Origin: a virus
IMG/VR virus record: IMGVR_UViG_3300006046_000001
Coordinates: 1-64,000 of that record
Length of the DNA stretch: 64,000 nt
Reading direction: 5' to 3' (one strand)
Part shown: positions 1-64,000 of the stretch, one piece after another
How positions within the stretch are numbered: the first letter of the stretch is position 1
Layout of the letters: each line of letters opens with the position of its first letter
Notes under the pieces: model-generated
Database searches by the model: none
Told to the model about the DNA's origin: nothing
What the model saw: only the letters and a program-made list of their open reading frames with translations
Position numbers and translations under genes: made by a program

Positions 1-194
1 AAGAATGGAGAAGGGATGATATCCACTTCTGCATAACATTTGTTGGTGAGATCAAAAGCGAGCTTACCTTTTCGGTAGAGCTCTTTGGCGATATCTCTGG
101 GCAGGAACTTGTCCATACGCCTATCCTGAGGATCAACTACGATCCTTGCCATCTCTAATGGCTTCGCTCTCTTGGCCTTTCTCTTAACCTTCAT
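1..194 (-). CDS. hypothetical protein, N-terminal part only (ORF continues past left edge)
   Basis: Minus-strand ATG at 194 (MKVKRKAKRAKPLEMARIVVDPQDRR...) with GGAGA ~8 nt upstream. Frame stays open to position 1. No family recognised. Confidence 0.4.
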   Translation of the reverse strand, partial: MKVKRKAKRAKPLEMARIVVDPQDRRMDKFLPRDIAKELYRKGKLAFDLTNKCYAEVDIIPSPF

Positions 195-213
195 GGCTCT
201 TTCTCCAAAAGCG

Positions 214-522
214 TTAGCGTGAGTTGGTGAACACCACCAGATTGTTGGTACGACTTCTGCTGACAGCGTCGAACTCGATGAAGCACTGCCGCCCATCTGA
301 GAAAACCAAGTTGTACTTCCGACCACTACCATCCTCATGCTGAATGGTATTGATGATTCTTAGCTTGATGTCATCGCTGACATAGAGCCGTTCTTTGAAC
401 ACCTGCAACATTCTATCTAATGAGATAGAATAGAGGTTGTCGGGATGAAGCTCTGCTTGACGCTTCATAGCCAGATGTGCTACTTGAGAAGACATGTATC
501 TATCTCCAAAAGAGGTTACCAC
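214..522 (-). CDS. hypothetical protein
   Basis: 102-aa ORF in leftward small-gene block. Start overlaps the stop of the upstream ORF by 7 nt. No motif recognised. Confidence 0.45.
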   Translation of the reverse strand: MVTSFGDRYMSSQVAHLAMKRQAELHPDNLYSISLDRMLQVFKERLYVSDDIKLRIINTIQHEDGSGRKYNLVFSDGRQCFIEFDAVSRSRTNNLVVFTNSR

Positions 523-755
523 TTGAAGATTCGGCGTGGTATAACAAAACCACGAACATCTTTCGTCTCTGTTGGCAACACACAGATGCCAAAGTTGGGA
601 CTAGTGCAGAGCCTCACTACTGTACCTCTTGGCACTATCCACTGCTCGACTACTAACTCATGGGGAAGAATGAAGTCGAACACCTGTCTGTAGTTCTTCG
701 TCCCGTACTTCCTAAACGGAAGATCGGTAATACTAAGCATTGGTATGTACGGCAT
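516..755 (-). CDS. hypothetical protein
   Basis: 79-aa ORF in same leftward block, tightly packed with neighbours. No motif recognised. Confidence 0.45.
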   Translation of the reverse strand: MPYIPMLSITDLPFRKYGTKNYRQVFDFILPHELVVEQWIVPRGTVVRLCTSPNFGICVLPTETKDVRGFVIPRRIFKW

Positions 756-758
756 AAC

Positions 759-1109
759 CTAAACCTCATACTGCGATTTCTTGGACAACCGCCTTGCCGC
801 AACACGCGGCAAAGTCCCAAAGCGATTCTCCATCTCCAAATCGACTGAAGGAACTCCAGTCCCTAACATCTGGTAGTTGACACACTTCTTATGTGTCTCT
901 TTCAGATACTGTTCCTTTTCCTCTTCAGCCGACTCAGCCCGCAACTGAGCTTCTTGCTGACTGACTTGGTTGCTCAAGTTCTTCTCACACTGCTCAACCA
1001 CTTCTTGGGTGATCTCACCCCGCCGAAACCTCTTTCGAACCTGAGCCATCAAATGCTCAGCCTCAGCATGTAACGTCCTAATCTTCTTCATCAAGTGCCA
1101 ATCTGACAT
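759..1109 (-). CDS. hypothetical charged/coiled-coil protein
   Basis: Track ORF 759..1151 trimmed to internal ATG at 1109 (MSDWHLMKKIRTLH...), which lies 1 nt after the stop (1111-1113) of the upstream ORF. Confidence 0.45.
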   Translation of the reverse strand: MSDWHLMKKIRTLHAEAEHLMAQVRKRFRRGEITQEVVEQCEKNLSNQVSQQEAQLRAESAEEEKEQYLKETHKKCVNYQMLGTGVPSVDLEMENRFGTLPRVAARRLSKKSQYEV

Positions 1110-1110
1110 C

Positions 1111-1329
1111 TTACAACTCCTTGTCTTCGAGCAACTGAGAACAATGAACACTGCACGTTACCTCGCTCCACACTCGAGGAGCTTTGTCGCTTACTTTGAC
1201 CACAGCATAGTAGTGAGGTCCGGTAAGGCTTGTTTGGTCTGAAACAAACCCTAGAATTCTGCCATAGAGCTGGCCCCACTTTCCTGACTTGCCCTTCACC
1301 TTCATCCCTACCATTAGTTCGCTTTCCAT
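1111..1329 (-). CDS. hypothetical protein
   Basis: Track ORF 1111..1563 trimmed to MESELMVGMKVKGKSGKW... (ATG 1329, AGAGG upstream). The upstream 78 codons run through repeat-rich DNA and look non-coding. Confidence 0.4.
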   Translation of the reverse strand: MESELMVGMKVKGKSGKWGQLYGRILGFVSDQTSLTGPHYYAVVKVSDKAPRVWSEVTCSVHCSQLLEDKEL

Positions 1330-1699
1330 CTTAACCTCTGAAATTTTGCATCGTCCGACGCTCGCACCTTGCGATTGCAGGCCGATGCTGATGCTTGCTG
1401 CTCGTGTCATATCGACACGATAGACCCTGCTGCTACATGCTGTCAATAGATGTACATTGTGCCATATGTGTACAGCAATAGCAATGTCTCCCTCCGCGGA
1501 AGTCCCCGCCCAAATTCTATCTTTACTACAGATCTGTATATAAGATATAGGATAGTAAGACATAGACTATAGTTCTGATGTATGGAATAAGAATAGAAGA
1601 TAACTGTTCCAAAGCATATGTGTTAGAGGATTAGTTAGTTAACTCATTAGTATACCACACTATACTACCAGTAGATTAGGATTAGAGTGGAGTTCTGTA

Positions 1700-1818
1700 G
1701 TTTCTGAGGTAAAAGCGTCTTGGAGTACAGTTCATAGTAATCTTGGCCAGTCATGTTCTTCTCTCAGTATTTTACTGAGGTTTCTGAGGCAAAACAGCCG
1801 ATTTCTGAGTAAAAAGAG
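1700..1818 (+). repeat. direct repeats (G/A)TTTCTGAG-N-AAAA, three good copies
   Basis: GTTTCTGAGGTAAAAGCG 1700-1717, GTTTCTGAGGCAAAACAG 1780-1797, ATTTCTGAGTAAAAAGAG 1801-1818. Degenerate copies at 1770-1780, 1851-1867 and 2064-2078. All lie in the long non-coding region. Confidence 0.7.
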
Positions 1819-1901
1819 GAGTTTCTTCTCCAAAAGCGTACCAAACTACCAGTTTTACTGAAAGAGCAGAGCCTCGAACTACACCTCGAGAACTGTCAAG
1901 A

Positions 1902-1947
1902 AGTTCTGTTTTTACAATTTGGGGTGTCTTAGGCCCATAAATATAGG
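1902..1947 (+). promoter_or_regulatory. conserved intergenic motif copy 1 (TTCTGTTTTT-NN-AATTTGGG...TAGGCCCATA)
   Basis: AGTTCTGTTTTTACAATTTGGGGTGTCTTAGGCCCATAAATATAGG aligns with copies at 40086, 47094 and 29113. Function (promoter or other signal) is inferred only. Confidence 0.4.
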
Positions 1948-2210
1948 AAACTGGGCTATGCCTACTACGCTTAGTATAACGAGAGTTTATGGGGTTATCC
2001 CACTATCATATAGGCTCTAAAAGCGGATATAGGAACTGATAGGAAGTGGTCTTAGTATCCTCAGTTTCTGATACAAAGTGTCGCTTTCTGTTCCTCTCCA
2101 AAAGCGTCAACTGTCATAGATTTCATAGAGTTAGAGAGAGGAGCTGTGTTTGTCGTCGTGGTTCGACCCCCAAAACCCACCCCAAAACTTCTGCGTCCGC
2201 TGTCCCGCCG

Positions 2211-2315
2211 CCTCTTTCTTCTCTTCCTCCCCATCCTCCCCATCCTCTTTCTCCCCTCCACTCTCCCTCTTTTCCCTACTTTCCCCATCTTAATCTACCT
2301 CTTTCTTCCCCTCCC
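2211..2315 (+). repeat. 105-nt G-free polypyrimidine tract (low-complexity CT-rich)
   Basis: Hand check: no G between 2211 and 2315, only 8 A, the rest C/T. Contains CCTCCCCAT x2 and several CCTCC. The complementary strand is GA/G-run rich. Confidence 0.9.
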
Positions 2316-2570
2316 GCACCGATCCGCTGCCACATGGCCCCACATGCTACACTTGTATAGTTAGTGCTATGGTACATAGTGTACATAGCAGGCTGCCATA
2401 GGCTACCGTATGTATAGTTAGTGACAATGAACATACTGTACAAAGAAAATTTATTGGTGCTATTGATATATTGTTGCCGATCACTAGTATTGTCATTGTC
2501 GGTTAGTGCAGTGACGTGTGGTGCAATTAGCATCCGGCTGCGACTGACTGGCAATGGGAGTTTTACTGCA

Positions 2571-2993
2571 ATGACAAAAGATATCACCACGCACCCTGCG
2601 GCCACTGCCGCCACCAGCAAGCCGCTCACCATCGCGGAGCAATTGGCTGCCGACAAGGTGCTGGCCCGCAACGTGTACGCGGTCGTAGCAAGGGGCATGG
2701 ATGGCTTTTTTTGGAGCCAGATTGTGCTGCTCGTGTGCCCCACGCTGGCACCCAAGACCGACGGCCAGCACAAGCTGGCTGTTGACCGGGCTGCAGCCGT
2801 CGTCCGCGGCGTCCACCCTAACCGCAAAGCCCATTACGCGGCCGCGCTGAACGAGTACCGCGAAGATGTCGCTTTGCACATCATCGGCCTCATTCGGACC
2901 GAAGTCGCATATGTGCTGGCGAACCTGCAAGCCCCCAAGACCGCAAGCGGCAAGACCGCCCGGCCGAAGCTGGACCCCTACGCGATCGCGTAG
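2571..2993 (+). CDS. hypothetical protein encoded in a GC-rich island
   Basis: Track ORF 2421..2993 trimmed to ATG 2571 (MTKDITTHPAATAATSK...) with GGGAG ~10 nt upstream. Ala/Val-rich product. Local GC is much higher than flanks. No family recognised. Confidence 0.45.
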   Translation: MTKDITTHPAATAATSKPLTIAEQLAADKVLARNVYAVVARGMDGFFWSQIVLLVCPTLAPKTDGQHKLAVDRAAAVVRGVHPNRKAHYAAALNEYREDVALHIIGLIRTEVAYVLANLQAPKTASGKTARPKLDPYAIA

Positions 2994-3097
2994 CAATTGC
3001 TGTGCCAATTCGGCACCCGATTGCAACAGCCATGCCCCGCATATCAAATATGGGGCATGGCATTTTTGCATATCGCCATGTTCTGCCGAAATTCTGT

Positions 3098-3259
3098 TTC
3101 CTGTTCCTACACAAAAACAGAGAAGTAGTCGTAGTGCTGTGTTCCTGTTCCTACACAAAAACAGAGAAGTAGTCGTAGTGCTGTGTTCCTGTTCCTACAC
3201 AAAAACAGAGAAGTAGTCGTAGTGCTGTGTTCCTGTTCCTACACAAAAACAGAGAAGTA
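3098..3259. repeat. 44-bp tandem direct repeat, ~3.7 copies
   Basis: Unit TTCCTGTTCCTACACAAAAACAGAGAAGTAGTCGTAGTGCTGTG at 3098-3141, 3142-3185 and 3186-3229 (identical), plus a 30-nt partial copy at 3230-3259. Intergenic. Confidence 0.95.
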
Positions 3260-3351
3260 CTGATCCCTACAGTACCTAAGGCGGATTTTTAGTTTCTAGT
3301 TCCTATTGACATTTCAGAGATCTGGGATATAACAGACACGGAGACCCAAAC

Positions 3352-3912
3352 ATGAGATACGCTGACAGTTGCTGTAATGTAGCCGAGACCGAAGAGAACG
3401 GAAGGCACATCTACGTTTTCAACGGACCTTGTCACATCTGCAAGAAGGTGCAAACAGTGAAGGTGAGAGGAGATCACCTATATGCGTACAGAGCAGGAGC
3501 ATCTATCCAGAATGCGATGCCACTCAATAGTGCTGGAGAACGAGAGTTTCTAATGTCTGGAATCTGCGAACCCTGCTTTGACAAGACTTTTGCAGAATCT
3601 GAGGATCCTGAGAACGAAGAAGATACAGAACTCACTCCACCCAGACTAATGGAGGCATTGATGGAAGTAATGGACTTCCATACCTTGGAGGGTTCAACCG
3701 GAGTGAGGAATCTAGCGAAGATTGCTGGGTGTCTTGGATATAGAGATTCTCAGTACTTTGGTCAGTTCCAAGGAGGGAGTTACGGAGTGCTGATTAACTT
3801 TCTGGAAGACAATCCAGGGTGCTGTGAGGCGATGGTAGAGTGGATGACGCACAACATGACTGCCGAATGGGAGCAGAGTATTCAATCCCATTTGCCTGAC
3901 AGCGAGGAGTAG
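3352..3912 (+). CDS. hypothetical Cys-rich (zinc-ribbon-like N-terminus), acidic protein
   Basis: 186-aa ORF. Has N-terminal CC...CHIC...C..C cysteines and an acidic linker. No family recognised. Confidence 0.5.
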   Translation: MRYADSCCNVAETEENGRHIYVFNGPCHICKKVQTVKVRGDHLYAYRAGASIQNAMPLNSAGEREFLMSGICEPCFDKTFAESEDPENEEDTELTPPRLMEALMEVMDFHTLEGSTGVRNLAKIAGCLGYRDSQYFGQFQGGSYGVLINFLEDNPGCCEAMVEWMTHNMTAEWEQSIQSHLPDSEE

Positions 3913-4050
3913 ATCAAGAGTACAGAACTGGTAGTTATTCTAGCAGAGCCTATTCTGGTGAATAGTGTGGAGCTAGAGTCCTGGGCTTTAACACAGGTCA
4001 GATTGCTCTGAATGTATCCCAGATTTAGAGTGAAGAGATGCCTGAGACTA

Positions 4051-4479
4051 TCAGTTCTGTTCTTTGTCTTTCAGCAGTTGAGAGATTTGCTTCTGTGCTT
4101 CAGATGCGGTGTCGAGGTAGCGTGGATACTTGATCTGAGTTTCCATGCGGCGGATCTCGAGTTCTAATAGTTGAGATCTCAACTCAGCTTTCTGCCTCTG
4201 CAGTTGCTGTAGTCTACGTACTTCTGACCTAACATGGTTTAGGCAGAGTGAAAGGCTGATTGTTACAGTACCAAAGACGTAATACCAGATACGGTACTGT
4301 AAAGGCAGAAAGCTAAGTAGGATCAGGATTGCAGAGCAGAGGTATACAGAGCTAACAAAGATTGTCCATACCTTCAGGCCCGACTGGCTTGTCTGCTCCT
4401 TCAAGTCCGACGGTTTTGATTTCTGGACCCCATTCTGTCCAGTTGTTGACGACTGTGACTTGGAAGGCTGGATGTGCAT
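4051..4479 (-). CDS. hypothetical membrane protein with C-terminal coiled coil
   Basis: 142-aa ORF with two hydrophobic segments (IFVSSVYLCSAILILLSFL, YYVFGTVTISLSLCL). The ATG start overlaps the upstream ORF by 128 nt, so the true start is uncertain. Confidence 0.4.
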   Translation of the reverse strand: MHIQPSKSQSSTTGQNGVQKSKPSDLKEQTSQSGLKVWTIFVSSVYLCSAILILLSFLPLQYRIWYYVFGTVTISLSLCLNHVRSEVRRLQQLQRQKAELRSQLLELEIRRMETQIKYPRYLDTASEAQKQISQLLKDKEQN

Positions 4480-4960
4480 CTCTATACTCCTGCCAAGGGT
4501 TCTTTCCGAACTCTTTCATCACTTCAGCTTCACAGCCTTTGCAGAACTCTTCTGCTCCGACCTTACCATGTAGGTCGTGACAGATCTCATGTTTCGAGAC
4601 AATAGAGATAGCCTCTTCAAGCTGTGCTCTACGATTGCCTGCTTCATTTCTGATGGGTATAGAGACTTGAAGAGGCAATTGAGTTAGTAGATTACAGAAC
4701 GTAACCGCATCTTTCAACGCTTCAAGAACCTTATTTTCCTGTTTGTTCTGCACTTGAGGCGTCACGTCTATAAGGACAGGACCGCCTGGACCTCCACACT
4801 TCTGCAGCAGTGTCTTGCACTCCGGGCAAGGACGAATTCGTCCGTCATCTCCACCAATGAGATGAGCAGCACACTTCGGACAGATTCCCCAGTTACTTAA
4901 AGCGCAGAAGTTGTCTGCGTTAACTACTTGGAAGTGTCCTTGGTTGACGTGTTCTGGCAT
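4352..4960 (-). CDS. zinc-ribbon protein with HExxH motif (metallopeptidase-like?), function unknown
   Basis: Trimmed to ATG 4960 (MPEHVNQG...) with AAGGAG ~6 nt upstream. Motifs CPKC...CPEC and HEICH. Confidence 0.5.
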   Translation of the reverse strand: MPEHVNQGHFQVVNADNFCALSNWGICPKCAAHLIGGDDGRIRPCPECKTLLQKCGGPGGPVLIDVTPQVQNKQENKVLEALKDAVTFCNLLTQLPLQVSIPIRNEAGNRRAQLEEAISIVSKHEICHDLHGKVGAEEFCKGCEAEVMKEFGKNPWQEYRDAHPAFQVTVVNNWTEWGPEIKTVGLEGADKPVGPEGMDNLC

Positions 4961-5469
4961 TCTTTGCTCCTTATGTCTGAAAGTGTGTGGAGTGCTTGTT
5001 TTGCCCGTTCTCTGCACCAAGATTTGTCGATTGAGTCATGAACCGCAATCTGTTGCAATGCTCTTTCTCCAGCCTGCAACATACAAGTAGGACATGGATG
5101 CTGAACCCAATTCTTAACAGTGAGCCAGCCGTGACCATGCTTGCACTGTCTGAACAGTATGGTGCAGTCCTGCATAGTTTCAGGAAGTCTAGCCTTTGCT
5201 ATTTCTAGCATCTGAAGAGTTTCTTGATGTGCTGTTTCTTCGTCCTCGAGAGTAACTTCAAGCTCATCTACAGCTGGCAGTTGCTCCGGCTCACCCGCTG
5301 GCGATGGGGCGGGGGCGGGCGGGGCATTGAGGGCTTCCGATGACTCCTGCCCTCGTCGGAATAGCTCCTGCTTGATTCCTTCGCGGTCCTCATATTCCGG
5401 CTGCCGATACAAATAATGCAGCAGACGAAGCCGGGTCCATTCTTTGTATGGTGTCAGCGTCTTGCTCAT
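4924..5469 (-). CDS. hypothetical protein
   Basis: 181-aa ORF with a Pro/Ala/Glu linker and a C-terminal CKHGH...CPTC cysteine/histidine cluster. No family recognised. Confidence 0.5.
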   Translation of the reverse strand: MSKTLTPYKEWTRLRLLHYLYRQPEYEDREGIKQELFRRGQESSEALNAPPAPAPSPAGEPEQLPAVDELEVTLEDEETAHQETLQMLEIAKARLPETMQDCTILFRQCKHGHGWLTVKNWVQHPCPTCMLQAGERALQQIAVHDSIDKSWCRERAKQALHTLSDIRSKECQNTSTKDTSK

Positions 5470-5864
5470 GGTTCATCTCTCAATCTCTGTTGAAACATCG
5501 GAGTTTTCACGTACCTCCGAACTTTCTTGCTGAATTCGTCGCCTTCTGACAAGAAGACTAAGTACCAAGGCGGTATAAGTCCTACTTCAAAACCTTCATA
5601 CTTACCGTAAGGAGCTTTCTCTCTCTCGAATGTTATGGCATTCTTTTCAGAAAGCGGAGCCATAGGATCTTGAACTGCCGCCGAAGCGTCTTTAGGAATC
5701 CGTTCATCTGCTGCCGTCCTCAACACGTGCCAATAGTGAGCAGGCTTCTCACCTATCATTTCTAACAGCTCTTTAACTTCTTTGCCAAGAGCCACGTTTT
5801 CTTCAAGACTCATGATTACGTCCAGAGTAGAATAGCCAGCATAGGCAGAAAGCAAAGGCTGCAA
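5466..5864 (-). CDS. hypothetical protein with DUF3820-like motif
   Basis: APYGKYEGFEVGLIPPWYLVFL weakly resembles the FGKYKG...YL-WL motif of DUF3820-type domains. Alternative start at 5813 (MSLEENV). Confidence 0.4.
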   Translation of the reverse strand: MQPLLSAYAGYSTLDVIMSLEENVALGKEVKELLEMIGEKPAHYWHVLRTAADERIPKDASAAVQDPMAPLSEKNAITFEREKAPYGKYEGFEVGLIPPWYLVFLSEGDEFSKKVRRYVKTPMFQQRLRDEP

Positions 5865-5943
5865 GAAGAGCCCAAGCCAAGATGTCTGAATACTCTTGGT
5901 TTGCTGAAAGCCTAATCTTTGAGATCACATGCTCGTAGTTCAT
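5803..5943 (-). CDS. small hypothetical membrane protein
   Basis: Trimmed to ATG 5943, directly after the stop of the upstream ORF (5940). Has a hydrophobic stretch ILAWALLAAFAFCLCWLF. Confidence 0.3.
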   Translation of the reverse strand: MNYEHVISKIRLSANQEYSDILAWALLAAFAFCLCWLFYSGRNHES

Positions 5944-6191
5944 TTCAGCTTCTTCTCTAAGAGCTTCTTTCTGTTCTTCTTCCAATTCCTAGGAAGCTTT
6001 TCCACCTTGGCCGAGATCCGTGGCTTCTTAGGAACCTTGGTGAAGCCCTTCTTGGCTAGCCGCTCTTCTTTCTTGGAGAGACCAAAGGCAGTTTGAATAC
6101 CCTGCCAAGCTGCTGCAGTGATGGGTCCACCAGTGTGTTGAGGACCATTCTGAATAGGCTCACCAGACATGTGTCCAACTGCTTTTACCAT
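5940..6191 (-). CDS. hypothetical basic protein
   Basis: 83-aa ORF with a Lys-rich C-terminal half. No family recognised. Confidence 0.4.
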   Translation of the reverse strand: MVKAVGHMSGEPIQNGPQHTGGPITAAAWQGIQTAFGLSKKEERLAKKGFTKVPKKPRISAKVEKLPRNWKKNRKKLLEKKLK

Positions 6192-6463
6192 GAGAAGAGC
6201 TTCCTTTCTATTTCGACTGCTTCTTCAAAATCCACACCACGCGGAATGTAGATATGAGCAAGTTCTTCAATTCCTACAAGAGCCAGCTGTTTGTCAAACC
6301 GGCGTTCTTTATCAACGTCATCAGAGATGTAGTCATCAAATTCAACTTCTACAGCGCCTCTGCCAATTGAATTCAGATACCGATATCTCTGTTCGTCAGC
6401 TTCTTCAGGAGCTACAAATGGAGAGAGCTTGAAGGAGCCAAAATCATTTGTTTTTGAGGGCAT
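6185..6463 (-). CDS. hypothetical acidic protein
   Basis: 92-aa ORF, tightly packed in the operon. No family recognised. Confidence 0.4.
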   Translation of the reverse strand: MPSKTNDFGSFKLSPFVAPEEADEQRYRYLNSIGRGAVEVEFDDYISDDVDKERRFDKQLALVGIEELAHIYIPRGVDFEEAVEIERKLFSW

Positions 6464-6708
6464 CTTGGATCCTGTATGATTGCCTTCAACATCAACCCTT
6501 GTAGGATAGGAAGGCTTAGAGAGAACGTGGTGTTTCTGAACCTTAGCACCAGATCAGTTCCTGAAATGCCAAGGATAGTTGCCTCGTTCAGAAACTTACC
6601 CTGGCTGAGAGCCACTATCTCATCAGAAGGTTCTTTCTGAAGAAAGGGTACTTTCTCAACCATCCAAAGTGGAGATTTCTGTTCTTCTGGTTTTTGTTGT
6701 TCTGACAT
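6412..6708 (-). CDS. hypothetical protein
   Basis: Track ORF 6412..6744 trimmed to ATG 6708 (MSEQQKPEEQ...) because 6711-6803 is a tRNA-like gene. The start lies 2 nt after that RNA and no SD is visible. Confidence 0.4.
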   Translation of the reverse strand: MSEQQKPEEQKSPLWMVEKVPFLQKEPSDEIVALSQGKFLNEATILGISGTDLVLRFRNTTFSLSLPILQGLMLKAIIQDPRCPQKQMILAPSSSLHL

Positions 6709-6710
6709 AG

Positions 6711-6803
6711 TGACGAGGAGAGGACTCGAACCTCCCACCTTCATTACTTGCCAAACCGGGCGGAAAGGCTTTCATGACGCTCTGCCAACTGAGCTACCTC
6801 GTC
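6711..6803 (-). tRNA. aberrant tRNA-like gene (93 nt) with ~20 extra nt in the anticodon arm; isotype undetermined
   Basis: RNA sense: GACGAGG TA GCTC AGTTGGCA GAGC G [TCATG...27 nt...AATGA] AGGTG GGAGG TTCGAGT CCTCT CCTCGTC A. Acceptor, D and T arms are canonical. The anticodon region is a 37-nt irregular hairpin with no canonical 7-nt U33 loop. Confidence 0.5.
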
Positions 6804-6804
6804 A

Positions 6805-6878
6805 TAAGTCCACCGAGACTCGAACTCGGAACCTGCAGCTTAGAAGGCTGCTGCTCTATCCAATTGAGCTATAGACTC
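6805..6878 (-). tRNA. tRNA-Arg: tRNA-Arg (anticodon TCT)
   Basis: Hand-folded cloverleaf: GAGTCTA/TGGACTT acceptor, GCTC-AATTGGATA-GAGC D arm, GCAGC-CTTCTAA-GCTGC anticodon arm, CCGAG-TTCGAGT-CTCGG T arm, discriminator A. 74 nt, no encoded CCA. Confidence 0.9.
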
Positions 6879-6879
6879 A

Positions 6880-7227
6880 TTACTCCAAGTAACTTTCGTC
6901 CTCTACATAATCATCCTCTTCCTCTGGATCGTCCAGATCAGAATCGATCTCCTCTTCTTCATCATCTTCTAGATCAGAAGGTTCCAAATCACTTCCATCA
7001 TCTACTTCGTCGTCTGTAGAATGGAGGATTTCACAAGAAACAAACTCTCGGAGAGTTGCTTCTTCTCCGTACTGATGTTTCTCTTGCGTGTTGTAGAGCT
7101 CGACTACTTTCTTGAGCTCTGGGCTTGGATCAGTTTCATTCTTATGATTGATCTCAAACTGCTCGTCCCAGGTTTCAGTTTGCCCTACATTCTTTACAAC
7201 CAGTTTACAGAGAGATCTGTACATCAT
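6880..7227 (-). CDS. hypothetical protein with extremely acidic C-terminal tail
   Basis: 115-aa ORF. The last ~50 aa are mostly D/E (DDEVDDGSDLEPSDLEDDEEEEIDSDLDDPEEEDDYVEDE). The stop codon sits 1 nt from the tRNA-Arg 5' end. Confidence 0.6.
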   Translation of the reverse strand: MMYRSLCKLVVKNVGQTETWDEQFEINHKNETDPSPELKKVVELYNTQEKHQYGEEATLREFVSCEILHSTDDEVDDGSDLEPSDLEDDEEEEIDSDLDDPEEEDDYVEDESYLE

Positions 7228-7279
7228 TCTGTTTCCTAAATTGAACGTCCGCTAGGACCAATTGTATCTAAAACTCGAG

Positions 7280-7489
7280 CTACACTGGCTCTACAATGTC
7301 CCAGCCGACGATATTTTCGGTGAAAGGAACGGGTTCAACCTCGTCTGCTGCCTTAACTAAGAAGGCAGATCCACGTCCACCAAATACAACATCTTTTACT
7401 TGGAAGACATCAGACTTGCCCGGCTGCCTTACAAGCAGTCCAGGCTTAATTTCTCTCTGAAATTCGATCCTTCCGACAGCCTTTAGCAT
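7280..7489 (-). CDS. hypothetical protein
   Basis: Track ORF 7280..7708 trimmed to ATG 7489 (MLKAVGRIEF...), 1 nt after the stop of the MazG-like gene. The longer version overlaps that gene. Confidence 0.45.
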   Translation of the reverse strand: MLKAVGRIEFQREIKPGLLVRQPGKSDVFQVKDVVFGGRGSAFLVKAADEVEPVPFTENIVGWDIVEPV

Positions 7490-7490
7490 T

Positions 7491-8075
7491 CTACACTCCA
7501 GGTTTAAGATTGTCCTCGAGTATCTGCCTCTCCTTCCCCAAATCACGGAGCAGAGCCTCATCCTGACTAAACTTGTCCTTGTATCGTCCGCCAACGAGCT
7601 TCTTGATGTTAGCGATCTCAACCATCTCCATTGTAGTACCAAGAACACTACAGAGCAGGTTGAGATACCAATCGGCATCTCCCATCTCTTCCTTGAGGTT
7701 GGTCTCATCTAACTCCTTACCTTGGAAGAAATGAGCTTCAGCAGCCTCAATAGTTTCTCCTCCTAGCTCGGTAGCCAGTCCAATCAATGCGTGAATGACC
7801 CGGATGGATCGCGGATTGGAGAATCGCGCTTTGACTCTTTCCATTCCGTCATTCGTTAATCCTGTTAGGAGCTTTTGACATGGGTAATCTTTCCCGTAGA
7901 AGAGATGCTTCTTGAGTAGGTCTAGTCTAGCTGCCAAGTCGGTCATTCTGACGAAGACCTCGTGAAGTTCCTTCAAAGTGCCTTCGTCCTGGAATCTTAT
8001 TAACATCTCTGGCGTCACTGGAGCCTCTGTCCGAGTGGCTAGGAGCACTCTATCTGCAGCAGGAATTCTTGGCAC
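7491..8075 (-). CDS. mazG: MazG-like nucleoside triphosphate pyrophosphohydrolase
   Basis: LIGLATELGGETIEAAE ... EEMGDADWYL ... IANIKKLVGGRY matches the E-x-x-E / EE-x-GD-x-x-W / N-x-x-KL-x-x-RY pattern of all-alpha MazG-type NTP-PPases. Confidence 0.7.
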   Translation of the reverse strand: MPRIPAADRVLLATRTEAPVTPEMLIRFQDEGTLKELHEVFVRMTDLAARLDLLKKHLFYGKDYPCQKLLTGLTNDGMERVKARFSNPRSIRVIHALIGLATELGGETIEAAEAHFFQGKELDETNLKEEMGDADWYLNLLCSVLGTTMEMVEIANIKKLVGGRYKDKFSQDEALLRDLGKERQILEDNLKPGV

Positions 8076-8077
8076 AA

Positions 8078-8620
8078 CTACGTTCCTTTCAAAAGTCTGA
8101 GAGACCGAAGGTTACGGAAAAAGCCTTTGAAGTCAGAACCCCAACCTACAACAGGCACGTTGGAGCTAAGTTTGAATCCGACATAGTTACAGTAGATGGC
8201 ATCCATCGGAACAAACCCTTTGTGGAAGAGGACAGCAATCTGAGCTTCTTCCACACCAAGTTCAAACAGTGCTTTGCCTACCAGATCTAGGGTTTGTCCA
8301 CTGCTGATCATGTCATCTACAATCAACACTTTCTTCGGCATATCTGACATACCGAAGTATTCGAACTTACCGTCTCCAGTTAGTGAGACATGGAACTTAT
8401 GTACTGCAACTGGAAGTTTGATCCATTGCAGCATCTCGTGAAGAAATGGTCCAGCCCCGGGCAGAATCGGAACTATGTGGAGAGGATCAGGAAGCCAGTC
8501 ATGTTGGATCTGAAGAGCCAACTCTCTGATCTTGTCCTCAATTTCTGATTCCCTGAAAAGCTCGTCGCCAAGCAAACCAAGCAACTGCTTAGAGGTCAGG
8601 CTGCGATAGTCAATGGCCAT
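8078..8620 (-). CDS. hpt: hypoxanthine-guanine phosphoribosyltransferase-like (type I PRTase)
   Basis: PRPP-binding motif KKVLIVDDMISSGQTL. C-terminal YVGFKLSSNVPVVGWGSDFKGFFRNL resembles the DYVGF..FVVGYGLDY..YRNLP signature of HPRT. Size of 180 aa fits. Confidence 0.7.
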   Translation of the reverse strand: MAIDYRSLTSKQLLGLLGDELFRESEIEDKIRELALQIQHDWLPDPLHIVPILPGAGPFLHEMLQWIKLPVAVHKFHVSLTGDGKFEYFGMSDMPKKVLIVDDMISSGQTLDLVGKALFELGVEEAQIAVLFHKGFVPMDAIYCNYVGFKLSSNVPVVGWGSDFKGFFRNLRSLRLLKGT

Positions 8621-9486
8621 TTTTGCTTGAATGCCTTTGTCTGAGCGACAGATTCTTCTGCAATCCGGTTAGGATCAGCCTGCCTTCTGTCGTATCTGGC
8701 GTAAGTTGTGAACGCGTTAAAGAGCGACCAGACTGTCTTGCCGGTGAAATCTTTGAATCTTGGATTCTTAAATTCTTCTCGGACCGACAAGATCGCATTC
8801 TTGTGGAGCTGTCCAACTTCAGCAATCTCGCAGATGAAGTTGGTGGCTTCTGGAACGGTAAGCTCCATATACTTCCACTCATCGAAGAACGCTACATCGG
8901 ATTTGTAGCTGCTAATGAAACTGCTAACTGCAGATTCAATCATCTTTGGCAGCTCAACTTCAATGGTCGTGCTGTGCTTGTGAGAGAAGACGATCTCACC
9001 AGAGAAGGCCATGTTGTCGCAGACGAAGACTCTCGTTCCAATCGCGGCAGCAGCAGCCAGAGACTTGTCGATGCTGTTTCTCAGTCCTACTGACATAGTC
9101 AGGTCAGTCTGATACAGACCATGAGGAAGCTGGAGGTCGAGAACGCCGAACATGACGTTCCTGTCTTTCAGCAGCGAGAACTCAGACTTCCAAACTTTGA
9201 GATCCTTCTTGGCCAGTTCAGCAAGGACATAGTCCAGGTACTGACCATGATTGATAGGATGCCAGTGTTCAGTAAACACCGGCGAGGGAACTGTCCGGAC
9301 TTCATCTTCAGATGCTAAACGTGATCCGGCATGAGCAACTAGCATGACTTGGCCTCGTGGTAGAGGGCGTCTTTCCAAGTTCCGTAGAACAGCGGAACTC
9401 CTAGCCCTCTGAAGATAAGAGCTTGGATTGTTGGAATGGGCATCCAGTACTGACGAAAGCCAGACTTGACGGCCGCAAACCAACAT
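8596..9486 (-). CDS. DUF932-like phage/plasmid-associated protein
   Basis: RVFVCDNMAFSGEIVFSHKHS and the overall layout resemble the DUF932 family. The N-terminal ~47 aa look poor, so the real start may be ATG 9345 (MLVAHAGS). Confidence 0.5.
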   Translation of the reverse strand: MLVCGRQVWLSSVLDAHSNNPSSYLQRARSSAVLRNLERRPLPRGQVMLVAHAGSRLASEDEVRTVPSPVFTEHWHPINHGQYLDYVLAELAKKDLKVWKSEFSLLKDRNVMFGVLDLQLPHGLYQTDLTMSVGLRNSIDKSLAAAAAIGTRVFVCDNMAFSGEIVFSHKHSTTIEVELPKMIESAVSSFISSYKSDVAFFDEWKYMELTVPEATNFICEIAEVGQLHKNAILSVREEFKNPRFKDFTGKTVWSLFNAFTTYARYDRRQADPNRIAEESVAQTKAFKQKWPLTIAA

Positions 9487-9620
9487 TTTTGATCGCCAGA
9501 CATTGTCGATCTCCAGGTTACTTTATATCTAATACTGCAGAATTTTTGTAAAGACAGTTTTAAGGTTCTATGAATTTTATTAACAACAGCGCTGTTTTCC
9601 TATTCAGAATTAGCTGAAGT

Positions 9621-9696
9621 GGGTAGAGAGAGGAGGAGGAAGGAAGAAAGGGTTATATATTACATATATAACCCCTTCCTCCTCCTCTCTCTACCC
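9621..9696. repeat. 76-nt imperfect inverted repeat (33-bp arms, purine arm / pyrimidine arm, AT-rich centre)
   Basis: GGGTAGAGAGAGGAGGAGGAAGG[AAGAAAG]GGTTATATAT-TAC-ATATATAACCCCTTCCTCCTCCTCTCTCTACCC. Arms are perfectly complementary apart from a 7-nt bulge. Lies between divergent operons. Confidence 0.9.
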
Positions 9697-9715
9697 AAAC
9701 TCTTAGAGTTGAAAA

Positions 9716-10381
9716 ATGTACTTAGATATACTACTCTTACTGAGGGAAGGCGTGAATGAAGCATACGAACAGGCTGTTAAAGACAACGAGCTCATAGTTG
9801 GTTACGCTCTAGGTTACCAACAGACTCAAGACATAAACTATCTACGTGGGATGCATGAGCTATTGGTCCCTACCTCCAGATCTGTAATCAACCGCATAAT
9901 CAGAGAGGCTAACCTTGCTCTAGATCTAGAACCAGATATGCTGCAAGATGCTTACTTAAGACTTGCAGATGCTGTAAGCTGTTACGATTGGTACAAAACT
10001 CCAGTGTTCATAACTTACTGGAGAGTGACTCTTCGGAACCATCTGATAGATCTTTACCGTAAGCAGTGGAGACTTAGACAGCTTCCAGAAGATTATGATA
10101 CCAAAGCTCCAGAAGATCACGACGGATCAAGTTTCATGCTCACTGAACTTGAGCATGAGATAAGAGAGGTTATAGCCACAGCAACAGCAAATTGGAAGAG
10201 TCAGAAGCACTTAGCTCTGGCAGAAACCATTCTGAAAGAAAGGATCCTCAAACCTAAAGACGAGCAGACTACTCACAAAGTCATAGCAGCCAAGTTCCAA
10301 TTTCACCCAGGAGCCATATCACAATGGGAAGTGTGGATGAGAGATCTGATTAAGCAACATCTGCTAACTAAAGGGTTCTAG
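9716..10381 (+). CDS. sigma-70/ECF-like sigma factor (putative)
   Basis: DMLQDAYLRLADAVSCYDWYKTPVFITYWRVTLRNHLIDLYRK resembles sigma region 2. The C-terminal TTHKVIAAKFQFHPGAISQW resembles a region-4 HTH. First gene of the rightward block. Confidence 0.4.
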   Translation: MYLDILLLLREGVNEAYEQAVKDNELIVGYALGYQQTQDINYLRGMHELLVPTSRSVINRIIREANLALDLEPDMLQDAYLRLADAVSCYDWYKTPVFITYWRVTLRNHLIDLYRKQWRLRQLPEDYDTKAPEDHDGSSFMLTELEHEIREVIATATANWKSQKHLALAETILKERILKPKDEQTTHKVIAAKFQFHPGAISQWEVWMRDLIKQHLLTKGF

Positions 10382-10410
10382 GCGACAGATTTAATTAGCC
10401 TGAGGTACAA

Positions 10411-10974
10411 ATGACTGATTGGCGAACCCCTCTTGCTCAAGCATTAGTCGAGGTATGTCGTGGAGAAGGGATCTTTCAGTACGAAGAAAGCTTAGTAGTT
10501 TCATTCTTGGAGCTCTTAGCCAAGAGAGATCTTGCTCGGCCTGCTGGCAAAAGATCAGGATTCGCAACAATCCTAGAATACAAAGATTCTGGAGTGTCCA
10601 GATTCTTAAGTCAAGTTCGAGGACTCTGGAGTCAGACTTTTCCAAAACCTATGTCTCTACAAGCTCCTTCGCCACCGACATCTGTCCATCGCTATGATGC
10701 TGTTCTTGCACTCAAGCTAGACAAGGAGTATGACGTAACTGGTCTGCAGGCAGTTCTCAAAGACTACTTGATTAACAACATCGAGTCTCCATTTGACTGT
10801 TTAGTCATCCAAGTGTGTCACGTCTTTGGATTTTGGTATGACGTACATCTTCGGTACTCTTGCAACCTACTAGATGCTTACAAGCTAGTAACCGTCATAC
10901 CTTGGGTGAAGGACGGTGTAGTTCGTCCATTCTCAGACTTTGGAAAGAGAACGCTTTCTCTTCCAGAGAATTAG
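10411..10974 (+). CDS. hypothetical protein
   Basis: 187-aa ORF. No family recognised. Confidence 0.5.
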   Translation: MTDWRTPLAQALVEVCRGEGIFQYEESLVVSFLELLAKRDLARPAGKRSGFATILEYKDSGVSRFLSQVRGLWSQTFPKPMSLQAPSPPTSVHRYDAVLALKLDKEYDVTGLQAVLKDYLINNIESPFDCLVIQVCHVFGFWYDVHLRYSCNLLDAYKLVTVIPWVKDGVVRPFSDFGKRTLSLPEN

Positions 10975-10988
10975 TTGGTTTTTTAGAG

Positions 10989-11013
10989 ACCTCTAGGTAT
11001 TATCTCTAGAGGT
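10989..11013 (+). promoter_or_regulatory. stem-loop sequestering the SD of the small-terminase-like gene
   Basis: ACCTCTAG (10989-10996) pairs with CTAGAGGT (11006-11013), 9-nt loop. The 3' arm contains GAGGT ~6 nt before ATG 11018. Confidence 0.4.
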
Positions 11014-11017
11014 ACTC

Positions 11018-11797
11018 ATGGCTGTTAAACCTGTCTACAGCGCCGAACAACATCGCATAGCCTTTGAAGCTTGGTTCCAGACAAGAAGCTGGACCGAAGC
11101 AGCCCGGTCAATCGGCTGTTCTTATCCGACTCCAGCGAAGTGGGCAACCAATCTGTACGTCTGTGAGTATGGTTGTCCCTGGCATGACTGGGATTCTCTT
11201 ATCCGAGAAAGAGAAGCAAGTGCTCAAGCCCAGTTGGATCTAATTTCTGGCGGTAATGTTAATCCTCTCGAGCAAGAGAAGGCTCTTCAAGTACCAAACT
11301 TCCCTCTTCCAGGAACTTTTAGTCCTGCTCACAGTAGGCAAGAGAAGCAGAAACTTGCCCTAGTTGGCATTCACAAGTCTGATCTTGAGCGACTTGCACA
11401 ATATGAACTTCTGTACAACAAGATCTTCTTTGATCTTACTGGCGTTACTCTGAGCTACGGCATCTATAAAGATGCTGATGGTAAGACCATCAACTTTAGA
11501 GAGATATATGCCACTAAGGGCATGCGAGGAGAAGGGCAAAGTAAGTGTATTGCCTCTCTCAACTCCGTCTTAGATCAGATTGAGAAGCTCAGAAGGAAGC
11601 TGGGCCTGGACAATCCTCCGCCTACACCAGAAGAAGAGCTTGCCGCCGAGAAGGAAAAGACAGAGAAGAAGCTCACTCTGCAAGATCTTCGCAACATGCA
11701 AGCTAAGCTGCAGAATACGCCAGAGGATCAACTTCAAGCTATGGCTCAGATTATGAAGTCTGAAAGGCAGACGTTAGAGAATGCTAGCAGCGAGTAA
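11018..11797 (+). CDS. putative terminase small subunit
   Basis: Sits immediately upstream of, and overlapping, the large terminase. Has an N-terminal HTH-like segment (SWTEAARSIGCSYPTPAKW) and a coiled-coil C-terminus. Confidence 0.5.
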   Translation: MAVKPVYSAEQHRIAFEAWFQTRSWTEAARSIGCSYPTPAKWATNLYVCEYGCPWHDWDSLIREREASAQAQLDLISGGNVNPLEQEKALQVPNFPLPGTFSPAHSRQEKQKLALVGIHKSDLERLAQYELLYNKIFFDLTGVTLSYGIYKDADGKTINFREIYATKGMRGEGQSKCIASLNSVLDQIEKLRRKLGLDNPPPTPEEELAAEKEKTEKKLTLQDLRNMQAKLQNTPEDQLQAMAQIMKSERQTLENASSE

Positions 11798-13391
11798 GGA
11801 TAAAGAAGATCTACTGGCTGAGATCCGTAAAGAGATCTTACGCTTCTATCTCTTTGTTGATAAGAACGGACATCTTCCTAACGCTCCCGGAATGTCTGTA
11901 CGACATCTGCACAGGAAGGATGCAGAACGAATTCGTGTAGAGAATGAAGAGCTTTACGAGTTCATCACTACTGCCTATCATATCAAGTTGCCAAGGAAGG
12001 TAATCACCAGAGGGCACAGAGCTCCATTCGACTTCGTTGCTGATCTGTTCTTTGAGCGTGTGAAGAATGCTCTGGGCTTCGCCAACCGAAATGGTGGCAA
12101 GACTTTGGACGTCGCTCTGTTGAATCACCTTGACTCTGTATTCAAGGACAAATGTGAAGTAGCGAGTGCTGGAGCAGTCCTCGACCAAGCAAACAAGTGC
12201 TATCGCTACTTCCAACAGTTTAACGATCTAGATTGGTTTGTTGAGTTCTGTGCTGACTACGAGAAGCAAACCGGAAAGCGGTTCATCGAGAAGTCCATTC
12301 AGAGCTGGACCGAATATGCCAACGGATCAACAGTAGCTGTTATCACTGGCTCGGAGAAAGGGCTACGTTCTCCTCACCCAGTGAAAGCTCGCATTGATGA
12401 GATAGATCTGATGGAGTGGTCTACACTTCAGACAGGTCTGTCTATGGCGAAGTCAAGTTCTGGACACAGAGGACAGAACGTATTCACCAGCACTAGACAA
12501 CGGCAGAACGGACCAATGCAGAAACTGCTTGACACAGCAGCACAGAAGGGTATTGACATCTATGAGTGGGATATCTGGGAAGTAGTCGAGAAGTGTCCTC
12601 GACGATGTGTTGATGACTCAGAGCATGGAACCTGTCCCATCCATACCTTCTGTAAGGGCAAGGCACATCATTCTGATGGCTTCTACCACATAGATGACTT
12701 CATCGACAAAGTTCGCATTTTGGACAGAGAATCCTTTGAAACAGAGTGGTTGAACAAACGTCCCTCTCGCCACAAGCTGGTCTACTGGATGTTTGATAAC
12801 ACTAAGCACGTTATCGGACCTAGACAACTGTACGAGATGACTGGTCATAGAGAAGTCTCTCGGTTCTGGCAGAAAGCTAGTGCAATCGACTTTGGCTCAG
12901 CACCCGGACACCCGTTTGTCTATTTAGGAGGGGCACAGCTTCCCAACGGAGCGTGGCTCATCTTCAAGGAGTACGTAGCAGAGCAAAAGCTCTTAAGAGA
13001 TCATGCTACAGCCATTCGAAGTTCCATGCATTGGAATGGTAGTGAGCAGATCTATTCAGACTGGGATGCTCAAGATAGGCTTGAATTAGCTGAGTTGGGA
13101 ATTAGGACTCGTCCTGCCAAGAAAGAAGTTCTCACAGGAATTGATTATGTTGGAAGCCTACTGAAAGGGTTTCCTCCCAAAGAAGAACCCATGCTCTACG
13201 TCTGGGAAGAGTGTGATATTACCATTGAAGAGTTTGGCGACTATCAATGGCCCACTCGTCCAGATGGACAACCCGATCGCTCTGGAAATCCTTTGAAAGT
13301 AAACGACCACTGCGTGGACTCAGCAAGATACCTACTGTATTCTCACAAGACAGGTCACCGAGCGAAATACCGTTCTTACAAATCCAGTTAA
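11781..13391 (+). CDS. terL: terminase large subunit
   Basis: Walker A-like NRNGGKT, Walker B ARIDEIDLM, C-terminal nuclease motif NDHCVDSARYLLY. 536 aa. Confidence 0.9.
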   Translation: MLAASKDKEDLLAEIRKEILRFYLFVDKNGHLPNAPGMSVRHLHRKDAERIRVENEELYEFITTAYHIKLPRKVITRGHRAPFDFVADLFFERVKNALGFANRNGGKTLDVALLNHLDSVFKDKCEVASAGAVLDQANKCYRYFQQFNDLDWFVEFCADYEKQTGKRFIEKSIQSWTEYANGSTVAVITGSEKGLRSPHPVKARIDEIDLMEWSTLQTGLSMAKSSSGHRGQNVFTSTRQRQNGPMQKLLDTAAQKGIDIYEWDIWEVVEKCPRRCVDDSEHGTCPIHTFCKGKAHHSDGFYHIDDFIDKVRILDRESFETEWLNKRPSRHKLVYWMFDNTKHVIGPRQLYEMTGHREVSRFWQKASAIDFGSAPGHPFVYLGGAQLPNGAWLIFKEYVAEQKLLRDHATAIRSSMHWNGSEQIYSDWDAQDRLELAELGIRTRPAKKEVLTGIDYVGSLLKGFPPKEEPMLYVWEECDITIEEFGDYQWPTRPDGQPDRSGNPLKVNDHCVDSARYLLYSHKTGHRAKYRSYKSS

Positions 13392-13401
13392 GGATCCTCC
13401 G

Positions 13402-13755
13402 ATGCATGTGGAATTTGACGCCATTGTTTCAGCTCTGAAAGCATCAATTCCCATCCTGGAGCAGATCGCGGCATTCACGCCTTCCAAGTGGGACGACACT
13501 GCAGTAGGTCTTGCCAAGGCTGTCTTGACGAATCAAGACCTGCTCAACTTCTTCCACAACATATTCTCGATCCACGAAGTGGTGGCTACTTCTGGTGATA
13601 CCAGAACTGCTGCGATCCACGCTGTGATGGAAGCAACGGCCACGCCTGATGTTAAGGCTGCAGCTCTTGCGGCGGGCTTCGATTGGGCGTTGCTGCTCCA
13701 ATACCTGCCCCAGATCGTGACCTTCGTGTTGACGATGCTTGGCATGCGCCGGTAA
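13402..13755 (+). CDS. hypothetical protein with C-terminal hydrophobic segment (holin-like?)
   Basis: 117-aa ORF in a GC-rich patch. C-terminal WALLLQYLPQIVTFVLTMLGMRR. Confidence 0.45.
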   Translation: MHVEFDAIVSALKASIPILEQIAAFTPSKWDDTAVGLAKAVLTNQDLLNFFHNIFSIHEVVATSGDTRTAAIHAVMEATATPDVKAAALAAGFDWALLLQYLPQIVTFVLTMLGMRR

Positions 13756-13779
13756 GTAGTTCAACGACCAGAGGCTCTT

Positions 13780-14064
13780 ATGTTTGGTCTGCAACTTTCT
13801 ACTCCTTCTACGACAAGCATTTTACTAGGCTTGTTGGTTTTAGGAGTAGGTCTCATCCCAACTTTCTGGGATGAGATAAAGGCATTTTGGAAAAGAATTA
13901 CAACCAGGAGTACTACGACGACTCCTGGTACTCAAAGTGCTGAAGTTACAGCTGAGCAGGCTTTTGAAGCTGCTCTTCTTCTTATGCGGTACAAGGCTAC
14001 TGGCAAAGAAGATCCTGCCTTTGCTGGTGTGATGGCCGCAGTGAAGACTATCCTGGAGCCGTAG
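13780..14064 (+). CDS. small membrane protein (holin-like?)
   Basis: 94-aa ORF with an N-terminal TM segment (ILLGLLVLGVGLIPTFW). Confidence 0.45.
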   Translation: MFGLQLSTPSTTSILLGLLVLGVGLIPTFWDEIKAFWKRITTRSTTTTPGTQSAEVTAEQAFEAALLLMRYKATGKEDPAFAGVMAAVKTILEP

Positions 14065-14065
14065 T

Positions 14066-14485
14066 GTGCTGAAGAAAGTCCATCCACTGACGTGGGTTTG
14101 CACTATAGCAGCCCTGGTTGTAGTCTTCTCTGGGCAGAAGGGTTGTGAGCTTCCGTTCACTCCTTTCGCTCCTCCGGCTCCTTTCGCAGCAGACGTTCTA
14201 ACAGTCTTGGTTACTAGAAACGCCGGCGACACAGGTAGTGTCCCAAATTGGGCTCAGGGTAATACAGTAGCTACTGTAGAGGGTTGGACGAAAGAACACA
14301 AAGGTGAGTTCCGGATCTTAGACGCTACCAGCGATCCAAAAGAACTTGCTGCGAAGTGGAAAGCTGCTCTTGCTGTTCCAAAAACCAATGATCTTTGGAT
14401 AGTTGCTGCTGGTCCTAAGAGTGGCTTTAGTATGCCACTTACTGACAAGGCAGCAGTCTTTAAAGCTCTTGAGGGAGTTCGCTAA
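14066..14485 (+). CDS. hypothetical exported/membrane-anchored protein
   Basis: GTG start. N-terminal hydrophobic segment WVCTIAALVVVFSG. No family recognised. Confidence 0.45.
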   Translation: MLKKVHPLTWVCTIAALVVVFSGQKGCELPFTPFAPPAPFAADVLTVLVTRNAGDTGSVPNWAQGNTVATVEGWTKEHKGEFRILDATSDPKELAAKWKAALAVPKTNDLWIVAAGPKSGFSMPLTDKAAVFKALEGVR

Positions 14486-15309
14486 TGCCGGCCAGTACTC
14501 TATTTCCTGGTGAGAGGGTCTTTGAAGAGAAGGACCTTCATGAACTCATCGGCAATGGACAGTACGTAGAGGTCAATGGAGAAAAGAGACTCCTCAGCCG
14601 GCTGCCGCCTCCGAAGGGACATGACTCTAGCGCCTACAGTATTCCCTTCGGAGCTTCTGGCATCCAACTGATTGATAAGAGCAATCTGGATGCTGCTATA
14701 GACGACCAAGTCGCTCGTCTAGCAAGAGTCTCTGACTACATTGACTTTGATCCATTCGACCAAGATGGCTTACCCACTTGCTGGGCTATCGGCACTGCTC
14801 AGCTGGTGAGCATTACGAGAAGAATTCTCGGTCTGCCACATAAGCAGATGAGTGGTTGCTCTCTAGCTGTGCCTATCAGTGGTGGGCACGTAGGAGGGTA
14901 CGAAGGTGACAGCATCAAGTATGCTTACGACCACGGTGTTTGCGACACGGACGTTTGGCCAGAGAATCAAACTCGCGGCATCAGCAACTCGGATCCAAAG
15001 GTGATCGCCAGCAGAGAGAAGCATCGGGCAAGAGCGTTCATTCAAGTGCAGAACGACCAGCAATGGTGGTCTGCTCTTCTACGAACTGTAGCTGGTGTGT
15101 TCGCCTATAACTGGATGTCGCATGTTATGGCTATGTGCGACTTTGTTAGGATTGAAGCAGGACGGTATGGTTACCGTTCTCGGAATTCTTGGGGCAAGTG
15201 GGGTTCCGCAAATCGACTGGGCTTCATGGGCTTCAATGTTTATCCGATGGGGCATGGAACTCCTAGCTCAGGATTTGTTCTTCAGGATATTCTTCCTTCG
15301 GAGACCTAA
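14485..15309 (+). CDS. papain-like (C1 family) cysteine peptidase
   Basis: Catalytic-triad motifs in the canonical order: GLPTCWAIGTAQ (like CGSCWAFS), WMSHVMAM (like DHAVAAVG), RNSWGKWG (like NSWG..WG). Confidence 0.65.
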   Translation: MPASTLFPGERVFEEKDLHELIGNGQYVEVNGEKRLLSRLPPPKGHDSSAYSIPFGASGIQLIDKSNLDAAIDDQVARLARVSDYIDFDPFDQDGLPTCWAIGTAQLVSITRRILGLPHKQMSGCSLAVPISGGHVGGYEGDSIKYAYDHGVCDTDVWPENQTRGISNSDPKVIASREKHRARAFIQVQNDQQWWSALLRTVAGVFAYNWMSHVMAMCDFVRIEAGRYGYRSRNSWGKWGSANRLGFMGFNVYPMGHGTPSSGFVLQDILPSET

Positions 15310-15310
15310 C

Positions 15311-15706
15311 ATGTCTGGCAAGCTCTTCAATCTGGTTGCTACCGTTGCTGTTGCAGTTGGTGTCTGCCTCTACGTTGGTGGGCAGGGTAAAGCAACTGCA
15401 GACCCACGTCCTGTCAGCAAGTCTGACCAAGTGAGTCTCGAGCAGGTTCGAGACATCATCAAGCAAGAACTCGCCGGCGTGAAGTTCGAAGCTGCTCCTT
15501 CGGCACCGAAAGGTCTTACTGTCGAAGAAGTTCAACAGGCTATCCGAGAAGCAATCGCTGCTCAGAAGCAAGAACAAGTCGAAGCAAAGCCGGCGGTAAA
15601 AGCACCAGAAGTTTCTTCAGTGCCACAAGCAAGCGCCGGATATTATCGAACAGTCCGGTCAGGAATGTTCGGACGTAGAACCCAAACAGTTTGGGTTCAA
15701 CAGTGA
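15311..15706 (+). CDS. N-terminally membrane-anchored protein (i-spanin-like architecture)
   Basis: Trimmed to ATG 15311 (MSGKLFNLVATVAVAVGVCLYVGG...). Single N-terminal TM followed by a charged, helical region. Confidence 0.45.
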   Translation: MSGKLFNLVATVAVAVGVCLYVGGQGKATADPRPVSKSDQVSLEQVRDIIKQELAGVKFEAAPSAPKGLTVEEVQQAIREAIAAQKQEQVEAKPAVKAPEVSSVPQASAGYYRTVRSGMFGRRTQTVWVQQ

Positions 15707-15713
15707 AGATCTT

Positions 15714-15896
15714 TTGAAAGGGAATCTTGTGAAGAAGCTTTGTTTGTTTCTATGCGTTGCTCTGGTAGGCTCGGTCCTGGCTTCTACTGCTGAAGCTGGG
15801 ATCTTTCGTTGTTCTGGCTCCAGCTGCGGCGCCGGCGTTTCCAAGGGCAGCTACCAAGGCCGCCGGGCTATCCTGCCTCGCAACCGTCATCGGTAA
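15714..15896 (+). CDS. small secreted protein (signal peptide)
   Basis: 60-aa ORF. KKLCLFLCVALVGSVLASTAEA looks like a type I signal peptide. No canonical lipobox. Confidence 0.4.
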   Translation: MKGNLVKKLCLFLCVALVGSVLASTAEAGIFRCSGSSCGAGVSKGSYQGRRAILPRNRHR

Positions 15897-16102
15897 TGAT
15901 CACACCCCACCTCACCGATGGCCGATGGGAACTCGCCATCCCAAACTACGCCTACGCCTGGGTGTGGACGTGGAACGGGCGGACCAACGAGCCGACGGTT
16001 CGGGTGGAAGGACTGACTAAGCCGGTAGGGCCGCCTCCAGCTGAGGTGGGACCGCCTGCACACGATCCGAACTTTCCTGGCACGGTGCCGTGGAACCTAT
16101 GA
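15896..16102 (+). CDS. hypothetical Pro/Trp-rich protein
   Basis: Trimmed to ATG 15896 (TAATG overlap with upstream stop). GC-rich patch. Confidence 0.35.
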   Translation: MITPHLTDGRWELAIPNYAYAWVWTWNGRTNEPTVRVEGLTKPVGPPPAEVGPPAHDPNFPGTVPWNL

Positions 16103-16213
16103 GACAGTATCTCGCACCTGTTGCCAGAGATAGATCGTTGGCGAGGCACTTTGGCCGATGTGTGACAGTAGTGCGTAAGCAGTCTGAAGCGAAGATCTGT
16201 CTGAAAGAGCACA

Positions 16214-16510
16214 ATGGACAAGCACATTCACATCCACCTCGACTTGGACGGCCTAATCAACTTGGCCGCTAGAGTTGGGGCATTAGAAGAAAGGGTTACT
16301 AACATGCATGAAGAAACGAAGCAATTGGTTGCCGAGTTGAATGACGCGACCAACGCCATAGCGGTTCGGCTAGACAAACTGATCGCCAATGCCGAAGGCG
16401 GCTTGACGAAAGAGCAAGCCGTAGAGCACAACGCCGAACTCACACAACTCCGCGATCATTTGCGGGCGATGGGCACCGATCCCGCAAACCCGGTCCCCAC
16501 ACCCGTCTAG
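16214..16510 (+). CDS. hypothetical coiled-coil protein
   Basis: 98-aa ORF with heptad-like sequence, GC-rich. Confidence 0.45.
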   Translation: MDKHIHIHLDLDGLINLAARVGALEERVTNMHEETKQLVAELNDATNAIAVRLDKLIANAEGGLTKEQAVEHNAELTQLRDHLRAMGTDPANPVPTPV

Positions 16511-16551
16511 TAACAAACTAGTTACTGTAGCCTCTAGTTCTATAGTATCTA

Positions 16552-16582
16552 ATCCCGCGATCGAAAGTCTGCGGGATTTTTT
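16552..16582 (+). terminator. intrinsic terminator-like hairpin plus T-run
   Basis: ATCCCGC (16552-58) pairs with GCGGGAT (16571-77) and is followed by TTTTTT. It ends directly at the portal ATG (16583). Confidence 0.6.
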
Positions 16583-18151
16583 ATGGCTCTGGACAACAAC
16601 GAAACTCTGCTGTCTGAAACTGGAGCCGTCGGTAGTAATGCATCTTTAGAAGTGCACCCCGTTGAGATAGTTACTCCGTCTCAGGGCTCTTTTTCTACCG
16701 CAGACGCTCTTATCTATGCTCATCCAGATTGGACAGCTAACTGGAAGCAGTGGAAGAAGTACACCGACTGCTATGAAGCAACGAACATAGCAGAATATAT
16801 CTTTCAGCATATTCGCGAGACGAATAGCATCTTTGATAGGAGAGTCGAGAGAAGCTACTACTACAACTATGTAGCATCTGTCATCGACCTCTTTGTCTCT
16901 TATCTGTTTCATGCTCCGATTACCAGAACCAATGAGGACAGCTTCCCAACAGACGACCTAACGTCGTTCTACCAGAATGCTAACCGCTCAGGAGATACCT
17001 TTCATATCTTCATGCAGCTGGTAGCGACATTCAGTCAGATCAATGGACACTGTGCTGTCTTGGTTGATATGCCCATGATGGAGGGCATTCCCTATAGTGA
17101 AGCAGACCGGAAGAAACAAGGGATTCGTCCTCATGTTACTCTTCTCCAATCGAAGCAAATCCTTGACTGGGAGTTAGACGAGGATGATAAGTTCGAGTGG
17201 GCGAAGATAGAGATCTGCCGCCCACAGAACAGAAGCTGGAAAACTCCTGTTGATATGGACACGCGGTTCTTCCTTATATGGGCTAAAGACCATTGGGAAG
17301 AATGGAAACTTACTGACTCTGCAGAAACTTCTGAAAGACCAGTCAAGGCAGAGCTCATCAGAGAAGGAGAGAATCCTCTCGGTGAAGTTCCGATTGTCGT
17401 AGTAAGGAATGAGAGATGTATTACCCATCCTTGGATGGGCCTCTCAACAGTTCGGGACATTGCAGATATCAACATTGGTATCTTGAACTGGTCTAGCCTC
17501 GGTGATGAAGAGATCTACGAGCGGTGCTTGAATGTGCTGGCTATTGAGAAGTCAGGAATGGACAATCCAGTAGATCTGTCACATCATGACGTCTTGGAGT
17601 TTGAAGCAGGATCGACTCCTCCTTTCTACCTTTCTCCTGGACAGTCTCCACTTGAGCTAATCGGTAAGTGGATTGATAGAGCCAAAGATGAGATCTACCG
17701 CCTAGCTAAGATGGGTGGTCTGGCAGGTGTGAAAGGTTCTCGAGAAGCAACCTCAGGCATTGCATATGCCTTTGAGTTCAATGAGACAAACCAAGCTCTG
17801 TCTAAGAAGGCAGAGTCCTTAGAACAAGCCGAGATAGAAATCCACCGTCTTGCGGCAGCGTGGATGAATACCGAGTGGAAGGGAAGTATTTCCTATCCAC
17901 GAGAATTCGGAGTTGATGACTTCCTCGCTGAGCTCCAACTGTTAACTGAAGCGAGAACAACGCTCACCAGTGATACAGCAATTAAGGAGTTCGAGAAGAA
18001 GGTCATGGGTAAGATGTTTTCCAGAGAGAAGCAAGAACTCCGAGACAAGATTCAGGAAGAAATCGAGACTGCCAATCCAAGACCAATTGGTGTTCTTGAG
18101 AACTTCGGTTCAATAAATCCTGCGACCCTGTTTGGACCTTCAGGGCCATAA
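16583..18151 (+). CDS. portal protein
   Basis: 522 aa, positioned between terminase and scaffold/capsid. FDRRVERSYYYNYVASVIDLFVSYLF resembles DUF4055-type portal N-terminal motifs. Confidence 0.7.
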   Translation: MALDNNETLLSETGAVGSNASLEVHPVEIVTPSQGSFSTADALIYAHPDWTANWKQWKKYTDCYEATNIAEYIFQHIRETNSIFDRRVERSYYYNYVASVIDLFVSYLFHAPITRTNEDSFPTDDLTSFYQNANRSGDTFHIFMQLVATFSQINGHCAVLVDMPMMEGIPYSEADRKKQGIRPHVTLLQSKQILDWELDEDDKFEWAKIEICRPQNRSWKTPVDMDTRFFLIWAKDHWEEWKLTDSAETSERPVKAELIREGENPLGEVPIVVVRNERCITHPWMGLSTVRDIADINIGILNWSSLGDEEIYERCLNVLAIEKSGMDNPVDLSHHDVLEFEAGSTPPFYLSPGQSPLELIGKWIDRAKDEIYRLAKMGGLAGVKGSREATSGIAYAFEFNETNQALSKKAESLEQAEIEIHRLAAAWMNTEWKGSISYPREFGVDDFLAELQLLTEARTTLTSDTAIKEFEKKVMGKMFSREKQELRDKIQEEIETANPRPIGVLENFGSINPATLFGPSGP

Positions 18152-18203
18152 GCAGAGAAAACAAGGTTCACCTGCCGACTAGGATTAGTCGAGAGGTCGT
18201 GCT

Positions 18204-18992
18204 ATGATCCTTTCAGCTATGGGTTCGTCTCGGTTGTGTTGGTTAGACAGAGTTTTTCTTGCCCCAGATGGTGATGGTGGAGGTGGTGCAGGTGAACTGC
18301 CTCCTGCCGGTGAAACCTACACCAAAGAACAGCTCGAGAGAATTGTTCAAGGTAGGATCACCAAGATCCATCAAGACCTGGAGAAAGAGAAAACGGAGCG
18401 TGCGAAGTCTGATCAACGAGTGAAGGATCTTGAAGACAAAGTCAAAGAGATTCCTCCGCCGCCTATTGAACCTCCTTCGGGAGATGTTGAAGGTCGGCTA
18501 AAGTTGTTGGAGAAGAAGCACACTCAAGAAACTGAGAGTCTCAAGAAGAGTCTCGAAGAAGAGACAAAGAAGAGGACTCAGGCCGAACAAAGACGAAAAG
18601 AGCTGGAAAGAGATTCCGATCTAACTGAGTCTCTTCAGATTGCTGGCTGCAGAGCTGATGCAATTGAGATTGCGAAGAATGCCTTCCTTCCGAAAGTTAG
18701 TAGAGACGAGGATGATGAAAAGTGGGTATACAACTTGTCTGATGGAGGGGTAGTCTCAATTAGAGATGGCATTGCTGCAGAGCTTCCAGACTATCTGAAA
18801 GATTCTACAGTCAAGGCAGGTGGTAGTGGATCGAAGGGTGGAGCCAGAAAGGCAGCCAAAGAAGCCGAGATCGATTCAGCAAAGAAGCTGCTAGTCGAAC
18901 TTGAGAAGAAGGGCAAGAATTCTGGCGATTCTCAAGACGTTCAGAACTACCTGCGACAGAAACGTGTTGTTTCAGACCTTGAGAGGAGATAA
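18204..18992 (+). CDS. scaffolding protein (putative)
   Basis: Highly charged coiled-coil protein between portal and major capsid genes. The start codon is uncertain. Confidence 0.55.
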   Translation: MILSAMGSSRLCWLDRVFLAPDGDGGGGAGELPPAGETYTKEQLERIVQGRITKIHQDLEKEKTERAKSDQRVKDLEDKVKEIPPPPIEPPSGDVEGRLKLLEKKHTQETESLKKSLEEETKKRTQAEQRRKELERDSDLTESLQIAGCRADAIEIAKNAFLPKVSRDEDDEKWVYNLSDGGVVSIRDGIAAELPDYLKDSTVKAGGSGSKGGARKAAKEAEIDSAKKLLVELEKKGKNSGDSQDVQNYLRQKRVVSDLERR

Positions 18993-18994
18993 TC

Positions 18995-19021
18995 TAATCT
19001 CCTCTTCACACGAGGAGATTA
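18995..19021 (+). promoter_or_regulatory. 10-bp perfect stem-loop sequestering the SD of the major capsid gene
   Basis: TAATCTCCTC (18995-19004) pairs with GAGGAGATTA (19012-19021), loop TTCACAC. GAGGAG lies 7 nt before ATG 19025. Confidence 0.5.
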
Positions 19022-19024
19022 GGA

Positions 19025-20143
19025 ATGACGTTTAGCGGCAAAGCCATCTATGACACCGGTGTATGGGACACCGTTGCCGAAGATGTGTCGGACCTTATCG
19101 GGATGATCTCGCCCGATGAGACCCCTCTTTTGGACGCCCTCGGCGACGCCAATCAATCAGCAGAAAATGTGCTGCACGAATGGTTGGAAGACGCGTTGCA
19201 GCCTAACACTGTGACTTGCAGTGCAACGCTCAACACGGCAGCTACGGCTCTTCCGATTCACGTCTCCGGTGCCTCGGTCGGCACATTCTTCCAAGCTGGG
19301 TCGATCCTCAAAGTTACTCGCACCGGCGAGTACATGCAGATCACCGGCACATCGGCCAACACTCTCGTTGTTACGAGAGCATTCGGCGGAACCTCAGCTG
19401 CAACGATTGCTGCTACGGATACGATCTTCGTTATCTCTGAAGCAGCATTGGAAGGCGCTGACGTTAGCGTCGATACCTCTCGGCCGAGGGCGAGACGGAA
19501 CAACTATTGCCAGATCTTCAAGAAAGACATCATCGTGTCTGGTACGGTTCAATCCGTCCGACACCTTGGTGGGATCGGCAATGAGTTCGCTTATCAGAAA
19601 GAAAAGCGAACTCGAGAAATTCTGCGTGACGCCGAGAAGGCAGTTATCCAGGGCAAGCTCTCGGGCAACACTTTGGGTTCCGCCACGGCCTATCGCACCT
19701 TCAAGGGTCTGTGGGACTTCGTTGCTACGAATGCCACTAGCATCGGCACTCTGAACGCCACGATCCTGGACGACAACATTCAGCTGGCATGGGGCCAGGG
19801 CGCCCAAGACATCGACCTCATTCTGGTTGATGCGAACTGGAAGAGAGCTATTGACAACCTCAACAGCACTCGTATCCAGGTCTTCCAGAACGAGAACAAC
19901 TATCGCCGCCGGGTTACGTACTACGAAGGTACGTTCGGCAGCCAGATGGTTCTTCTCAGCCGGTGGATGCCGACGAACAGTGCGTTGATCCTGTCGAGAG
20001 GCAGAATCAAGCTGATGCCTCTGACGGGTCGCTCCTTCCAGTTCCAGCCAGTCGCCAAGACTGGTGACTCGGAGAAGGGTATGCTCATTGGCGAGTACAC
20101 CCTGGAGGTCAAGAACGAAGAAGGTCTGGCCAAGATCTACTAA
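19025..20143 (+). CDS. major capsid protein
   Basis: 372 aa, following the scaffold gene. The N-terminal ETPLLDALGDANQSAENVLHEWLEDAL resembles DUF5309/SU10-type HK97-fold capsid proteins. A strong terminator follows. Confidence 0.8.
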   Translation: MTFSGKAIYDTGVWDTVAEDVSDLIGMISPDETPLLDALGDANQSAENVLHEWLEDALQPNTVTCSATLNTAATALPIHVSGASVGTFFQAGSILKVTRTGEYMQITGTSANTLVVTRAFGGTSAATIAATDTIFVISEAALEGADVSVDTSRPRARRNNYCQIFKKDIIVSGTVQSVRHLGGIGNEFAYQKEKRTREILRDAEKAVIQGKLSGNTLGSATAYRTFKGLWDFVATNATSIGTLNATILDDNIQLAWGQGAQDIDLILVDANWKRAIDNLNSTRIQVFQNENNYRRRVTYYEGTFGSQMVLLSRWMPTNSALILSRGRIKLMPLTGRSFQFQPVAKTGDSEKGMLIGEYTLEVKNEEGLAKIY

Positions 20144-20176
20144 ACAATCTGACAGGACGGCAGGCTTCGTCCTCCG

Positions 20177-20217
20177 TAGCCGGGTAAGGACCACGCCTCT
20201 TACCCGGCTATTTTTTT
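20177..20217 (+). terminator. rho-independent terminator
   Basis: TAGCCGGGTAAG (20177-88) pairs with CTTACCCGGCTA (20199-210), followed by TTTTTTT. A second small hairpin AGGACG/CGTCCT lies just upstream. Confidence 0.85.
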
Positions 20218-20243
20218 CTGCATAATTCAGATAGGAAGTAAAC

Positions 20244-20669
20244 ATGGCCGCTGGAGCATGGACATTCACAAACGGTGGGCGTACCTGCCTAATTGACGGT
20301 ACGTTCCAGATCGGCACCGACACTTTCAAAGAGGCACTCTTTCTGAGTACTTCGAACATTGGTGCTGCTAGCACAACCTACGCTGGCTTGACCAATGAGC
20401 ACGCCAATGCTAACGGCTATTCAACTGGTGGTATCAGTATCACATTGACTTTGGCTGGAACTACTACAGTCACTGTTGATATCTCCACCGATCCAGTGTG
20501 GACAGCCTCGGGTGGTTCTATCGTAGCTCGGTTCGCCGTAATCTACGAAGTCTCAGGCAAGGTGCTTTGCTATTGCTTGCTTGATTCCACTCCCGCTGAT
20601 GTGACGGCAACAGATACAAATACGTTGACCGTTCAGACGAATGCTTCAGGTGTCTTTACCTTGGCTTAA
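20244..20669 (+). CDS. hypothetical virion-associated protein (paralogue-like to 40188..40574)
   Basis: 141 aa, Thr/Gly/Ala-rich beta-type sequence. Loosely shares an ALF/ALC ... E..NGY/GY.R ... TL layout with ORF 40188. Confidence 0.45.
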   Translation: MAAGAWTFTNGGRTCLIDGTFQIGTDTFKEALFLSTSNIGAASTTYAGLTNEHANANGYSTGGISITLTLAGTTTVTVDISTDPVWTASGGSIVARFAVIYEVSGKVLCYCLLDSTPADVTATDTNTLTVQTNASGVFTLA

Positions 20670-20681
20670 TAGAGGTCGCAG

Positions 20682-21020
20682 ATGCGTAAGGCTTGTTTAG
20701 ACCACGCCATCGAACTTGCTAACAGCAAGACTCCTGGTCCCTTTGCTCAAGTAGCAAAGGGAGCAATGGAGGTAGGTGTCATCGTTCCCAGTATCTTGAA
20801 GAAGCTGCTTACCGAAGCAGGCTATGTCATCAAGTACGTCAAGGGACCAAGAGATGACGCTGAAGAAGGGGCAGCTCCAAAGGGCGCTTGGGTGAGGGTG
20901 TACAAGGATGACCTCCTTGTAGCCAGAGCATTAAGCCATGATGAAGCTGACGCTCTACTCCAAGCTATCTATGCCGAGATGAAGGAAGAAGCCAAGGTCA
21001 AAGAAGAAGTCAAGGCATGA
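20682..21020 (+). CDS. hypothetical protein
   Basis: 112-aa ORF in the structural block. No family recognised. Confidence 0.5.
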   Translation: MRKACLDHAIELANSKTPGPFAQVAKGAMEVGVIVPSILKKLLTEAGYVIKYVKGPRDDAEEGAAPKGAWVRVYKDDLLVARALSHDEADALLQAIYAEMKEEAKVKEEVKA

Positions 21021-21274
21021 GTGCGAAGATCATTGGGCAACAGCCGAAGGTCAATGTAGTCGACCTTAGACGGCAAGACCTGCCCGATCTCTATATAGAG
21101 ATGAAGAAGAATCACGATCTACTTCGTAGAATAGAAGTAGATGGATTGTCTAAGGGCTGGACGGATTTAGAAATCAGAACAGCCCAGTTACAAACTGCTG
21201 TCAACTCTTGTGCGAGTTTGCAGAAACGCCTACAAGAGATGGAATCTGGTCTTTCTCGAACTATCAAGGGTTGA
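21017..21274 (+). CDS. hypothetical protein
   Basis: 85-aa ORF with ATGA overlap with the upstream gene. Confidence 0.45.
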   Translation: MSAKIIGQQPKVNVVDLRRQDLPDLYIEMKKNHDLLRRIEVDGLSKGWTDLEIRTAQLQTAVNSCASLQKRLQEMESGLSRTIKG

Positions 21275-21278
21275 AAAG

Positions 21279-21629
21279 ATGGCAGCTGCTACAAATGAAC
21301 AAGTTCAACACTGGGCCAACGAGCGCACCCGCGTCCGGGCTGAACAACTACGCAACCTGCTGATCGCAATGGAAGCGGACAACGCAGCGATCGGCGACGT
21401 TTATGAGAATCTGAACAACAACCCGGACTGGACAGACGAACGCACTGACGGTCCGCCGCATCTTTTGACGGGGGCTGACATTCTGGCATTCAATACGGTC
21501 AGTGATGGGTTGTCTCGTATTCTCCGCGGCGGGCCGTTTGCCGACGATCCGGCTAAGGTCAACACAGTGAATGCGGTCACTGCTCAACTGGCGATTGTCT
21601 TGAAGGCATGCGTCCGCAACCCTGGATAA
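21279..21629 (+). CDS. hypothetical protein
   Basis: Trimmed to ATG 21279 (MAAATNEQVQHW...). Marks the start of a GC-rich block. Confidence 0.45.
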   Translation: MAAATNEQVQHWANERTRVRAEQLRNLLIAMEADNAAIGDVYENLNNNPDWTDERTDGPPHLLTGADILAFNTVSDGLSRILRGGPFADDPAKVNTVNAVTAQLAIVLKACVRNPG

Positions 21630-21632
21630 CCC

Positions 21633-22946
21633 ATGACAATCTCCGCAGCAACTCAGTGGTGGATTCGTGCCGACGGCAATAACGCCAATGGCGGCGGGTT
21701 TGATCCGTCTATTTCGGGTGCCGTCGATACGGGCCTGAACGACTCCGCCACGCCGGCCCTATCGGTGGCCGACATTGTGACTGTCGGAACGACGACGGTC
21801 ACTAGCGTTACCGGCGGCTTCACGTCGGCCATGATCGGCTACTGCCTGCGGATCGTGGGGGACAATTACTATTTCATCACCGCGGTTGCCAGTACAAATA
21901 GCATCACAGTTGATCGGGCGACGGGGACCGCTACGGGCCAGAGCGGTAATGTGGCGGGGGCATTCGCTAGCTTAGAAAACTTGATGGTATCGGGAATTGG
22001 GACCGGCTATAGCACTCCTTCTATTAGCACGCCGATGGTGGCCGGCAACACGATTTTCATTCGCGGCTCTGGTGTTGATGACCCAATAACTGACGATTAC
22101 ACCAATGGGGCAGGAGGATTTTACTCAGCGCCTAGCGGTAACAGTACAACCGGCCCGAACAAATTGATTGGTTACAACGGAAGGCCGAGAATATCACACA
22201 GCGGTTTGCTGCTATATAGCACTAACTCATGGCATTTGGAAAACCTGGTATTCTTCCTGAATGCCTCTCCTTCCTACCCAACTTATGGAATCATCTATGG
22301 GGCCACTCGATCGAATGTCTTGAATTGCAAAATAGACATCAATGGTCATTCCGCCTGTCACGGTTTGGAAATGGCGGGGCGGGTACTCGATACTGTCATT
22401 ATGAATTCTGGCGCAAAGTCGGGGACCGGCTCTTTCGGCTTTTACGGCGGCAATTATGCTTCGACACTGATCGGTTGTAAGATCGAGGATATCCCTGGTG
22501 CAGGCGTGGCGGACGGATTAGGTGGGGCTATTATTCTTATGGATTCTGTCGTTGTAAATTGCAACAGCGTTGGCGTTTATGTTACTGGCTACCCGCAAAT
22601 TTGTTCTGTTGTTCGTGGTAACACAATCGACAACAACGGCGGGGACGGGATTGTAATTGCCACTAATGAAGCTGCCTGCAACAGCATCGTGTTAAATAAC
22701 GTCATAACCAATAACGGCGGGTACGGAATCAATTATTCGAACGACTCGGCAGCCGCAAATGACATACGGTCCCTGCGATTGAACAGAGACAACATCTTCG
22801 ACAATAACACGTCTGGGCCTGTGAGCGGTATTTCTTCCGGTGTTGACGATCAGAACATCGACCCGCTCTATAACGACGCCGGGAGCGGTGACTACACGCC
22901 AGCGGAACCAACGTTGCAGGGAGCGGCTTACCCGCCGAACCTCTAA
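21633..22946 (+). CDS. right-handed parallel beta-helix protein (tailspike/depolymerase-like)
   Basis: Repeated NNGGDGIVIA / NNGGYGINY type PbH1-like coils, Gly/Asn/Ser-rich. 437 aa. Confidence 0.55.
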   Translation: MTISAATQWWIRADGNNANGGGFDPSISGAVDTGLNDSATPALSVADIVTVGTTTVTSVTGGFTSAMIGYCLRIVGDNYYFITAVASTNSITVDRATGTATGQSGNVAGAFASLENLMVSGIGTGYSTPSISTPMVAGNTIFIRGSGVDDPITDDYTNGAGGFYSAPSGNSTTGPNKLIGYNGRPRISHSGLLLYSTNSWHLENLVFFLNASPSYPTYGIIYGATRSNVLNCKIDINGHSACHGLEMAGRVLDTVIMNSGAKSGTGSFGFYGGNYASTLIGCKIEDIPGAGVADGLGGAIILMDSVVVNCNSVGVYVTGYPQICSVVRGNTIDNNGGDGIVIATNEAACNSIVLNNVITNNGGYGINYSNDSAAANDIRSLRLNRDNIFDNNTSGPVSGISSGVDDQNIDPLYNDAGSGDYTPAEPTLQGAAYPPNL

Positions 22947-25900
22947 TGCGTCGCCGATCCGCCTACAGCCTGAGCTTCGACGGGGTCAACGACTACGTCG
23001 GTGTGACTCCGTTTACGTTTCCGACGACTGGGGCGCTGCATTTCTGGTACCGACCCGACGCGGTCACCGCGGGCACGATTTTGCGAGTAGCTGGGGCTTC
23101 GTCGTCAAAGTTGTTCGACGTCGTGATGTATGGCGGGCAGTTTTATGTCGGTTGGTATGACAGCGGGAATGATGACCGCGTAGTTGTTACTAACCCCAGT
23201 CTGATCGGCCAATGGATTCGCGGTCTTGTGACCTGGGTCAATGGCGGCGATACAAAGCTATGGTTAAATAGCACGCTGGTCGGAACGTCGGCAGTCCTAA
23301 ATGCGACATGGGACACAAGCACCGCTGACGAAATAAACTTTGGCGTTGATAACGTCGGCACTCACTTGATACCGTACGACGGCGACCTAGATGATATATC
23401 GCTATTCGACTTCGTCCCGACGGAGGCTCAGGCTCGCGGACTTGGCGACGGCAGTATCGACCCGCTTGAACTCGCCCCCGTAGCATTGTGGCGATTCGAC
23501 GACGGAGCCGGGACAGCCGCGATTGATTGGAGTGGCAACGCGCAGACCGGCACTGTATCGGGAGCCACCTGGACCAAACGAGTACCGCGATCCTTACGAA
23601 TCAACGGATTGTGGCCTGGGGCATTCCAACCCAACGGACGCTGGCCCGGTGCCGTCGTACCGTTTCCGACGATCCCTATCATCGAAGACGTGACGCCGGG
23701 TAGCTTCGCCGACGCTGACACCGGCGTCATAATCTCAGGTCAGTATTTCCGGGGGCTACAAGGCGTCGGCGGCGGCGTGCAACTGAGCGACAGCCCGATC
23801 TATGGCGGCCCCAACCGCGTCGATCAGGTCATAACAGCCTGGAGCGACAATGCGGTTACGATCACGGTCGATTTCTCGCAGGCGCTGGGTCACACCTTCA
23901 GCCCCGGCGATCCGTGCTGGATCTTCCTGTTCGACGCCGACAACAACGTCAGCAATGCCATCGCGGTCACACTGACGGGCGGCGGCGGAGGAACATTAGT
24001 TGATGTTCCTGCGGCAACACTAGTCCTTAGTACATTTGCTCCTACTGTTCTTACTCCAAGAGTTGTTACTCCAACGGTAACAAACTTAACTCTTGCAACC
24101 TTTGCTCCAGCGATAAAGATAGGACAAGTAGTAACTCCTGCTACTAAAGCTCTTACACTTACCGAGTTTGCTCCTACTGTTCTTACGCCAAGAGTTGTTG
24201 CACCTCCAACTAGAGCACTTACTCTCACAACTTTTGCTCCTACTGTATCTACAAGTGTCCAACCTCCTATCACTTATGAGATGGATCTGTTGGACCGCTT
24301 TACTGGTGGAGCCGTAGCTATATCTGTACACTACACCGACAGTGGGCATATTCCAGTTCAAATCACCGGTGGTAGCGGTAACATCGTCACTAATGGTTCT
24401 GGTAAGGTGTATAGCACTCCAGGATCTGAGGTAGGTTGGTATTACTTCCCCTGGACTCCACAGAATGTAGATCAGCAGGTAACACTCAAGGTAACGAAGC
24501 TATCAGGTAGTCCATTAGTTGCCTTAGGCATTAGTTTACGAACGGACGTAACCACACCTACCCAGTCCGGAGTTAACGGTTACTTAGTACAGTTTGTATC
24601 TGCTGGAGGTGCCGGTGATGGTACATTAGAGATCTACAAGTTTACTGCTGGTGCGTTCGGAAGCCCTCTTGCCTCTAGCTCTTCATTCACATTGGCTGAC
24701 GGCGACACTATCAGTTTCCGCATCCGTGGTTCTGGTACTACCGTTCTAACTGGCTACCACAATGGGTCTTCGGTAGTGACCTATAATGACTCTAGCAGCC
24801 CTTTCACGAATATAGGATTTCCTGGGCTTCGACTCTATATGGAAGGGACGCCTGGAACAGATGGCTGGATGGTTGATCGCATCTGGGGAGAATCTACCAA
24901 GGTCGTTGACGTCATTGCCGAAGCTATCAGTGCAACTAATGAGGTATGTTGGACTTCTAAAGATCAAGCCACAGCCTATGATGTAAACCGCTCTACAAGT
25001 TGGAATGGAAGTTATTCGGTTGTGGGTTCGGCTGTGAGTGGTCCACCCTGGATTGATAGTTCCCCAAGCACTCCATCCTATTACACGGTTACAGCTAGGG
25101 ATGGCGGCGGACAAATATCGGATTCCACTTCCGAACCAATTACGCCTTCCACAGAAGTAGATTCAGGACTAGGTGGAGGAACAATCGCTGTCAGTTCCCC
25201 AACTACTCGTCACAATTTGCTTCTTGAAACAGATGGAACCAAAGTCTATGGAGCAGTTCCTAGCAATCTTGTCTTTAAGCCTGTAGCTGGCCCATTAACG
25301 ATTCATCCTGGTCCTTTCTCAACTATGAGCAAAGTTGATGAATCTTTTGGATCTGGACTGGGAGCACTAACACTAACGGTAGCAGGTTCTGGAACTGCTG
25401 GAGCTACTGGAGGACATCTAACCTACAGCGGTAGTAATACCACCGCAGTGTACCAAGCAGCTGGAGTACACTACAAAGCGCCATGCATGTCACTGGGTTT
25501 TGAGCTTGCAGGCATTACTGGAAAGGTGCGAATTGGCTATGGCGCTGACAAAGACAATGGGATGTTCTTAGAGTACCAATCGGGCACACCAACAGCTAAG
25601 ATTGTATATTATGCGAGTGGTACTCCTACGGATATCATTAGTGCAGTATCGCTTGCCAGTCCAGATGCAGTAGCAATAGAAATCTGTTCGATTGGTTTTG
25701 CCATCTGGCAGAGGAGTTCTGGAGTTTGGGACATTATTGCTAACATCCAGAACGGAATCTACAATCTAGGTGCCGTAGGCAATTCCTTAGCTACTGATGT
25801 TCCCACATTAGTATTCACTAGCTCTGGAACGCTTACGGTTGATCTAACTCATGTTCAGGCTACACTGTTCAATGGCATAGGTAGAGGTAGGCAGTGGTCT

Positions 25901-27466
25901 CCGATTGTGAACCTAGATGGCAGTCCATATTTGGCTGACGGGAAACAATGGATTGCAATTGATCGGACTTCCGCAGCCTATCCGGGCAACTTCGCTGTGC
26001 CGTTCGTGACTCAGATAATGGGCTACGATCCAGCGACGCAGACCTTTGATGAGCCAACGTGTCAAATCACTGCGAAGATAGCCAGCGGAGAAGTATATCC
26101 TACTCAGGATGACAAGTTTGTCTTTGATCACAACCTGAATGGGTTCCACTGCTATCTTATGGATTTTGAGACAAGCACAGGTACGCCGGCTAACACTGTG
26201 CATCCCTGGTACAAGTTCTACTCAGGCAATATACTCCAAGCAGGTGAATTGCATTTTGATGACGCAGCTCTAGTGACACTTCCATCTGGAGTGTCTCCAA
26301 GGTTTATTTATGCTTCTGCGATACTGTACAATAATGGCTACTGGTGGATGTTGGCCACAATCAGCGATCTTGTCAGTTCTTCTACTACCCATGAAGTTAT
26401 CTTACGCGGTAGTGCGCCAGATAACTTTGACACAATCATTTCTGAAGATACAGGACGCACAGGCGAAGAAATCGAATTGCTACTGCTAGGTAGCGAACTA
26501 CATGCTATCGGCGGGGACTATGCAGCAACTGGGCAACTCGATATCTGGAAATGGACTAACGGTACCGATCTGACATTTGAGCGTACCGCCAGCTATCAGA
26601 CTGCAGCAACTGTAGGTGTCGTTCCTCAGACGCCGGCTACTCTCTGGTATGATGACGGTGCAGGTCATGGCATTATTCAGTTGCTAGTCACAGATGATGT
26701 TTACTATCAGGGAGTTGGCTTTGCATTTGGTCGTGGCTACATTTATGAGGCAACATTAGTCCTTGACGGTTGGCAGTTTCCTCAAAGGACTTCATACCAG
26801 TCTGCTACAGTAGTTGTTCCAACAACTCTTTCTCTCACGCTCACTACTTTTGAACCTTCTGTTCTTACTCCAAGAGTTGTTACCCCACCAACTAAAGCAC
26901 TCACACTCACAGAGTTTGCTCCTACTGTTCTTACTCCAAGAGTTGTTGTTCCTCCTACCAAAGCATTAGTTCTAACTACTTATGCTCCAACGGTAGGAAG
27001 TGCAAACAACAAGGTAGTTACTCCTGGTACGGCATCTTTGCTTGTTACTGAGTTTGCTCCTACGATCTCAATAACAGCAAACAAGCTGGTTACTCCAAGT
27101 ACTCTGAACTTAATGCTGAACAGGTTTGCACCTTCCGTTCTTACTCCAAGGATAGTAACGCCAGGAGTTAAGAACTTCACACTTACTAAGTTTGCTCCTA
27201 CAGTTCTAATCCAGGACAATAAGACAGTAACGCCAGGAACTAGCTCTTTAGTTATAGGAGCCTATGCTCCAACTGTTTCTATAACTGGAAATAGAACTGT
27301 TACTCCAGGCCCAATTAACTTGGTGCTAACTGGATATCCTCCAAACGTAGTCGCTACCGGACTGGTGTACCCAGTAATAGTTTCTGGGACCATCCATGTA
27401 AATGATAGTGTGTCAGGGAGCGTTTCTGTCACAACTATGGTGTCTGGATCTGTTGAGTCTCCATAA
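22946..27466 (+). CDS. large tail fibre-like protein with N-terminal LamG/ConA-like domain
   Basis: 1506 aa. SLSFDGVNDYVGV...GALHFWYRPD...LWLNSTLVG is typical of LamG-type lectin domains in phage fibres. Two arrays of FAPTV-LTPRVVTP repeats. Confidence 0.65.
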   Translation: MRRRSAYSLSFDGVNDYVGVTPFTFPTTGALHFWYRPDAVTAGTILRVAGASSSKLFDVVMYGGQFYVGWYDSGNDDRVVVTNPSLIGQWIRGLVTWVNGGDTKLWLNSTLVGTSAVLNATWDTSTADEINFGVDNVGTHLIPYDGDLDDISLFDFVPTEAQARGLGDGSIDPLELAPVALWRFDDGAGTAAIDWSGNAQTGTVSGATWTKRVPRSLRINGLWPGAFQPNGRWPGAVVPFPTIPIIEDVTPGSFADADTGVIISGQYFRGLQGVGGGVQLSDSPIYGGPNRVDQVITAWSDNAVTITVDFSQALGHTFSPGDPCWIFLFDADNNVSNAIAVTLTGGGGGTLVDVPAATLVLSTFAPTVLTPRVVTPTVTNLTLATFAPAIKIGQVVTPATKALTLTEFAPTVLTPRVVAPPTRALTLTTFAPTVSTSVQPPITYEMDLLDRFTGGAVAISVHYTDSGHIPVQITGGSGNIVTNGSGKVYSTPGSEVGWYYFPWTPQNVDQQVTLKVTKLSGSPLVALGISLRTDVTTPTQSGVNGYLVQFVSAGGAGDGTLEIYKFTAGAFGSPLASSSSFTLADGDTISFRIRGSGTTVLTGYHNGSSVVTYNDSSSPFTNIGFPGLRLYMEGTPGTDGWMVDRIWGESTKVVDVIAEAISATNEVCWTSKDQATAYDVNRSTSWNGSYSVVGSAVSGPPWIDSSPSTPSYYTVTARDGGGQISDSTSEPITPSTEVDSGLGGGTIAVSSPTTRHNLLLETDGTKVYGAVPSNLVFKPVAGPLTIHPGPFSTMSKVDESFGSGLGALTLTVAGSGTAGATGGHLTYSGSNTTAVYQAAGVHYKAPCMSLGFELAGITGKVRIGYGADKDNGMFLEYQSGTPTAKIVYYASGTPTDIISAVSLASPDAVAIEICSIGFAIWQRSSGVWDIIANIQNGIYNLGAVGNSLATDVPTLVFTSSGTLTVDLTHVQATLFNGIGRGRQWSPIVNLDGSPYLADGKQWIAIDRTSAAYPGNFAVPFVTQIMGYDPATQTFDEPTCQITAKIASGEVYPTQDDKFVFDHNLNGFHCYLMDFETSTGTPANTVHPWYKFYSGNILQAGELHFDDAALVTLPSGVSPRFIYASAILYNNGYWWMLATISDLVSSSTTHEVILRGSAPDNFDTIISEDTGRTGEEIELLLLGSELHAIGGDYAATGQLDIWKWTNGTDLTFERTASYQTAATVGVVPQTPATLWYDDGAGHGIIQLLVTDDVYYQGVGFAFGRGYIYEATLVLDGWQFPQRTSYQSATVVVPTTLSLTLTTFEPSVLTPRVVTPPTKALTLTEFAPTVLTPRVVVPPTKALVLTTYAPTVGSANNKVVTPGTASLLVTEFAPTISITANKLVTPSTLNLMLNRFAPSVLTPRIVTPGVKNFTLTKFAPTVLIQDNKTVTPGTSSLVIGAYAPTVSITGNRTVTPGPINLVLTGYPPNVVATGLVYPVIVSGTIHVNDSVSGSVSVTTMVSGSVESP
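24011..24256 (+). repeat. intragenic repeat array 1 (4 units of xTFAPTV...VTP)
   Basis: STFAPTV, ATFAPAI, TEFAPTV, TTFAPTV units. The 33-mer TTTGCTCCTACTGTTCTTACTCCAAGAGTTGTT at 24035-24067 recurs at 26915-26947. Confidence 0.9.
26821..27360 (+). repeat. intragenic repeat array 2 (8 units of xxFAPTV...VTP)
   Basis: TTFEPSV, TEFAPTV, TTYAPTV, TEFAPTI, NRFAPSV, TKFAPTV, GAYAPTV, TGYPPNV units. Shares exact DNA stretches with array 1. Confidence 0.9.
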
Positions 27467-27780
27467 TGCAAGAAGTCTATCAGGACGACTATGGCATTGC
27501 TTTTGATGCCTACGCCAGGAGCTCATCTGGTGCGATAGATCTATCTACTGCCCAGAACTTGAATCTCACATTTGAACTTCCTGATGGAAGTGAACTCATC
27601 AAGCCAGCCAGCTATGTCACCGATGGAACAGACGGTGGATTACGTTACGTAGCTGTAACTGGCTTTCTTAGCTTGCCTGGGCTCTGGAGGTATAGAGCGT
27701 CGTATACCAGAGGAGCTCCGATTGGTCTGCATACTGACTGGATTGAGTTCCTTGTCCTCAAGAGTGGGGGTGGGCTATGA
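27466..27780 (+). CDS. hypothetical protein (Ig-like/BppU_N-like?)
   Basis: 104 aa. NLNLTFELPDGSELIKPASYVTDG...RYV weakly resembles BppU N-terminal Ig-like domains. Confidence 0.4.
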   Translation: MQEVYQDDYGIAFDAYARSSSGAIDLSTAQNLNLTFELPDGSELIKPASYVTDGTDGGLRYVAVTGFLSLPGLWRYRASYTRGAPIGLHTDWIEFLVLKSGGGL

Positions 27781-28313
27781 CTATCATAGCTAGCTGGGGA
27801 GCACAAGGAGCCAACTGTTACGTCAGCGTAACAGACGCAAGCTCGTTCATCATGTCTGCAATAGTGTACTCTGCTCCTTGGGTAGATGCAAGCCCACTGC
27901 AGAGAGAAGCAGCTTTGATCTCAGCCAGCAGAGATATTGATAGTTTGCAGTTCCGTGGTGAGAGATACTTCTCTCAACAGAGTATGGAGTGGCCAAGATC
28001 CGATCTGGCCAAATGGCCCTGGAACTTGTCTGTAGCTAACGTCAATGACACGTTGACCAGTTACGAACAAGACAGAATGAAAGAAGCAGTCAAGAGAGCT
28101 TGCTGTCATCAAGCTGTCTTTCTTCTCCAACACACAAGTTCTCCCAACAAGCATCTTGAAGCTATAGCGATGGGAATTGAGGGCTGGTCTGAGACCAATG
28201 GTCCGATGAGTGAATCAGTTCGTTATGGAAAAGGTGCTGGACAAAACAGATCTTCAGACATGATGAAACTTCTTTCTCCTTGGATTGGTCAGCGTAGGGT
28301 TTACCGAAAATGA
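27777..28313 (+). CDS. head-tail adaptor / connector (DnaT-like, gp6-like)
   Basis: WGAQGANCYVSVTDASSFI ... W...SPLQREAALISASRDIDSL matches the 'SYvs..eAd.Y ... aL..At..iD' pattern of phage head-tail connector proteins. Confidence 0.55.
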   Translation: MTIIASWGAQGANCYVSVTDASSFIMSAIVYSAPWVDASPLQREAALISASRDIDSLQFRGERYFSQQSMEWPRSDLAKWPWNLSVANVNDTLTSYEQDRMKEAVKRACCHQAVFLLQHTSSPNKHLEAIAMGIEGWSETNGPMSESVRYGKGAGQNRSSDMMKLLSPWIGQRRVYRK

Positions 28314-28687
28314 GCTTCATGGACATAGCAGCCCGCTTGACGCACAAAGCGCAGTGGGTACGTCCATCTAATGACTCTCCTACAGTTGACAAGTATGGCG
28401 ATCTCACTCAAGCAGACTCGCTGACAGACATTACTACTGTATCATGCTACTGCTATCAGGATTACCAGAACAAGTACAACGCTCCTTTTGTCCTTACCAA
28501 TGCCAATCAGTGGATAGTAGTTCTGCCAAAGGAGAGAACCGACATAGTCGTTGATCAGCAGCTGAGACACATTACTGACAGAGACGGAGTCTTGCTCCTA
28601 TCTGCAGGAAGGATAGTTAGGAGAACGATTCTCAATCATCACAGAGATGGAACTCGAGTAATCTACTGTTTAGTCGAGCCCAACTAG
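28310..28687 (+). CDS. head-closure / head-tail joining protein (putative)
   Basis: 125 aa, follows the adaptor. Layout resembles small head-tail joining proteins. Weak. Confidence 0.35.
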   Translation: MSFMDIAARLTHKAQWVRPSNDSPTVDKYGDLTQADSLTDITTVSCYCYQDYQNKYNAPFVLTNANQWIVVLPKERTDIVVDQQLRHITDRDGVLLLSAGRIVRRTILNHHRDGTRVIYCLVEPN

Positions 28688-28693
28688 GTGCCT

Positions 28694-28867
28694 ATGTTTG
28701 ATCGCATTGTTCTTATCACTCTCGGACTGTTCTGCTTCTTGTTTGGTCTCTTTGCAGTGACCAACATACAGATTGAATGGAGCAAGCCTATCATGGGCTT
28801 TTCAGCTCTTGTGGCAGGAGTGATCTTGCTCATCAGAGCTTTTGTTCCTCAAGCTCCACCTAAGTAA
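28694..28867 (+). CDS. small membrane protein (57 aa, below track threshold)
   Basis: ATG 28694, MFDRIVLITLGLFCFLFGLFAV...ALVAGVILLIRAF with two hydrophobic segments. The stop overlaps the next start (TAATG). Confidence 0.4.
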   Translation: MFDRIVLITLGLFCFLFGLFAVTNIQIEWSKPIMGFSALVAGVILLIRAFVPQAPPK

Positions 28868-29823
28868 TGGTTCTTCCATTTGCTGATTTCAGGACTGCCG
28901 AACTCGTAAGGATCTATACCTCAGCAGCTCGGCAGATTAGTGCCGAGCTTGAGTCCATGGTGTTTGCTTTGGACTCAAGTAGGTATCAGAGATATCAGCA
29001 AATTCTAAGACTTCTTCAAGAGCTGCGGGGAAGAACTCGTGGCTGGACCAACAAGTATCTTGAGGACTTCTTCCAACAAGAACAGAGTAAGGCAATCTAT
29101 CTCCTTGCCAAACATTCTGTTTTTCAAATTGATAGGCTAAAGGATCGCCTTGCGACAAAATCTGTGGCTGCACTGGCGGATAGCCTGATTACAGCCACGG
29201 ATAAAGCCGTCGATTCTGTTAAAAGCCTTGCCACAAAAGTGGTTCAACGCAGGGCTTCTATAGAGAAGAAGCTAGGAGAAGATGTAGTCCGAGAGATAGC
29301 AGAACAGCTAGTTCAGGGAAAGAGCTTTAAGGCTGCTACAGCAAAAGTCCGATCTGTTTTGCAAAGAGAGTTTACTGACGGCATCGTATCTGTTACTGGC
29401 AGAGGTGGAGGAACCTACAGATACTCGTTAGACTACTATGCAGCAATGGTTACTAATCAGACACTTAAGCAAGCATCGAGTGCGGCAGTAATTTCGGCAG
29501 CTATGGAAGCTGATCACGACCTAGTCAGAGTATCTCCTCAACCAAGCATAGTTCCGAAAGGGTGCATCTGCGATATCTATGCTGGCAAAGTGTTCTCTAT
29601 CTCTGGTGAGTCAGACAAGTTCCCAGCTTTAGGAGACACACCCAATGGTGGTCCTCCCTTTCATCCTTGGTGCCGGCATACCCTAGAACCTTTCATATCT
29701 GGGCTTCACTCTGATGAAGAGCTAGATGAGTTTGCAAACGTACCAGAAGAGTTTTTGATGACTGGAGAGAACACGTTTAGCCAGCTCCTTGCTTCAGCTA
29801 GAATGAAAATGGCAGTACGATGA
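28867..29823 (+). CDS. minor head protein, SPP1 gp7 / Mu F-like
   Basis: C-terminal PPFHPWCRHTLEPF resembles the HPNCRC motif of the Phage_Mu_F family. 318 aa. Confidence 0.6.
   Translation: MVLPFADFRTAELVRIYTSAARQISAELESMVFALDSSRYQRYQQILRLLQELRGRTRGWTNKYLEDFFQQEQSKAIYLLAKHSVFQIDRLKDRLATKSVAALADSLITATDKAVDSVKSLATKVVQRRASIEKKLGEDVVREIAEQLVQGKSFKAATAKVRSVLQREFTDGIVSVTGRGGGTYRYSLDYYAAMVTNQTLKQASSAAVISAAMEADHDLVRVSPQPSIVPKGCICDIYAGKVFSISGESDKFPALGDTPNGGPPFHPWCRHTLEPFISGLHSDEELDEFANVPEEFLMTGENTFSQLLASARMKMAVR
29113..29139 (+). promoter_or_regulatory. conserved motif copy inside a CDS (CATTCTGTTTTTCAAATTGATAGGCTA)
   Basis: Matches ATTCTGTTTTTCAAATT of the copy at 40086 over 17 nt, then diverges. 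Lies within the minor head protein gene. Confidence 0.3.
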
Positions 29824-30284
29824 TTAACATTCACTCAGGCATCGGCAAAGGCAAAGCAGAGGACTGGACTGAGATCCTTCAAGTCCTGGAAGGAACTTCG
29901 ATCCGAGTTCAAGAAGCATTACTCCCTACTCTTACAGAGATAGGAAAGCACGTAGTGCAAAGAGCTAGAGAGAATGCTCCACTCTTACGCGGACCTTTGA
30001 GGGAGAAGCTCCGACTCAATCCTGCCAGAATTGCTCGCGGTAAGCTAGTAGTGAATGTACAAGACGCTACTCCCTATGCCTTAAAACAGCATGAGGAGTT
30101 AACTCCAGCTGGACCTCTGCAACTTGGTCCAATATCAAGCCAGCTGCCTGGAACACCAGAAGGTGGTGTAGGTGGTAAGTTCGTTCAGCGAGTCGTGCAG
30201 TACCACCTTGCCACATATGACAAGATGCTGAAGGACGCTTTCAAAAGAGCAATTGGAAGAAAAGAAAGGAAGAAAGGAAGTTAA
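29820..30284 (+). CDS. HK97 gp10-like protein (tail/neck component)
   Basis: GKHVVQRARENAPLLRGPLREKL...VQDATPYALKQHEE fits the gp10 pattern 'a..AP..tG.Lr.si ... Ya..vE'. Confidence 0.45.
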   Translation: MINIHSGIGKGKAEDWTEILQVLEGTSIRVQEALLPTLTEIGKHVVQRARENAPLLRGPLREKLRLNPARIARGKLVVNVQDATPYALKQHEELTPAGPLQLGPISSQLPGTPEGGVGGKFVQRVVQYHLATYDKMLKDAFKRAIGRKERKKGS

Positions 30285-30329
30285 CTCTTCAGATAAAACT
30301 AGGTTTGCACCTAGTATCTGGAGAAAGCT

Positions 30330-33287
30330 GTGAAGTTCACTATCGCAATGGCTACTGGCGGCCTTCCCTTCCACGGCCGGTCTCTCGAAGAAGGTTCTCT
30401 TGGTGGTAGTGAAACTGCCTTCATCTATATGGCAAGGGCTCTAGCCAAGCTAGGCCATTCTGTCCACGCCTTCTGCGTGTGTCCAAAGCCTGGAGAGTAC
30501 GATGGTGTGCACTACCATCCTATTGAGCAGGCTCGTAAGCAGATCTTGACAATGCCGTATGACATTATCATTGCAAGCCGGTGGCCTGAGTTTCTCCGTG
30601 AACCTGGGAACTCAGGTTTGAGAATCATGTGGTGCCACGACACTCTGGTCGATGTAAACCGCTTCATGGGCAGCCTCTATCAAACAGATGAAGTGCTGTT
30701 CCTTAGCAAGTACCACCAAGAGAACTACAAGCGTCACATTCCTGAAGTTGAGCAGTTCTCTTGGATCACAAGAAACGGTGTAGACAGAGACACCATTGCT
30801 GCCAACATTCGTCCGAAGATCAAGGGCAAGGTGATCTACACAAGTCGTCCAGAACGCGGGCTACACTATCTGCTCTCGGACATCTTTCCTTTGATGCTGA
30901 ACAACAATCCAGATCTTGTTCTTCATTACTGCAACTACGATCTAAAGGGAATGCAGGTTCCTCCAGACGTAGAAGGCAAGATCAATGCCTGTGCTGAACT
31001 GGCTCGTCGTTTCCCGAAGAAGGTAGTCAACCTTGGCAGTCTCACTAAGGCTGAGCTCTACCAAGAGATTAGCTCTTCTGAATTGCTGCTGTACCCAACT
31101 GACTTCCCAGAGATCAGTTGCATTACAGCAATTGAGGCTCAAGCATGTGGCACACCAATCATCACTACCGATGACTTCGCTTTAAGAGAGACAGTCAATT
31201 CAGAAGCTGGAATTCTAATTCCAGGCAATCCTAACAGTGAAGATTACATTCAGCGCTTCGTCGGTTCTGCTGATGTCTTAAAAGATCAAGAGCTTATGGA
31301 GAACATGGCTGAGGCCGGACAAGAGTGGGTGAAAGAGCATTACGGATGGGATCAGATTGCTGCATCTTGGATGACACACTTTGAACTGCTCATGCATCGT
31401 CGCTGGGCATCCAGAAAGTCTTCTGTAATAACTCAACTGCTACGGCAAGGTGATATTGCTCCTGCTGAGATGATCTGTGAACGACATGCTCAAGAACTTC
31501 AAGACAAAGTTGATTCTGTTTGTAGATCTGCTACTTCAGACTTGATTACTCCTGAGAAGATTGCTGCCGGCTACAAAGGAGCAACCGGAAGATTCAAGAT
31601 GATGTGCGGACTTCTAAACCTCTTTGGTTTAGCACCCAAGACTGTCCTCGACTACCATCCTGGCTTCTGTTCTATCGGCCTGATGGTTAACCAGAACCTT
31701 CCTACTGCTCTAATAGACATAGACACAGGAAGCTTTCCAGAGTCGAAAAGTCATATTGAAAGTGTTGTGGCTACCATGGATAGAAGTGCCACAGTTACAG
31801 TCATTGATGACGGACAGGATCGCCCAACTGGACACTACGATCTGATCATCCTCAATGAAGTATTGGAATGGCAGATCAACCCACAACTCTATCTTAAGAA
31901 GCTGGCAAAGAATCTGTCTCCTGATGGAGTGTTCTGTCTTATCACTGAGTGCGGTCCTACGACCGAGCTTGCCAAAAACATGAGCAGAGGTCGGCTATGG
32001 AACTTGGGCTACTCAGAGCTCAAAGACATATTTGCCAATGAGTCTTTCTTTCATGGAGCTTTTGTTGATGCCGGAAAGAATGAAGCTGGAGAGATTCTTG
32101 GTCATTGGGTGTTCTTAGCCAAAGCTCCAAAGAACTTTGAGAATGTGGATCTCAAAAAGAAGATGTTGATAACCAGACCATATGAGTCGGTGTCAGCTTG
32201 TATCATTGCCGGAAACGAACAGGACAACATTGGTCCTATGCTGAAGTCTATTCAACCAATCTGTGATGAGATTCTGGTTGTAACTAACAGCAATGACGGA
32301 ACAGAAGATATCGCCAAGACTTATGGAGCAGTAGTTACACATCAAGAGTTTGACAACTTCTCTACTCAGAGAAATGCTTCGGTAATAAATGCTCAGGGAG
32401 ATTGGATCCTATGGATCGACTGCGACGAGAGACTTCATAAGGGCTTGAATGTTCGTAAGTATCTGTCCAATGGGATCTATGAAGCCTTGGTGATTAAGCA
32501 GATCCATCTCACTCTGGACAGCCTGAACAAGAACTTTGATATGCCAGCAAGGTTGTATAGGAACAAAGCTCATTACAAGTTCACCGGACTTATTCATGAG
32601 CATTGTGAGGATACGAGCAAAGGTCCGTATGACCATCCCATAGCTCCAAGAATGATGCTGCCAGATGTGGATCTTGCCCACCTAGGCTATCTGGAAGAAG
32701 GACTGAGAAGGAAGAAGTGCTCCAACAGGAATATGGCACTCCTTCGACGCTCGGTTCAAGAACAGCCTGAACGTCAGCTTACTTGGGTTCTAGTAATCAG
32801 AGACTATCTGAACATCTTGAAGTGGGAGGCCGAGGAGTCTAACTTCACCCTAGCTCTGGAAAGAGGTGGAGAACACCACAAGCTTCTCGAAGCAGTTGTG
32901 GAGACCTTCGTTGAACATTTCCCAAATGCGAAAGCTGGTTATCATGCCCTGGCTTATCCGATGTATCAAGAAGCTCTTAGCATCATGGGCAAGGCTGGTC
33001 TTCCATATAAGGAGTGCAGGATGCCTCCCTTCGAGATTGCTCTGTTCATTGGCGGAGGAATCGGTGGGTTACAAGGTGTGCCGGAACATCCTCAACGCAT
33101 TTGGTTCACCGACGCTAAGGATGCAATGCACCTTATCAACAAGAATGCTACTCTCATGCTTGTTGATATGGGTCTCTTGGACAGAGAAGAATATACAGGA
33201 CTGTTAGAAGCAGCTGACAACACTCCAATCTATGGAGCCCCTCCTGCCGCGGAAGCGTTGCTCGCCAATGGCGTCAATGTATTCTAA
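30330..33287 (+). CDS. three-domain fusion: GT4 (GT-B) glycosyltransferase, SAM-methyltransferase-like, GT2 (GT-A) glycosyltransferase
   Basis: GTG start with GGAG upstream. N-terminal GGSETAFIYMARALAKLGH and EISCITAIEAQACGTPIITTD (GT4). Middle VLDYHPGFCSIGL...YDLIILNEVLEW...LSPDGVF (class I MTase-like). SACIIAGNEQDNI...DGTEDIA...WILWIDCDERL (GT2 with DxD). Confidence 0.7.
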   Translation: MKFTIAMATGGLPFHGRSLEEGSLGGSETAFIYMARALAKLGHSVHAFCVCPKPGEYDGVHYHPIEQARKQILTMPYDIIIASRWPEFLREPGNSGLRIMWCHDTLVDVNRFMGSLYQTDEVLFLSKYHQENYKRHIPEVEQFSWITRNGVDRDTIAANIRPKIKGKVIYTSRPERGLHYLLSDIFPLMLNNNPDLVLHYCNYDLKGMQVPPDVEGKINACAELARRFPKKVVNLGSLTKAELYQEISSSELLLYPTDFPEISCITAIEAQACGTPIITTDDFALRETVNSEAGILIPGNPNSEDYIQRFVGSADVLKDQELMENMAEAGQEWVKEHYGWDQIAASWMTHFELLMHRRWASRKSSVITQLLRQGDIAPAEMICERHAQELQDKVDSVCRSATSDLITPEKIAAGYKGATGRFKMMCGLLNLFGLAPKTVLDYHPGFCSIGLMVNQNLPTALIDIDTGSFPESKSHIESVVATMDRSATVTVIDDGQDRPTGHYDLIILNEVLEWQINPQLYLKKLAKNLSPDGVFCLITECGPTTELAKNMSRGRLWNLGYSELKDIFANESFFHGAFVDAGKNEAGEILGHWVFLAKAPKNFENVDLKKKMLITRPYESVSACIIAGNEQDNIGPMLKSIQPICDEILVVTNSNDGTEDIAKTYGAVVTHQEFDNFSTQRNASVINAQGDWILWIDCDERLHKGLNVRKYLSNGIYEALVIKQIHLTLDSLNKNFDMPARLYRNKAHYKFTGLIHEHCEDTSKGPYDHPIAPRMMLPDVDLAHLGYLEEGLRRKKCSNRNMALLRRSVQEQPERQLTWVLVIRDYLNILKWEAEESNFTLALERGGEHHKLLEAVVETFVEHFPNAKAGYHALAYPMYQEALSIMGKAGLPYKECRMPPFEIALFIGGGIGGLQGVPEHPQRIWFTDAKDAMHLINKNATLMLVDMGLLDREEYTGLLEAADNTPIYGAPPAAEALLANGVNVF

Positions 33288-33302
33288 CTAGGTGGTCACG
33301 TG

Positions 33303-33395
33303 ATGAAGAAACGCAGAGTCAAGAAAGTGATGCGGACTTTTCTCAAGAAGAGCAATAAGCTCAAGTCCCGTCAGGCATATCGAAGGAAGCGATGA
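33303..33395 (+). CDS. 30-aa extremely basic peptide (speculative)
   Basis: MKKRRVKKVMRTFLKKSNKLKSRQAYRRKR. ATGA overlap with the next gene. Below the ORF-track size threshold. Confidence 0.3.
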   Translation: MKKRRVKKVMRTFLKKSNKLKSRQAYRRKR

Positions 33396-33772
33396 TTGTT
33401 CTCTTTGAGAGCATTGCCACTAGTCTACAGTCCTATGGATTAGGAACTATAGGCAGTGATCTCTTCATTGGACAGCTTCCCAGCACACCGTATGAGTCTA
33501 CTGTTATTGCTCCAAGTGGTGGTTACGAGATCTCTGGGGATAAGGTTAACAGACCTGCTGTCCAGTTTCTTCATCGGTCTGTAAAGTACAATGACGGCTG
33601 GACCTATATCAACAGCTTGAATACTCTGTTCGCTGATAAGTTCAACAAGTTGGGTTGTTCTTATCCAGGACGGTTTGCCAGACAGAGTGCTCCAGGTCCT
33701 TACTACAAAGATGAGAATGGACACTTTGTATTCTCACTAAACTTAGTATTCATCACTACTAAAGTTGGGTAA
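33392..33772 (+). CDS. tail terminator / head-tail joining protein (SPP1 gp17-like, putative)
   Basis: LQSYGLGTIGSDLFIGQLPSTP...VQFLHRSVKY fits the minor-capsid-2/gp17-like pattern. Lies just upstream of the tail tube gene. Confidence 0.4.
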   Translation: MIVLFESIATSLQSYGLGTIGSDLFIGQLPSTPYESTVIAPSGGYEISGDKVNRPAVQFLHRSVKYNDGWTYINSLNTLFADKFNKLGCSYPGRFARQSAPGPYYKDENGHFVFSLNLVFITTKVG

Positions 33773-33812
33773 TAAGATTGGTGTCTCACCTAGGACTCGT
33801 TGGAGGTAGGAA

Positions 33813-34652
33813 ATGACTCGCCGCTCTTACTCGAACCCGATCAATCCGGTTGAGACGAATCTTGCGATTGAACAGATCATCATCGCAGAGTATCCGACAA
33901 CTTTCACTCGGGCCAGAGTTGATCTTGACGCTCTGCCTTCTGGGTTCTACGACCTCGGCAGCGTAGTTGAAGATACTCCAATGGTTCGAGTGACCAGAAC
34001 CAAGTTCAGCTTGGAAGTGGGCTTGCCGAAGATTCGGCAGTTTGAAGCAGTCACAGGTTTTTCCGCTCAGTTGCAGTTCACTCTGAACTCGAACTCATGG
34101 CGGAAAGTCCAAGTCGCGTTCGGCAATTACACAGCTGCTTCGAGCGCCGTGGCTTGTGCTTCGGTGTCGAGCGTGTTCAGTGATGGGTTGACCTTTGTTC
34201 TGTCCAGCACACCCACTACGCCTTTCGCGGTCGGTCAGCAGATCATCATTTCTTCGCCCGGCGGACAAGACGCGATTGACGGTTTGGAAGTGGTCATTGC
34301 TTCTATCACGACCGGCAATCTCGTGTACTCTCTGGCTGCGAATCCCTACAAGTCCATTACAGCTGGACTCTTGGCTTACGCTTACTCTGGTGTCACCCAA
34401 GTCCTTGGCGGTCCTCGCATCCGTTATTTCCACGTTCTCGGAATTGCGGACTTCTTGGACGGTGTGCAAGTTATCCATGACTTCGCCAAGATGGCTCCTG
34501 CAGAAGACTGGGAAGAGAAGTTCACGCCGGACCAGAACGGCAGAATCCCGATCACAATGAATGCTCTCGGATTTAACACCACTATCGGGAGCTGCAGTCA
34601 ACAGGTAGTCGGTCTCAGGCATTACTTGCCGCCGTTGTCTACTGGGTGCTAG
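33813..34652 (+). CDS. major tail (tube) protein (putative)
   Basis: Called by position: 279-aa gene immediately upstream of the chaperone pair and tape measure. Confidence 0.5.
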   Translation: MTRRSYSNPINPVETNLAIEQIIIAEYPTTFTRARVDLDALPSGFYDLGSVVEDTPMVRVTRTKFSLEVGLPKIRQFEAVTGFSAQLQFTLNSNSWRKVQVAFGNYTAASSAVACASVSSVFSDGLTFVLSSTPTTPFAVGQQIIISSPGGQDAIDGLEVVIASITTGNLVYSLAANPYKSITAGLLAYAYSGVTQVLGGPRIRYFHVLGIADFLDGVQVIHDFAKMAPAEDWEEKFTPDQNGRIPITMNALGFNTTIGSCSQQVVGLRHYLPPLSTGC

Positions 34653-34674
34653 CTCCCTCTTATAGGAGCTAGTA

Positions 34675-35226
34675 ATGGATGAAGCCACGACAGTTAGTGG
34701 CGTAGATCAGGTGAAGGTATCCGAAGAAGTAGTTCGGAAGGCTTTCTCTGAACGCTTCCTGAACCTCGATGAGAGCGATCACGAACAGCTCTCCAAGGTT
34801 CTCTTTCCAGACACGCACAAAACAGATGTGCCTCTCTTAGGCAAGTCGAGACCTATCCGTCCTCTGTCTGTCAAGGCAGGACGATCTGTCTATCAAGCTC
34901 TAAAGCCCTTCGCTCTCAAGCAAAGAGAAGCGATGAAAGAGGGCACTATGGTAGACATGACAGAGGATGTCCTCCAGGCTTTGTTTGCCACGACTACCGC
35001 TCTTGCAGATTTCTACGATTGGGAAGATGTGAAGAAGGCTGTGGTTGACGAAACCATTTCTATGACAGAGATGCAAGATCTAGTGATCTCTCAAGAGCAG
35101 ATCGACGGAGCCAACAATTTTTTGCTCGGCGGCTTGCGAGTTCTTATCAACGTGATGAGGCTCAACGAGATGGTGGGTCTAAAATACCTGAGCATGCTTT
35201 CTTCGCCTTCCTCTGCGAGAAGCTGA
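34675..35226 (+). CDS. tail assembly chaperone (G-like)
   Basis: Acidic 183-aa protein directly upstream of the tape measure. Contains a slippery heptamer and an overlapping -1 ORF. Confidence 0.6.
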   Translation: MDEATTVSGVDQVKVSEEVVRKAFSERFLNLDESDHEQLSKVLFPDTHKTDVPLLGKSRPIRPLSVKAGRSVYQALKPFALKQREAMKEGTMVDMTEDVLQALFATTTALADFYDWEDVKKAVVDETISMTEMQDLVISQEQIDGANNFLLGGLRVLINVMRLNEMVGLKYLSMLSSPSSARS

Positions 35227-35447
35227 GCTGTACTTTAGACCAACTCGTAAGTAAGCATACAGAAGGACAACTGACAATCATCACCAGTGGATTTTCAGTA
35301 TTAGAGAAACGACGTGAAGAAGCCATGGAGAAAGCAAGGGCTGAACCCAAGGCAGAGAAGTCAGAAAAGCCAAAGAGACGGTTCAAGGAAATGACCGGTG
35401 CAGAGTATATGAGGTACGTAGACCAAGCTAGTGGAGGGAAGTTCTAA
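34675..35447 (+). CDS. tail assembly chaperone, -1 frameshift fusion product (G-T-like)
   Basis: The -1 frame is open from 35049 to stop 35445-47 and fills the otherwise ORF-free gap 35227-35447. A shift at T_TTT_TTG (35118-24) gives ...DGANNF-(F/L)-ARRLASSYQRDE...GGKF. Confidence 0.55.
35118..35124 (+). other. candidate programmed -1 ribosomal frameshift heptamer T TTT TTG
   Basis: In zero frame: aaT TTT TTG (N-F-L), matching X XXY YYZ. Position is the classic one for G/GT frameshifting between the tail tube and tape measure genes. Confidence 0.55.
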
Positions 35448-38400
35448 ATGATGGAGCTTGGAGGAATCTCGTGGGCGTTTGAAGCCAAGTATATTGGCGA
35501 AGAGCAGATGAAAAAGGCTGCTAAGGATATCCATGCCCTCCAAGATGCCACAGGCTCTTTAGCAGAGGCAGAGACCAAGCTAGCTGCAGCTACTAAAGAA
35601 GCTGAGAAAGCACAGAAGGCTTTCGATGCTGCAGGACATGCGAAGAACTACCAAGTCTTGCAATCAGCAATTCAGGGAGTTGCTTCTGCCCATGCTATCT
35701 GGGCTAAGGAGTTGGACAAGGTAGCTCTGGCTTCTATAAGAGCAGAAGAAGCTCTGTCTCGGCAGTTTGCAGCTGCTCAACAACTCTCTAGGCTTGGACA
35801 AGTAGGTGGAAGAGCTAACGGTACAAGTGGCAGTCTTGCTACTAGTATCATGGCGCAGTACGGTGGACAAACCTATCCAACTGCTCCAACACCTGCTCCA
35901 CTGTATCAAGGACCTGGATCACCTACCAACCAAGGTGATGTTGCTCGCTATAGCGTACTTGCTAGTGCAGCAGATAGAGCTGGCATTTCTGTTAGAGAGT
36001 TGACTACCAAAGTCAAAGAAGACTCTGCTGCACAAAAAGAGAAAGGTAAGACCAATACCAACCTTTCTCAGACGTTCAATCAACTTTCTCAGAACGTCCA
36101 GATTGCTTCGGTGGCTATCAGCACCTTAGCTGCCGCATTAGGTGCTGGCAGATTTACTGAGTTCCTTACTGAAGCAACTCTTCTTGCTGCTCGTGTTGAG
36201 AACCTAGGTACCGTTGTCAACAATGTAGGTTCTATTGCTGGGTACAGCAGAGGACAGCTGAAAGCTTTTGAAGATTCAGTAAAGCGCCTAGGCATCACCA
36301 CCAGACAAACTCGTGAAGCATTAGCTTTCTTAATCCAAGGTGAGTTCGATCTAAGCAATGCTGCTAAGCTAGCTAGAATTGCTCAAGATGCCGCAGTCAT
36401 TGCCCAGATCAATTCCAGCGAAGCTTTCGAGCGCCTAGTTATTGCCATCCAAAGAACCAACAGTTGGATGCTGCGTAACTTGGGCATTATGGTGAATCTG
36501 AACAACATCTATCGTGACTTTGCCATCAGCAATGGTCGTGTCATTACAACTCTGTCAACACATGAAAAGCAGCAGCTCCTACTCAATGAGGTAATGAGAA
36601 AGGGTACATTGATCCAAGGTACTTATGAAGCAGCCTTGGGAGACACTTACAAACAATTCACTTCTTTGACCAGAGTGTTTGAAGAAGCTCGAGTGCAGCT
36701 GGGCGAACAGTTCCAGCCTATCTTTGCTGACTTAGTTCAAACTTCTGGATACTTGGCAGTTAGCTTTGGTAAGCTCAGTGATGAGTCAAAAGCTTTGATT
36801 GCAGCTCTTGCCGCTGGTGCTGCAGTTACATTGTCTATGGGAGCGGCAGTAGGAATCTTGTCAATTGCCGTGGTAGCAGCAACAGCCGCTTTCGGAACTT
36901 GGATCGGTGCTTTGCTTTTGCTCGGAACGGTAATGACAGGAGGTATTGCTGGAGCCTATCTCTACTCGCAAGCCCTTGAAGCAGGTGTCGTTAGATCAAT
37001 CAAGAGAGCGGGCGACGCTGGTGCTGCTACAGCTTCTAAAGTAGAAGATCTTTCTGTAGCATACAAGAAGCTTCTTGGTCTTTCTGAAGAGGAAAGCAAA
37101 GGTCCTTTATCAGAACTACAACTTCAAGAGGTTCGGAACCTTCTGGACGAGATCATCCAACTCATACCAGAATTTGGTGCAAAGCTTCAGCAGCTTGATC
37201 TTAAGAAGCCTGGAGAGATTGCTCGGATCTTGAAAGAGATCAGTCAAGACGTAGCTCTTTCAGCAGACCAACGTCTGGACATGCTACGTGCTACTCTAGA
37301 GCAAGTAAACAAAGAGATTGAAGATCTGAGAAAGCAAACGAAGCAACCTCTTACCGGCAGAGGGGCAGTTGGCGAAGAGCTTGGTCTTGGCCCATTCTTC
37401 ACCAACCAGAGAGAAGAGGCTCAGGCCAAGCTTAATGAGAAGTTGAGGGAGCAAGCAAACCTTCAAGGACAGATTGGTGAGATCTCAGTACATAGTGATG
37501 CTCTCATTGCTCGTTCCTTTCAAGCAAGACTTAAGCAACAAGAAACTGCTTATAACTTGGCTCTCAGAATCGCCAATCAGTTCAATCAGAAGAGGATCGA
37601 AGCCTGGGCTTCTGCTGACGTTCAGATCTATCAAGAGTACAAGAAGAACCTCGACAATCTATCTCTGCTTACTATTAGCAGCGGTGAGACAATAGCTGGT
37701 ATCAATGCCCAGGCGGCTATCAGAGCTGGAGAGTTACGGGCAGAAGCAGAAAAGAACACAAAGGCTCACCCAGAAGACGCCGCTAAGATTCAAGAAGTCT
37801 TGAAAGGTCAGCTAGCAGCCCTTGAGAGATCTAAAGCTGATCAGACTAAAGAGATTGAAGAGCAGAAGAAAGCAATCTTGGACACTATCAAAGATGTGGA
37901 CAACCTTGCTGATCTAGAAATGGAGAAGATCAAGAAGCAGACAGAGCTACAGAAAGCATCTAATGATCTTATCACTGGTGGCGAAGATGAGCGTATTGCC
38001 AGACTGCAGATGAACTTGCAGAAAGAACAGAGCCTTCTCAAAGGTACTCTAAAGGTCATGGATGAACTTGCTGCCGAAGCAAATGAAGAAAAGAAGAAGC
38101 TGAACGAAGAGCTTGCTGCTAATACAGATCCAAACAATGTTCCTGGTATTGAAGCTAACATTGAACGGCAAGATAAGCTCTTAGAAAGACTGGCAGCACT
38201 TAGAGTTGTTCACGAAGCGAGAGCCGCTCAGGACATCAAAGAGATTGAGCAAGAGCTTGCTGCTGCTCGCAAGAAGATCCGAGAGGACTTAGAGAAAGAT
38301 CTAGCTGATCTAGAAGACAAGCGTCTCAAGCTAGTTCAGGATCTCAAAGACAAAGAAATGGACATGGAGCGTAAGCGGCATGAAGAAGCCCTGCGTCTCA

Positions 38401-39644
38401 GAAAGAAAGAACTCGACATTGAGAAAGACAACATCAATGAAAGAGAGAAGGCTCTCAAGGATCTAGAGAAGCACGCCAAGGACGAGTTCGACAGGCGAGT
38501 CAAGAGGATTGAAGCTGAGCGTGAGTTCAATAAGCTGATTGCCCAAGGCATGTCTCCAATGGCTGCCCTAGGTCAGGTTGCTGAGAAGTTTATCAAAGGT
38601 CCAGAAGATCTTGCCTTTGAAGATGGCGGTCCTGGCAGAGGTCGTAGAGCTGGACTACAACAGAAGCAGCAGGAGAAGCTTGCGAAAGAAGCTGATCAGA
38701 GAGTCAAGAATGAAGTTGATCGCTTAATCCTCAGAGGTATGGATCCTGAGCGAGCCAAGCAAATCGCCCAGAATAGATTCGGTGGCGGTGGCGGTGGAGA
38801 TCTAGGCCAGTTTGCCAACGCCATCAAGAACAAACTTGAAGAAGTAGACAAAGACAAGAAAGCCCTTGAAGAGAAGCAGAAAGCTCTTCGCCTAGATGAA
38901 GAGAAAGCTCACGAGGTAAGGGTCGTCCAAGAGTTTGAGAAGGCTGAGAAGACCAGAGAAGATATCCTTCTTGAACTCAGGAAGATGAACAAAGAGATTG
39001 ACGACGCCAAGAAGAAGAAAGATGAAGCTGCTGCCAGAGAGGGCGGTGCTGTAGCAGCTGTTCCAGCTATGCCAGAAGTAGGTGCTTTAGCTGCAGAAGC
39101 AGTAGATGCTGACAAGAACAGAAAGGCGAAGATTGCAGCGTCGATCAAGTCTTTGCAAGACGAAGAAGCGAAGAACGAGACAGCGTTTAATCAGGCTCAG
39201 TTGGTAGGAGATCAAGCAGGCATGGATGCCGCTATGAAAAAGTCTCAAGAACTTACCGCGTTAAAGCGGCAGAAGCAAGAAGAGCTAGGGCAGGGCAACG
39301 CTGGTCTGCAAGGACTGGAACCTGCTGCTGGAGGACTGCCTGGTCTTGGCTTTCCAGAACCTGAGATCCCTCAGATCAACTTTGGTGCTCCAAGAGGTGG
39401 GTTCGGAGTTGGCATGCCAGCCAATCTAATGCAGCAAGTTCCTGACGGAGCTAGAGAAGCGGCAGATGCAATGGGACAACAGAAAGATGCTCTCGACAAA
39501 TTGTCCTCTACCATAGGAGCTGGGTTCAGTCAAGTGGCAGCTGGTGCTCTTGCGGCTGCTGATGCGGCGAATGCCGCTACAGCTGCTCTAATACAAGACG
39601 GACAAGACTTCGAGAGAGAGTTTTCCGCGAAAGGCTTAGCCTAA
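35448..39644 (+). CDS. tape measure protein
   Basis: 1398 aa, follows the chaperones. Central hydrophobic block (ALIAALAAGAAVTLSMGAAVGILSIAVVAATAAFGTWIGALLLLGTVMTGGIAG) and a very long K/E-rich coiled coil. Confidence 0.85.
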   Translation: MMELGGISWAFEAKYIGEEQMKKAAKDIHALQDATGSLAEAETKLAAATKEAEKAQKAFDAAGHAKNYQVLQSAIQGVASAHAIWAKELDKVALASIRAEEALSRQFAAAQQLSRLGQVGGRANGTSGSLATSIMAQYGGQTYPTAPTPAPLYQGPGSPTNQGDVARYSVLASAADRAGISVRELTTKVKEDSAAQKEKGKTNTNLSQTFNQLSQNVQIASVAISTLAAALGAGRFTEFLTEATLLAARVENLGTVVNNVGSIAGYSRGQLKAFEDSVKRLGITTRQTREALAFLIQGEFDLSNAAKLARIAQDAAVIAQINSSEAFERLVIAIQRTNSWMLRNLGIMVNLNNIYRDFAISNGRVITTLSTHEKQQLLLNEVMRKGTLIQGTYEAALGDTYKQFTSLTRVFEEARVQLGEQFQPIFADLVQTSGYLAVSFGKLSDESKALIAALAAGAAVTLSMGAAVGILSIAVVAATAAFGTWIGALLLLGTVMTGGIAGAYLYSQALEAGVVRSIKRAGDAGAATASKVEDLSVAYKKLLGLSEEESKGPLSELQLQEVRNLLDEIIQLIPEFGAKLQQLDLKKPGEIARILKEISQDVALSADQRLDMLRATLEQVNKEIEDLRKQTKQPLTGRGAVGEELGLGPFFTNQREEAQAKLNEKLREQANLQGQIGEISVHSDALIARSFQARLKQQETAYNLALRIANQFNQKRIEAWASADVQIYQEYKKNLDNLSLLTISSGETIAGINAQAAIRAGELRAEAEKNTKAHPEDAAKIQEVLKGQLAALERSKADQTKEIEEQKKAILDTIKDVDNLADLEMEKIKKQTELQKASNDLITGGEDERIARLQMNLQKEQSLLKGTLKVMDELAAEANEEKKKLNEELAANTDPNNVPGIEANIERQDKLLERLAALRVVHEARAAQDIKEIEQELAAARKKIREDLEKDLADLEDKRLKLVQDLKDKEMDMERKRHEEALRLRKKELDIEKDNINEREKALKDLEKHAKDEFDRRVKRIEAEREFNKLIAQGMSPMAALGQVAEKFIKGPEDLAFEDGGPGRGRRAGLQQKQQEKLAKEADQRVKNEVDRLILRGMDPERAKQIAQNRFGGGGGGDLGQFANAIKNKLEEVDKDKKALEEKQKALRLDEEKAHEVRVVQEFEKAEKTREDILLELRKMNKEIDDAKKKKDEAAAREGGAVAAVPAMPEVGALAAEAVDADKNRKAKIAASIKSLQDEEAKNETAFNQAQLVGDQAGMDAAMKKSQELTALKRQKQEELGQGNAGLQGLEPAAGGLPGLGFPEPEIPQINFGAPRGGFGVGMPANLMQQVPDGAREAADAMGQQKDALDKLSSTIGAGFSQVAAGALAAADAANAATAALIQDGQDFEREFSAKGLA

Positions 39645-40087
39645 TGCCTTGCGATCTAGACCTTACTAAGTGCACTCTGCTGTTTCCAAACAGCCCTCTA
39701 GGAGACTCTGTCGTAGGCTGGAAGACCAACTCCAAGCTCGCTACTGAACCCAATGTCCGGCAGAACTTCTGGGCCAACAGAGTCATCATTGATGGTCGAT
39801 ACCCAGCACTGTATCATCAACATGAGTTCATTATTTACGTTGAGAAGAATGATCCACGACTGTACGCCAAGCAGTTGTTCGACTATCAACGTACTCTAAT
39901 TAGCTCAAGTTCTCAGACGTTGAAACTCTACAGACCTGAGACGTCAACAGATGTAATAGCGTTTGGATCGTGCTACATGCTTCCAGTTGAGCAGAACAGT
40001 CCAGAAGATTTGTTTCTGTTCCAGGCTGGGTACATGCGCTTTCAATTCTGGGGAACTGAAGTTCCTTCTGTGATAACCACGCCATAA
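39644..40087 (+). CDS. hypothetical tail protein (distal tail protein-like position)
   Basis: 147 aa with ATGA-type overlap with the tape measure stop. Called by position only. Confidence 0.35.
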   Translation: MPCDLDLTKCTLLFPNSPLGDSVVGWKTNSKLATEPNVRQNFWANRVIIDGRYPALYHQHEFIIYVEKNDPRLYAKQLFDYQRTLISSSSQTLKLYRPETSTDVIAFGSCYMLPVEQNSPEDLFLFQAGYMRFQFWGTEVPSVITTP

Positions 40088-40131
40088 TTCTGTTTTTCAA
40101 ATTTGGGCTATCGTAGGCCCATATATAATCG
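40086..40131 (+). promoter_or_regulatory. conserved intergenic motif copy 2 with perfect TATAAT
   Basis: AATTCTGTTTTTCAAATTTGGGCTATCGTAGGCCCATATATAATCG. TATAAT at 40124-40129. Starts at the stop codon of the upstream gene. Confidence 0.45.
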
Positions 40132-40187
40132 AAAACACGGCTGCCAATGGGCTGCCTAGGTTACGCCGGACTTTAGAGGGTTACGAA

Positions 40188-40574
40188 ATGCCATTTGGAC
40201 CAACTATTGCCAACGACATTCTAGGGCTGACTCTGCTCGGCTCTCCATTCACAGCTATCGGAACTGTGTGGATGGCGTTGTGCTCGAGCATTGGCAGCGT
40301 AGGATTGTCTGTTGCAGAAGTCCCAACAGGAACTGGCTATGCCCGTCAGAGAATCATATTTGGTGCTTTGTCTAATCGGAGAAGCACTAACACCAACTCA
40401 TTCACTTACCCGGCTGCTTCTACTCCTTGGGGAGACCTTCCTTATATTGGTTTGTATGATGCTGCAACTTCTGGCAATCTCGTAGCCTTCGGAACTATGG
40501 CAAGTACTAAGACAGTCGCCACTAGCGTAATCGTAGCTTGCCACATTGGTAGTGTTACTCTTAGCATGAACTAA
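40188..40574 (+). CDS. conserved small phage structural-module protein (family of unknown function)
   Basis: ILGLTLLG...VWMALCSS...EVPTGTGYARQRIIFGA...PWGDLPYIGLYDAATSGNLVAFG...TLSMN matches a pattern I recognise from small ORFs next to phage tail fibre genes. Confidence 0.5.
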   Translation: MPFGPTIANDILGLTLLGSPFTAIGTVWMALCSSIGSVGLSVAEVPTGTGYARQRIIFGALSNRRSTNTNSFTYPAASTPWGDLPYIGLYDAATSGNLVAFGTMASTKTVATSVIVACHIGSVTLSMN

Positions 40575-40575
40575 C

Positions 40576-43251
40576 ATGGCAGTCCGTTACTGGGTTGCCA
40601 GTGCTTCTGGTAACTGGGTAAACAGTGCAAACTGGTCCGACTCGTCTGGAGGTCCTGGAGGTAATTCAGTTCCAGGCATTGGCGATACCGCTATCTTTGA
40701 CGCGGGCGGTTTAGGAAGCTGCACCATAACTTCTGCTGTAGTATTCTCTTTCTCTGGCGTTACTCCAACTGCTAATGCATTGGAGTCTCTGCAAGCCAGA
40801 ATTGGATACACTGGCACTTTAGACTTTTCTAGTCTCGGCGTTACTATCAACTCTGTATCCATTTCCAAGCAGTGCGTGGTATCGAATCTAGACGGCACAG
40901 TCTGGTCTCTTCGAGATCCTTTGTTTATAGAGGGCAATCCTCTATCACTAAGGAATCTCAAGATGAGCACCTCTTGGACTGTCATCTGCACTACTGGTGG
41001 AGCTGATTACCCACAGGTTATTACCTACGCTGAAGTGCAGAAGGTAATAGGTTCTAGTACGCTGCCAGCAGGTAACGGTGGTATCAGTGTTTACAACGGA
41101 ACAGACTTTGGAACCAACACAAGAGTAGTTTTCAAACCTCTTACTGGCATTGTTGCTGTAGGAGCCTTCATAACGTGCAATGCCACTCTTGATGGAGGTA
41201 TTGTAGTAGGCTCTTTAGTTCCTCCTGACCTAGCTACTGGCCTTAGCTGTGGAGCTGATCTTGACGGTGGGGTAGTTCTCATCTATCCAACATTCGCTGT
41301 TCCAACAGACGTGAGCTTCTTCTCATATGGCTTTGAGCCGAACGTCTTTGGCGACTTCATCTCGAGCGGTCCAACAGATGGTTGGGTGATTGTCACCAAC
41401 AATCCTGACACTGGAACTTACTGTGTAGCTGGTCAATTCGATTCAGTAACACAGTCTCTTACTCTTCCTCAAGTGTTTTCAGCAGCTGGCACTATCACAT
41501 TCAGAAGAGCTTGGATTCAGCCAACACTTGGAACCTACACCTTTCTTATAGATGGAGTGCCCAAAGAGATACTTACTGAAGCAGATGCAACTCAGAGCTA
41601 TCAGACAAGAACGTATCCAGTAACTGCTGGAGCAAGAGTCTTTACGTGGCAATGGCTAGGTGATGCCAGCAATACTGTCGGCAACGGTCCTTACATAGAC
41701 AATGTAAGTTGCCTTCAATCAGTTTCAGTAGGAGGTAGTCTATCTCTAGTTGGCGGAACTGAATCAGGAGATGTGTTGGACTATAGAGATCCAGCGAAGC
41801 TGCTCTTGACCGTAGACGGAACTCCGATTGACTTCACTTCTCCTTACTTCAACATAAGAGACTTCAACTTCTCTTATGATGGTAAAGAAGTTACGTTTAC
41901 TGAGATACCAACTCTAAACTATGGTGCCTCTACCTTCAATGACGAAGATGAAGTTACCTTAGAGATGGATCTTGGTAGCGGAATGAAGACTTGGTTCCGT
42001 GGCAAGATAAAGAAGACAACTCACTCTGGTGCTAACAACAATGAAGAGATAGTCTACTCGTGCTATGGCCACCAGAACAACGCGGCTGACCTAGATCTGT
42101 TAAACGCCTATGGCTACCCGGCGGCGAGCTTTGTTAGTTATGTTGATGTGGCAGATGTCATCGCAACTATCTTTTCTAACAATGCTGCAAACCTCGCTCT
42201 GAACGGCATACCCTCTACCATTGGAACTCCCGGGACTGGGACTTTCAATGTCTTTACTTTGCAGAACCTCACCTTCGAGAACGAGCAGTTCACTACAGCT
42301 CTTCGGCAAGTTATCTCAAGGAACCAACCCACCAAGAGGCTGTTCTTTGATGATCTGCAGAACGCATGGTGCTTCCCAGATGTAGCTGCTGCAGACATCA
42401 AAGTCTTGAACATTGATCTAGCGAATGTAGATTCGCACAGCTACACATTAGACAGCACGAACCGGTTTACCGCACTGCTTGCATACACTACTCTCCAAGG
42501 CAATGCAGTCTACGACTCAAGAGACGTGATTGCTCTAGAGCCAGACTGGGCTCCTGGTCTCGAAGCTGACTGGACAGCAAGAAAGGGTGTCTCTGTTGCT
42601 ATTGCTAATCAGTTCGGTGACGCCTACGCAAAGGTGTTCCGAAAGTGGAAGATCCCTTCAAGCTCTACCTTCAAAGAGAACGATAGCGAACCAGTAGGGT
42701 TCTTTGTTCTAGTGAACTACTGGCGTAGACAAGTCTGGGTTCCTATCCAAGCGAAGATAGATCTAGAAGCTAAGACCATCTTTGCTCATGTACCTGTTAT
42801 CAGAGCAGGCAATCCTCACGTTCCAGGAGATGCGAAGGGACCGCTAGCAGCAGCCTTTGTCTACATTGACTATGACAACATTCCGCTAAGCGGTCCTGCC
42901 TTTATCAGGGTACCAGAATCTGGGTACACAGGAACTGCTTACGATCTGTATGGTGTTGCTAGACTCAAGAAGATGTTTATAGATCCGCAGAGCTTTGGGC
43001 CTATCAATGTCGCGGCTCAGCTACAGATCTTGAAGGATGTGTTGTTCACGGCAGAGCTGCCTCTGTTTGGTGATCCTATAGAGACCTTCGCCAATCTGCA
43101 ATGCCGAGTTAGGCTTACTGACACAACCAGATCAACCGGAGTAGACACCATCCAAGCTATGCTACTCAAGTATAGCTACACTTTTGGCAAGCCCGGAAAG
43201 TCGGTACTTTCTCTGACTACGGATAAGTCAATTGTTACAAGACTAGAATAA
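40576..43251 (+). CDS. large tail/baseplate protein
   Basis: 891 aa. The N-terminal YWVASASGNWVNSANWSDSSGGPGGNSVPGIGDTAIFD motif is typical of beta-strand-repeat surface proteins. Position is distal to the tape measure. Confidence 0.5.
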   Translation: MAVRYWVASASGNWVNSANWSDSSGGPGGNSVPGIGDTAIFDAGGLGSCTITSAVVFSFSGVTPTANALESLQARIGYTGTLDFSSLGVTINSVSISKQCVVSNLDGTVWSLRDPLFIEGNPLSLRNLKMSTSWTVICTTGGADYPQVITYAEVQKVIGSSTLPAGNGGISVYNGTDFGTNTRVVFKPLTGIVAVGAFITCNATLDGGIVVGSLVPPDLATGLSCGADLDGGVVLIYPTFAVPTDVSFFSYGFEPNVFGDFISSGPTDGWVIVTNNPDTGTYCVAGQFDSVTQSLTLPQVFSAAGTITFRRAWIQPTLGTYTFLIDGVPKEILTEADATQSYQTRTYPVTAGARVFTWQWLGDASNTVGNGPYIDNVSCLQSVSVGGSLSLVGGTESGDVLDYRDPAKLLLTVDGTPIDFTSPYFNIRDFNFSYDGKEVTFTEIPTLNYGASTFNDEDEVTLEMDLGSGMKTWFRGKIKKTTHSGANNNEEIVYSCYGHQNNAADLDLLNAYGYPAASFVSYVDVADVIATIFSNNAANLALNGIPSTIGTPGTGTFNVFTLQNLTFENEQFTTALRQVISRNQPTKRLFFDDLQNAWCFPDVAAADIKVLNIDLANVDSHSYTLDSTNRFTALLAYTTLQGNAVYDSRDVIALEPDWAPGLEADWTARKGVSVAIANQFGDAYAKVFRKWKIPSSSTFKENDSEPVGFFVLVNYWRRQVWVPIQAKIDLEAKTIFAHVPVIRAGNPHVPGDAKGPLAAAFVYIDYDNIPLSGPAFIRVPESGYTGTAYDLYGVARLKKMFIDPQSFGPINVAAQLQILKDVLFTAELPLFGDPIETFANLQCRVRLTDTTRSTGVDTIQAMLLKYSYTFGKPGKSVLSLTTDKSIVTRLE

Positions 43252-44744
43252 TGGCAAAGAAAGCTATCGTCAATCTGAAGCAGAAGGAGATTGCAGAATA
43301 TCTGCGATTGCTGCTTGATGCCATGAAGGCACTCACAGACAGAGTTACTAAGCTAGAGCAGAAGCAAGCTCTGAACCTAGACCTACCTCCTTTGCCTTAT
43401 GCTGGCAGTTCAACTTCTCTAGACCCACAGCGCTTTGAAGTAATCCATGTTACTAGTGTTGATCAGTACGGTACGAGCTTTGTTGGAAGACGCTGCCAGC
43501 CGATAAAAGATTCTCCGCATTGGGACGAAGATCCAGACCTACCAACTCCAGTTACAGTGTACCTTCCACCTGGAGTTTCAGTCCCTACTGTAGGTGATTA
43601 CGTCTCAGCTCTGTTCACTGGGACCTACGTAGACGGAGACGATGACTTAGGCAAGTATGGATACTTCTATGCCGAAGATGGTCGCCCAGGAAGAACCACA
43701 CAATTCAGAGCTGCTTATCCAACTACAGCTGATGCTAACATCTACGAAGTAGATACTGTACTTGGAGCCTTTCCACAAGCAGCAGGAACCTTTGGCGTTG
43801 GTGAAGCTTCAAGAGGAGTTGTCTTTGCCTGTCTGTGGGATCAGACTCCTGAGCTACTTCCCATTGGCACTGAAGTAATCGTTCACAAGTCGAATGGGCA
43901 GTGGTGGTTTACTAAACCTCTAGTGCCTGGAGAGATTGAGTTTACTCTCACAAGTGGATTCACTACACTTGCAGCATCAGCCGTAGTCACAGCAAGCTTT
44001 GACCCTAACGTGGTTGTTGGTGGGACAGTAACTATCCACGACGATCAGAGTATGTGGACTGATTCTATTACTGGCTGTAAGGGAAAGGCATGGCGGTCAC
44101 ACTACACATCTCTAGGAGTTCCTTACTATAGGATCAGAGTACTGCAGAGAGCAGTAAGGGAAGCCTTTGCAACTCTTTCTTCTAACCTATGTGCAGATAC
44201 TCCGGCAGTTACTTCTTGGACGGCTGTACCAATCGGTATCCACACGGTAGATCCTGGAGCTGGAACTTTAGTCAATAGTGAACTTCATAGAGCAAAGAGT
44301 GGAGACACTGTTTGGTTCCAACGTGCAAACAACTCTCCTACGTTCACTTGGGAAGTGAAGAGTGTAACCCCACACGCTCAGTTTGTGATATTCGGACTCA
44401 GAGTGTTTTCAGACGTATTGCAGAAGTTTGGTTCTCTTTGCAGATTAGAATACTGCGAAGACCCAACTTGGGTGGATGAGATCACTTTGGTTACAGCATC
44501 TTATGTAGCAGACTTGGATGGTAGTGCCTGTGACTTGGTTGCGACTCCGGGCTTTGCACTTGTCTTTGCGAGTACTACCGGAGCACCATCAACAGTGCTA
44601 GACTTCGACCAGATTACAGTCGTGACAGACGTCAACGTGGATAGTGACAGTTTGAACCAAGTCAAGAGAACAGTTTACGTCTGCAGCCCGGGAGAAGAGG
44701 GTGCAACAGTAGTCGAAGATATTGAAGATTGTCCGCCACCGTAG
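43251..44744 (+). CDS. tail/baseplate protein
   Basis: 497 aa with ATAATG overlap with the upstream gene. Called by position. No enzymatic motif recognised. Confidence 0.45.
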   Translation: MAKKAIVNLKQKEIAEYLRLLLDAMKALTDRVTKLEQKQALNLDLPPLPYAGSSTSLDPQRFEVIHVTSVDQYGTSFVGRRCQPIKDSPHWDEDPDLPTPVTVYLPPGVSVPTVGDYVSALFTGTYVDGDDDLGKYGYFYAEDGRPGRTTQFRAAYPTTADANIYEVDTVLGAFPQAAGTFGVGEASRGVVFACLWDQTPELLPIGTEVIVHKSNGQWWFTKPLVPGEIEFTLTSGFTTLAASAVVTASFDPNVVVGGTVTIHDDQSMWTDSITGCKGKAWRSHYTSLGVPYYRIRVLQRAVREAFATLSSNLCADTPAVTSWTAVPIGIHTVDPGAGTLVNSELHRAKSGDTVWFQRANNSPTFTWEVKSVTPHAQFVIFGLRVFSDVLQKFGSLCRLEYCEDPTWVDEITLVTASYVADLDGSACDLVATPGFALVFASTTGAPSTVLDFDQITVVTDVNVDSDSLNQVKRTVYVCSPGEEGATVVEDIEDCPPP

Positions 44745-44752
44745 TAATTAGT

Positions 44753-45241
44753 ATGACGTTATTTCGCGGCGAATTCGGTGGCTTGTTAAGAGGTCCTGGC
44801 GGCGGTCTTTCTGGTAATATAGACTGCTGTTGTGGTGCTAGAGTATGCTGCGATACTGCACCTGAGACTTCTGTGTTTGCTACTTTTGGAGAAGGGGGAG
44901 ACTGTCCTGGACTAGTAGACAACGGTCCTTGGGAACTGTTCTGGATAGGCGGTAATCACTGGAACTCAGGACCTATTGACGTAGGTAGTTGCAACTTCAC
45001 TATCAACTTAGAGTGCGTTGGTGGAACTACCTATCAGATGGATATCATTGCTGTTGACAGCGACACAATATGCAACTCTGCTTGTGTGATTACCTACATG
45101 ATGACCATCATCAGTTGCAGCCCATTTGATCTAACTGCTGCAGTAGGTCATCTATCTTCCGCTGCTGAAGATCCTCCTTGTGATCTTACATGCTGTACTG
45201 TTAGTACAGATTCATTTCCTGCTGTAGAAGTAACTGAGTAG
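44753..45241 (+). CDS. Cys-rich hypothetical protein
   Basis: Trimmed to ATG 44753 (MTLFRGEFGG...). Contains CCCGARVCC, DCPG, C..TINLEC, CNSAC, SC, PPCDLTCC clusters. Confidence 0.45.
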   Translation: MTLFRGEFGGLLRGPGGGLSGNIDCCCGARVCCDTAPETSVFATFGEGGDCPGLVDNGPWELFWIGGNHWNSGPIDVGSCNFTINLECVGGTTYQMDIIAVDSDTICNSACVITYMMTIISCSPFDLTAAVGHLSSAAEDPPCDLTCCTVSTDSFPAVEVTE

Positions 45242-45242
45242 T

Positions 45243-45632
45243 ATGTCTGTTCCTGAGACATGCCAATGTAGTAAGGCTGGACACTGTCCTGTCTTGAACA
45301 TTGTTATGTCTGGACGAAGGTATCAGATCTGCAAAGGTCAAGCTCTCTCACAAGAGAAGAGGGCTTTCTACCTTAAGCTCTGGACTAGGCTTCCGCCGGT
45401 TAAAGCTATCTCTTCAAAGCCTAAGGCACAAGCTCCGGTACCAGAAGAGATTATTCTAGCTGCAGAGAAAGCTGCAGAGCAGACAGGAATGCTTCTTGGA
45501 GATGTGTTAGGTCAGCTAACAGCAGCCGTAGGGATTCCTCCATGCGACCGATGCAAGAAGCGGATAGCTTGGATCAACAAGGCTCACCTTTGGACTGCTG
45601 ACTTTATCAAGTCCAGATTTAATCCTGCATGA
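45243..45632 (+). CDS. hypothetical Cys-containing protein
   Basis: 129 aa with CQC..GHC at the N-terminus and CDRCKKR near the C-terminus. No family recognised. Confidence 0.45.
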   Translation: MSVPETCQCSKAGHCPVLNIVMSGRRYQICKGQALSQEKRAFYLKLWTRLPPVKAISSKPKAQAPVPEEIILAAEKAAEQTGMLLGDVLGQLTAAVGIPPCDRCKKRIAWINKAHLWTADFIKSRFNPA

Positions 45633-47095
45633 AAATTGTGGTCGACCATGTATGGGCTTGGATAGAAGGTGCTCATCCTTCTCATATCATCCTGCCGGTA
45701 CTAAGCTATCTGGACGAAGGCAGGTTCTTTAATCCAGCATTCAAAGCTGGATACAGCGACGGAAGGATCAAGTACATTCAGTACGACCGCTCTAGGAAGC
45801 AGTACAAGTTTCCGGCAGGTCTTCTTTCACGAGTCACTAAAGCCCTGGACGAGGCTAACTTCCAGTACGAGTTATCTGATGATCGTATCTATGAGATGCC
45901 AGAACCTAAGCTAGTGTTGTTCGACAATCATGGTAAGCACACTATAGATCTGAGAAAGGGCAAGTGGAGCTTTCAATCGGACATAGTGACGTCTGCTCTA
46001 AGCCACGGTCGTGGCATCATCCACATGCCCACTGGAGGAGGTAAGACCGAAGTAGGAGCTTCGCTAATAGCTTCAATCTGGAAGCCTACAGTATGGCTTA
46101 CCCATAGAACCAACCTCATGTACCAGACACATGATAGGTTGGCTAAGAGGCTCCAAGTTCCAATTGGTATGGTGGGTGACGGAAACTGGGACATACAGTT
46201 CATTACAGTAGTGATGATTCAAACTGCTGTAACCTCTCTTAAAGAGGGACGAGAAGATCTAGACAACTTCTTGAGAGCTTGTGAAGTTATAGTAGGAGAC
46301 GAAGCACATCATGCCGAAGCCGATAGCTGGCTTGACAGCTTTGGTAAGATCCAAGCTCCCTGGCGGTTTGGTCTAACCGCAACTCCTCACTTGACAGGTC
46401 CTGGATTAGCTCTGATTGGAATGACCGGAGATGTGATCGCTTCGATCAGTTTATTAGAGCTGATCGAAAGAAGGGTTCTAGTAGTCCCTAGGATCTGGTT
46501 TTATCCTATCAATGCTCCTAAGCTGAACAGCAAAGTAGATTCTCGCTCAGCGTACAAGCAAGCTATAGTAGAGAACTTAGAGAGGAACGAAGCGATCTGC
46601 TCTATTGCTGACGTATTCAGAATGGAGAACAAGCCTTGCATAACTCTAGTGAAGAGGGTCGCTCATGGAGAAATGCTGTGTGATATGATGAACATGAAAG
46701 GCATTAGATCTGAGTATATCAGAGGCTCTACATCCAAGGCTGAGCGAGAGCTAATCTTTCAGATGCTACAAGAAGGACGCTTCGCTAACGTAGTAGCCAC
46801 AGCTGAGATCGTAGGAGAAGGAACAGACCTACCCTGGCTGAGAGCTTTGATAAATGCAACTGGGGCAAGAGGCGGCGGAGACAAGACAGAAGGTGAATCA
46901 GGCAGAGGTACCCTTCAGTTCCTTGGACGTATCCTTCGGCACTCGGAAGGCAAGTACTATGCTGACTACGTAGATATCGCAGATAGGACTCACAAGTCTC
47001 TGAAAGATGCGAGCCTTGCTCGAGTAAAGACCTTGCAGAGCGAGGGTTATACTCCGTTTATCAAGTACTGGAGCCATTATAAGGTACATGGGTAA
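45629..47095 (+). CDS. SF2 DEAD/DEAH-box DNA helicase
   Basis: Walker A MPTGGGKTE, DEAH (VGDEAHHAE), motif III GLTATP, motif VI LQFLGRILR. Confidence 0.85.
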   Translation: MKIVVDHVWAWIEGAHPSHIILPVLSYLDEGRFFNPAFKAGYSDGRIKYIQYDRSRKQYKFPAGLLSRVTKALDEANFQYELSDDRIYEMPEPKLVLFDNHGKHTIDLRKGKWSFQSDIVTSALSHGRGIIHMPTGGGKTEVGASLIASIWKPTVWLTHRTNLMYQTHDRLAKRLQVPIGMVGDGNWDIQFITVVMIQTAVTSLKEGREDLDNFLRACEVIVGDEAHHAEADSWLDSFGKIQAPWRFGLTATPHLTGPGLALIGMTGDVIASISLLELIERRVLVVPRIWFYPINAPKLNSKVDSRSAYKQAIVENLERNEAICSIADVFRMENKPCITLVKRVAHGEMLCDMMNMKGIRSEYIRGSTSKAERELIFQMLQEGRFANVVATAEIVGEGTDLPWLRALINATGARGGGDKTEGESGRGTLQFLGRILRHSEGKYYADYVDIADRTHKSLKDASLARVKTLQSEGYTPFIKYWSHYKVHG

Positions 47096-47131
47096 TTCTG
47101 TTTTTGTAATTGGGCTACCTTATGTATCAAG
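47094..47131 (+). promoter_or_regulatory. conserved intergenic motif copy 3
   Basis: AATTCTGTTTTTGTAATTGGGCTACCTTATGTATCAAG. Begins at the helicase stop codon and precedes ATG 47144. Confidence 0.4.
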
Positions 47132-47143
47132 ATTTAATGAAAC

Positions 47144-47587
47144 ATGGAAGTCCTTAGTGTCTCGGACGGTAGAACAGTACTACTGGTCCGAACTTATGAG
47201 CAATGCCGACAGGAAGCAGGACAGAAGGGCTACCGATGTTTGAAGCAAGACGGAACTCAACTTGAAGTAAACCCACAGATATGGAAGTCATTTCAGACAG
47301 TGCTTGCTTTCTTGCAAGCGGAAGGATTCCAGATCACCTGGAGAGAAGCAGCTTGGATAGGGTACATCAAGTATGTATTCCAAGCGTTGGCTCCTTCGGT
47401 TCCTCAACCTGGACAGTTGAAGAACAAGCTTTTGGTTAAGAAGTTCATTTCTAATTCAGGTGACTTCGAAGCAGCAGAGCCGGTAAGGACAGTAGAAGAG
47501 CTCAGCCTGCTTTACCAGAGAGTGATTAGGAAAGAGCTGCGAGACGATCTTTACGTCCAGGCCCTCCTTGGAATTCGACAGATCTAA
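47144..47587 (+). CDS. hypothetical protein
   Basis: 147-aa ORF. No family recognised. Confidence 0.5.
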   Translation: MEVLSVSDGRTVLLVRTYEQCRQEAGQKGYRCLKQDGTQLEVNPQIWKSFQTVLAFLQAEGFQITWREAAWIGYIKYVFQALAPSVPQPGQLKNKLLVKKFISNSGDFEAAEPVRTVEELSLLYQRVIRKELRDDLYVQALLGIRQI

Positions 47588-48003
47588 TGCCTGTCCCGAA
47601 AGAGAGACGAGATGCTTTCTTTATTACTGAAGCAACTGCAGTAATAGAGAAATACTCGATCAAGACACGCAGCAGAGGGAAGTATCTTGATGCACAGAGA
47701 TTTGGACATCTCATGTGTAGGATCTTAATCAAGATCTACAATTCAGATATTAGCCTAGATGCTGAAATCTGCTTTCGAGATTGGGCTATAGAGAACAGAA
47801 TCACTTGCAGTATGATCCTTAGTGCTGAGATGGATGGCGAGAGCAAGATCAAGCAGCCATATCAGTTCCGAGTCAATAGAGTTCACGAACAACTGTCGTT
47901 CGGTAAGTACTTCACTTTGTTAGAAGGACTGCTTGAACCCGACCGACAACCCTTAACCAGGAGAACACCTGTACGGTGGCTCCCTAAACTAAAGAACCAT
48001 TAG
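47587..48003 (+). CDS. hypothetical protein
   Basis: 138-aa ORF with TAATG overlap. No family recognised. Confidence 0.5.
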   Translation: MPVPKERRDAFFITEATAVIEKYSIKTRSRGKYLDAQRFGHLMCRILIKIYNSDISLDAEICFRDWAIENRITCSMILSAEMDGESKIKQPYQFRVNRVHEQLSFGKYFTLLEGLLEPDRQPLTRRTPVRWLPKLKNH

Positions 48004-49296
48004 ATGCCTGACAAAGTACTAAGCTGGGTTTGCGACTGTCTTAACTACGCTGAGGGCACTCGTAGCAGGACAGTCAAAGAGAACACGTTGAGAGGGTTCA
48101 AGTCTCATCCAGAAGGTGAGATCATTGTGAAAGAACTCTTGTCAGTAGCGTTGGACTGGTTTCGCCACTTCGGTGTAGCCACACTGCCAAAGATCGAAAG
48201 TTCTCTATGCCGAGGAGAGAACGAGTTCAAGCATTTTGTAGAGCTAGTAGCCAAAATGGAAGAAGGGCACTTTGGCAGAGATGTTGACTTCGTCATGGGT
48301 GTCCTCCACGGCTTTACTGAGAACGAAGCAAAGTGGCTTCGGCGCTGCCTGCAGAAAGATCTCAAGGCAGGCATTGGAGACACCACTGTCAACAAGGTGT
48401 GGCCTGGGCATATCAAGATCTTCGAGTGCATGCTAGCTGAGACTCTAGAAGATCCTAGCAAGCTCGGCTTTCCAGTTATTGCAGAACCAAAGATTGACGG
48501 CATACGTGCTCTATGCTTTATCAAGTCTGATGAGAGAGGTGAGTCGGCTACGTTCTGTTCTCGTGGTGGTACAGAGCTTTTTAACCTCAACCACATTAGC
48601 ACAAATCTCTTAGTGGAACTCAACGCAGCTGGAGCGCAGTTATCTCAAGGGTGGGTTCTAGACGGCGAGCTCTACTACCAGTCGTTGCAAAAGACACTGA
48701 GCATTACTCGTAGTTCAGTTGCTGAGATCGCTCAGGAAGAAGTCAAGAAGGTTAACTACTTTGTGTTTGACATTCTGCCGCTAAGCGAATGGCAGAGTAA
48801 GAACTTTACCACTCTTCAGAACACTAGGACAGACTGGATTCGACAGTGTTCTGCTTTCAAGAACGATAAGAAGTCGGCAAGTCCTATCAAGAGCTTAGAC
48901 TCAAGACGACTCAAGACTGTGGCTGAGCTCAATGCTTTCTATGAAGAAGTACTTCACGAAGGCTACGAAGGACTGATGATCAAATCACAATACGCAGTGT
49001 ACACTCTTGGCAGGAGTGTAGGCTGGCTGAAGTACAAGCCTTATGAAGTTGAAGAATTCAAGGTAGTAGGTTGGTATCCTGGGCAAGGTCGCCTTACTGG
49101 CAGCTTGGGTGGTTTCACTATTGAAACTGCTGACGGAGTTACTTGTGACGTAGGTGGAGGCATGACAGATGAACAACGAGATTTAATGTTCATACATAGA
49201 GATACCATGCCGGGTAGGATCATCAAAGTGAAATTCAAGAACAAGACAGAAGACAAGAAGCTTCGCGAACCGGTCTTCTTAGAACTTATCAGCTAA
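48004..49296 (+). CDS. lig: ATP-dependent DNA ligase
   Basis: Motif I AEPKIDGIRA (KxDG), motif III FVFDILP, motif IV EGLMIKS, motif V WLKYKP. Confidence 0.9.
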   Translation: MPDKVLSWVCDCLNYAEGTRSRTVKENTLRGFKSHPEGEIIVKELLSVALDWFRHFGVATLPKIESSLCRGENEFKHFVELVAKMEEGHFGRDVDFVMGVLHGFTENEAKWLRRCLQKDLKAGIGDTTVNKVWPGHIKIFECMLAETLEDPSKLGFPVIAEPKIDGIRALCFIKSDERGESATFCSRGGTELFNLNHISTNLLVELNAAGAQLSQGWVLDGELYYQSLQKTLSITRSSVAEIAQEEVKKVNYFVFDILPLSEWQSKNFTTLQNTRTDWIRQCSAFKNDKKSASPIKSLDSRRLKTVAELNAFYEEVLHEGYEGLMIKSQYAVYTLGRSVGWLKYKPYEVEEFKVVGWYPGQGRLTGSLGGFTIETADGVTCDVGGGMTDEQRDLMFIHRDTMPGRIIKVKFKNKTEDKKLREPVFLELIS

Positions 49297-49297
49297 T

Positions 49298-50581
49298 ATG
49301 GAATCTTCGTTCGACCAGCACTTCCAGAAGAATTTCATATGTCACCTACTCAGAGATTCAGACTTCTTACTCAATGTCTTGAATGAGCTAGACGACAAGA
49401 TCTTTACAACAGACAGTTGGAAAAGGATTGTCAAGCTCTGTATAGACTTTGGTCGGGAACATAAGGCAGCTCCCGACACTCTGATCTTTAGGGTTCTAGA
49501 CGATCTACACAGCAAGGGACTTATCCCAGAGTCCTTGCATAAGGTTCTAAGTAAAGAGATAGACGAGTTCTTCTCTTTGGCTTTACAGAACCGTGGCTAT
49601 CTACTTCAGCAGTATAGCACATTTCTGCGACAGCAGAAAGCTAAATCGCTGATGGTTCCCTTCATGGAGTCGGTGAAGAAAGGGAACTTCTCAGATGCTG
49701 AAAATATGATGAAGGAGCTGTTTCAATACAGACCTTCAAGAGAAGCAAACTTAGGCAGACGATTAACTGCTGATCCAAGCGAAAGAATCATTCGGCGTAG
49801 GCAAGAGGATGTAGACAGGTTCTGGACTCTTATCCCTGAGATAGATTCTAGGATTGATGGACTTCGCCCTGGTGAACTTGGAGTGTGGCAGTCGCAGAGA
49901 TCGTCGTCAGGTAAGTCAGCAGCACTGCAGTTCTTGGTTAGATCGTTTACTTTCCAAAGTAAGAGAACTCTAATCTTCACTACTGAAATGAGTGAAGAGG
50001 CGTATGAAGATCGTCTGGACATGTGTATTGCTGGTCTTACCAAGAAGGCATTGACCAATAGAAATCAGATCTTTGAGAAGCTGTTCAGTATGTTTAAGTT
50101 AGGTGGAGACATCTGGATCAAAGCAGTCCTACCTCACTTAACAAAGATCTCGGACTTGAGAAACTACACAGCCATGATCAAGAATGTTCATGGCTTTGTA
50201 CCTGAGGCAATCATACTAGACTACGCTGACGAAATCGCACCAGAAGAGAACTCTCTTAAAGCAGACTTACATGCAGCAGGTAGAGATGTCTATGGCAACT
50301 TCGTCGCTTGGCTGAAAGAGGATCAGCTAGTAGGGTGGACTGGTCTACAAAGCGGTAGAGGTGCTGGAGAAGAATTAGTTGCTGACCAACACCATACTGG
50401 CGGTAGTATAGCTAAGGCACAGATTGCTGATCTGATTATCAGCATCAACCGCACAAGAGAAGAAGAAGAGAAGGGGTTGACTAGACTGTTCGTTGCCAAG
50501 GCCAGAGAAGCCAAAGCAAGATATTCAGTCTGCATCCAATCTGACTTTAGCAAGATGGCATTCTGGACCAGAGGTGAGTGA
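49298..50581 (+). CDS. DnaB-like replicative helicase
   Basis: N-terminal DnaB-like helical domain. GELGVWQSQRSSSGKSAAL (Walker A-like) and IILDYADEI (Walker B-like). Confidence 0.6.
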   Translation: MESSFDQHFQKNFICHLLRDSDFLLNVLNELDDKIFTTDSWKRIVKLCIDFGREHKAAPDTLIFRVLDDLHSKGLIPESLHKVLSKEIDEFFSLALQNRGYLLQQYSTFLRQQKAKSLMVPFMESVKKGNFSDAENMMKELFQYRPSREANLGRRLTADPSERIIRRRQEDVDRFWTLIPEIDSRIDGLRPGELGVWQSQRSSSGKSAALQFLVRSFTFQSKRTLIFTTEMSEEAYEDRLDMCIAGLTKKALTNRNQIFEKLFSMFKLGGDIWIKAVLPHLTKISDLRNYTAMIKNVHGFVPEAIILDYADEIAPEENSLKADLHAAGRDVYGNFVAWLKEDQLVGWTGLQSGRGAGEELVADQHHTGGSIAKAQIADLIISINRTREEEEKGLTRLFVAKAREAKARYSVCIQSDFSKMAFWTRGE

Positions 50582-50850
50582 TGTTCGATTCTGACAAAGT
50601 AAGAGACAAGATCGAAGATCTAGCAGAGCGGGGCTGGTCTGTCCAACTGCATGAATACCTAGAGTTAAGGTTGAACGGTCATGAACGGCAGTTCCTACTT
50701 CCACACCTCAGCCTAGAGTGCCTTGTGCACGTAGTGACTTACTGTTTGTCCAACTGTCAGCCACGCAGCGATACTACTTACGACGGTGCTTTACAGAAGT
50801 TCCTTGTGCCAGAACTTTTGAGAAGGTTAGAAGACCGTGACGAAGCTTGA
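50578..50850 (+). CDS. hypothetical protein
   Basis: 90-aa ORF with ATGA overlap. No family recognised. Confidence 0.45.
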   Translation: MMFDSDKVRDKIEDLAERGWSVQLHEYLELRLNGHERQFLLPHLSLECLVHVVTYCLSNCQPRSDTTYDGALQKFLVPELLRRLEDRDEA

Positions 50851-51796
50851 TGAAGCTATAGCAAACTTCCCTATCATAACCTGGATTGCAGAACATACTA
50901 CAGTCTTTGATAAGGGAAGAGTAAACACCTACGCCGACTGCCCAATCTGTGAAGGCAAGAAAACTCTCGGCATAGAACGAGACAAGAAGATCTTCCATTG
51001 CTTCCGTTGTAACGAAGGTGGTTACGGAGGAAGCATCTGGAACGGCAAAGCTCATCTAGTAAAGATGATCATGCTGTTAGAAAGAAAGACATTCAGCCAA
51101 ACTCGAGAAGTAATCTTCAAACTGGCTGGGTATCCAGATGTTATCATCGAGCAAGCTAAAGCTCCTAAAGCGGTCCTGCCTAGTGAAGCTATCTCTCTGG
51201 CCACTGCTCATCCTTCAGATCCAGCAATTCAGTATCTGAATAAGAGAGAAGTAGGGCATCTAAAGAACACTAGCTACATCTGCCTCTCTGGGCATTACGC
51301 CAATCGCATCATCTTTCCTACTGTCTTCTTAGGAGAGGTAACCGGATTTGAAGCCAAGCAGATCGGCGGTAAGTCTTTGTTCCCAGACTGGATGGATACT
51401 TACAGTACAGTATACACCACGCTCAACTTCAACCCTGCAATAGGGCTTGCAGTAGTTACAGAAAGTATCATAGATGCTGAAACTCTTAACTACAACGGTA
51501 TAGGACTCTTCGGCGGTTTCAAAGAGGGGCAGTTAGAGTGTCTGCTCAAACTCAGAGACAAGGGAGTCAAGAAGCTTGTCTGGATGATGGACTGGGATGC
51601 TTGGTATAAACAAGCTAAAGCGATCCTCGCTAAGACAATGAATCTCTTCGACAACTATGTAGTTAACTTCCCCAAAGATGAGGATCCTAACTCTCTCGGG
51701 ACAGTAGAGTGTTATCACCTTCTTGGCTCAGCAAGGAAGATCTCTGACGAATTTGACTTGGTAAAGGCCTCTCTTGACTTCGGAAGAATTCTTTAA
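50837..51796 (+). CDS. DNA primase (DnaG-type zinc finger plus TOPRIM)
   Basis: CPICEGKKTLGIERDKKIFHCFRCNEGG zinc ribbon. TOPRIM-like VVTESIIDAETL and MMDWDAW. GTG start. Confidence 0.7.
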   Translation: MTKLDEAIANFPIITWIAEHTTVFDKGRVNTYADCPICEGKKTLGIERDKKIFHCFRCNEGGYGGSIWNGKAHLVKMIMLLERKTFSQTREVIFKLAGYPDVIIEQAKAPKAVLPSEAISLATAHPSDPAIQYLNKREVGHLKNTSYICLSGHYANRIIFPTVFLGEVTGFEAKQIGGKSLFPDWMDTYSTVYTTLNFNPAIGLAVVTESIIDAETLNYNGIGLFGGFKEGQLECLLKLRDKGVKKLVWMMDWDAWYKQAKAILAKTMNLFDNYVVNFPKDEDPNSLGTVECYHLLGSARKISDEFDLVKASLDFGRIL

Positions 51797-51844
51797 GTTG
51801 GAGAAAGATTTCTAAGAATTTTTCAAAGATACAAGATATTGCCA

Positions 51845-51873
51845 TTGTCATATTGTGGGTGATTGCGTATAAT
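51845..51873 (+). promoter_or_regulatory. sigma70-type promoter (TTGTCA-17 nt-TATAAT)
   Basis: -35 TTGTCA at 51845-50, 17-nt spacer, -10 TATAAT at 51868-73. Located in the intergenic gap upstream of ATG 51914. Confidence 0.6.
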
Positions 51874-51913
51874 TGTGGGAGCAGGGGGGCAATTTTTCGA
51901 GCGAAAGGAAATC

Positions 51914-52093
51914 ATGACAGACGATGAAAGAGCAGCAAAGGTTATCTCTTGCGTGTGGGCACTTGTAGTGCTCGCAGGTAAGGCCATCAAAGGTTCTTTG
52001 TCAGAACCTGAGGTAAGAGCAACCTTTATGGATGCGGATGCTTTGGCTCCGCTGATTGAATCCAGAATCCAAGGGCTGACCAAACGTGACTAA
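51914..52093 (+). CDS. small hypothetical protein
   Basis: Trimmed to ATG 51914 (MTDDERAAKV...) with AGGAA upstream, downstream of the predicted promoter. Confidence 0.4.
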   Translation: MTDDERAAKVISCVWALVVLAGKAIKGSLSEPEVRATFMDADALAPLIESRIQGLTKRD

Positions 52094-53015
52094 ACTCCTG
52101 ATAGACGGAAACCATCTTACCGGAAGGTGCCGAGCCACCTTAGGTGACATGATGACGTCTAAGGGAGAGCTTAGCGGTGTAGTCTATGGATTCATCAAAG
52201 GTTTGTTCTGGGTGCAGAGTGAAGTTCGAGTAGAAACAGATAATACTGTAATCTGTTGGGACTACGGACGAAGCGAAGTCCGAATGAATCTGTATCCAGA
52301 CTACAAAGGAAACCGTGCAGCAAAGACTCCTGAAGCAGAACTTCAGTACGAGTCTTACCTCCACCAACTAAACTCGTTGAACTTGGGTCTTGAGCACCTT
52401 GGCTGTAAGCAAGTCAGAGTCAAGGGTATCGAGGCAGACGATCTGATTGGAATCTTCAGCGCCTTTTATAGGGAGACCATGCATGAAAATGTAGTCATCT
52501 ACAGCGGCGACCATGATATGCACCAACTAGTTCGCTCAGGTTCTGGTGCGTGGGTTAGGGTGTTTGATGCGAAGAAGCGATACCTAGATGAGGAAACAGT
52601 CCTCAAGAACTGGGATGTTCCTTCTATTGCTCACATACCCTACTACAAAGCGCTAGTTGGTGACAACTCCGACAACATAGACGGAGTAGATCGTATAGGA
52701 GACAAGACTGCAGTAAAGATCTTAAAGTACTTGCTTATCAGTGCTGACGGTCAACTGACCTGGTCTCCGACTCAAGATAAATCAGCTCTGAAGTGGATTG
52801 GTGAGTTTAACAAGAACTGGGGAATCATCCACAGGAATGTTAGACTCATGAAGATCCCAAGGTCGTGGGAAGAAAGTCTCTATTCCAAAGAGCAGGCGTT
52901 ATCTGCTCTGGAGCAACTTTCTAGCAGAGGGAGGAAGCCTGACGATCTCCAGCTGATGCAGTTCTTCAAGCGTTGGGAACTAAACTCCTTGGTAGAATCG
53001 TATAAAGGCTTTTAA
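52086..53015 (+). CDS. 5'-3' exonuclease / flap endonuclease (PIN plus H3TH)
   Basis: LLIDGNHL, GIEADDLIG, SGDHDMHQL, VGDNSDNIDGVDRIGDKTAVKIL. Confidence 0.85.
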   Translation: MTKLLIDGNHLTGRCRATLGDMMTSKGELSGVVYGFIKGLFWVQSEVRVETDNTVICWDYGRSEVRMNLYPDYKGNRAAKTPEAELQYESYLHQLNSLNLGLEHLGCKQVRVKGIEADDLIGIFSAFYRETMHENVVIYSGDHDMHQLVRSGSGAWVRVFDAKKRYLDEETVLKNWDVPSIAHIPYYKALVGDNSDNIDGVDRIGDKTAVKILKYLLISADGQLTWSPTQDKSALKWIGEFNKNWGIIHRNVRLMKIPRSWEESLYSKEQALSALEQLSSRGRKPDDLQLMQFFKRWELNSLVESYKGF

Positions 53016-53016
53016 C

Positions 53017-53400
53017 ATGAGTCAGAAAGTAAATTGCACGTTCGGTCTAGACATCGACTTCATCAAGCCGGTCGACGCATTAGCTGCTCGAACCCGGAGA
53101 ACCAAGGCTTCTCTGTGGCGTGAAGCTATCGAAGATCTGCTGATGAAGCATGGCCAGCCGTTCAGCATGCCCAAACAGGACAATCAGGATGACATCCTTT
53201 CAGCAGGATTCCAGCCAGCCCCGGCTGTGCCACTCGAACCAAGACCTATCCCAGTCCCGATCAGCGGACCAGTGCCAACCCCAGGAGCCCCTCCAACACA
53301 GCTTGGACCAACTCCAGTCTTTACTCCTCCCCCGCCCCCAACCTCTGTTCCGCCCGCCTACGTGGCAGGAACAAATGGTCCAGCTGCTGGCGGAAGGTGA
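53017..53400 (+). CDS. ribbon-helix-helix-like DNA-binding protein with Pro-rich tail (putative)
   Basis: The N-terminal FGLDIDFIKPVDALAARTRRTKASLWREAIEDLL resembles CopG/Arc RHH. The C-terminal half is Pro-rich. Confidence 0.4.
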   Translation: MSQKVNCTFGLDIDFIKPVDALAARTRRTKASLWREAIEDLLMKHGQPFSMPKQDNQDDILSAGFQPAPAVPLEPRPIPVPISGPVPTPGAPPTQLGPTPVFTPPPPPTSVPPAYVAGTNGPAAGGR

Positions 53401-53956
53401 GTTCGACGGCTACTTAATCCATGCCGTGAACAAACTTCGTCCTAAGCTTCCTCTGCCTTTACCAGACTTTAACGATCTGTTACAACAGACTAGAGTCTGG
53501 GCACTGGAAGCCATTGATATGTTTGTTCAGGCGGACGCCGAGTTCACCACCTTTCTGTTCAAGCACTTGAACATCAGAAGCATGCAGTGGTTTAACTACT
53601 GCTGGATGCCCTGTAATCAACCATCTAACAGATGGGTACTAGCCTTCTCTTTGCTGGAAGGCGAAGATGGATCTAACTTTGATCCTTCTAAGATGGTAGG
53701 GAAGCCAGATCTGAGCGTGACTCTGGTGAGGTGTCTGAAAGAGCTTCGTCCTTACAACAAGGACTTGTTCTCTTACTTCGTTGAGTTCATTGAGTATGAA
53801 GAGAAGTGGGAGAAGAAACCAAAGCTCTTACAGGCATTCAGGATGCCGCCACCCGCGACTAATGTAGCCCTTGTCACAGGACTACAGATATCACGAGTGG
53901 AAGATTTCATTAACGACCTAGAGCGAGTAGGTCTCAACTTGGCAGAAATGCTGTAA
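53375..53956 (+). CDS. second sigma-70-family-like protein (putative)
   Basis: Trimmed to ATG 53375. FNDLLQQTRVWALEAIDMFVQADAEFTTFLFKHLNIRSMQWF resembles sigma region 2. ATNVALVTGLQISRVEDFINDLERVG is region-4-like. Confidence 0.4.
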   Translation: MVQLLAEGEFDGYLIHAVNKLRPKLPLPLPDFNDLLQQTRVWALEAIDMFVQADAEFTTFLFKHLNIRSMQWFNYCWMPCNQPSNRWVLAFSLLEGEDGSNFDPSKMVGKPDLSVTLVRCLKELRPYNKDLFSYFVEFIEYEEKWEKKPKLLQAFRMPPPATNVALVTGLQISRVEDFINDLERVGLNLAEML

Positions 53957-54312
53957 TGGCAGTTCCCGTTAGCACTCCGCCCTGTTATGGTATCCTGTAC
54001 GATATCAGAACAGAAGCTTGTCAAGCCTGTCTAGTAAACTGTGATTGCAAGGAAGCACTGAAGAGACCAAAAGCAGCAGTCGGAGAAGATCCAAACATAG
54101 ACGATCTTAACGATGATAAGAAGCTGCTGATTCTTGCTGTATGTCAGAAATATGGAATACCGACACAGTATTTCTCAAAGACAGACAAGACGATGATCCA
54201 GGCAACTCCAGAGAACAAAGTGCAGTTCCACAATCTAGACTTCTTGCTCTGTAACATAACAGCGCTGAAGGTCTTGTTGTCGGCTGAGCTAGTTCAAGAC
54301 AGGCAGGAATAA
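53956..54312 (+). CDS. hypothetical protein
   Basis: 118-aa ORF with an N-terminal CxxC..C.C cysteines. No family recognised. Confidence 0.45.
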   Translation: MAVPVSTPPCYGILYDIRTEACQACLVNCDCKEALKRPKAAVGEDPNIDDLNDDKKLLILAVCQKYGIPTQYFSKTDKTMIQATPENKVQFHNLDFLLCNITALKVLLSAELVQDRQE

Positions 54313-54777
54313 ATGCTCTGCACGAAGCGACTTGAGTTTGACGCTGGTCACCGAGTCCTTGGGCATGGAGGTAAGTGTAGACACCTGCATGGTCATCGCT
54401 ATGCCGCAGAGATTACTGTGTACGCAGAAGAGACCAACAAGCTCGGCTTCGTGGTGGACTTCGGTTGCATCAAGGAAGCTGTAGGCGAGTGGATTGACGA
54501 CAACTGGGATCACAACTTTCTCTGCAATGCTGACGATCCTTTACTACATGTCTTGGATCACTCTGAGCTAGAGTTTGAAGTGACTGGAGGACGTAAACCG
54601 TTTGTTATGCCGGGCAAGCAGAACCCGTCGGCAGAAAATCTTGCTCGCTTTCTGCTCTTCAAAGCAACAGAGCTCTTGGAAGATGCCTACCACGTAAGAG
54701 TTGTCAAAGTAAGGCTTTATGAAACACCAACCTGCTGGTCAGACTTCCGAAATCCCTACTTCCACCCCAGCGAGTAA
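54313..54777 (+). CDS. queD: 6-carboxy-5,6,7,8-tetrahydropterin synthase (QueD)
   Basis: LEFDAGHRVLGHGGKCRHLHGHRY matches the QueD/PTPS zinc and catalytic Cys motif (CxxxHGH). Confidence 0.85.
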   Translation: MLCTKRLEFDAGHRVLGHGGKCRHLHGHRYAAEITVYAEETNKLGFVVDFGCIKEAVGEWIDDNWDHNFLCNADDPLLHVLDHSELEFEVTGGRKPFVMPGKQNPSAENLARFLLFKATELLEDAYHVRVVKVRLYETPTCWSDFRNPYFHPSE

Positions 54778-55498
54778 GCTACTCAAAGTGGTGGCGATCT
54801 TTCGTACACTTGATGGTGAGTGTACACTCAACGGTCCTCTTCAGTTCTCTACGTTCATTCGCCTCGGCGGGTGCAATCTGAGATGTTGGAAGAGCACTGG
54901 GTTCTGTGATGCTCCTGCTACTTTGGATATGAGCTTTCCATATCCTGAGATGACAGTAGAGCAGATCATTACAAAGGTAGAACAGCTGAAAGTCAAGAGA
55001 GTGACCATAACTGGAGGAGAACCTCTGCTCCAGAAGCCTTTGCTCTTAGATCTCTGCTATGCCTTGAAAGAGTTAGGCATCAAGATCCATCTAGAGACAA
55101 GCGGGTCAATAGCGTTGCTCTCTACTGAGCTGTACGCTTTTGACTGTGTAATCATGGATCTGAAACCTCCGTCCACTGAGATGGAGAAGATGAACAAGTT
55201 CAGCATGATACCAATGCTGCGGACTCACGATTACATCAAGTTTGTGCTTAGTGACAGGGCTGACTTCACTTGGGCTTTGTCTGTACTGAAGAAGTACAAC
55301 CACAGATGTCATGTAGCAATGGGACCACGCTTCGGCTATCTCACTGGAGCAGAGATCGTTAAGTGGTTAGCAGAAGCTGAACAGTTCCAGATACAACTCA
55401 ACCTTCAACTTCACAAGTACATCTGGCCTCATGATGAACCTTACTTTAAGGATCTGAAGCAAGTTGACTTCAACAAGTTTGTGGCTCTGGAGAAATAA
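54719..55498 (+). CDS. queE: 7-carboxy-7-deazaguanine synthase (QueE, radical SAM)
   Basis: FIRLGGCNLRCWKSTGFCDAP cluster motif and ITGGEPLLQ. The ATG start overlaps queD by 59 nt. An alternative GTG at 54788 is possible. Confidence 0.8.
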   Translation: MKHQPAGQTSEIPTSTPASKLLKVVAIFRTLDGECTLNGPLQFSTFIRLGGCNLRCWKSTGFCDAPATLDMSFPYPEMTVEQIITKVEQLKVKRVTITGGEPLLQKPLLLDLCYALKELGIKIHLETSGSIALLSTELYAFDCVIMDLKPPSTEMEKMNKFSMIPMLRTHDYIKFVLSDRADFTWALSVLKKYNHRCHVAMGPRFGYLTGAEIVKWLAEAEQFQIQLNLQLHKYIWPHDEPYFKDLKQVDFNKFVALEK

Positions 55499-55500
55499 GC

Positions 55501-55713
55501 ATGGACAAGCACATTAAAGTGATTTACGTCTCTGTCTCAGGCTCCAGAGCAGACGCTCTCAAACAGTTGCAAGACAAGATCAACGATTATACTGAGAAGC
55601 CAAAGACCGACTTCAACACTGGCTGGAGGTTTCACAGCCAGAACTTGGTGCACTTGCAAACCAACATCGGCATTGAAATCTACGGCCTCTTGTTCTTTGA
55701 AGAATCACGATGA
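55501..55713 (+). CDS. hypothetical protein inside the deazaguanine operon
   Basis: 70-aa ORF with ATGA overlap with the next gene. No family recognised. Confidence 0.45.
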   Translation: MDKHIKVIYVSVSGSRADALKQLQDKINDYTEKPKTDFNTGWRFHSQNLVHLQTNIGIEIYGLLFFEESR

Positions 55714-56495
55714 TCCATTTGCATCAGAGACCAGCAGCAATTGCTTTTACCGGTGGAATTGACAGCACGGTTCTAGCCTACTGGCTGTGCGCTGAGAATG
55801 ACAAGCTCGAGTTAGAGTTTTCACCCACACCAGAACCTCCTGGGTATAAGACCAAGCTGACTCTTCTGTGCTGCAACTATGGACAGAAGACCTGGAATAG
55901 GACTCTTGATCTTGCCAATGAACATGCGATGATCTTGTCGCATAAGTATCCTAAGCTTCATGTTGAAGCTCAGCCCATCCGAGTGGTCCTCCCTGATTGG
56001 ACTACCGGTGGTGGATTGTTCCAAGAGAATTATGTTCCACCGAAGCAAGACGAGACAGTAGACCATCATGAAGAAGTTCGGCGGTATGATTACTGCTACG
56101 TGGATGGTCTGAACGTCATCATGTACTCTTGGATGATGGCATGGTGCTCAAAACAGGAGGTCAGCTACTTGTTGACAGGCCATCAGTTTGAAGTGAACGA
56201 GTGGGATCATTTCGACGGGTACAAGTACAGAACTGATGACTCAACTCCATTCTTTACTGAACGAATGAATTTGATGAATGAGCTTGGATTCTCCTATAGA
56301 ACTAGGATTGAGTCGCCGTTCATCAGTATGAGACTAAGCAAGTACAACATCTGCAACCTAGGTGTTCAGCTAGATGTTGATCTAGGAAAGAAGACTTTCT
56401 CTTGTCAGTTTAGTCCCTCCTGCCAAAAGTGTGATAACTGCATTATTCGCCGCAAGGCGTTTGCGATGCTGAATATCAAGGATGAATATGTTTAG
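55710..56495 (+). CDS. queC: QueC-like PP-loop ATPase (7-cyano-7-deazaguanine synthase family), paralogue 1
   Basis: AIAFTGGIDST (SGGxDS PP-loop), NYGQK (like DYGQRH), YVDGLNVIMYSW (like VPGRN), C-terminal CQFSPSCQKCDNCIIRR zinc cluster. Confidence 0.7.
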   Translation: MIHLHQRPAAIAFTGGIDSTVLAYWLCAENDKLELEFSPTPEPPGYKTKLTLLCCNYGQKTWNRTLDLANEHAMILSHKYPKLHVEAQPIRVVLPDWTTGGGLFQENYVPPKQDETVDHHEEVRRYDYCYVDGLNVIMYSWMMAWCSKQEVSYLLTGHQFEVNEWDHFDGYKYRTDDSTPFFTERMNLMNELGFSYRTRIESPFISMRLSKYNICNLGVQLDVDLGKKTFSCQFSPSCQKCDNCIIRRKAFAMLNIKDEYV

Positions 56496-57369
56496 AAACA
56501 TACTCGACCAACTCGACGCTGAGTATCGCTTTGCTATTGCTGAAGGTTCCAAAGTAGGACCTTTGAAGCAGAGCATAGTGTTAGACACTTATGGTAACGA
56601 CACTCCTAGTCGGTACGCTAACACCATGTCTGCGGTGCTCAGCACTGGAGAGTTCGGGTCTAAGACAATTGTAGTAGATGAGATCACTAGAAAGATGACG
56701 TCTAGGACTCTTCTGTTCAACAGTCTTGGCGACCCAATAGCGAACATGTGTTCAGCACATCTGACTAGAATCAGATGTGGGTTCATGGCAGCTTTGTGCT
56801 GTAGGTACTACTACCAACAGCATCAACTTCCACCCAAGGTAGCGATACTTGGCTTCGGTAGGATCGGCAAGACAGTACTGGACGTCTTGGCTAAAGTTCT
56901 AGACGACACAGCTACAGACTGGATGTTCAAAGAGTCAAGAGAGGCTCCTCTCGTCTATCTAGATGAGAAGCGAACTCCAGCTGACCTATCAGATGCGGAT
57001 CTAGTGATCACTTGCACATCTGAATGGGACAAGGCTGCCAGAATTAGTTCTAACACTTTCAAACACAAGAGTTTAGTTGTCTCTTTCGATCTAGGATACT
57101 TTCTAGATCGGTCGTTTAGACAGAATGAACAAAACAACTTTTCTGACTGTCCTTCGCACGTGAGGCACAACTTCCACGAAGAGTTTCCTTGGGATTGGGA
57201 AGACAGCGACGGCGAACTTGCGGCACCTACTTTTGCTCCTCTCTTTGAGCTTACCACACATGACGCTGGAATAGCTGTAGCGTACATCTATGGCATGGCT
57301 TTCTCGGATTTAATAATGTCACTACACTCCCACGACCTCATTCCCTACTTCGCCAGCCATGACCTCTAA
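56482..57369 (+). CDS. ornithine cyclodeaminase/mu-crystallin-like NAD(P)-binding enzyme (putative)
   Basis: HLTRIRCGFMAALCCRYY followed by KVAILGFGRIGKT (GxGxxG) mimics the T..RT.A...A..L ... iiG.G layout of the OCD/mu-crystallin family. Motif-level call only. Confidence 0.4.
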   Translation: MNMFRNILDQLDAEYRFAIAEGSKVGPLKQSIVLDTYGNDTPSRYANTMSAVLSTGEFGSKTIVVDEITRKMTSRTLLFNSLGDPIANMCSAHLTRIRCGFMAALCCRYYYQQHQLPPKVAILGFGRIGKTVLDVLAKVLDDTATDWMFKESREAPLVYLDEKRTPADLSDADLVITCTSEWDKAARISSNTFKHKSLVVSFDLGYFLDRSFRQNEQNNFSDCPSHVRHNFHEEFPWDWEDSDGELAAPTFAPLFELTTHDAGIAVAYIYGMAFSDLIMSLHSHDLIPYFASHDL

Positions 57370-58300
57370 TCACCCTAACCCATTCGTCCAGACCTGTATC
57401 AACATAGCTCGAAATGGATGTCAGAAGCAAGGAGCAGCAGGAGTTGCAGTTCCTTACTACAATCCTAAGCTCCAAGAGCTAGGCCGTTTTCTACTAACTC
57501 GTTCTGGCTGTCCTCAAGATTCTTGCCAGAACATCTGCGGTCCTCATAGCTACAAGAGTATAGCACTATGCTTCGGTGCTGGGATTGATAGCTACTGCGC
57601 TTTAATTTTAGCATTGCAACTAGAACACAATCCCATTCACGTAGTGCATGTCCACTACGGTCAGCCCTACTATGACGAAGAACAGTTTGTAGTAAACAGA
57701 ATCTTTTCAGCCTACCCTTCGGCGATGAAGCAAGACCTAAACCGCTTTCCTGGCTGGCAGAACAGACTCAAACTAGAAGACGGCGGCAATGATTCCAACG
57801 AAGGTTTCTACGCAGACATTGGCCTAGTCAATGAAGGTCTCGACTGGGAGAACTATATCATCCCAGCAAGAAACTTAGTGCTTGCGGCAATTGCCTCCCA
57901 GTACTCTAATCATGTTTGGGTTGTTGCCAACAGCAGAGCTAATGAAGCAGTAGGCACTCCAGACAAGACGAAGCACTTCTTCCAGACTACTGTAGAGATC
58001 ATGACGCAGTTTTATGGAAGCAAGTACATCTTCGGTTCGCCATTTAGTACACAATCAAAGCTTAGGGTAGTGCAAAACTACCTCCAAGCTGGTGGCTCTA
58101 TAGAAGCTCTCAAAGAGACTGTTTCTTGTTATTCGCCATCAAAGGGAGATATAATTCATTGTGGTAAGTGTTATGCTTGCTACAAAAGATTCAAGCTCTT
58201 CCAGGCTCTGAACGTGGAACATAACTTTGTGGTACATCCACAAAGTGCTCCAAACTGGAATGCTTACGAAGCAAGAGAAGCGAAAAAACATGGAGTTTAA
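57359..58300 (+). CDS. QueC-like PP-loop ATPase, paralogue 2, with Cys-rich N-terminal extension
   Basis: ALCFGAGIDS (degenerate PP-loop), HVHYGQPYY, IIPARNLVLAAIAS, C-terminal SCYSPSKGDIIHCGKCYACYKRF. Carries a ~65-aa N-terminal extension with C..C...C..C..C. Confidence 0.6.
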   Translation: MTSNHPNPFVQTCINIARNGCQKQGAAGVAVPYYNPKLQELGRFLLTRSGCPQDSCQNICGPHSYKSIALCFGAGIDSYCALILALQLEHNPIHVVHVHYGQPYYDEEQFVVNRIFSAYPSAMKQDLNRFPGWQNRLKLEDGGNDSNEGFYADIGLVNEGLDWENYIIPARNLVLAAIASQYSNHVWVVANSRANEAVGTPDKTKHFFQTTVEIMTQFYGSKYIFGSPFSTQSKLRVVQNYLQAGGSIEALKETVSCYSPSKGDIIHCGKCYACYKRFKLFQALNVEHNFVVHPQSAPNWNAYEAREAKKHGV

Positions 58301-58310
58301 GACTTAAGAA

Positions 58311-59258
58311 ATGAACCTCTATCTCGCTTGCAGCGGTATGATGTTTCATACCTACAGGGATGATTTATTCCCTCGCTTCTGTGTGCCTGAGCCTAGGTTT
58401 GCTGAACTGCGCTCCTACTTCGAGAACAACATTCGGACGTTCAACGGCCATACTCTGCCTAAGTTTGGCAATCCGTTCTTCATAGACTCAGGAGCCTTTT
58501 CTGCTTATATGCAGAAGATTCCTATCTCTTTTGAAGAGTACTCTAGCTTCCTCCTGGCTTACGGAGATCAAGCAGATCTGTACTGCGGTCTTGATGCTAT
58601 CCCAGAGGGACCAACTAAGGAAGCTAAGAAGAAGTCTGCCGAAGAGACGTGGCAGAACCAACTCAAGATGGAAGCAATGGGACTCAAGCCTGTTCCTGTG
58701 TTTCACTCTGGTGAACCCTGGCAGTACCTAGAGAGATACATTGATAGGAATGAATACATCTGCATTGGTGGTTTGGTCAACACACCAGATGTAGTAGATG
58801 GGTTCTTACACACTTGCTGGAGTAAGTACCTTACAGACAGCAAGGGTGATCCAATTCGCAAGGTGCACGGCTTCGGTATGACCACGCTGAAGCACTTGGT
58901 TGCGTACCCTTGGGCTAGTGTTGACAGTTCAACTTGGCTTGTACACTCCAAGTATGGAATCATTTCTGTACCTCCAAAGAAACCGGACGGTGCTGGCTTC
59001 GACTACAGAAAGAAGCCTATCCTTCTGTCAGTGTCAGACGAAAGCTCTTTCAAGACAGAAGAAGGAAAGCACATTGACAACCTAACTCCTATCCAGAAAG
59101 ATGCGGTAGCAGAGTTCGTTGAACAGTTTGGTCTCACAATGTGGGATCTCAGAAGAGAGCCAGTGCCGAGAATGATTATCAACTTCGAGTATTGGCTCAA
59201 TGTGGAAAAGGCGTGCAGCGATTACTTGAGAAAGCCTGAGCAATATGAAATCTTCTAG
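58311..59258 (+). CDS. dpdA: DpdA-like DNA-guanine transglycosylase (TGT superfamily)
   Basis: FFIDSGAFSAY resembles the TGT DSGGFQ catalytic motif. PVFHSGEPW...YICIGGLV and HGFGMT...ASVDSSTWL resemble TGT barrel motifs. Last gene of the que operon. Confidence 0.65.
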   Translation: MNLYLACSGMMFHTYRDDLFPRFCVPEPRFAELRSYFENNIRTFNGHTLPKFGNPFFIDSGAFSAYMQKIPISFEEYSSFLLAYGDQADLYCGLDAIPEGPTKEAKKKSAEETWQNQLKMEAMGLKPVPVFHSGEPWQYLERYIDRNEYICIGGLVNTPDVVDGFLHTCWSKYLTDSKGDPIRKVHGFGMTTLKHLVAYPWASVDSSTWLVHSKYGIISVPPKKPDGAGFDYRKKPILLSVSDESSFKTEEGKHIDNLTPIQKDAVAEFVEQFGLTMWDLRREPVPRMIINFEYWLNVEKACSDYLRKPEQYEIF

Positions 59259-59736
59259 CGCCCCGGGAAAGAAACGAACTACCCTTGCTAGCCAGACCAA
59301 ACACATCATTAAGCTCTTGATGCTCTGGCCTGACTGCCCTACGTTCTCTATTGAGCAGTACGTAGAAGATACGCTCAAGACGACTTGCAGCAGAGTCTGT
59401 ATCCAAGATGCTAAGCTCGCTCTGGGAATCAAAGAGCCGGCTTACACTCCAAAGACAATGGAGAAGAGAATCTTCGTTGGCAGAATTACGATGGTCATCG
59501 TCAAAGACTATCCTGCCCTTACTGAACGAGAGATCATTAGCCGAGTTGGCCGCTACTTGAAAGAAGCGTACAATGAACTCACTAACCATCGTTTGGTTAC
59601 TGTATGGGTTAAAGAGAAGCTAAGCTGGCTCAAAGATATCAGAAGCCCTCTTGACGATCTAGCTGAGCAAGCACGTTCACAACTCAAAGAGTCCGGCATC
59701 TTAGAGAAGGCAAGTAGACAGCTGGAGATCATATGA
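59245..59736 (+). CDS. hypothetical protein
   Basis: 163-aa ORF. No family recognised. Confidence 0.5.
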   Translation: MKSSSAPGKKRTTLASQTKHIIKLLMLWPDCPTFSIEQYVEDTLKTTCSRVCIQDAKLALGIKEPAYTPKTMEKRIFVGRITMVIVKDYPALTEREIISRVGRYLKEAYNELTNHRLVTVWVKEKLSWLKDIRSPLDDLAEQARSQLKESGILEKASRQLEII

Positions 59737-59951
59737 AAGTCAGAAGAAAGATCGTTATTGAATATGAGACAGATGATCAAGTAAGTCAGGACGACGAAGC
59801 CGAGTGTTTCCGTTCTGATCCTACACTTGTTCTAGATTTAATTACCAACAATCGGAAAACCCTAGACCTGAGAGTCGAGCATGTCGAAGTTTGTAATCCA
59901 GAAGAGGGAACTGCTGGACGTCCTGGACAGAGTGAGGTCGACCGTCAGTAA
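59733..59951 (+). CDS. small acidic hypothetical protein
   Basis: 72-aa ORF with ATGA overlap upstream. It overlaps the clamp gene by 71 nt, so it is uncertain. Confidence 0.35.
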   Translation: MKVRRKIVIEYETDDQVSQDDEAECFRSDPTLVLDLITNNRKTLDLRVEHVEVCNPEEGTAGRPGQSEVDRQ

Positions 59952-60924
59952 CTCTGGACTGGTGCAGATCCTTCAATGCTTCTGCTTTCGGAAAGGGTTT
60001 GTCTCGACTTTCAATGGGCAGGCAGGAACTATTACTGCCTTAGAACTTGGCGGCATGGACTTCTGTATTGCCGAAGACAAGTTCTATCGGCTGGTCTCTG
60101 CAATGCCAGAGACCATCCAACTTAGCCTTGGAGAGAATGGCAAGCTTACTGTTAAGAGCGGCTCTAATAAGACCGACCTTAACACGATTGCCACCAGAGC
60201 CTTTCCAGACTTCTTGCCCAAAGAGATCTTGCAGTACTCTTTCGCTCCCAATTTCATTGAGGGACTAAAGAGGGTAGCATTCTCAATCAGCAGTAATGCA
60301 ACCAAAGCAAACTTGATGGGTGCTGGAGTCAATGGCAGTCACATCTACTCGGCTGACGGGCTAAGGATCTCGCGGTTCAAGATTGCAGCACCTGTGCCCT
60401 GTCCCTTGACCATTCCTGCTGATGCAGTGAACCATCTGATCAAGTTGGGCCAGCCAGAACAGTTGTTTCACACCAAGAGTCAGATTGGTGCTTGGTATCC
60501 TAACCACAGAACCCACTATGTGGTAGCTTGCATTGCTCATGAGTTCCCTTACGCTGCGGCAGATCACGCCTATCAGAAGATTGCTGGTAACATCGCAGCC
60601 GACTTCCCACCAGAGTTTTCTTATGCCCTGCAGAGAGTAGCTTTGCTGTGCGCCGAAGAGAGTTCGGAAGTCCTCATAGAAAACACAAATGACGGCTTGA
60701 TTATCTCAACTGCTTCTGAAGAGGGAAGTGGTAGAGAAGTTCTAGGCTGGGCTTACAAAGAGCCGTTCAAGTTTGCTGCTAACCCAAAACTTCTAAGACA
60801 AGCGTTTGAGAGCAGCAATAAAGTGGATCTAACAAACGTCGTCAAGGGCGATAAGCGAATGCTGCTCTTTAAGAGCGACGATGGTTTTGAACATCTGTTG
60901 GCTCTAATGAGCATGAAAGAATAA
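59881..60924 (+). CDS. dnaN: DNA polymerase sliding clamp (DnaN-like beta subunit)
   Basis: The N-terminal MSKFVIQKRELLDVLDRVRSTVSNSGLVQILQCFCF... follows the DnaN pattern. 347 aa, adjacent to the polymerase. Confidence 0.6.
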   Translation: MSKFVIQKRELLDVLDRVRSTVSNSGLVQILQCFCFRKGFVSTFNGQAGTITALELGGMDFCIAEDKFYRLVSAMPETIQLSLGENGKLTVKSGSNKTDLNTIATRAFPDFLPKEILQYSFAPNFIEGLKRVAFSISSNATKANLMGAGVNGSHIYSADGLRISRFKIAAPVPCPLTIPADAVNHLIKLGQPEQLFHTKSQIGAWYPNHRTHYVVACIAHEFPYAAADHAYQKIAGNIAADFPPEFSYALQRVALLCAEESSEVLIENTNDGLIISTASEEGSGREVLGWAYKEPFKFAANPKLLRQAFESSNKVDLTNVVKGDKRMLLFKSDDGFEHLLALMSMKE

Positions 60925-63482
60925 TGCCACAGCTATCTATCTTCAATGTTGTGGATGGACAAGTTCTCGATCAGCGGTGCACAGCATGTGACCTATCTGA
61001 CAACGTGAACTTAAAAAGCAACTGCATGTCTGGCATTGGGCCTAAGCAAGCCCAGTTGATGTTTGTGGGCAAGGCACCAGGGAATGAGGATGATGGCATA
61101 GGCAAGCCGATGACCGGTGCCAATGGCCGGCTCTTCACCGAACTCTTAAGGGAAGCTGGTATCAACTTAGATACAGTGTATATTACCAACTGTGTTAAGT
61201 GTGCCACCTATAACAAAGAGCTTAAGACTAAGCACTTCACTGCTTGCAAGAACCATCTTCTCCAAGAGATAAGATCTGTTCAGCCCAAAGCTATTGTCGC
61301 TGTAGGAGCTGAAGCTCTTGAGTGGCTAACTGGTGAGACGGGTATCAAGAAGCTTCGCCGACACGGCCTACCATGTACTCTAGATCAACACCTCTTGGTC
61401 TTTCCGATTGGTCAGCCTGCACAGCTCTTTCATTCTCAGGGTAGTGCAAAGCAACGTCTCCGAGCAGAGATGATTGATGACTTGCTTTGGCTACGAAAGA
61501 GGATGGAAGAAGGAATGCTCACCAGACAGGATGAGCAAGAGACTGACTACAAGACAGCTAAGAATGTAGAAGAAGTCTTAGCCTTCTTGGCTGAGATAGC
61601 AGCAACGCCAGAGACCAGCTGGGTCACTTGGGACTTGGAAACTTCTAACAAGGAGTACTCTAAAGGCCAACTCTTTCCTACCAACGAAGGTTGGGTAACC
61701 TCAATCGGTTTCTCGCTTCGTCCAGGGCATGGTAGAGCTATACCTCTGTATGCTAAAGGTACGGTAAGTCTTTACTATTGGAAAGAGAAAGAGCTTGCAG
61801 TCATTCTGCCTGCTGTTGCTGCAGCTCTAAAGAAGCGAAGAAATGTCTGGCACAATGGCACACAGTTCGATCAGAAGTGGGTCAGCTGGACTTTTCCAGA
61901 GTGGGAGAATGAACAGCTTGACATAGCGTTTGACACCATCTATGCTCACTATCTGATTGATCCAAGCCATAAGGAATACCATCGCTTAGAGTCTCTGGCA
62001 AGACTCAACACGAAGATGTCTCCTTGGAAGTCTCTGTACAATGCTCAAGATACAGAAAAGCAATGCTACTACCTTTGCAGAGACGTTGATGCCGGCAATA
62101 GAATCATAGAGCCTTTGTGGAAGCAGCTGACTGAGAAGCAGCATTGGCTTCTACAGACGTTAGTGATTCCTCTTGGCCATGAACTCTGCAAGATGGAGCA
62201 GCACGGAGTCAAAGTAGATAGCGAAGGTCTTGACAACCTAGACAAACTGCTCGGAGAGAAGATTGAAGAGCACAAGAGAGCAGTCAAGACGTTCGACCAG
62301 ATCAAGGGTTTTAACCTTACTGAAAACAAAGAGTTTAACCCTGACTCAAACAGAGACCTCGCTTTGGCGATGGAGTATTACTTCAAGTTTCCAAAGCTAG
62401 AGTCAACAGGAAGTAATGCGTACAGCACTAATGCCAGAGTGCTTGAAGCGTACTCTTATGAGCCGTTTATTCAGCACGTCTTAGCTCTACGCCGGCTTGG
62501 CAAACTCCATGGTACCTACTGCAAGGGTATCAAAGAGAGACTCAGAGATGGAATCATTCACACGCAGTACAACATTCCTGGGACAGTGAATGGTCGGCTC
62601 TCGTCAGAAGATCCTAACTTACAGAACCTGCCGACTCCCAGAACAGCTGGTCGAGTCCTAGCTGATCCTAATTCAGTCAAGCAACTCTTTAGAGCTAGAG
62701 ATGGTTACGTTCTGATTGAAGAGGATCAAAGCCAGATCGAACTAAGAGTGCTGGCTTACAAGAGTGGTGATCCAGAGCTGTTGAAAGCGTACCGAGAAGA
62801 TAAGGACATCCACCGAAGTACGGCAGCAAGAGTCTACAGCATACCAGAAGAACAAGTCAATGCCTTCCAGAGAGATCTAGCCAAGCCTGTCAACTTTGGT
62901 ATCATCTATGGTAAGACACTTGAGTCCATAGGTGAAGATTTCATTCTAGCATTTACACTTGCTTGGAAAGCAGCAACACAGTTCCATGGCTGGTCTTTAG
63001 ATCAAGTCAAAGCTGCTGCTCTAAATGGTGCGAGAGAGTTCTGGAATGGGCATAAGATGGCCTACCCTCTCGTCTGGCAATACATGGATCTTCAAGAGAA
63101 GATCATTACCCAGCAAGGGTACCAAGAGACAAACTTCGGCAGGCGTAGATACTATGAGTACATCGACGCCGCAGCAATCCGAGAAGCCTACAACTTCCCA
63201 ATCCAATCAGAAGCTTCTGAGTACACTCTCTTTGGTATAGTGAACACTGCCAAAGCTCTTCGGTCTCTTGGACTGGATGCTTACCCACTACTGACTGTGC
63301 ATGACAGCATTGTCTTTGAGTGCCGGATAGATCACTTCTGGCAAGTGGTCGATGTGACCAAGTCGATCTTGGAGAGTCAGAAGTATCCCTGGCTAACTGT
63401 ACCTTTGAAGGTAGACATCAAAGTAGGCTACAACTGGGGTCGCATGAAGAAGGTCAATGCTCTCAAGAGGACTATTGGATGA
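60924..63482 (+). CDS. polA: family A DNA polymerase with N-terminal family-4 UDG-like domain and 3'-5' exonuclease
   Basis: UDG4-like: CTACDL...LMFVGKAPGNEDDGIGKPMTGANGRLF...VYITNCVKC. Exo: WDLETS, NGTQFD. Pol motifs: DQSQIELRVLA, RDLAKPVNFGIIYG, VHDSIVFE. Confidence 0.9.
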   Translation: MPQLSIFNVVDGQVLDQRCTACDLSDNVNLKSNCMSGIGPKQAQLMFVGKAPGNEDDGIGKPMTGANGRLFTELLREAGINLDTVYITNCVKCATYNKELKTKHFTACKNHLLQEIRSVQPKAIVAVGAEALEWLTGETGIKKLRRHGLPCTLDQHLLVFPIGQPAQLFHSQGSAKQRLRAEMIDDLLWLRKRMEEGMLTRQDEQETDYKTAKNVEEVLAFLAEIAATPETSWVTWDLETSNKEYSKGQLFPTNEGWVTSIGFSLRPGHGRAIPLYAKGTVSLYYWKEKELAVILPAVAAALKKRRNVWHNGTQFDQKWVSWTFPEWENEQLDIAFDTIYAHYLIDPSHKEYHRLESLARLNTKMSPWKSLYNAQDTEKQCYYLCRDVDAGNRIIEPLWKQLTEKQHWLLQTLVIPLGHELCKMEQHGVKVDSEGLDNLDKLLGEKIEEHKRAVKTFDQIKGFNLTENKEFNPDSNRDLALAMEYYFKFPKLESTGSNAYSTNARVLEAYSYEPFIQHVLALRRLGKLHGTYCKGIKERLRDGIIHTQYNIPGTVNGRLSSEDPNLQNLPTPRTAGRVLADPNSVKQLFRARDGYVLIEEDQSQIELRVLAYKSGDPELLKAYREDKDIHRSTAARVYSIPEEQVNAFQRDLAKPVNFGIIYGKTLESIGEDFILAFTLAWKAATQFHGWSLDQVKAAALNGAREFWNGHKMAYPLVWQYMDLQEKIITQQGYQETNFGRRRYYEYIDAAAIREAYNFPIQSEASEYTLFGIVNTAKALRSLGLDAYPLLTVHDSIVFECRIDHFWQVVDVTKSILESQKYPWLTVPLKVDIKVGYNWGRMKKVNALKRTIG

Positions 63483-64000
63483 GCGAGAGAATTACTACCA
63501 AGCAAATTGGTAACAGGATCTTAGAGCCTTGGATGTGGATTACAATCATTGTCTCTGCTACAAACTTTGAGAACTTGTTTGCTCTTCGCTGTCATCCTGC
63601 CACTGAGCCACACTTTCAGAACCTTGCTTACAAAGCAAGAACTGCTCTTGACAACTCAATTCCAAACAAACTAGAGTGGGGACAATGGCATCTTCCATTG
63701 ATCTATGAAGAAGACTTGCCACTAATCCCTGAAAACTTCCTACCCAATGTGTCTGCTGGAAGATGTGCAAGAGTCTCTTTTCTTACACATGAAGGTAAGA
63801 GAGATTGGGAAGCTGACAAGGAATTGTGTCAGAGGTTGACTTCTGCAGTCCCTTTGCATGCTTCTCCTCTGGAACACCCAGCTCAAGCTGTTAGACCTCC
63901 GGTAGGAAGGCACGTTCCGGTAAATGTAGGAGGAGTTCCAATTACTGATTGGGGAAACTTTGATCCAGGCTGGTTGCAGCTCAGGAAGATGTACAACAAC
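63479..64000 (+). CDS. hypothetical protein, possibly ThyX-like (partial, runs off right edge)
   Basis: ATGA overlap with the polA stop. Open for 174 codons to the window end. TNFENLFALRCHPATEPHFQNLAYKA and LHASPLEH weakly recall FAD-dependent thymidylate synthase motifs. Confidence 0.3.
   Translation, partial: MSERITTKQIGNRILEPWMWITIIVSATNFENLFALRCHPATEPHFQNLAYKARTALDNSIPNKLEWGQWHLPLIYEEDLPLIPENFLPNVSAGRCARVSFLTHEGKRDWEADKELCQRLTSAVPLHASPLEHPAQAVRPPVGRHVPVNVGGVPITDWGNFDPGWLQLRKMYNN

What the first reader, a model, noticed from the sequence alone, without database searches (positions are those of the whole stretch)
6711..6803. 93-nt tRNA-like gene with canonical acceptor, D and T arms but a 37-nt irregular anticodon arm
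In RNA sense the molecule has a 7-bp acceptor stem, a textbook D arm (GCTC-AGTTGGCA-GAGC), a T arm (GGAGG-TTCGAGT-CCTCT) and a 5-nt variable loop. Between G26 and the variable loop it carries TCATGAAAGCCTTTCCGCCCGGTTTGGCAAGTAATGA instead of a 17-nt anticodon stem-loop. That is about 20 extra nt. I could find no 7-nt loop with U33, and a class II fold does not work. Possible explanations are a small intron (unexpected in bacteria or phages), a decayed tRNA, or a tRNA mimic or decoy. A decoy could, for example, bind host tRNA-targeting nucleases, modification enzymes or CCA-adding/aminoacylation factors. It is co-transcribed 1 nt downstream of a normal tRNA-Arg(TCT).
Basis: seen in the sequence. 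Interest (0 to 1): 0.6.

Follow-up and report, generated by a model that had tools for sequence, protein, structure and literature searches.

The report
Anticodon-less tRNA look-alike in phage
An uncultured 89.5-kb phage carries, right behind a normal arginine tRNA gene, a gene with an intact tRNA body but a 37-base rod where the anticodon arm should be, so it almost certainly cannot read codons and joins the old, still unexplained class of phage tRNA look-alikes.

Summary
Window 6711-6803 (minus strand) is a 93-nt gene with a perfect 7-bp acceptor stem, D arm, T arm and 5-nt variable loop. Rfam's tRNA model scores it 48.1 bits (cut-off 29), but only by skipping 31 nt in the anticodon arm. I found no canonical tRNA in it:
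- Default ARAGORN misses it, and intron mode forces a poor Ala(GGC) fold.
- No single deletion gives a 5-bp stem with a 7-nt U33 loop.
- No bulge-helix-bulge splice motif gives a sensible product.
- The insert is far too short for a group I intron.

The phage looks bacterial (RecA, PolA). It encodes no splicing endonuclease, RtcB, Ro60 or CCA enzyme.

The extra arm can stack into a rod. Its internal loop matches the sarcin-ricin consensus (GAA opposite AGUA), which arose in 4 of 100,000 shuffles. However, its predicted folding energy is ordinary.

No relative was found in any collection searched, so conservation and covariation could not be tested.

Best reading (about 0.45): a non-decoding, tRNA-processed stable RNA like phage T5 RNA1. 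Main rival (about 0.3): a recently inactivated tRNA kept as a processing signal. An intron is unlikely.

The scan has noted similar oversized phage tRNA look-alikes on other DNA before.

The parts
6711..6803 (-). 93-nt tRNA-like gene (whole element)
   Evidence: RF00005 48.1 bits, gathering score 29, model positions 1-71. Missed by default ARAGORN.
6797..6803 (-). Acceptor stem, 5' strand. It pairs with 6712-6718, and 7 of 7 pairs are Watson-Crick. The discriminator A is at 6711. No CCA is encoded.
   Evidence: cmscan alignment; sequence.
6779..6794 (-). D arm: 4-bp stem and 8-nt loop with A14, G15, G18, G19, A21
   Evidence: cmscan alignment.
6741..6777 (-). 37-nt arm in place of the 17-nt anticodon stem-loop. 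The predicted rod runs: 4 bp (UCAU/AUGA), a 4x5 internal loop, 3 bp (GCC/GGC), a UUU/UUU internal loop, 2 bp (CC/GG), and a GCCC loop.
   Evidence: RNAfold MFE. The z-score is only -0.55, so the fold is a prediction and not demonstrated.
6745..6773 (-). Sarcin-ricin / loop E type signature. GAA (6771-6773) lies opposite AGUA (6745-6748). A U-A pair and 3 more pairs lie on the body side. On the far side there is one A/A layer and then 3 G-C pairs.
   Evidence: Consensus AGUA/GAA from PMC1865062. Found in 4e-5 of 200,000 shuffles of the inner 29 nt. Only 2 such sites on both strands of the 89.5-kb genome.
6736..6740 (-). 5-nt variable loop (AGGUG), with G at position 48
   Evidence: cmscan alignment.
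6719..6735 (-). T arm: 5-bp stem and UUCGAGU loop
   Evidence: cmscan alignment.
6805..6878 (-). Canonical tRNA-Arg(TCT), directly upstream with a 1-nt spacer at 6804
   Evidence: ARAGORN. RF00005 68.1 bits. AGA is the commonest Arg codon of the phage's long ORFs.
6880..7227 (-). Upstream ORF of 115 aa, pI 4.05, with a hyper-acidic C-terminal tail. Its TAA stop (6880-6882) lies 1 nt before tRNA-Arg.
   Evidence: Orphan protein.
6412..6708 (-). Downstream ORF of 98 aa. Its ATG (6706-6708) lies 2 nt after the end of the tRNA-like gene, leaving no room for a Shine-Dalgarno sequence. An in-frame ATG at 6742-6744 lies inside the tRNA-like gene.
   Evidence: The codon-usage score is positive only in this frame. 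Orphan protein.

Best explanation
The element is a non-decoding, tRNA-shaped small RNA, not a tRNA. It is transcribed as part of the leftward block of small early-type genes. Its intact acceptor/T-arm/D-arm body makes it a substrate for the host's tRNA-processing enzymes. RNase P would cut at its 5' end, which also frees the 3' end of tRNA-Arg. A 3' tRNA-processing nuclease would cut after the discriminator, which also creates the almost leaderless 5' end of the next mRNA. The host would then add CCA. The released RNA of about 93-96 nt has no anticodon loop. It also lacks the marks used by the synthetases that ignore the anticodon, so it probably neither decodes nor is charged. In place of the anticodon arm it shows a rod of about 16 layers with a sarcin-ricin-type internal loop, a classic protein-docking surface. 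The most likely role is to bind, and probably sequester, a host tRNA- or rRNA-binding protein during early infection. Shown here: the tRNA body, the missing anticodon loop, the missing splice solution, the gene layout and the motif signature. Inferred: transcription, processing, stability, the rod fold and the binding partner.
For: The body is intact: 16 of 16 stem pairs in the acceptor, D and T arms, all universal tertiary nucleotides except position 48, and RF00005 at 48.1 bits. No canonical anticodon arm is obtainable by any fold or single excision, and no BHB motif works. There is no G3-U70, no long variable arm and no G-1 (U at 6804), so the Ala, Ser and His identity marks are absent (sequence; identity rules are from my own knowledge). 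The arm's internal loop matches the AGUA/GAA sarcin-ricin consensus with helices on both sides. That arrangement arose in 4e-5 of shuffles and occurs at only one other site in 179 kb of sequence. There is a precedent: phage T5 RNA1, annotated as a 'tRNA-like stable RNA with unknown functions', lies head to tail in a tRNA cluster and matches RF00005 with a 47-nt block in place of the anticodon loop. The gene sits among small orphan genes, next to a hyper-acidic protein, which is the usual setting of host-takeover genes.
Against: No relative was found, so there is no conservation or covariation evidence for the gene or its arm. The predicted arm fold is no more stable than shuffled sequence (z -0.55), and the whole RNA has z -1.21. 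I noticed the sarcin-ricin match after looking at the fold, so its low chance value is post hoc. No partner protein is identifiable: the phage has no Ro60/TROVE, and the neighbouring proteins are orphans with a low-confidence model. No expression data exist.
Confidence: 0.45

Rival explanations
1. The element is an inactivated tRNA. A former class I tRNA, second member of an Arg-X tandem, lost its anticodon arm through a rearrangement of about 20 nt. It is either too young to have decayed or is kept only because its body still directs RNase P and 3' processing. That processing separates tRNA-Arg from the downstream message and creates its 5' end (tRNA punctuation). The arm itself has no function.
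For: The phage stands alone, so nothing shows selection on the arm. The arm's folding energy is ordinary. The spacing is extremely tight: stop codon, 1 nt, tRNA, 1 nt, tRNA-like, 2 nt, ATG, with no Shine-Dalgarno sequence. The downstream gene therefore depends on whatever happens at the 3' end of the tRNA-like gene. Other phages carry Arg(TCT)-Met(CAT) tandems with spacers of 1-2 nt in the same order, and the body resembles ordinary phage tRNA-Asn genes.
Against: There is not one mismatch in 16 stem pairs, and the tertiary nucleotides are kept. The arm is not random-looking: it has a sarcin-ricin signature (4e-5 in shuffles) and a symmetric UUU/UUU loop between G-C helices. tRNA-Arg alone could serve as the processing signal.
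Confidence: 0.3
2. The element is a true tRNA with a small intron. About 18-20 nt would be removed after transcription by an unknown bacterial or phage activity, leaving a working anticodon loop such as UUGGCAA (anticodon GGC).
For: ARAGORN in intron mode proposes tRNA-Ala(GGC) with a 19-nt intron. Removing 18 nt gives a perfect 5-bp stem, though with a 9-nt loop. 'Enigmatic' tRNA insertions are reported in Lak megaphages (PMC6784885).
Against: ARAGORN's fold has only 2 Watson-Crick pairs in the anticodon stem, no nucleotide 26 and a 7-nt variable loop. No excision gives 5 bp plus a 7-nt loop with U33. No BHB motif works. The insert is far too short for a group I intron and has no Rfam intron match. 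The Ala identity pair G3-U70 is absent. The host is bacterial-type and the phage lacks a splicing endonuclease and RtcB. Lak-type and archaeal insertions sit at 37/38 and leave a canonical loop; this one does not.
Confidence: 0.07
3. The element is a Y RNA-like (YrlA-type) RNA that tethers a Ro60/Rsr protein.
For: A weak cmscan match to YrlA (22.5 bits, E 0.015 in a 351-nt search) spans the T arm of tRNA-Arg through the D arm and part of the insert.
Against: The score is far below the gathering score of 69, with many non-pairs in the outer stems. The match follows from the order T arm, acceptor strands, D arm in any tRNA tandem. No TROVE/Ro60 gene exists in the 89.5-kb genome.
Confidence: 0.02
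4. The element is an assembly or sequencing artefact that created a false insertion in a normal tRNA gene.
For: The genome is a metagenome assembly and I could not inspect reads.
Against: The record is a complete genome with direct terminal repeats. The identical upstream protein is recorded on 8 contigs. The arm has no repeat elsewhere in the genome that could cause a chimeric join. Deleting the extra bases does not yield a normal tRNA.
Confidence: 0.03

Closest known systems
Phage T5 RNA1 (NC_005859.1 30501-30644, annotated 'tRNA-like stable RNA with unknown functions'), with the adjacent T5 RNAI and RNAIII
   Same: It is phage-encoded and placed head to tail with true tRNA genes, with 0-4 nt spacers. 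It has a tRNA-type acceptor, D arm and T arm. Rfam's tRNA model aligns it end to end only by skipping a large block where the anticodon loop should be (47 nt in T5, 31 nt here; against 4). Its function is unknown.
   Different: There is no sequence similarity. T5 RNA1 is 144 nt, also has a long extra arm and scores below the Rfam cut-off (24 bits). The window RNA is 93 nt, is class I-like and scores 48 bits. T5 RNA1 is annotated as a stable RNA in the record; this one has no expression data.
'Enigmatic' tRNA introns of Lak megaphages (Devoto et al. 2019, PMC6784885)
   Same: These are oversized phage tRNA genes in a bacterial virus, with the insertion in the anticodon arm and no known removal mechanism.
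   Different: The one Lak example I read, a 93-nt insertion in tRNA-Tyr(GTA), follows position 37 and leaves a recognisable anticodon and loop, so an isotype can be called. Here no anticodon loop can be reconstituted.
Archaeal BHB-intron tRNAs (for example tRNA-Asn(GUU) genes with the same D arm, found in metagenome contigs)
   Same: Same D-arm sequence, an Asn-like body and 14-30 extra nt in the anticodon arm.
   Different: In those, by my own reading of the sequences, the loop CUGUUA is intact, the insert sits at 37/38 and a 4-bp helix flanked by 3-nt bulges can be drawn. The window RNA has none of these features, and its phage is of bacterial type.
Sarcin-ricin / loop E internal-loop motif of rRNA (consensus AGUA/GAA; PMC1865062)
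   Same: The same two strands, with the flanking Watson-Crick pair on the correct side.
   Different: It is known from rRNA and a few other RNAs, not from tRNA anticodon arms. There is no GAGA tetraloop next to it, so it does not copy the ribosomal sarcin-ricin loop itself. The 3D fold is untested.
YrlA / bacterial Y RNAs (RF02553)
   Same: tRNA-like module plus a protein-docking helix; also found in phages.
   Different: YrlA has a circularly permuted topology. The score here is 22.5 against a gathering score of 69, and there is no Ro60 gene.

Membership tests
Canonical tRNA (Rfam RF00005) | Cloverleaf with acceptor, D and T arms, scoring above the curated cut-off | tested here: met
   48.1 bits against 29, model positions 1-71.
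Canonical tRNA (Rfam RF00005) | 5-bp anticodon stem closing a 7-nt loop with U33 and an anticodon | tested here: not met
   31 nt replace 11 model positions. Default ARAGORN finds nothing. No fold or excision provides it.
Canonical tRNA (Rfam RF00005) | Aminoacylation by a synthetase | not testable with these tools
   The sequence lacks G3-U70, a long variable arm and G-1. Only A73 is present.
BHB-intron tRNA (archaeal/eukaryal type) | Bulge-helix-bulge (3-4-3) motif at the exon-intron junctions | tested here: not met
   An exhaustive scan of the 93 nt found no candidate whose product keeps a cloverleaf.
BHB-intron tRNA (archaeal/eukaryal type) | Exons join to form a canonical anticodon stem-loop | tested here: not met
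   The best case is a 9-nt loop.
BHB-intron tRNA (archaeal/eukaryal type) | Splicing endonuclease and ligase available | tested here: inconclusive
   The phage has none (PF01974, PF01139). The host is unknown but the phage genes are bacterial-type (RecA, PolA, 5'-3' exonuclease).
Group I intron in a tRNA gene | Intron of about 200 nt or more with a catalytic core recognisable by Rfam | tested here: not met
   The insert is 20-31 nt. There is no intron family match at E up to 1.
Phage tRNA-like stable RNAs (T5 RNA1 type) | tRNA-type body with a non-tRNA block replacing the anticodon loop | tested here: met
   compared side by side.
Phage tRNA-like stable RNAs (T5 RNA1 type) | Head-to-tail position in a phage tRNA transcription unit | tested here: met
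   1 nt after tRNA-Arg. T5: 0-4 nt spacers.
Phage tRNA-like stable RNAs (T5 RNA1 type) | Accumulates as a stable processed RNA | not testable with these tools
   No transcript data.
Phage tRNA-like stable RNAs (T5 RNA1 type) | Sequence homology to a described member | tested here: not met
   blastn against 50,697 phage records matches only generic tRNA halves. This is a class by design, not a homologous family.
YrlA / Y RNA (RF02553) | Score above the gathering cut-off, and a Ro60/Rsr partner | tested here: not met
   22.5 against 69 bits. No TROVE domain in the genome.
tmRNA | tRNA-like domain plus tag reading frame | tested here: not met
   ARAGORN -m finds none.
Sarcin-ricin / loop E motif | AGUA opposite GAA with a Watson-Crick pair next to the sheared G-A end, embedded between helices | tested here: met
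   Sequence register, consensus, rarity.
Sarcin-ricin / loop E motif | S-turn 3D geometry with a bulged G | not testable with these tools
   Needs chemical probing or a solved structure.

The most novel reading that the evidence does not exclude
The RNA is a purpose-built tRNA scaffold. The host's own tRNA-processing enzymes cut it out and stabilise it. Its arm presents a sarcin-ricin-type docking site that captures a host defence or stress protein which normally recognises tRNA anticodon arms or the ribosomal sarcin-ricin loop (for example a PIN/VapC-type or other anticodon-arm nuclease). That would make it an RNA anti-defence decoy of a new design.
Probability: 0.12. Interest if true: 0.7.

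Novelty: new member of a known kind. Interest (0 to 1): 0.35.

Why it matters
Phage tRNA look-alikes without a usable anticodon have been annotated since T5 was sequenced, yet their function is still listed as unknown there. Gene finders and annotation pipelines mostly skip them or call them pseudo-tRNAs. This example is small at 93 nt and has a flawless tRNA body. Its arm carries a recognisable protein-docking motif, which makes it a convenient case for a pull-down or probing experiment. If the arm binds a host factor, it would link this class to the current work on phage tRNAs as counter-defence tools. If it is only a dead tRNA used as a processing signal, it illustrates tRNA punctuation of a phage operon that produces a leaderless message. 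For this single orphan locus, the computational evidence cannot go further.

Tried and rejected
1. Canonical or class II tRNA. Default ARAGORN finds nothing.
2. Intron models.
   - ARAGORN -i gives a forced Ala(GGC) fold.
   - I enumerated all single excisions, with 26-position offsets 0-2, loops of 7-9 nt and variable loops of 3-8 nt. None has U33 with at least 4 stem pairs in a 7-nt-loop arm.
   - The BHB scan found nothing sensible.
3. Haloarchaeal-virus idea, raised by the tRNA-Asn body match. Rejected: the proteome is not acidic, and Shine-Dalgarno sites, RecA and PolA are present.
4. Orthologue hunting. All of the following were negative:
   - flanking proteins are orphans among 5.8 billion proteins;
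   - peptide-pattern scans;
   - the acceptor/D 19-mer;
   - a tRNA-Arg 30-mer;
   - a specific arm pattern in metagenomes;
   - the nearest phage fragments (MCP 50-58% identical) have no tRNA, and in the one examined in full (26 kb) the early region shows no homology.
5. Mimicry of a cellular sequence or CRISPR repeat. A 20-mer of the arm gave 5 unrelated single hits in 185,579 genomes.
6. Antisense target in the phage. No complement longer than chance expectation.
7. YrlA. Rejected.
8. Partner protein next door. The 98-aa protein has no Pfam or Atlas hit, and its AlphaFold model has mean pLDDT 59.5, too poor for a fold search.
9. A generic D-arm/T-loop pattern in viral and metagenome contigs returned a mixed bag: archaeal intron tRNAs, class II-like tRNAs and other phage look-alikes. 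None shares this arm or its GAA/AGUA loop.

Full report
**Observation**

On the minus strand, 6711-6803 reads as a 93-nt RNA with every part of a class I tRNA except the anticodon arm.
- Rfam's tRNA model aligns it end to end at 48.1 bits (gathering score 29). It does so only by declaring 31 nt an insertion in place of 11 model positions.
- The acceptor (7 bp), D (4 bp) and T (5 bp, one G-U) stems have no mismatch.
- U8, A14, G18, G19, A21, the UUC of the T loop and A58 are all present. Only position 48 (G) departs from the consensus.
- A canonical tRNA-Arg(TCT) (68.1 bits) ends one base upstream.

**Is there a hidden canonical tRNA?**

No.
- Default ARAGORN does not call the element.
- In intron mode ARAGORN forces a tRNA-Ala(GGC) with a 19-nt 'intron'. 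That anticodon stem has two Watson-Crick pairs, two G-U pairs and a mismatch. The fold also has no nucleotide 26 and a 7-nt variable loop. The Ala identity pair G3-U70 is absent (C3-G70).
- I enumerated every single excision between G26 and the T stem. None gives a 5-bp stem (at least 4 pairs) with a 7-nt loop and U33.
- With relaxed rules, the best result is a perfect 5-bp stem closing a 9-nt loop after removal of 18 nt.
- A scan for bulge-helix-bulge motifs (4-bp helix, 3-nt bulges, strict and relaxed) found nothing whose product keeps a cloverleaf.
- At 20-31 nt the insert cannot be a group I intron, and no intron family matched at E up to 1.

**What kind of virus is this?**

The window is the first 64 kb of an 89,493-bp IMG/VR genome with direct terminal repeats, rated complete.
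- It is a tailed phage with terminase, portal, major head protein, tape measure and a family A DNA polymerase.
- It also has a bacterial-type RecA, a 5'-3' exonuclease, SbcCD-like proteins, an ATP-dependent DNA ligase, helicases and a 7-deazaguanine pathway: FolE, QueE and two QueC-like genes.
- Its proteins are not acidic overall, and several genes have GGAG-type ribosome-binding sites.
- The body of the RNA resembles tRNA-Asn genes of haloarchaeal viruses, but the evidence above does not support an archaeal host.
- The genome encodes no tRNA-splicing endonuclease, RtcB, TROVE/Ro60, Pfam-type TGT or CCA-adding enzyme.

**Relatives**

I found none that help.
- The two flanking proteins have no homologues among 5.8 billion clustered proteins apart from themselves.
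- Peptide-pattern scans with the 98-aa neighbour and with terminase found nothing in viral contigs.
- The closest phages (major head protein 50-58% identical) are short fragments without tRNA genes. In the one I examined in full, a 26-kb contig, the region beyond terminase shows no homology to the window's left arm.
- These all gave zero matches: exact patterns for the acceptor/D arm, for tRNA-Arg, and for the arm base plus variable loop in metagenomes.
- Conservation and covariation, the tests that would decide between a functional RNA and a dead gene, could therefore not be run.

**The arm itself**

RNAfold predicts one continuous imperfect hairpin:
- four pairs at the base,
- a 4x5 internal loop,
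- three G-C pairs,
- a symmetric UUU/UUU loop,
- two G-C pairs,
- and a four-base loop.

Its energy is no better than that of shuffled sequence (z -0.55), so thermodynamics gives no support.

The internal loop, however, has GAA on the 5' strand and AGUA on the 3' strand, with a U-A pair next to the G/A end. This is the consensus of the sarcin-ricin (loop E, bulged-G) motif (PMC1865062).
- With at least three pairs on both sides, this arrangement arose in 4 of 100,000 shuffles of the inner 29 nt.
- It occurs at only one other place on both strands of the 89.5-kb genome.
- I noticed it after seeing the fold, so the figure should be discounted for the number of motifs I might have recognised. It still argues that the arm is not random filler.
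- If the non-canonical layers form, the arm is a stacked rod of about 16 layers.

The arm has no repeat or long complement elsewhere in the phage. A 20-mer from it hits only five unrelated places in 185,579 prokaryote genomes. It therefore does not copy a conserved cellular sequence or a CRISPR repeat.

**Layout**

The packing is extreme. The order is: TAA stop of a 115-aa hyper-acidic protein (6880-6882), one base, tRNA-Arg, one base, the look-alike, two bases, then the ATG (6706-6708) of a 98-aa ORF. That ORF scores as coding only in this frame.
- There is no room for a Shine-Dalgarno sequence.
- Cutting out the two RNAs would end the upstream message just past its stop codon. It would start the downstream one two bases before its AUG.
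- No promoter or terminator stands out nearby.
- AGA is the phage's main arginine codon, so tRNA-Arg makes sense as a working tRNA.

**Comparison with what is known**

- *Phage T5.* T5 carries three 'stable RNAs with unknown functions' head to tail beside tRNA-His. One of them, RNA1, is annotated as tRNA-like. Rfam's tRNA model aligns it just as it aligns this element, with a 47-nt block in place of the anticodon loop, at 24 bits. This is the closest known kind by design, though not by sequence.
- *Lak megaphages.* The one 'enigmatic intron' I read there differs. It follows position 37 and leaves a callable anticodon.
- *Generic pattern scans.* A D-arm/T-loop pattern with extra spacing returned 16 viral and 54 metagenome loci. 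They are a mixture:
  - archaeal tRNA-Asn and tRNA-Tyr genes for which, by my own reading, a small bulge-helix-bulge intron at 37/38 can be drawn;
  - class II-like tRNAs;
  - several unrelated phage look-alike families.
  None shares this arm or its GAA/AGUA loop.
- *YrlA.* The weak match (22.5 against 69 bits) is a by-product of the tandem order of arms, and no Ro60 gene is present.
- *This scan.* It has recorded comparable oversized phage tRNA look-alikes on other DNA. I used those notes only as leads to the T5 and Lak records, which I then checked myself.

**Verdict**

The gene is real and cannot be a decoding tRNA as written.
- Most likely (about 0.45): a non-decoding tRNA-shaped RNA that is cut out by the tRNA-processing machinery and acts through its rod-like arm.
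- Main rival (about 0.3): a recently inactivated tRNA kept as a processing signal.
- Unlikely (about 0.07): a spliced tRNA.

It is a new, orphan member of a long-known but unexplained kind. That makes it moderately interesting but not surprising to a specialist.

Noticed in passing
window 54719-58300; G000 76250-76819 (L166:250-819): 7-deazaguanine pathway genes: a radical-SAM QueE-like gene, two QueC-like genes flanking a 295-aa protein with no Pfam hit, and FolE elsewhere in the genome. The Pfam TGT model finds no DpdA. The scan has already noted this operon on this genome.
   Followed up: partly
window 6880-7227 (-): 115-aa orphan protein, pI 4.05, 36% Asp+Glu, with a C-terminal tail made almost wholly of acidic residues. 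This is a DNA-mimic or anti-restriction-like composition. It lies directly upstream of the tRNA pair.
   Followed up: no
window 6706-6744 (-): An ATG inside the tRNA-like gene (6742-6744, in the 3' strand of the arm base) is in frame with the ATG at 6706-6708 of the 98-aa ORF, with no stop between them. An unprocessed transcript could in principle start translation 12 codons earlier.
   Followed up: no
window 59170-59191 (+): The only other site in the genome with GAA opposite AGUA between helices of at least 3 bp. It lies inside a coding region and is probably chance.
   Followed up: no
L012:4633-4698, L013, L117, L122, L124, L130, L134, L135, L142-L144, L146, L148, L150, L152, L162: A conserved family of phage tRNA-like genes in at least 16 contigs. 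Each has an AGGGA/UCCCU stem closing an 18-20-nt loop, an apparent G1/A72 mismatch and an encoded CCA. Where I looked (L012, L013), they lie next to tRNA-Lys(TTT) genes. The loop varies between members, so the family is suitable for covariation analysis.
   Followed up: no
L017:7015-7095, L138:1074-1154, L120:788-868: Other oversized tRNA-like genes share UCAUGG at the 5' side of a long arm. Two of them (L017, L138) look homologous in the insert. They may derive from tRNA-Met(CAU).
   Followed up: no
L118, L128, L139, L115, L157, L133, L160, L149, L154, L156: Metagenome contigs with tRNA-Asn(GUU) or tRNA-Tyr(GUA) genes carrying 14-26-nt inserts after position 37. Most can form a 4-bp helix flanked by 3-nt bulges, which is the ordinary archaeal intron pattern. 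They share the window's D-arm sequence.
   Followed up: partly
L167:702-845 (phage T5 RNA1): T5 RNA1 matches Rfam's tRNA model below the cut-off (24 bits), with a 47-nt block replacing the anticodon loop and a long extra arm. The neighbouring RNAI and RNAIII match no Rfam family at E up to 1.
   Followed up: partly
L168:103-250, L169:102-254: Shewanella phage Thanatos-1 and Mycobacterium phage Typha both carry tRNA-Arg(TCT) followed after 1-2 nt by tRNA-Met(CAT). This is the same order and spacing as the Arg/look-alike pair here.
   Followed up: partly

What the first reader, a model, noticed from the sequence alone, without database searches (positions are those of the whole stretch)
54313..59258. 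7-deazaguanine DNA-modification operon embedded in the replication module
The genes run consecutively with overlapping starts. They are QueD (GKCRHLHGHRY), QueE (GGCNLRC...C, ITGGEPLL), QueC-like x2 and a TGT-superfamily DpdA-like gene (IDSGAFS, VDSSTW). In phages this set is established to exchange guanine in DNA for a preQ0-type base, which protects the genome from restriction enzymes. I did not recognise FolE (GTP cyclohydrolase I), QueF or a glutamine amidotransferase domain anywhere in the window. The first pathway step must therefore come from the host or from outside the window, and the end product cannot be deduced from known rules.
Basis: partly seen in the sequence, partly recalled or inferred. 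Interest (0 to 1): 0.65.

Follow-up and report, generated by a model that had tools for sequence, protein, structure and literature searches.

The report
Deazaguanine DNA-modification operon, unusual tailoring core
An uncultured 89.5-kb phage carries a real 7-deazaguanine DNA-modification operon, but its final tailoring genes (two atypical QueC-like ligases flanking an ornithine-cyclodeaminase-like enzyme) match no described pathway, so the phage probably makes a DNA base that has not been described.

Summary
QueD, QueE, two QueC-family genes and a DpdA-type transglycosylase lie at 54313-59258 as one tightly packed block on the + strand.

The DpdA model is very confident (pLDDT 95). Its best matches among solved structures are all tRNA-guanine transglycosylases, and the proposed Asp motifs are invariant in 60 homologues.

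The "missing" FolE is encoded by the same complete phage genome, at 76250-76819, outside the window. QueF, a class-II glutamine amidotransferase domain and a Pfam-type TGT are absent genome-wide.

This trio is conserved in related metagenomic phages. In two relatives the same slot holds AdoMet decarboxylase plus an aminopropyltransferase instead, and QueC1 co-varies with whichever cassette is present.

Elsewhere, the OCD-like family lies beside CmoY-type amide ligases in 5-carboxymethylcytosine DNA-hypermodification loci.

Neither QueC paralogue keeps the full experimentally defined QueC signature. QueC1 lacks three of the four essential residues and QueC2 lacks one.

Most likely, a QueC paralogue couples the 7-carboxyl of CDG to an amine that the cassette makes or processes, and DpdA inserts the product into DNA. 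The product itself is inferred, not shown.

The parts
54313..54777 (+). QueD (6-carboxytetrahydropterin synthase, PTPS family)
   Evidence: PF01242 2.6e-33 (above cut-off). TIGR03367 4.5e-24 (84.7 bits, just under the 89.25 cut-off). phrog_2389 1e-34. 44-55% identical to orthologues in five related phage contigs.
54719..55498 (+). QueE (radical-SAM 7-carboxy-7-deazaguanine synthase). The true start is probably GTG 54788.
   Evidence: TIGR03963 8.7e-44, TIGR04349 2.7e-42, PF04055 2.9e-13, phrog_2076 6e-30. HMM and orthologue alignments begin at residue 22. Alternative GTG starts lie 10-13 nt after the QueD stop.
55501..55713 (+). 70-aa ORF of unknown function, translationally coupled to QueC1
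   Evidence: No family hit better than E 0.0097, and that one is below its cut-off. No homologue in the related operons, which carry unrelated small ORFs at this position.
55710..56495 (+). QueC1: a derived QueC-family PP-loop/Zn protein, predicted amide ligase, co-varying with the neighbouring cassette
   Evidence: PF06508 3.7e-19, but TIGR00364 only 57 bits against a 150.3 cut-off. It keeps TGGxDS, YGQ and the Cys cluster. It lacks the equivalents of E. coli R99 (VDGLN), Y131 (TDDS) and Y189 (CQ), which are essential for preQ0 synthesis. Identity is 52-66% to type I orthologues and 38-43% to type II. The type split appears in 100% of bootstrap trees.
56482..57369 (+). OCD/mu-crystallin-superfamily NAD(P)-binding enzyme (new subfamily), the 'type I cassette'
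   Evidence: 104 homologues in 1.8 billion representatives. A family profile matches an OCD-family protein (8j1c, 3.2e-10), archaeal AlaDH (1omo, 2e-9) and mu-crystallin (2i99, 1.8e-8). 22 of 60 members hit PF02423. GxGxxG is present. Invariant K29, K61 and R98 align with the family's PPK, GxK and TxxR motifs. No homologue in GenBank phages.
57359..58300 (+). QueC2: a QueC-family PP-loop/Zn protein with a ~65-aa N-terminal extension, closer to canonical QueC but not canonical
   Evidence: PF06508 5.4e-17; TIGR00364 48.6 bits against a 150.3 cut-off; PDB QueC 2pg3 6.2e-6. It keeps Y-x-Q...E, (V/I)PxRN and C-Y. YPDC is replaced by TPDK. Identity to all five orthologues is 41-48% regardless of cassette type.
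58311..59258 (+). DpdA (DNA guanine transglycosylase, closest to the 9g/Queuovirinae-type DpdA)
   Evidence: phrog_887 4.5e-50. tblastn gives 186 phage records, 30-38% identical, including genes annotated '7-deazaguanosine inserting enzyme DpdA' in Seuratvirus. AlphaFold2 pLDDT 95.1. The top six Foldseek PDB hits are all TGT. D59, S60, G61, D95, H132, H186 and D205 are invariant.

Best explanation
This is the 7-deazaguanine DNA-modification operon of a complete, uncultured 89.5-kb phage.

**Steps supported by homology or fold.**
- FolE is encoded 17 kb downstream, at genome 76250-76819. FolE, QueD and QueE together make 7-carboxy-7-deazaguanine (CDG) from GTP.
- A DpdA transglycosylase with a TGT fold exchanges guanine in DNA for the finished base. 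As in Queuovirinae, it sits directly upstream of the sliding clamp and the DNA polymerase.

**Inferred steps.** The tailoring core, QueC1 / OCD-like enzyme / QueC2, does not follow the canonical CDG to preQ0 route.
- Both QueC paralogues keep the ATP-binding PP-loop and the zinc site. Both have lost residues shown to be essential for preQ0 synthesis.
- I propose that they act as ATP-dependent carboxylate-amine ligases on the C7 carboxyl of CDG. This is what the QueC-family enzymes QatC and Cap9 do with protein N-termini, and what CmoY does with 5-carboxymethylcytosine.
- QueC1 would be the amine-specific enzyme, because it co-varies with the cassette.
- The OCD-like NAD(P) enzyme carries the family's carboxylate-binding Lys/Lys/Arg positions. 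It would make, or process after ligation, an amino-acid-type amine.
- In sister phages the same slot holds AdoMet decarboxylase plus an aminopropyltransferase, which would supply a polyamine-type amine instead.

**Predicted product.** An N-substituted 7-carboxamido (or amidino) 7-deazaguanine that is not among the eight known DNA derivatives. Its function would be to shield the DNA from restriction and other DNA-targeting defences.
For: **Canonical parts.**
- Family assignments for QueD, QueE, both QueC paralogues and DpdA.
- FolE in the same genome, which is complete with a 120-bp direct terminal repeat.
- DpdA TGT fold and invariant Asp/His residues.
- DpdA-clamp-polymerase synteny with Queuovirinae.

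**Non-canonical core.**
- No QueF, no class-II amidotransferase domain and only two QueC-family genes genome-wide.
- Both QueC paralogues score far below the QueC equivalog cut-off.
- Mapped on the experimentally defined signature (Y35, R99, Y131, Y189 essential; PMC13329287), QueC1 lacks R99, Y131 and Y189. QueC2 lacks Y131.

**Conservation and cassette swap in five related phage contigs (DpdA 47-56% identical).**
- L002, L030 and L033 have QueC1 / OCD-like / QueC2.
- L031 and L032 have QueC1 / AdoMet_dc (about 5e-20) / unknown ORF / Spermine_synth (3e-11 to 3e-17) / QueC2 / DpdA.
- QueC1 separates by cassette type in 100% of bootstrap trees. DpdA does so in 0%, QueC2 in 4% and QueD in 15%.

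**Independent association.**
- Outside this clade, six OCD-like family members (P0003-P0007, P0012) lie 0-1 genes upstream of a homologue of SpCmoY (E 3e-22 to 5e-22 or better). They sit in loci with CmoA, an SPPC-motif C5-methylase-like CmoX and ParB_N.
- SpCmoY is the experimentally shown 5cxmC-glycine amide ligase (PMC12783734).

**Precedent.** QueC-family enzymes can ligate CDG to amines other than ammonia: QatC and Cap9 (PMC13329287).
Against: - No chemistry was measured. The product, the order of the steps, and whether tailoring occurs on the free base or on DNA are all inferred.
- QueC2 keeps most canonical residues and could still make preQ0 or ADG. In that case the DNA base might be a known one.
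- QueC2 does not co-vary with the cassette, so its role in the model is undefined.
- In the CmoY-type loci the OCD-like gene lies upstream of the ligase. Here the co-varying partner, QueC1, lies upstream of the OCD-like gene, so the parallel is not exact.
- The clade comparison rests on six genomes. With four against two labels, a clean split arises by chance in about 12-14% of label shuffles.
- The OCD-like protein of this phage does not reach any curated family cut-off on its own. Its assignment rests on the family profile. Its single-sequence structure model was unusable.
- Common amino acids are already available in the host, so a dedicated donor-making enzyme is not obviously needed.
Confidence: 0.5

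Rival explanations
1. **Known product by a new route.** One paralogue, most likely QueC2, still makes preQ0 or ADG. The OCD-like enzyme only supplies ammonia, by AlaDH- or OCD-type deamination of an amino acid. It would stand in for the glutaminase domain of Gat-QueC or of Gat-fused CmoY-like ligases. The DNA would then carry dPreQ0, dADG or dG+.
For: - QueC2 keeps Y35, Q37, E42, VPxRN and C-Y.
- Its nearest phage matches include the QueC domain of proteins annotated as glutamine amidotransferase-type (Gat-QueC-like).
- The reactions I recall for the OCD family run through an imine, and its deaminases release ammonia (own knowledge).
- Both ligase families have members with a fused glutaminase domain. 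The OCD-like gene is found beside members that lack one.
Against: - The alternative cassette, AdoMet decarboxylase plus aminopropyltransferase, cannot supply ammonia. The slot therefore does not look like an ammonia module.
- Canonical QueC uses free ammonia without a partner.
- QueC2 lacks the aromatic residue at Y131, which is required in E. coli QueC.
- This model gives QueC1 no role, although QueC1 is the best-conserved protein among the type I operons.
Confidence: 0.25
2. **OCD-like enzyme as a reductase.** It would reduce a nitrile or imine made by a QueC paralogue (a non-homologous QueF analogue), or an adenylated carboxylate. The result would be a preQ1-type aminomethyl or related reduced side chain. 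In sister phages that side chain is aminopropylated.
For: - The family has a Rossmann fold related to ketimine and imine reductases such as mu-crystallin.
- A nearly invariant Cys99 sits next to the substrate-binding Arg98. This recalls the catalytic Cys of QueF (own knowledge).
- No QueF is encoded.
- Aminopropyltransferases need an amine acceptor (own knowledge).
Against: - The carboxylate-binding positions K29, K61 and R98 are conserved. preQ0 has no carboxylate.
- The same family occurs in 5cxmC/CmoY loci, where no nitrile is known.
- Type II operons have no OCD-like gene, yet would need the same amine.
- The model does not explain why there are two QueC paralogues.
Confidence: 0.1
3. **Not a DNA base at all.** The extra QueC paralogue(s) would attach CDG to a protein, as QatC and Cap9 do. 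Alternatively, the genes would make a free deazapurine metabolite or nucleotide, in the manner of toyocamycin or sangivamycin. DpdA would insert plain preQ0 taken from the host or made by the phage.
For: - QatC and Cap9 show that QueC paralogues can modify proteins. QueC2 has a weak QatC hit (NF041925, 1.9e-5).
- The phage also encodes a phosphoribosyltransferase (PF00156, 4.5e-15). This could make a deazapurine nucleotide, as in the toyocamycin pathway (own knowledge).
Against: - The paralogues are embedded in, and translationally coupled with, the DpdA operon in all six phages.
- None of the QatA, QatB, QatD or CD-NTase partners seen around QatC and Cap9 appears in the operon.
- The cassette enzymes act on small amines.
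Confidence: 0.05

Closest known systems
Queuovirinae-type phage 7-deazaguanine systems (Enterobacteria phage 9g with dG+, Escherichia phage CAjan and Seuratvirus with dPreQ0): FolE-QueD-QueE-QueC or Gat-QueC plus DpdA (PMC6884629, PMC10516641)
   Same: - FolE, QueD, QueE and a DpdA of the same subfamily type (30-38% identity, conserved His in K-V-H-G-F-G).
- DpdA lies directly upstream of the clamp and the DNA polymerase.
   Different: - Two divergent QueC paralogues instead of one canonical QueC or Gat-QueC.
- An OCD-like enzyme lies between them.
- No Gat domain, QueF or YhhQ; FolE is detached from the operon.
- No DNA similarity to any GenBank phage.
CmoA/CmoX/CmoY 5-carboxymethylcytosine hypermodification (Synechococcus phage S-B43; PMC12783734)
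   Same: - The logic is 'carboxylate handle on a DNA base plus an ATP-dependent amide ligase without a glutaminase domain'.
- The same OCD-like family accompanies CmoY homologues in metagenomic phage loci.
   Different: - The handle here would be the C7 carboxyl of CDG, not 5cxmC.
- The ligases are QueC-family, not Asn-synthase-family.
- S-B43 itself has no OCD-like gene.
- The published work does not mention this neighbour.
QatC and Cap9, QueC-family ligases that carboxydeazaguanylate protein N-termini (PMC13329287)
   Same: - QueC scaffold with the PP-loop and zinc site retained.
- The substrate motifs are altered.
- ATP-dependent amide bond between CDG and an amine other than ammonia.
   Different: - Those are host defence proteins acting on proteins.
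- Here the paralogues sit in a phage DpdA operon with small-amine-metabolising enzymes.
- The motif changes differ from QatC's.
OCD/mu-crystallin superfamily (ornithine and lysine cyclodeaminase, archaeal alanine dehydrogenase, SbnB, ketimine reductase)
   Same: - Profile-level homology (3.2e-10 to 1.7e-5).
- Rossmann GxGxxG.
- Aligned PPK, GxK and TxxR positions, which in this family bind the substrate carboxylate (the role of the residues is from my own knowledge).
   Different: - Pairwise relation to any characterised member is too weak for phmmer.
- 'RCG' replaces 'RTA', with a nearly invariant Cys.
- A distinct, mostly phage or metagenomic clade of about 100 clusters.
- Genomic partners are DNA-base amide ligases.
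ArcS-RaSEA archaeosine synthesis (lysine is added to preQ0 and then cleaved to leave the amidine; own knowledge, not checked here)
   Same: It is a conceptual precedent for 'attach an amino acid to the C7 substituent, then let a second enzyme process it'.
   Different: - Different enzyme families (a TGT-like protein plus a radical-SAM enzyme).
- It acts on tRNA.
- No homologues were identified in the operon; the radical-SAM gene at genome 69825-70784 was not examined further.

Membership tests
Phage DpdA (DNA guanine transglycosylase, 9g/DpdA1-like) | TGT-like TIM-barrel fold | tested here: met
   AlphaFold2 model with a 60-sequence alignment: pLDDT 95.1, pTM 0.91. The top six Foldseek PDB hits are all tRNA-guanine transglycosylases (4.6e-7 to 7e-4, probability 0.99-1.0). 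Generic TIM barrels follow.
Phage DpdA (DNA guanine transglycosylase, 9g/DpdA1-like) | Conserved catalytic and substrate Asp residues, and the conserved His that DpdA2 lacks | tested here: met
   D59 (DSGAF), D95, D205 (DSS) and H186 (KVHGFG) are invariant in 60-63 homologues, including Seuratvirus DpdA. Their equivalence to TGT Asp102 and Asp280, and to 'His196' of PMC6884629, is inferred from motif resemblance. It was not checked by residue-level superposition.
Phage DpdA (DNA guanine transglycosylase, 9g/DpdA1-like) | Sequence homology to characterised or annotated phage DpdA | tested here: met
   phrog_887 4.5e-50. tblastn gives 186 phage records, up to 38% identity, e.g. Escherichia phage VogelGryff DpdA. 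In BFVD it matches many phage DpdA-type models more strongly than nt-1 (2.3e-7; DpdA2 phage) or phiST (9.3e-3; DpdA3 phage).
Phage DpdA (DNA guanine transglycosylase, 9g/DpdA1-like) | Base-exchange activity on DNA, and substrate identity | not testable with these tools
   Needs expression plus nucleoside LC-MS.
Canonical preQ0 pathway (FolE-QueD-QueE-QueC) | FolE, QueD and QueE present | tested here: met
   FolE PF01227 3e-70 at genome 76250-76819. QueD PF01242 2.6e-33. QueE TIGR03963 8.7e-44, below its equivalog cut-off but with full-length coverage.
Canonical preQ0 pathway (FolE-QueD-QueE-QueC) | A QueC with the experimentally defined catalytic signature: SGGxDS, YxQxHxxE, VPxRN, YPDC and C(x)8CxxCxxC, with Y35, R99, Y131 and Y189 essential (PMC13329287) | tested here: not met
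   QueC1 reads TGGIDS, YGQKTWNRT, VDGLN, TDDS and C-Q, so R99, Y131 and Y189 are lost. QueC2 reads GAGIDS, YGQPYYDE, IPARN, TPDK and C-Y, so Y131 is lost. Both score 49-57 bits against the 150.3-bit cut-off of TIGR00364.
Gat-QueC / ArcS / QueF tailoring (dG+, dPreQ1) | Glutamine amidotransferase domain fused to QueC, or QueF, encoded by the phage | tested here: not met
   No GATase_7 and no QueF match anywhere in the complete genome at E<=0.1. Neither QueC paralogue has a Gat-domain family hit. ArcS was not searched separately.
OCD/mu-crystallin superfamily | Homology to PF02423 or to solved OCD-family structures, with the NAD-binding GxGxxG | tested here: met
   A family profile of 60 sequences against PDB gives 8j1c 3.2e-10, 1omo 2e-9, 2i99 1.8e-8, 4bv8 7.9e-8 and 5yu0 1.5e-5. 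22 of 60 members hit PF02423, best 3.1e-9. G124 and G126 are invariant. The window's own protein alone reaches only TIGR03944 at 1.8e-5, far below the cut-off.
OCD/mu-crystallin superfamily | A specific known reaction (cyclodeamination, alanine dehydrogenase, SbnB-type cleavage or ketimine reduction) | not testable with these tools
   Only the carboxylate-binding positions could be aligned. The structure model was unusable (pLDDT 36.8).
CmoY-type DNA-base amide-ligase systems | Asn-synthase-type ligase with CmoA and CmoX | tested here: not met
   Family scans of the operon proteins found no CmoA, CmoX or Asn-synthase-type ligase. The resemblance is functional, through the shared OCD-like partner and the carboxylate-handle logic. 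It is not family membership.

The most novel reading that the evidence does not exclude
A clade of uncultured phages uses CDG as a 'carboxylate handle'. Neofunctionalised QueC ligases would decorate it with different amines, chosen by a swappable cassette. An amino-acid-type amine would go with the OCD-like enzyme, as in this phage. A polyamine or aminopropyl-type amine would go with AdoMet decarboxylase plus aminopropyltransferase, as in sister phages. The result would be at least two undescribed 7-deazaguanine DNA bases. The OCD-like family would then be a general, previously unrecognised accessory enzyme of DNA-base amide ligases, shared between 7-deazaguanine and 5-carboxymethylcytosine hypermodification.
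Probability: 0.4. Interest if true: 0.85.

Novelty: new variant of a known kind. Interest (0 to 1): 0.74.

Why it matters
Eight 7-deazaguanine derivatives are known in phage DNA. Their gene sets are used as rules to predict DNA chemistry from sequence.

This operon breaks those rules in a conserved, patterned way. It has two non-canonical QueC paralogues flanking a slot that holds either an OCD-like enzyme or polyamine-synthesis genes.

If the proposed chemistry holds, three things follow:
- New amino-acid- or polyamine-bearing deazaguanines would be added to the list of natural DNA bases.
- The OCD/mu-crystallin superfamily would gain a function in DNA modification.
- Two separately discovered hypermodification systems, DpdA/QueC and CmoX/CmoY, would be linked through a shared accessory enzyme.

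Such bases matter for understanding escape from restriction and from CRISPR. They also matter for interpreting sequencing artefacts in viromes, and as enzymatic tools for tagging DNA.

Tried and rejected
- **DNA similarity.** blastn of the operon against 50,697 GenBank phages found no match.
- **OCD-like protein, direct searches.** There was no PDB hit by phmmer and no GenBank-phage hit. The word-seeded protein search found only the protein itself. Seeded with the family alignment, it found only two more proteins.
- **OCD-like protein, structure.** The single-sequence AlphaFold2 model was useless (pLDDT 36.8).
- **The search for related loci.** The OCD-like protein, DpdA, QueC2 and P0005 in IMG/VR gave nothing useful. 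The QueC1 alignment found nothing in IMG/VR. In JGI metagenomes it found only distant ordinary QueC genes, which I reused as canonical references.
- **DpdA against PDB.** Sequence and profile searches found nothing. The TGT relation needed a structure comparison.
- **Signals around the operon.** The promoter and terminator scan found no more than chance.
- **Literature.** Searches for OCD, AdoMet decarboxylase or aminopropyl together with 7-deazaguanine DNA found no description of this arrangement.
- **Sequencing runs.** I could not look for nanopore miscalls at G.
- **Ideas considered and set aside.** The 70-aa ORF is not part of the conserved system, because relatives have no homologue of it.

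Full report
**1. What the window is.**
The window is the first 64 kb of a complete 89,493-bp IMG/VR virus record with a 120-bp direct terminal repeat. The finding lies in a long rightward block of replication genes. In order these are a DnaB-like helicase, a primase, a 5'-3' exonuclease, the operon, a beta-clamp-like gene at 59881-60924 and a PolA at 60924-63482. In the related phages the PolA orthologue carries an N-terminal UDG-like domain; I did not run a family scan on this phage's PolA. The operon has no nucleotide-level relative among 50,697 GenBank phage records.

**2. Check of the observation.**
All five named genes are present on the + strand.
- QueD, 54313-54777: PF01242, 2.6e-33.
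- QueE, 54719-55498: TIGR03963, 8.7e-44.
- QueC-like #1, 55710-56495: PF06508, 3.7e-19.
- QueC-like #2, 57359-58300: PF06508, 5.4e-17.
- DpdA-like, 58311-59258: no Pfam or NCBIfam hit, but phrog_887 at 4.5e-50.

The quoted motifs are in the translations. Junctions range from a 59-nt overlap to a 10-nt gap. The 59-nt overlap is probably an artefact of taking the first ATG. QueE homology starts at residue 22, and GTG codons lie 10-13 nt after the QueD stop.

The interval holds two further ORFs that this finding did not list. One is a 70-aa ORF (55501-55713) with no significant hit and no homologue in relatives. The other is a 295-aa gene (56482-57369) between the two QueC paralogues.

**3. The missing first step.**
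GTP cyclohydrolase I is encoded by the same phage at genome 76250-76819 (PF01227, 3e-70, 189 aa, no internal stops). The CDG-forming pathway (FolE, QueD, QueE) is therefore complete and belongs to the phage. QueF, a class-II amidotransferase domain (GATase_7) and a Pfam-type TGT give no hit anywhere in the genome. QueC-family hits are limited to the two genes in the operon.

**4. DpdA.**
Sequence and profile searches against PDB find nothing, as expected for phage DpdA. tblastn finds 186 phage records at 30-38% identity. These include Seuratvirus genes annotated as the 7-deazaguanosine-inserting enzyme DpdA.

I collected 69 homologues and built an AlphaFold2 model on a 60-sequence alignment. 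It has pLDDT 95.1 and pTM 0.91.
- Against PDB, the six best Foldseek matches are all tRNA-guanine transglycosylases: Z. mobilis 7a4k at 4.6e-7 with probability 1.0, plus the human and mouse enzymes. Only generic TIM barrels follow.
- Against BFVD, 36 phage DpdA/TGT-type models match at E<=1e-3.
- D59, S60, G61 (DSGAF), D95, H132, H186 (KVHGFG) and D205 (DSS) are invariant.

The mapping of D59 and D205 onto TGT Asp102 and Asp280 is my inference from motif resemblance. As in Queuovirinae, dpdA is followed by the clamp and polymerase genes.

**5. The 295-aa gene.**
On its own this protein gives only weak NAD-domain hits and TIGR03944 (SbnB family) at 1.8e-5. It is an orphan in the word-seeded search. 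A full HMMER scan of 1.8 billion cluster representatives found 104 homologues, 67 of them at E<=1e-10. All are roughly 270-340 aa and at most 36% identical.

A 60-sequence profile places the family in the OCD/mu-crystallin superfamily:

| PDB entry | Protein | E-value |
|---|---|---|
| 8j1c | OCD-family protein | 3.2e-10 |
| 1omo | archaeal alanine dehydrogenase | 2e-9 |
| 2i99 | mu-crystallin | 1.8e-8 |
| 4bv8 | ketimine reductase | 7.9e-8 |
| 5yu0 | lysine cyclodeaminase | 1.5e-5 |

In addition, 22 of 60 members hit PF02423. Invariant residues include the Rossmann G124/G126, and K29, K61 and R98. These three align with the PPK, GxK and TxxR motifs of AlaDH and OCD. From my knowledge of OCD and AlaDH structures, those positions hold the substrate's alpha-carboxylate. 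A nearly invariant Cys99 follows R98. The family has no member in GenBank phages.

**6. Related phages and the cassette swap.**
DpdA homologues at 42-56% identity define a clade of metagenomic phages. I read five long contigs.

| Type | Contigs | Gene order |
|---|---|---|
| I | this phage, L002, L030, L033 | QueD .. QueE .. QueC1 / OCD-like / QueC2 .. DpdA / clamp / UDG-PolA |
| II | L031, L032 | QueC1 / AdoMet decarboxylase / 164-175-aa unknown / aminopropyltransferase / QueC2 / DpdA |

- In type I, the OCD-like orthologues are 25-34% identical to this phage's protein. L033's hits PF02423 directly.
- In type II, the decarboxylase hits PF02675 at about 5e-20. The aminopropyltransferase hits PF01564 at 3e-11 to 3e-17.

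The slot between the two QueC paralogues is therefore a swappable cassette of amine-metabolising enzymes.

Pairwise identities and ML trees show that QueC1 follows the cassette. Identity is 52-66% within type I, 50% within type II and 38-43% between types. The type split appears in 100% of bootstrap trees for QueC1, against 0% for DpdA, 4% for QueC2 and 15% for QueD. With six taxa this is suggestive, not conclusive.

**7. The same OCD-like family in another DNA-hypermodification system.**
Outside this clade, six different family members (P0003-P0007, P0012) lie directly upstream, or one gene upstream, of a roughly 290-aa PP-loop protein with the motif LSGGTDS.

These PP-loop proteins are homologues of the 'asparagine synthase' of Synechococcus phage S-B43 (E from 5e-22 to 3e-24). 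That protein is SpCmoY, shown experimentally to ligate glycine to 5-carboxymethylcytosine in DNA (PMC12783734).

The loci also carry:
- CmoA (TIGR00740, 3.3e-42 in L004 and 4.5e-11 in L005);
- a C5-methylase with the CmoX-type SPPC motif;
- ParB_N;
- in two loci, a nucleoside-deoxyribosyltransferase-like ORF.

In one contig the upstream fragment looks like the C-terminus of a spermidine synthase, but the hit is weak (E 0.028). One family member, in a bacterial MAG (L011), has no ligase downstream. Its upstream side is cut by the contig end. The published CmoY work does not mention this neighbour.

**8. The QueC paralogues against the experimental signature.**
Libby et al. 2026 (PMC13329287) define canonical QueC by five motifs: SGGxDS, YxQxHxxE, VPxRN, YPDC and the zinc motif. 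They show that Y35A, R99A, Y131A and Y189A abolish function.

HMMER's alignment of QueC2 to PDB QueC 2pg3 and a MAFFT alignment with 13 ordinary QueCs give the following.

| Motif | QueC1 (type I) | QueC2 |
|---|---|---|
| SGGxDS | TGGIDS | GAGIDS |
| YxQxHxxE | YGQKTWNRT (no His, no Glu) | YGQPYYDE (Tyr, Gln and Glu kept) |
| VPxRN | VDGLN (Arg lost) | IPARN (Arg kept) |
| YPDC | TDDS (Tyr lost) | TPDK (Tyr lost) |
| First zinc Cys + Tyr (C-Y) | C-Q (Tyr lost) | C-Y (kept) |

Type II QueC1 keeps the Arg of VPxRN. The active-site motifs of QueC1 thus differ between cassette types. Both paralogues keep the four zinc cysteines.

The same paper describes QatC and Cap9, QueC-family ligases that join CDG to protein N-termini. 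Ligation of CDG to amines other than ammonia therefore has precedent.

**9. Mechanism proposed.**
Supported by homology or fold:
- FolE, QueD and QueE give CDG.
- DpdA gives base exchange in DNA.

Inferred:
- A QueC paralogue adenylates the C7 carboxyl and couples it to an amine. QueC1 is the likelier candidate, given the co-variation and its remodelled pocket.
- The cassette provides that amine, or processes it after ligation.
- The OCD-like enzyme, with its amino-acid-type carboxylate site, points to an amino-acid-derived substituent in this phage.
- The decarboxylase and aminopropyltransferase cassette points to a polyamine-type substituent in the sister phages.
- The role of QueC2 is open. 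It could be a second activation, a DNA-level step next to DpdA, or residual ADG or preQ0 synthesis.

**10. Rivals.**
- Known product with an ammonia-supplying OCD-like enzyme: 0.25. The polyamine cassette weakens it.
- OCD-like enzyme as a QueF-like reductase: 0.1.
- A non-DNA target: 0.05.

**11. Novelty.**
Full-text searches found no description of an OCD-like or polyamine cassette in a 7-deazaguanine DNA system. An earlier AI note of this scan reports AdoMet decarboxylase and aminopropyltransferase pairs heading 7-deazaguanine clusters in Patescibacteria. I treat that as a lead only. It is consistent with the type II cassette, which I observed independently.

**12. Verdict.**
The operon is a genuine member of the known kind, phage DpdA-based 7-deazaguanine DNA modification. 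Its tailoring module is a new variant. The chemistry of the product remains to be measured.

**Limits.**

Noticed in passing
outside the window: genome 76250-76819 (+): FolE (GTP cyclohydrolase I, PF01227 3e-70) is encoded 17 kb downstream of the operon, detached from the other deazaguanine genes. In Queuovirinae, FolE sits next to DpdA.
   Followed up: yes
window 8078-8620 (-) and 7491-8075 (-): A phosphoribosyltransferase (PF00156, 4.5e-15) lies next to a 194-aa ORF that another first-stage note called MazG-like. That ORF gave no Pfam hit at E<=0.01. The phosphoribosyltransferase could salvage the guanine released by DpdA, or make a deazapurine nucleotide. Neither idea was tested.
   Followed up: partly
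outside the window: genome 69825-73291 (+): A run of modification-type genes. It comprises a radical-SAM protein (PF04055, 2.5e-10), a class I methyltransferase (PF13489, 1.6e-6), two ORFs with no hit, and a circularly permuted YpsA/SLOG-family protein (PF12694, 1.1e-33). This may be a second nucleotide- or glycan-modifying module. Its relation to the deazaguanine operon is unknown.
   Followed up: partly
window 63473-64000, continuing to genome 64027 (+): The ORF after PolA matches, by eye, only the C-terminal ~180 aa of the 303-aa ThyX-like protein (faint Thy1 hit) of the related phage L002. The N-terminal half with the ThyX-type motif region has no room upstream, because PolA ends at 63482. 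This may be a truncated or remodelled gene.
   Followed up: no
L031:7711-8238 and L032:7746-8240: A conserved 164-175-aa protein (33% identical between the two contigs, no Pfam hit) lies between AdoMet decarboxylase and the aminopropyltransferase in the type II cassette. It is an unassigned third component.
   Followed up: partly
L007:7461-7943 and L012:1899-2360: In two CmoY-type loci a nucleoside 2-deoxyribosyltransferase-like ORF (PF05014, 9.7e-5 and 3.2e-6, just under the cut-off) is inserted between the OCD-like gene and the CmoY-like ligase.
   Followed up: partly
L033:12936-16460: The PolA orthologue of a related phage is interrupted by an intein with an HNH endonuclease domain (1174 aa; Pfam Intein_splicing plus HNH_3).
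   Followed up: no
L002:16234-16797 and L011:1257-1616: SET-domain proteins occur near the operon in a related phage (weak hit). One also lies directly downstream of the OCD-like gene in a bacterial MAG contig.
   Followed up: no
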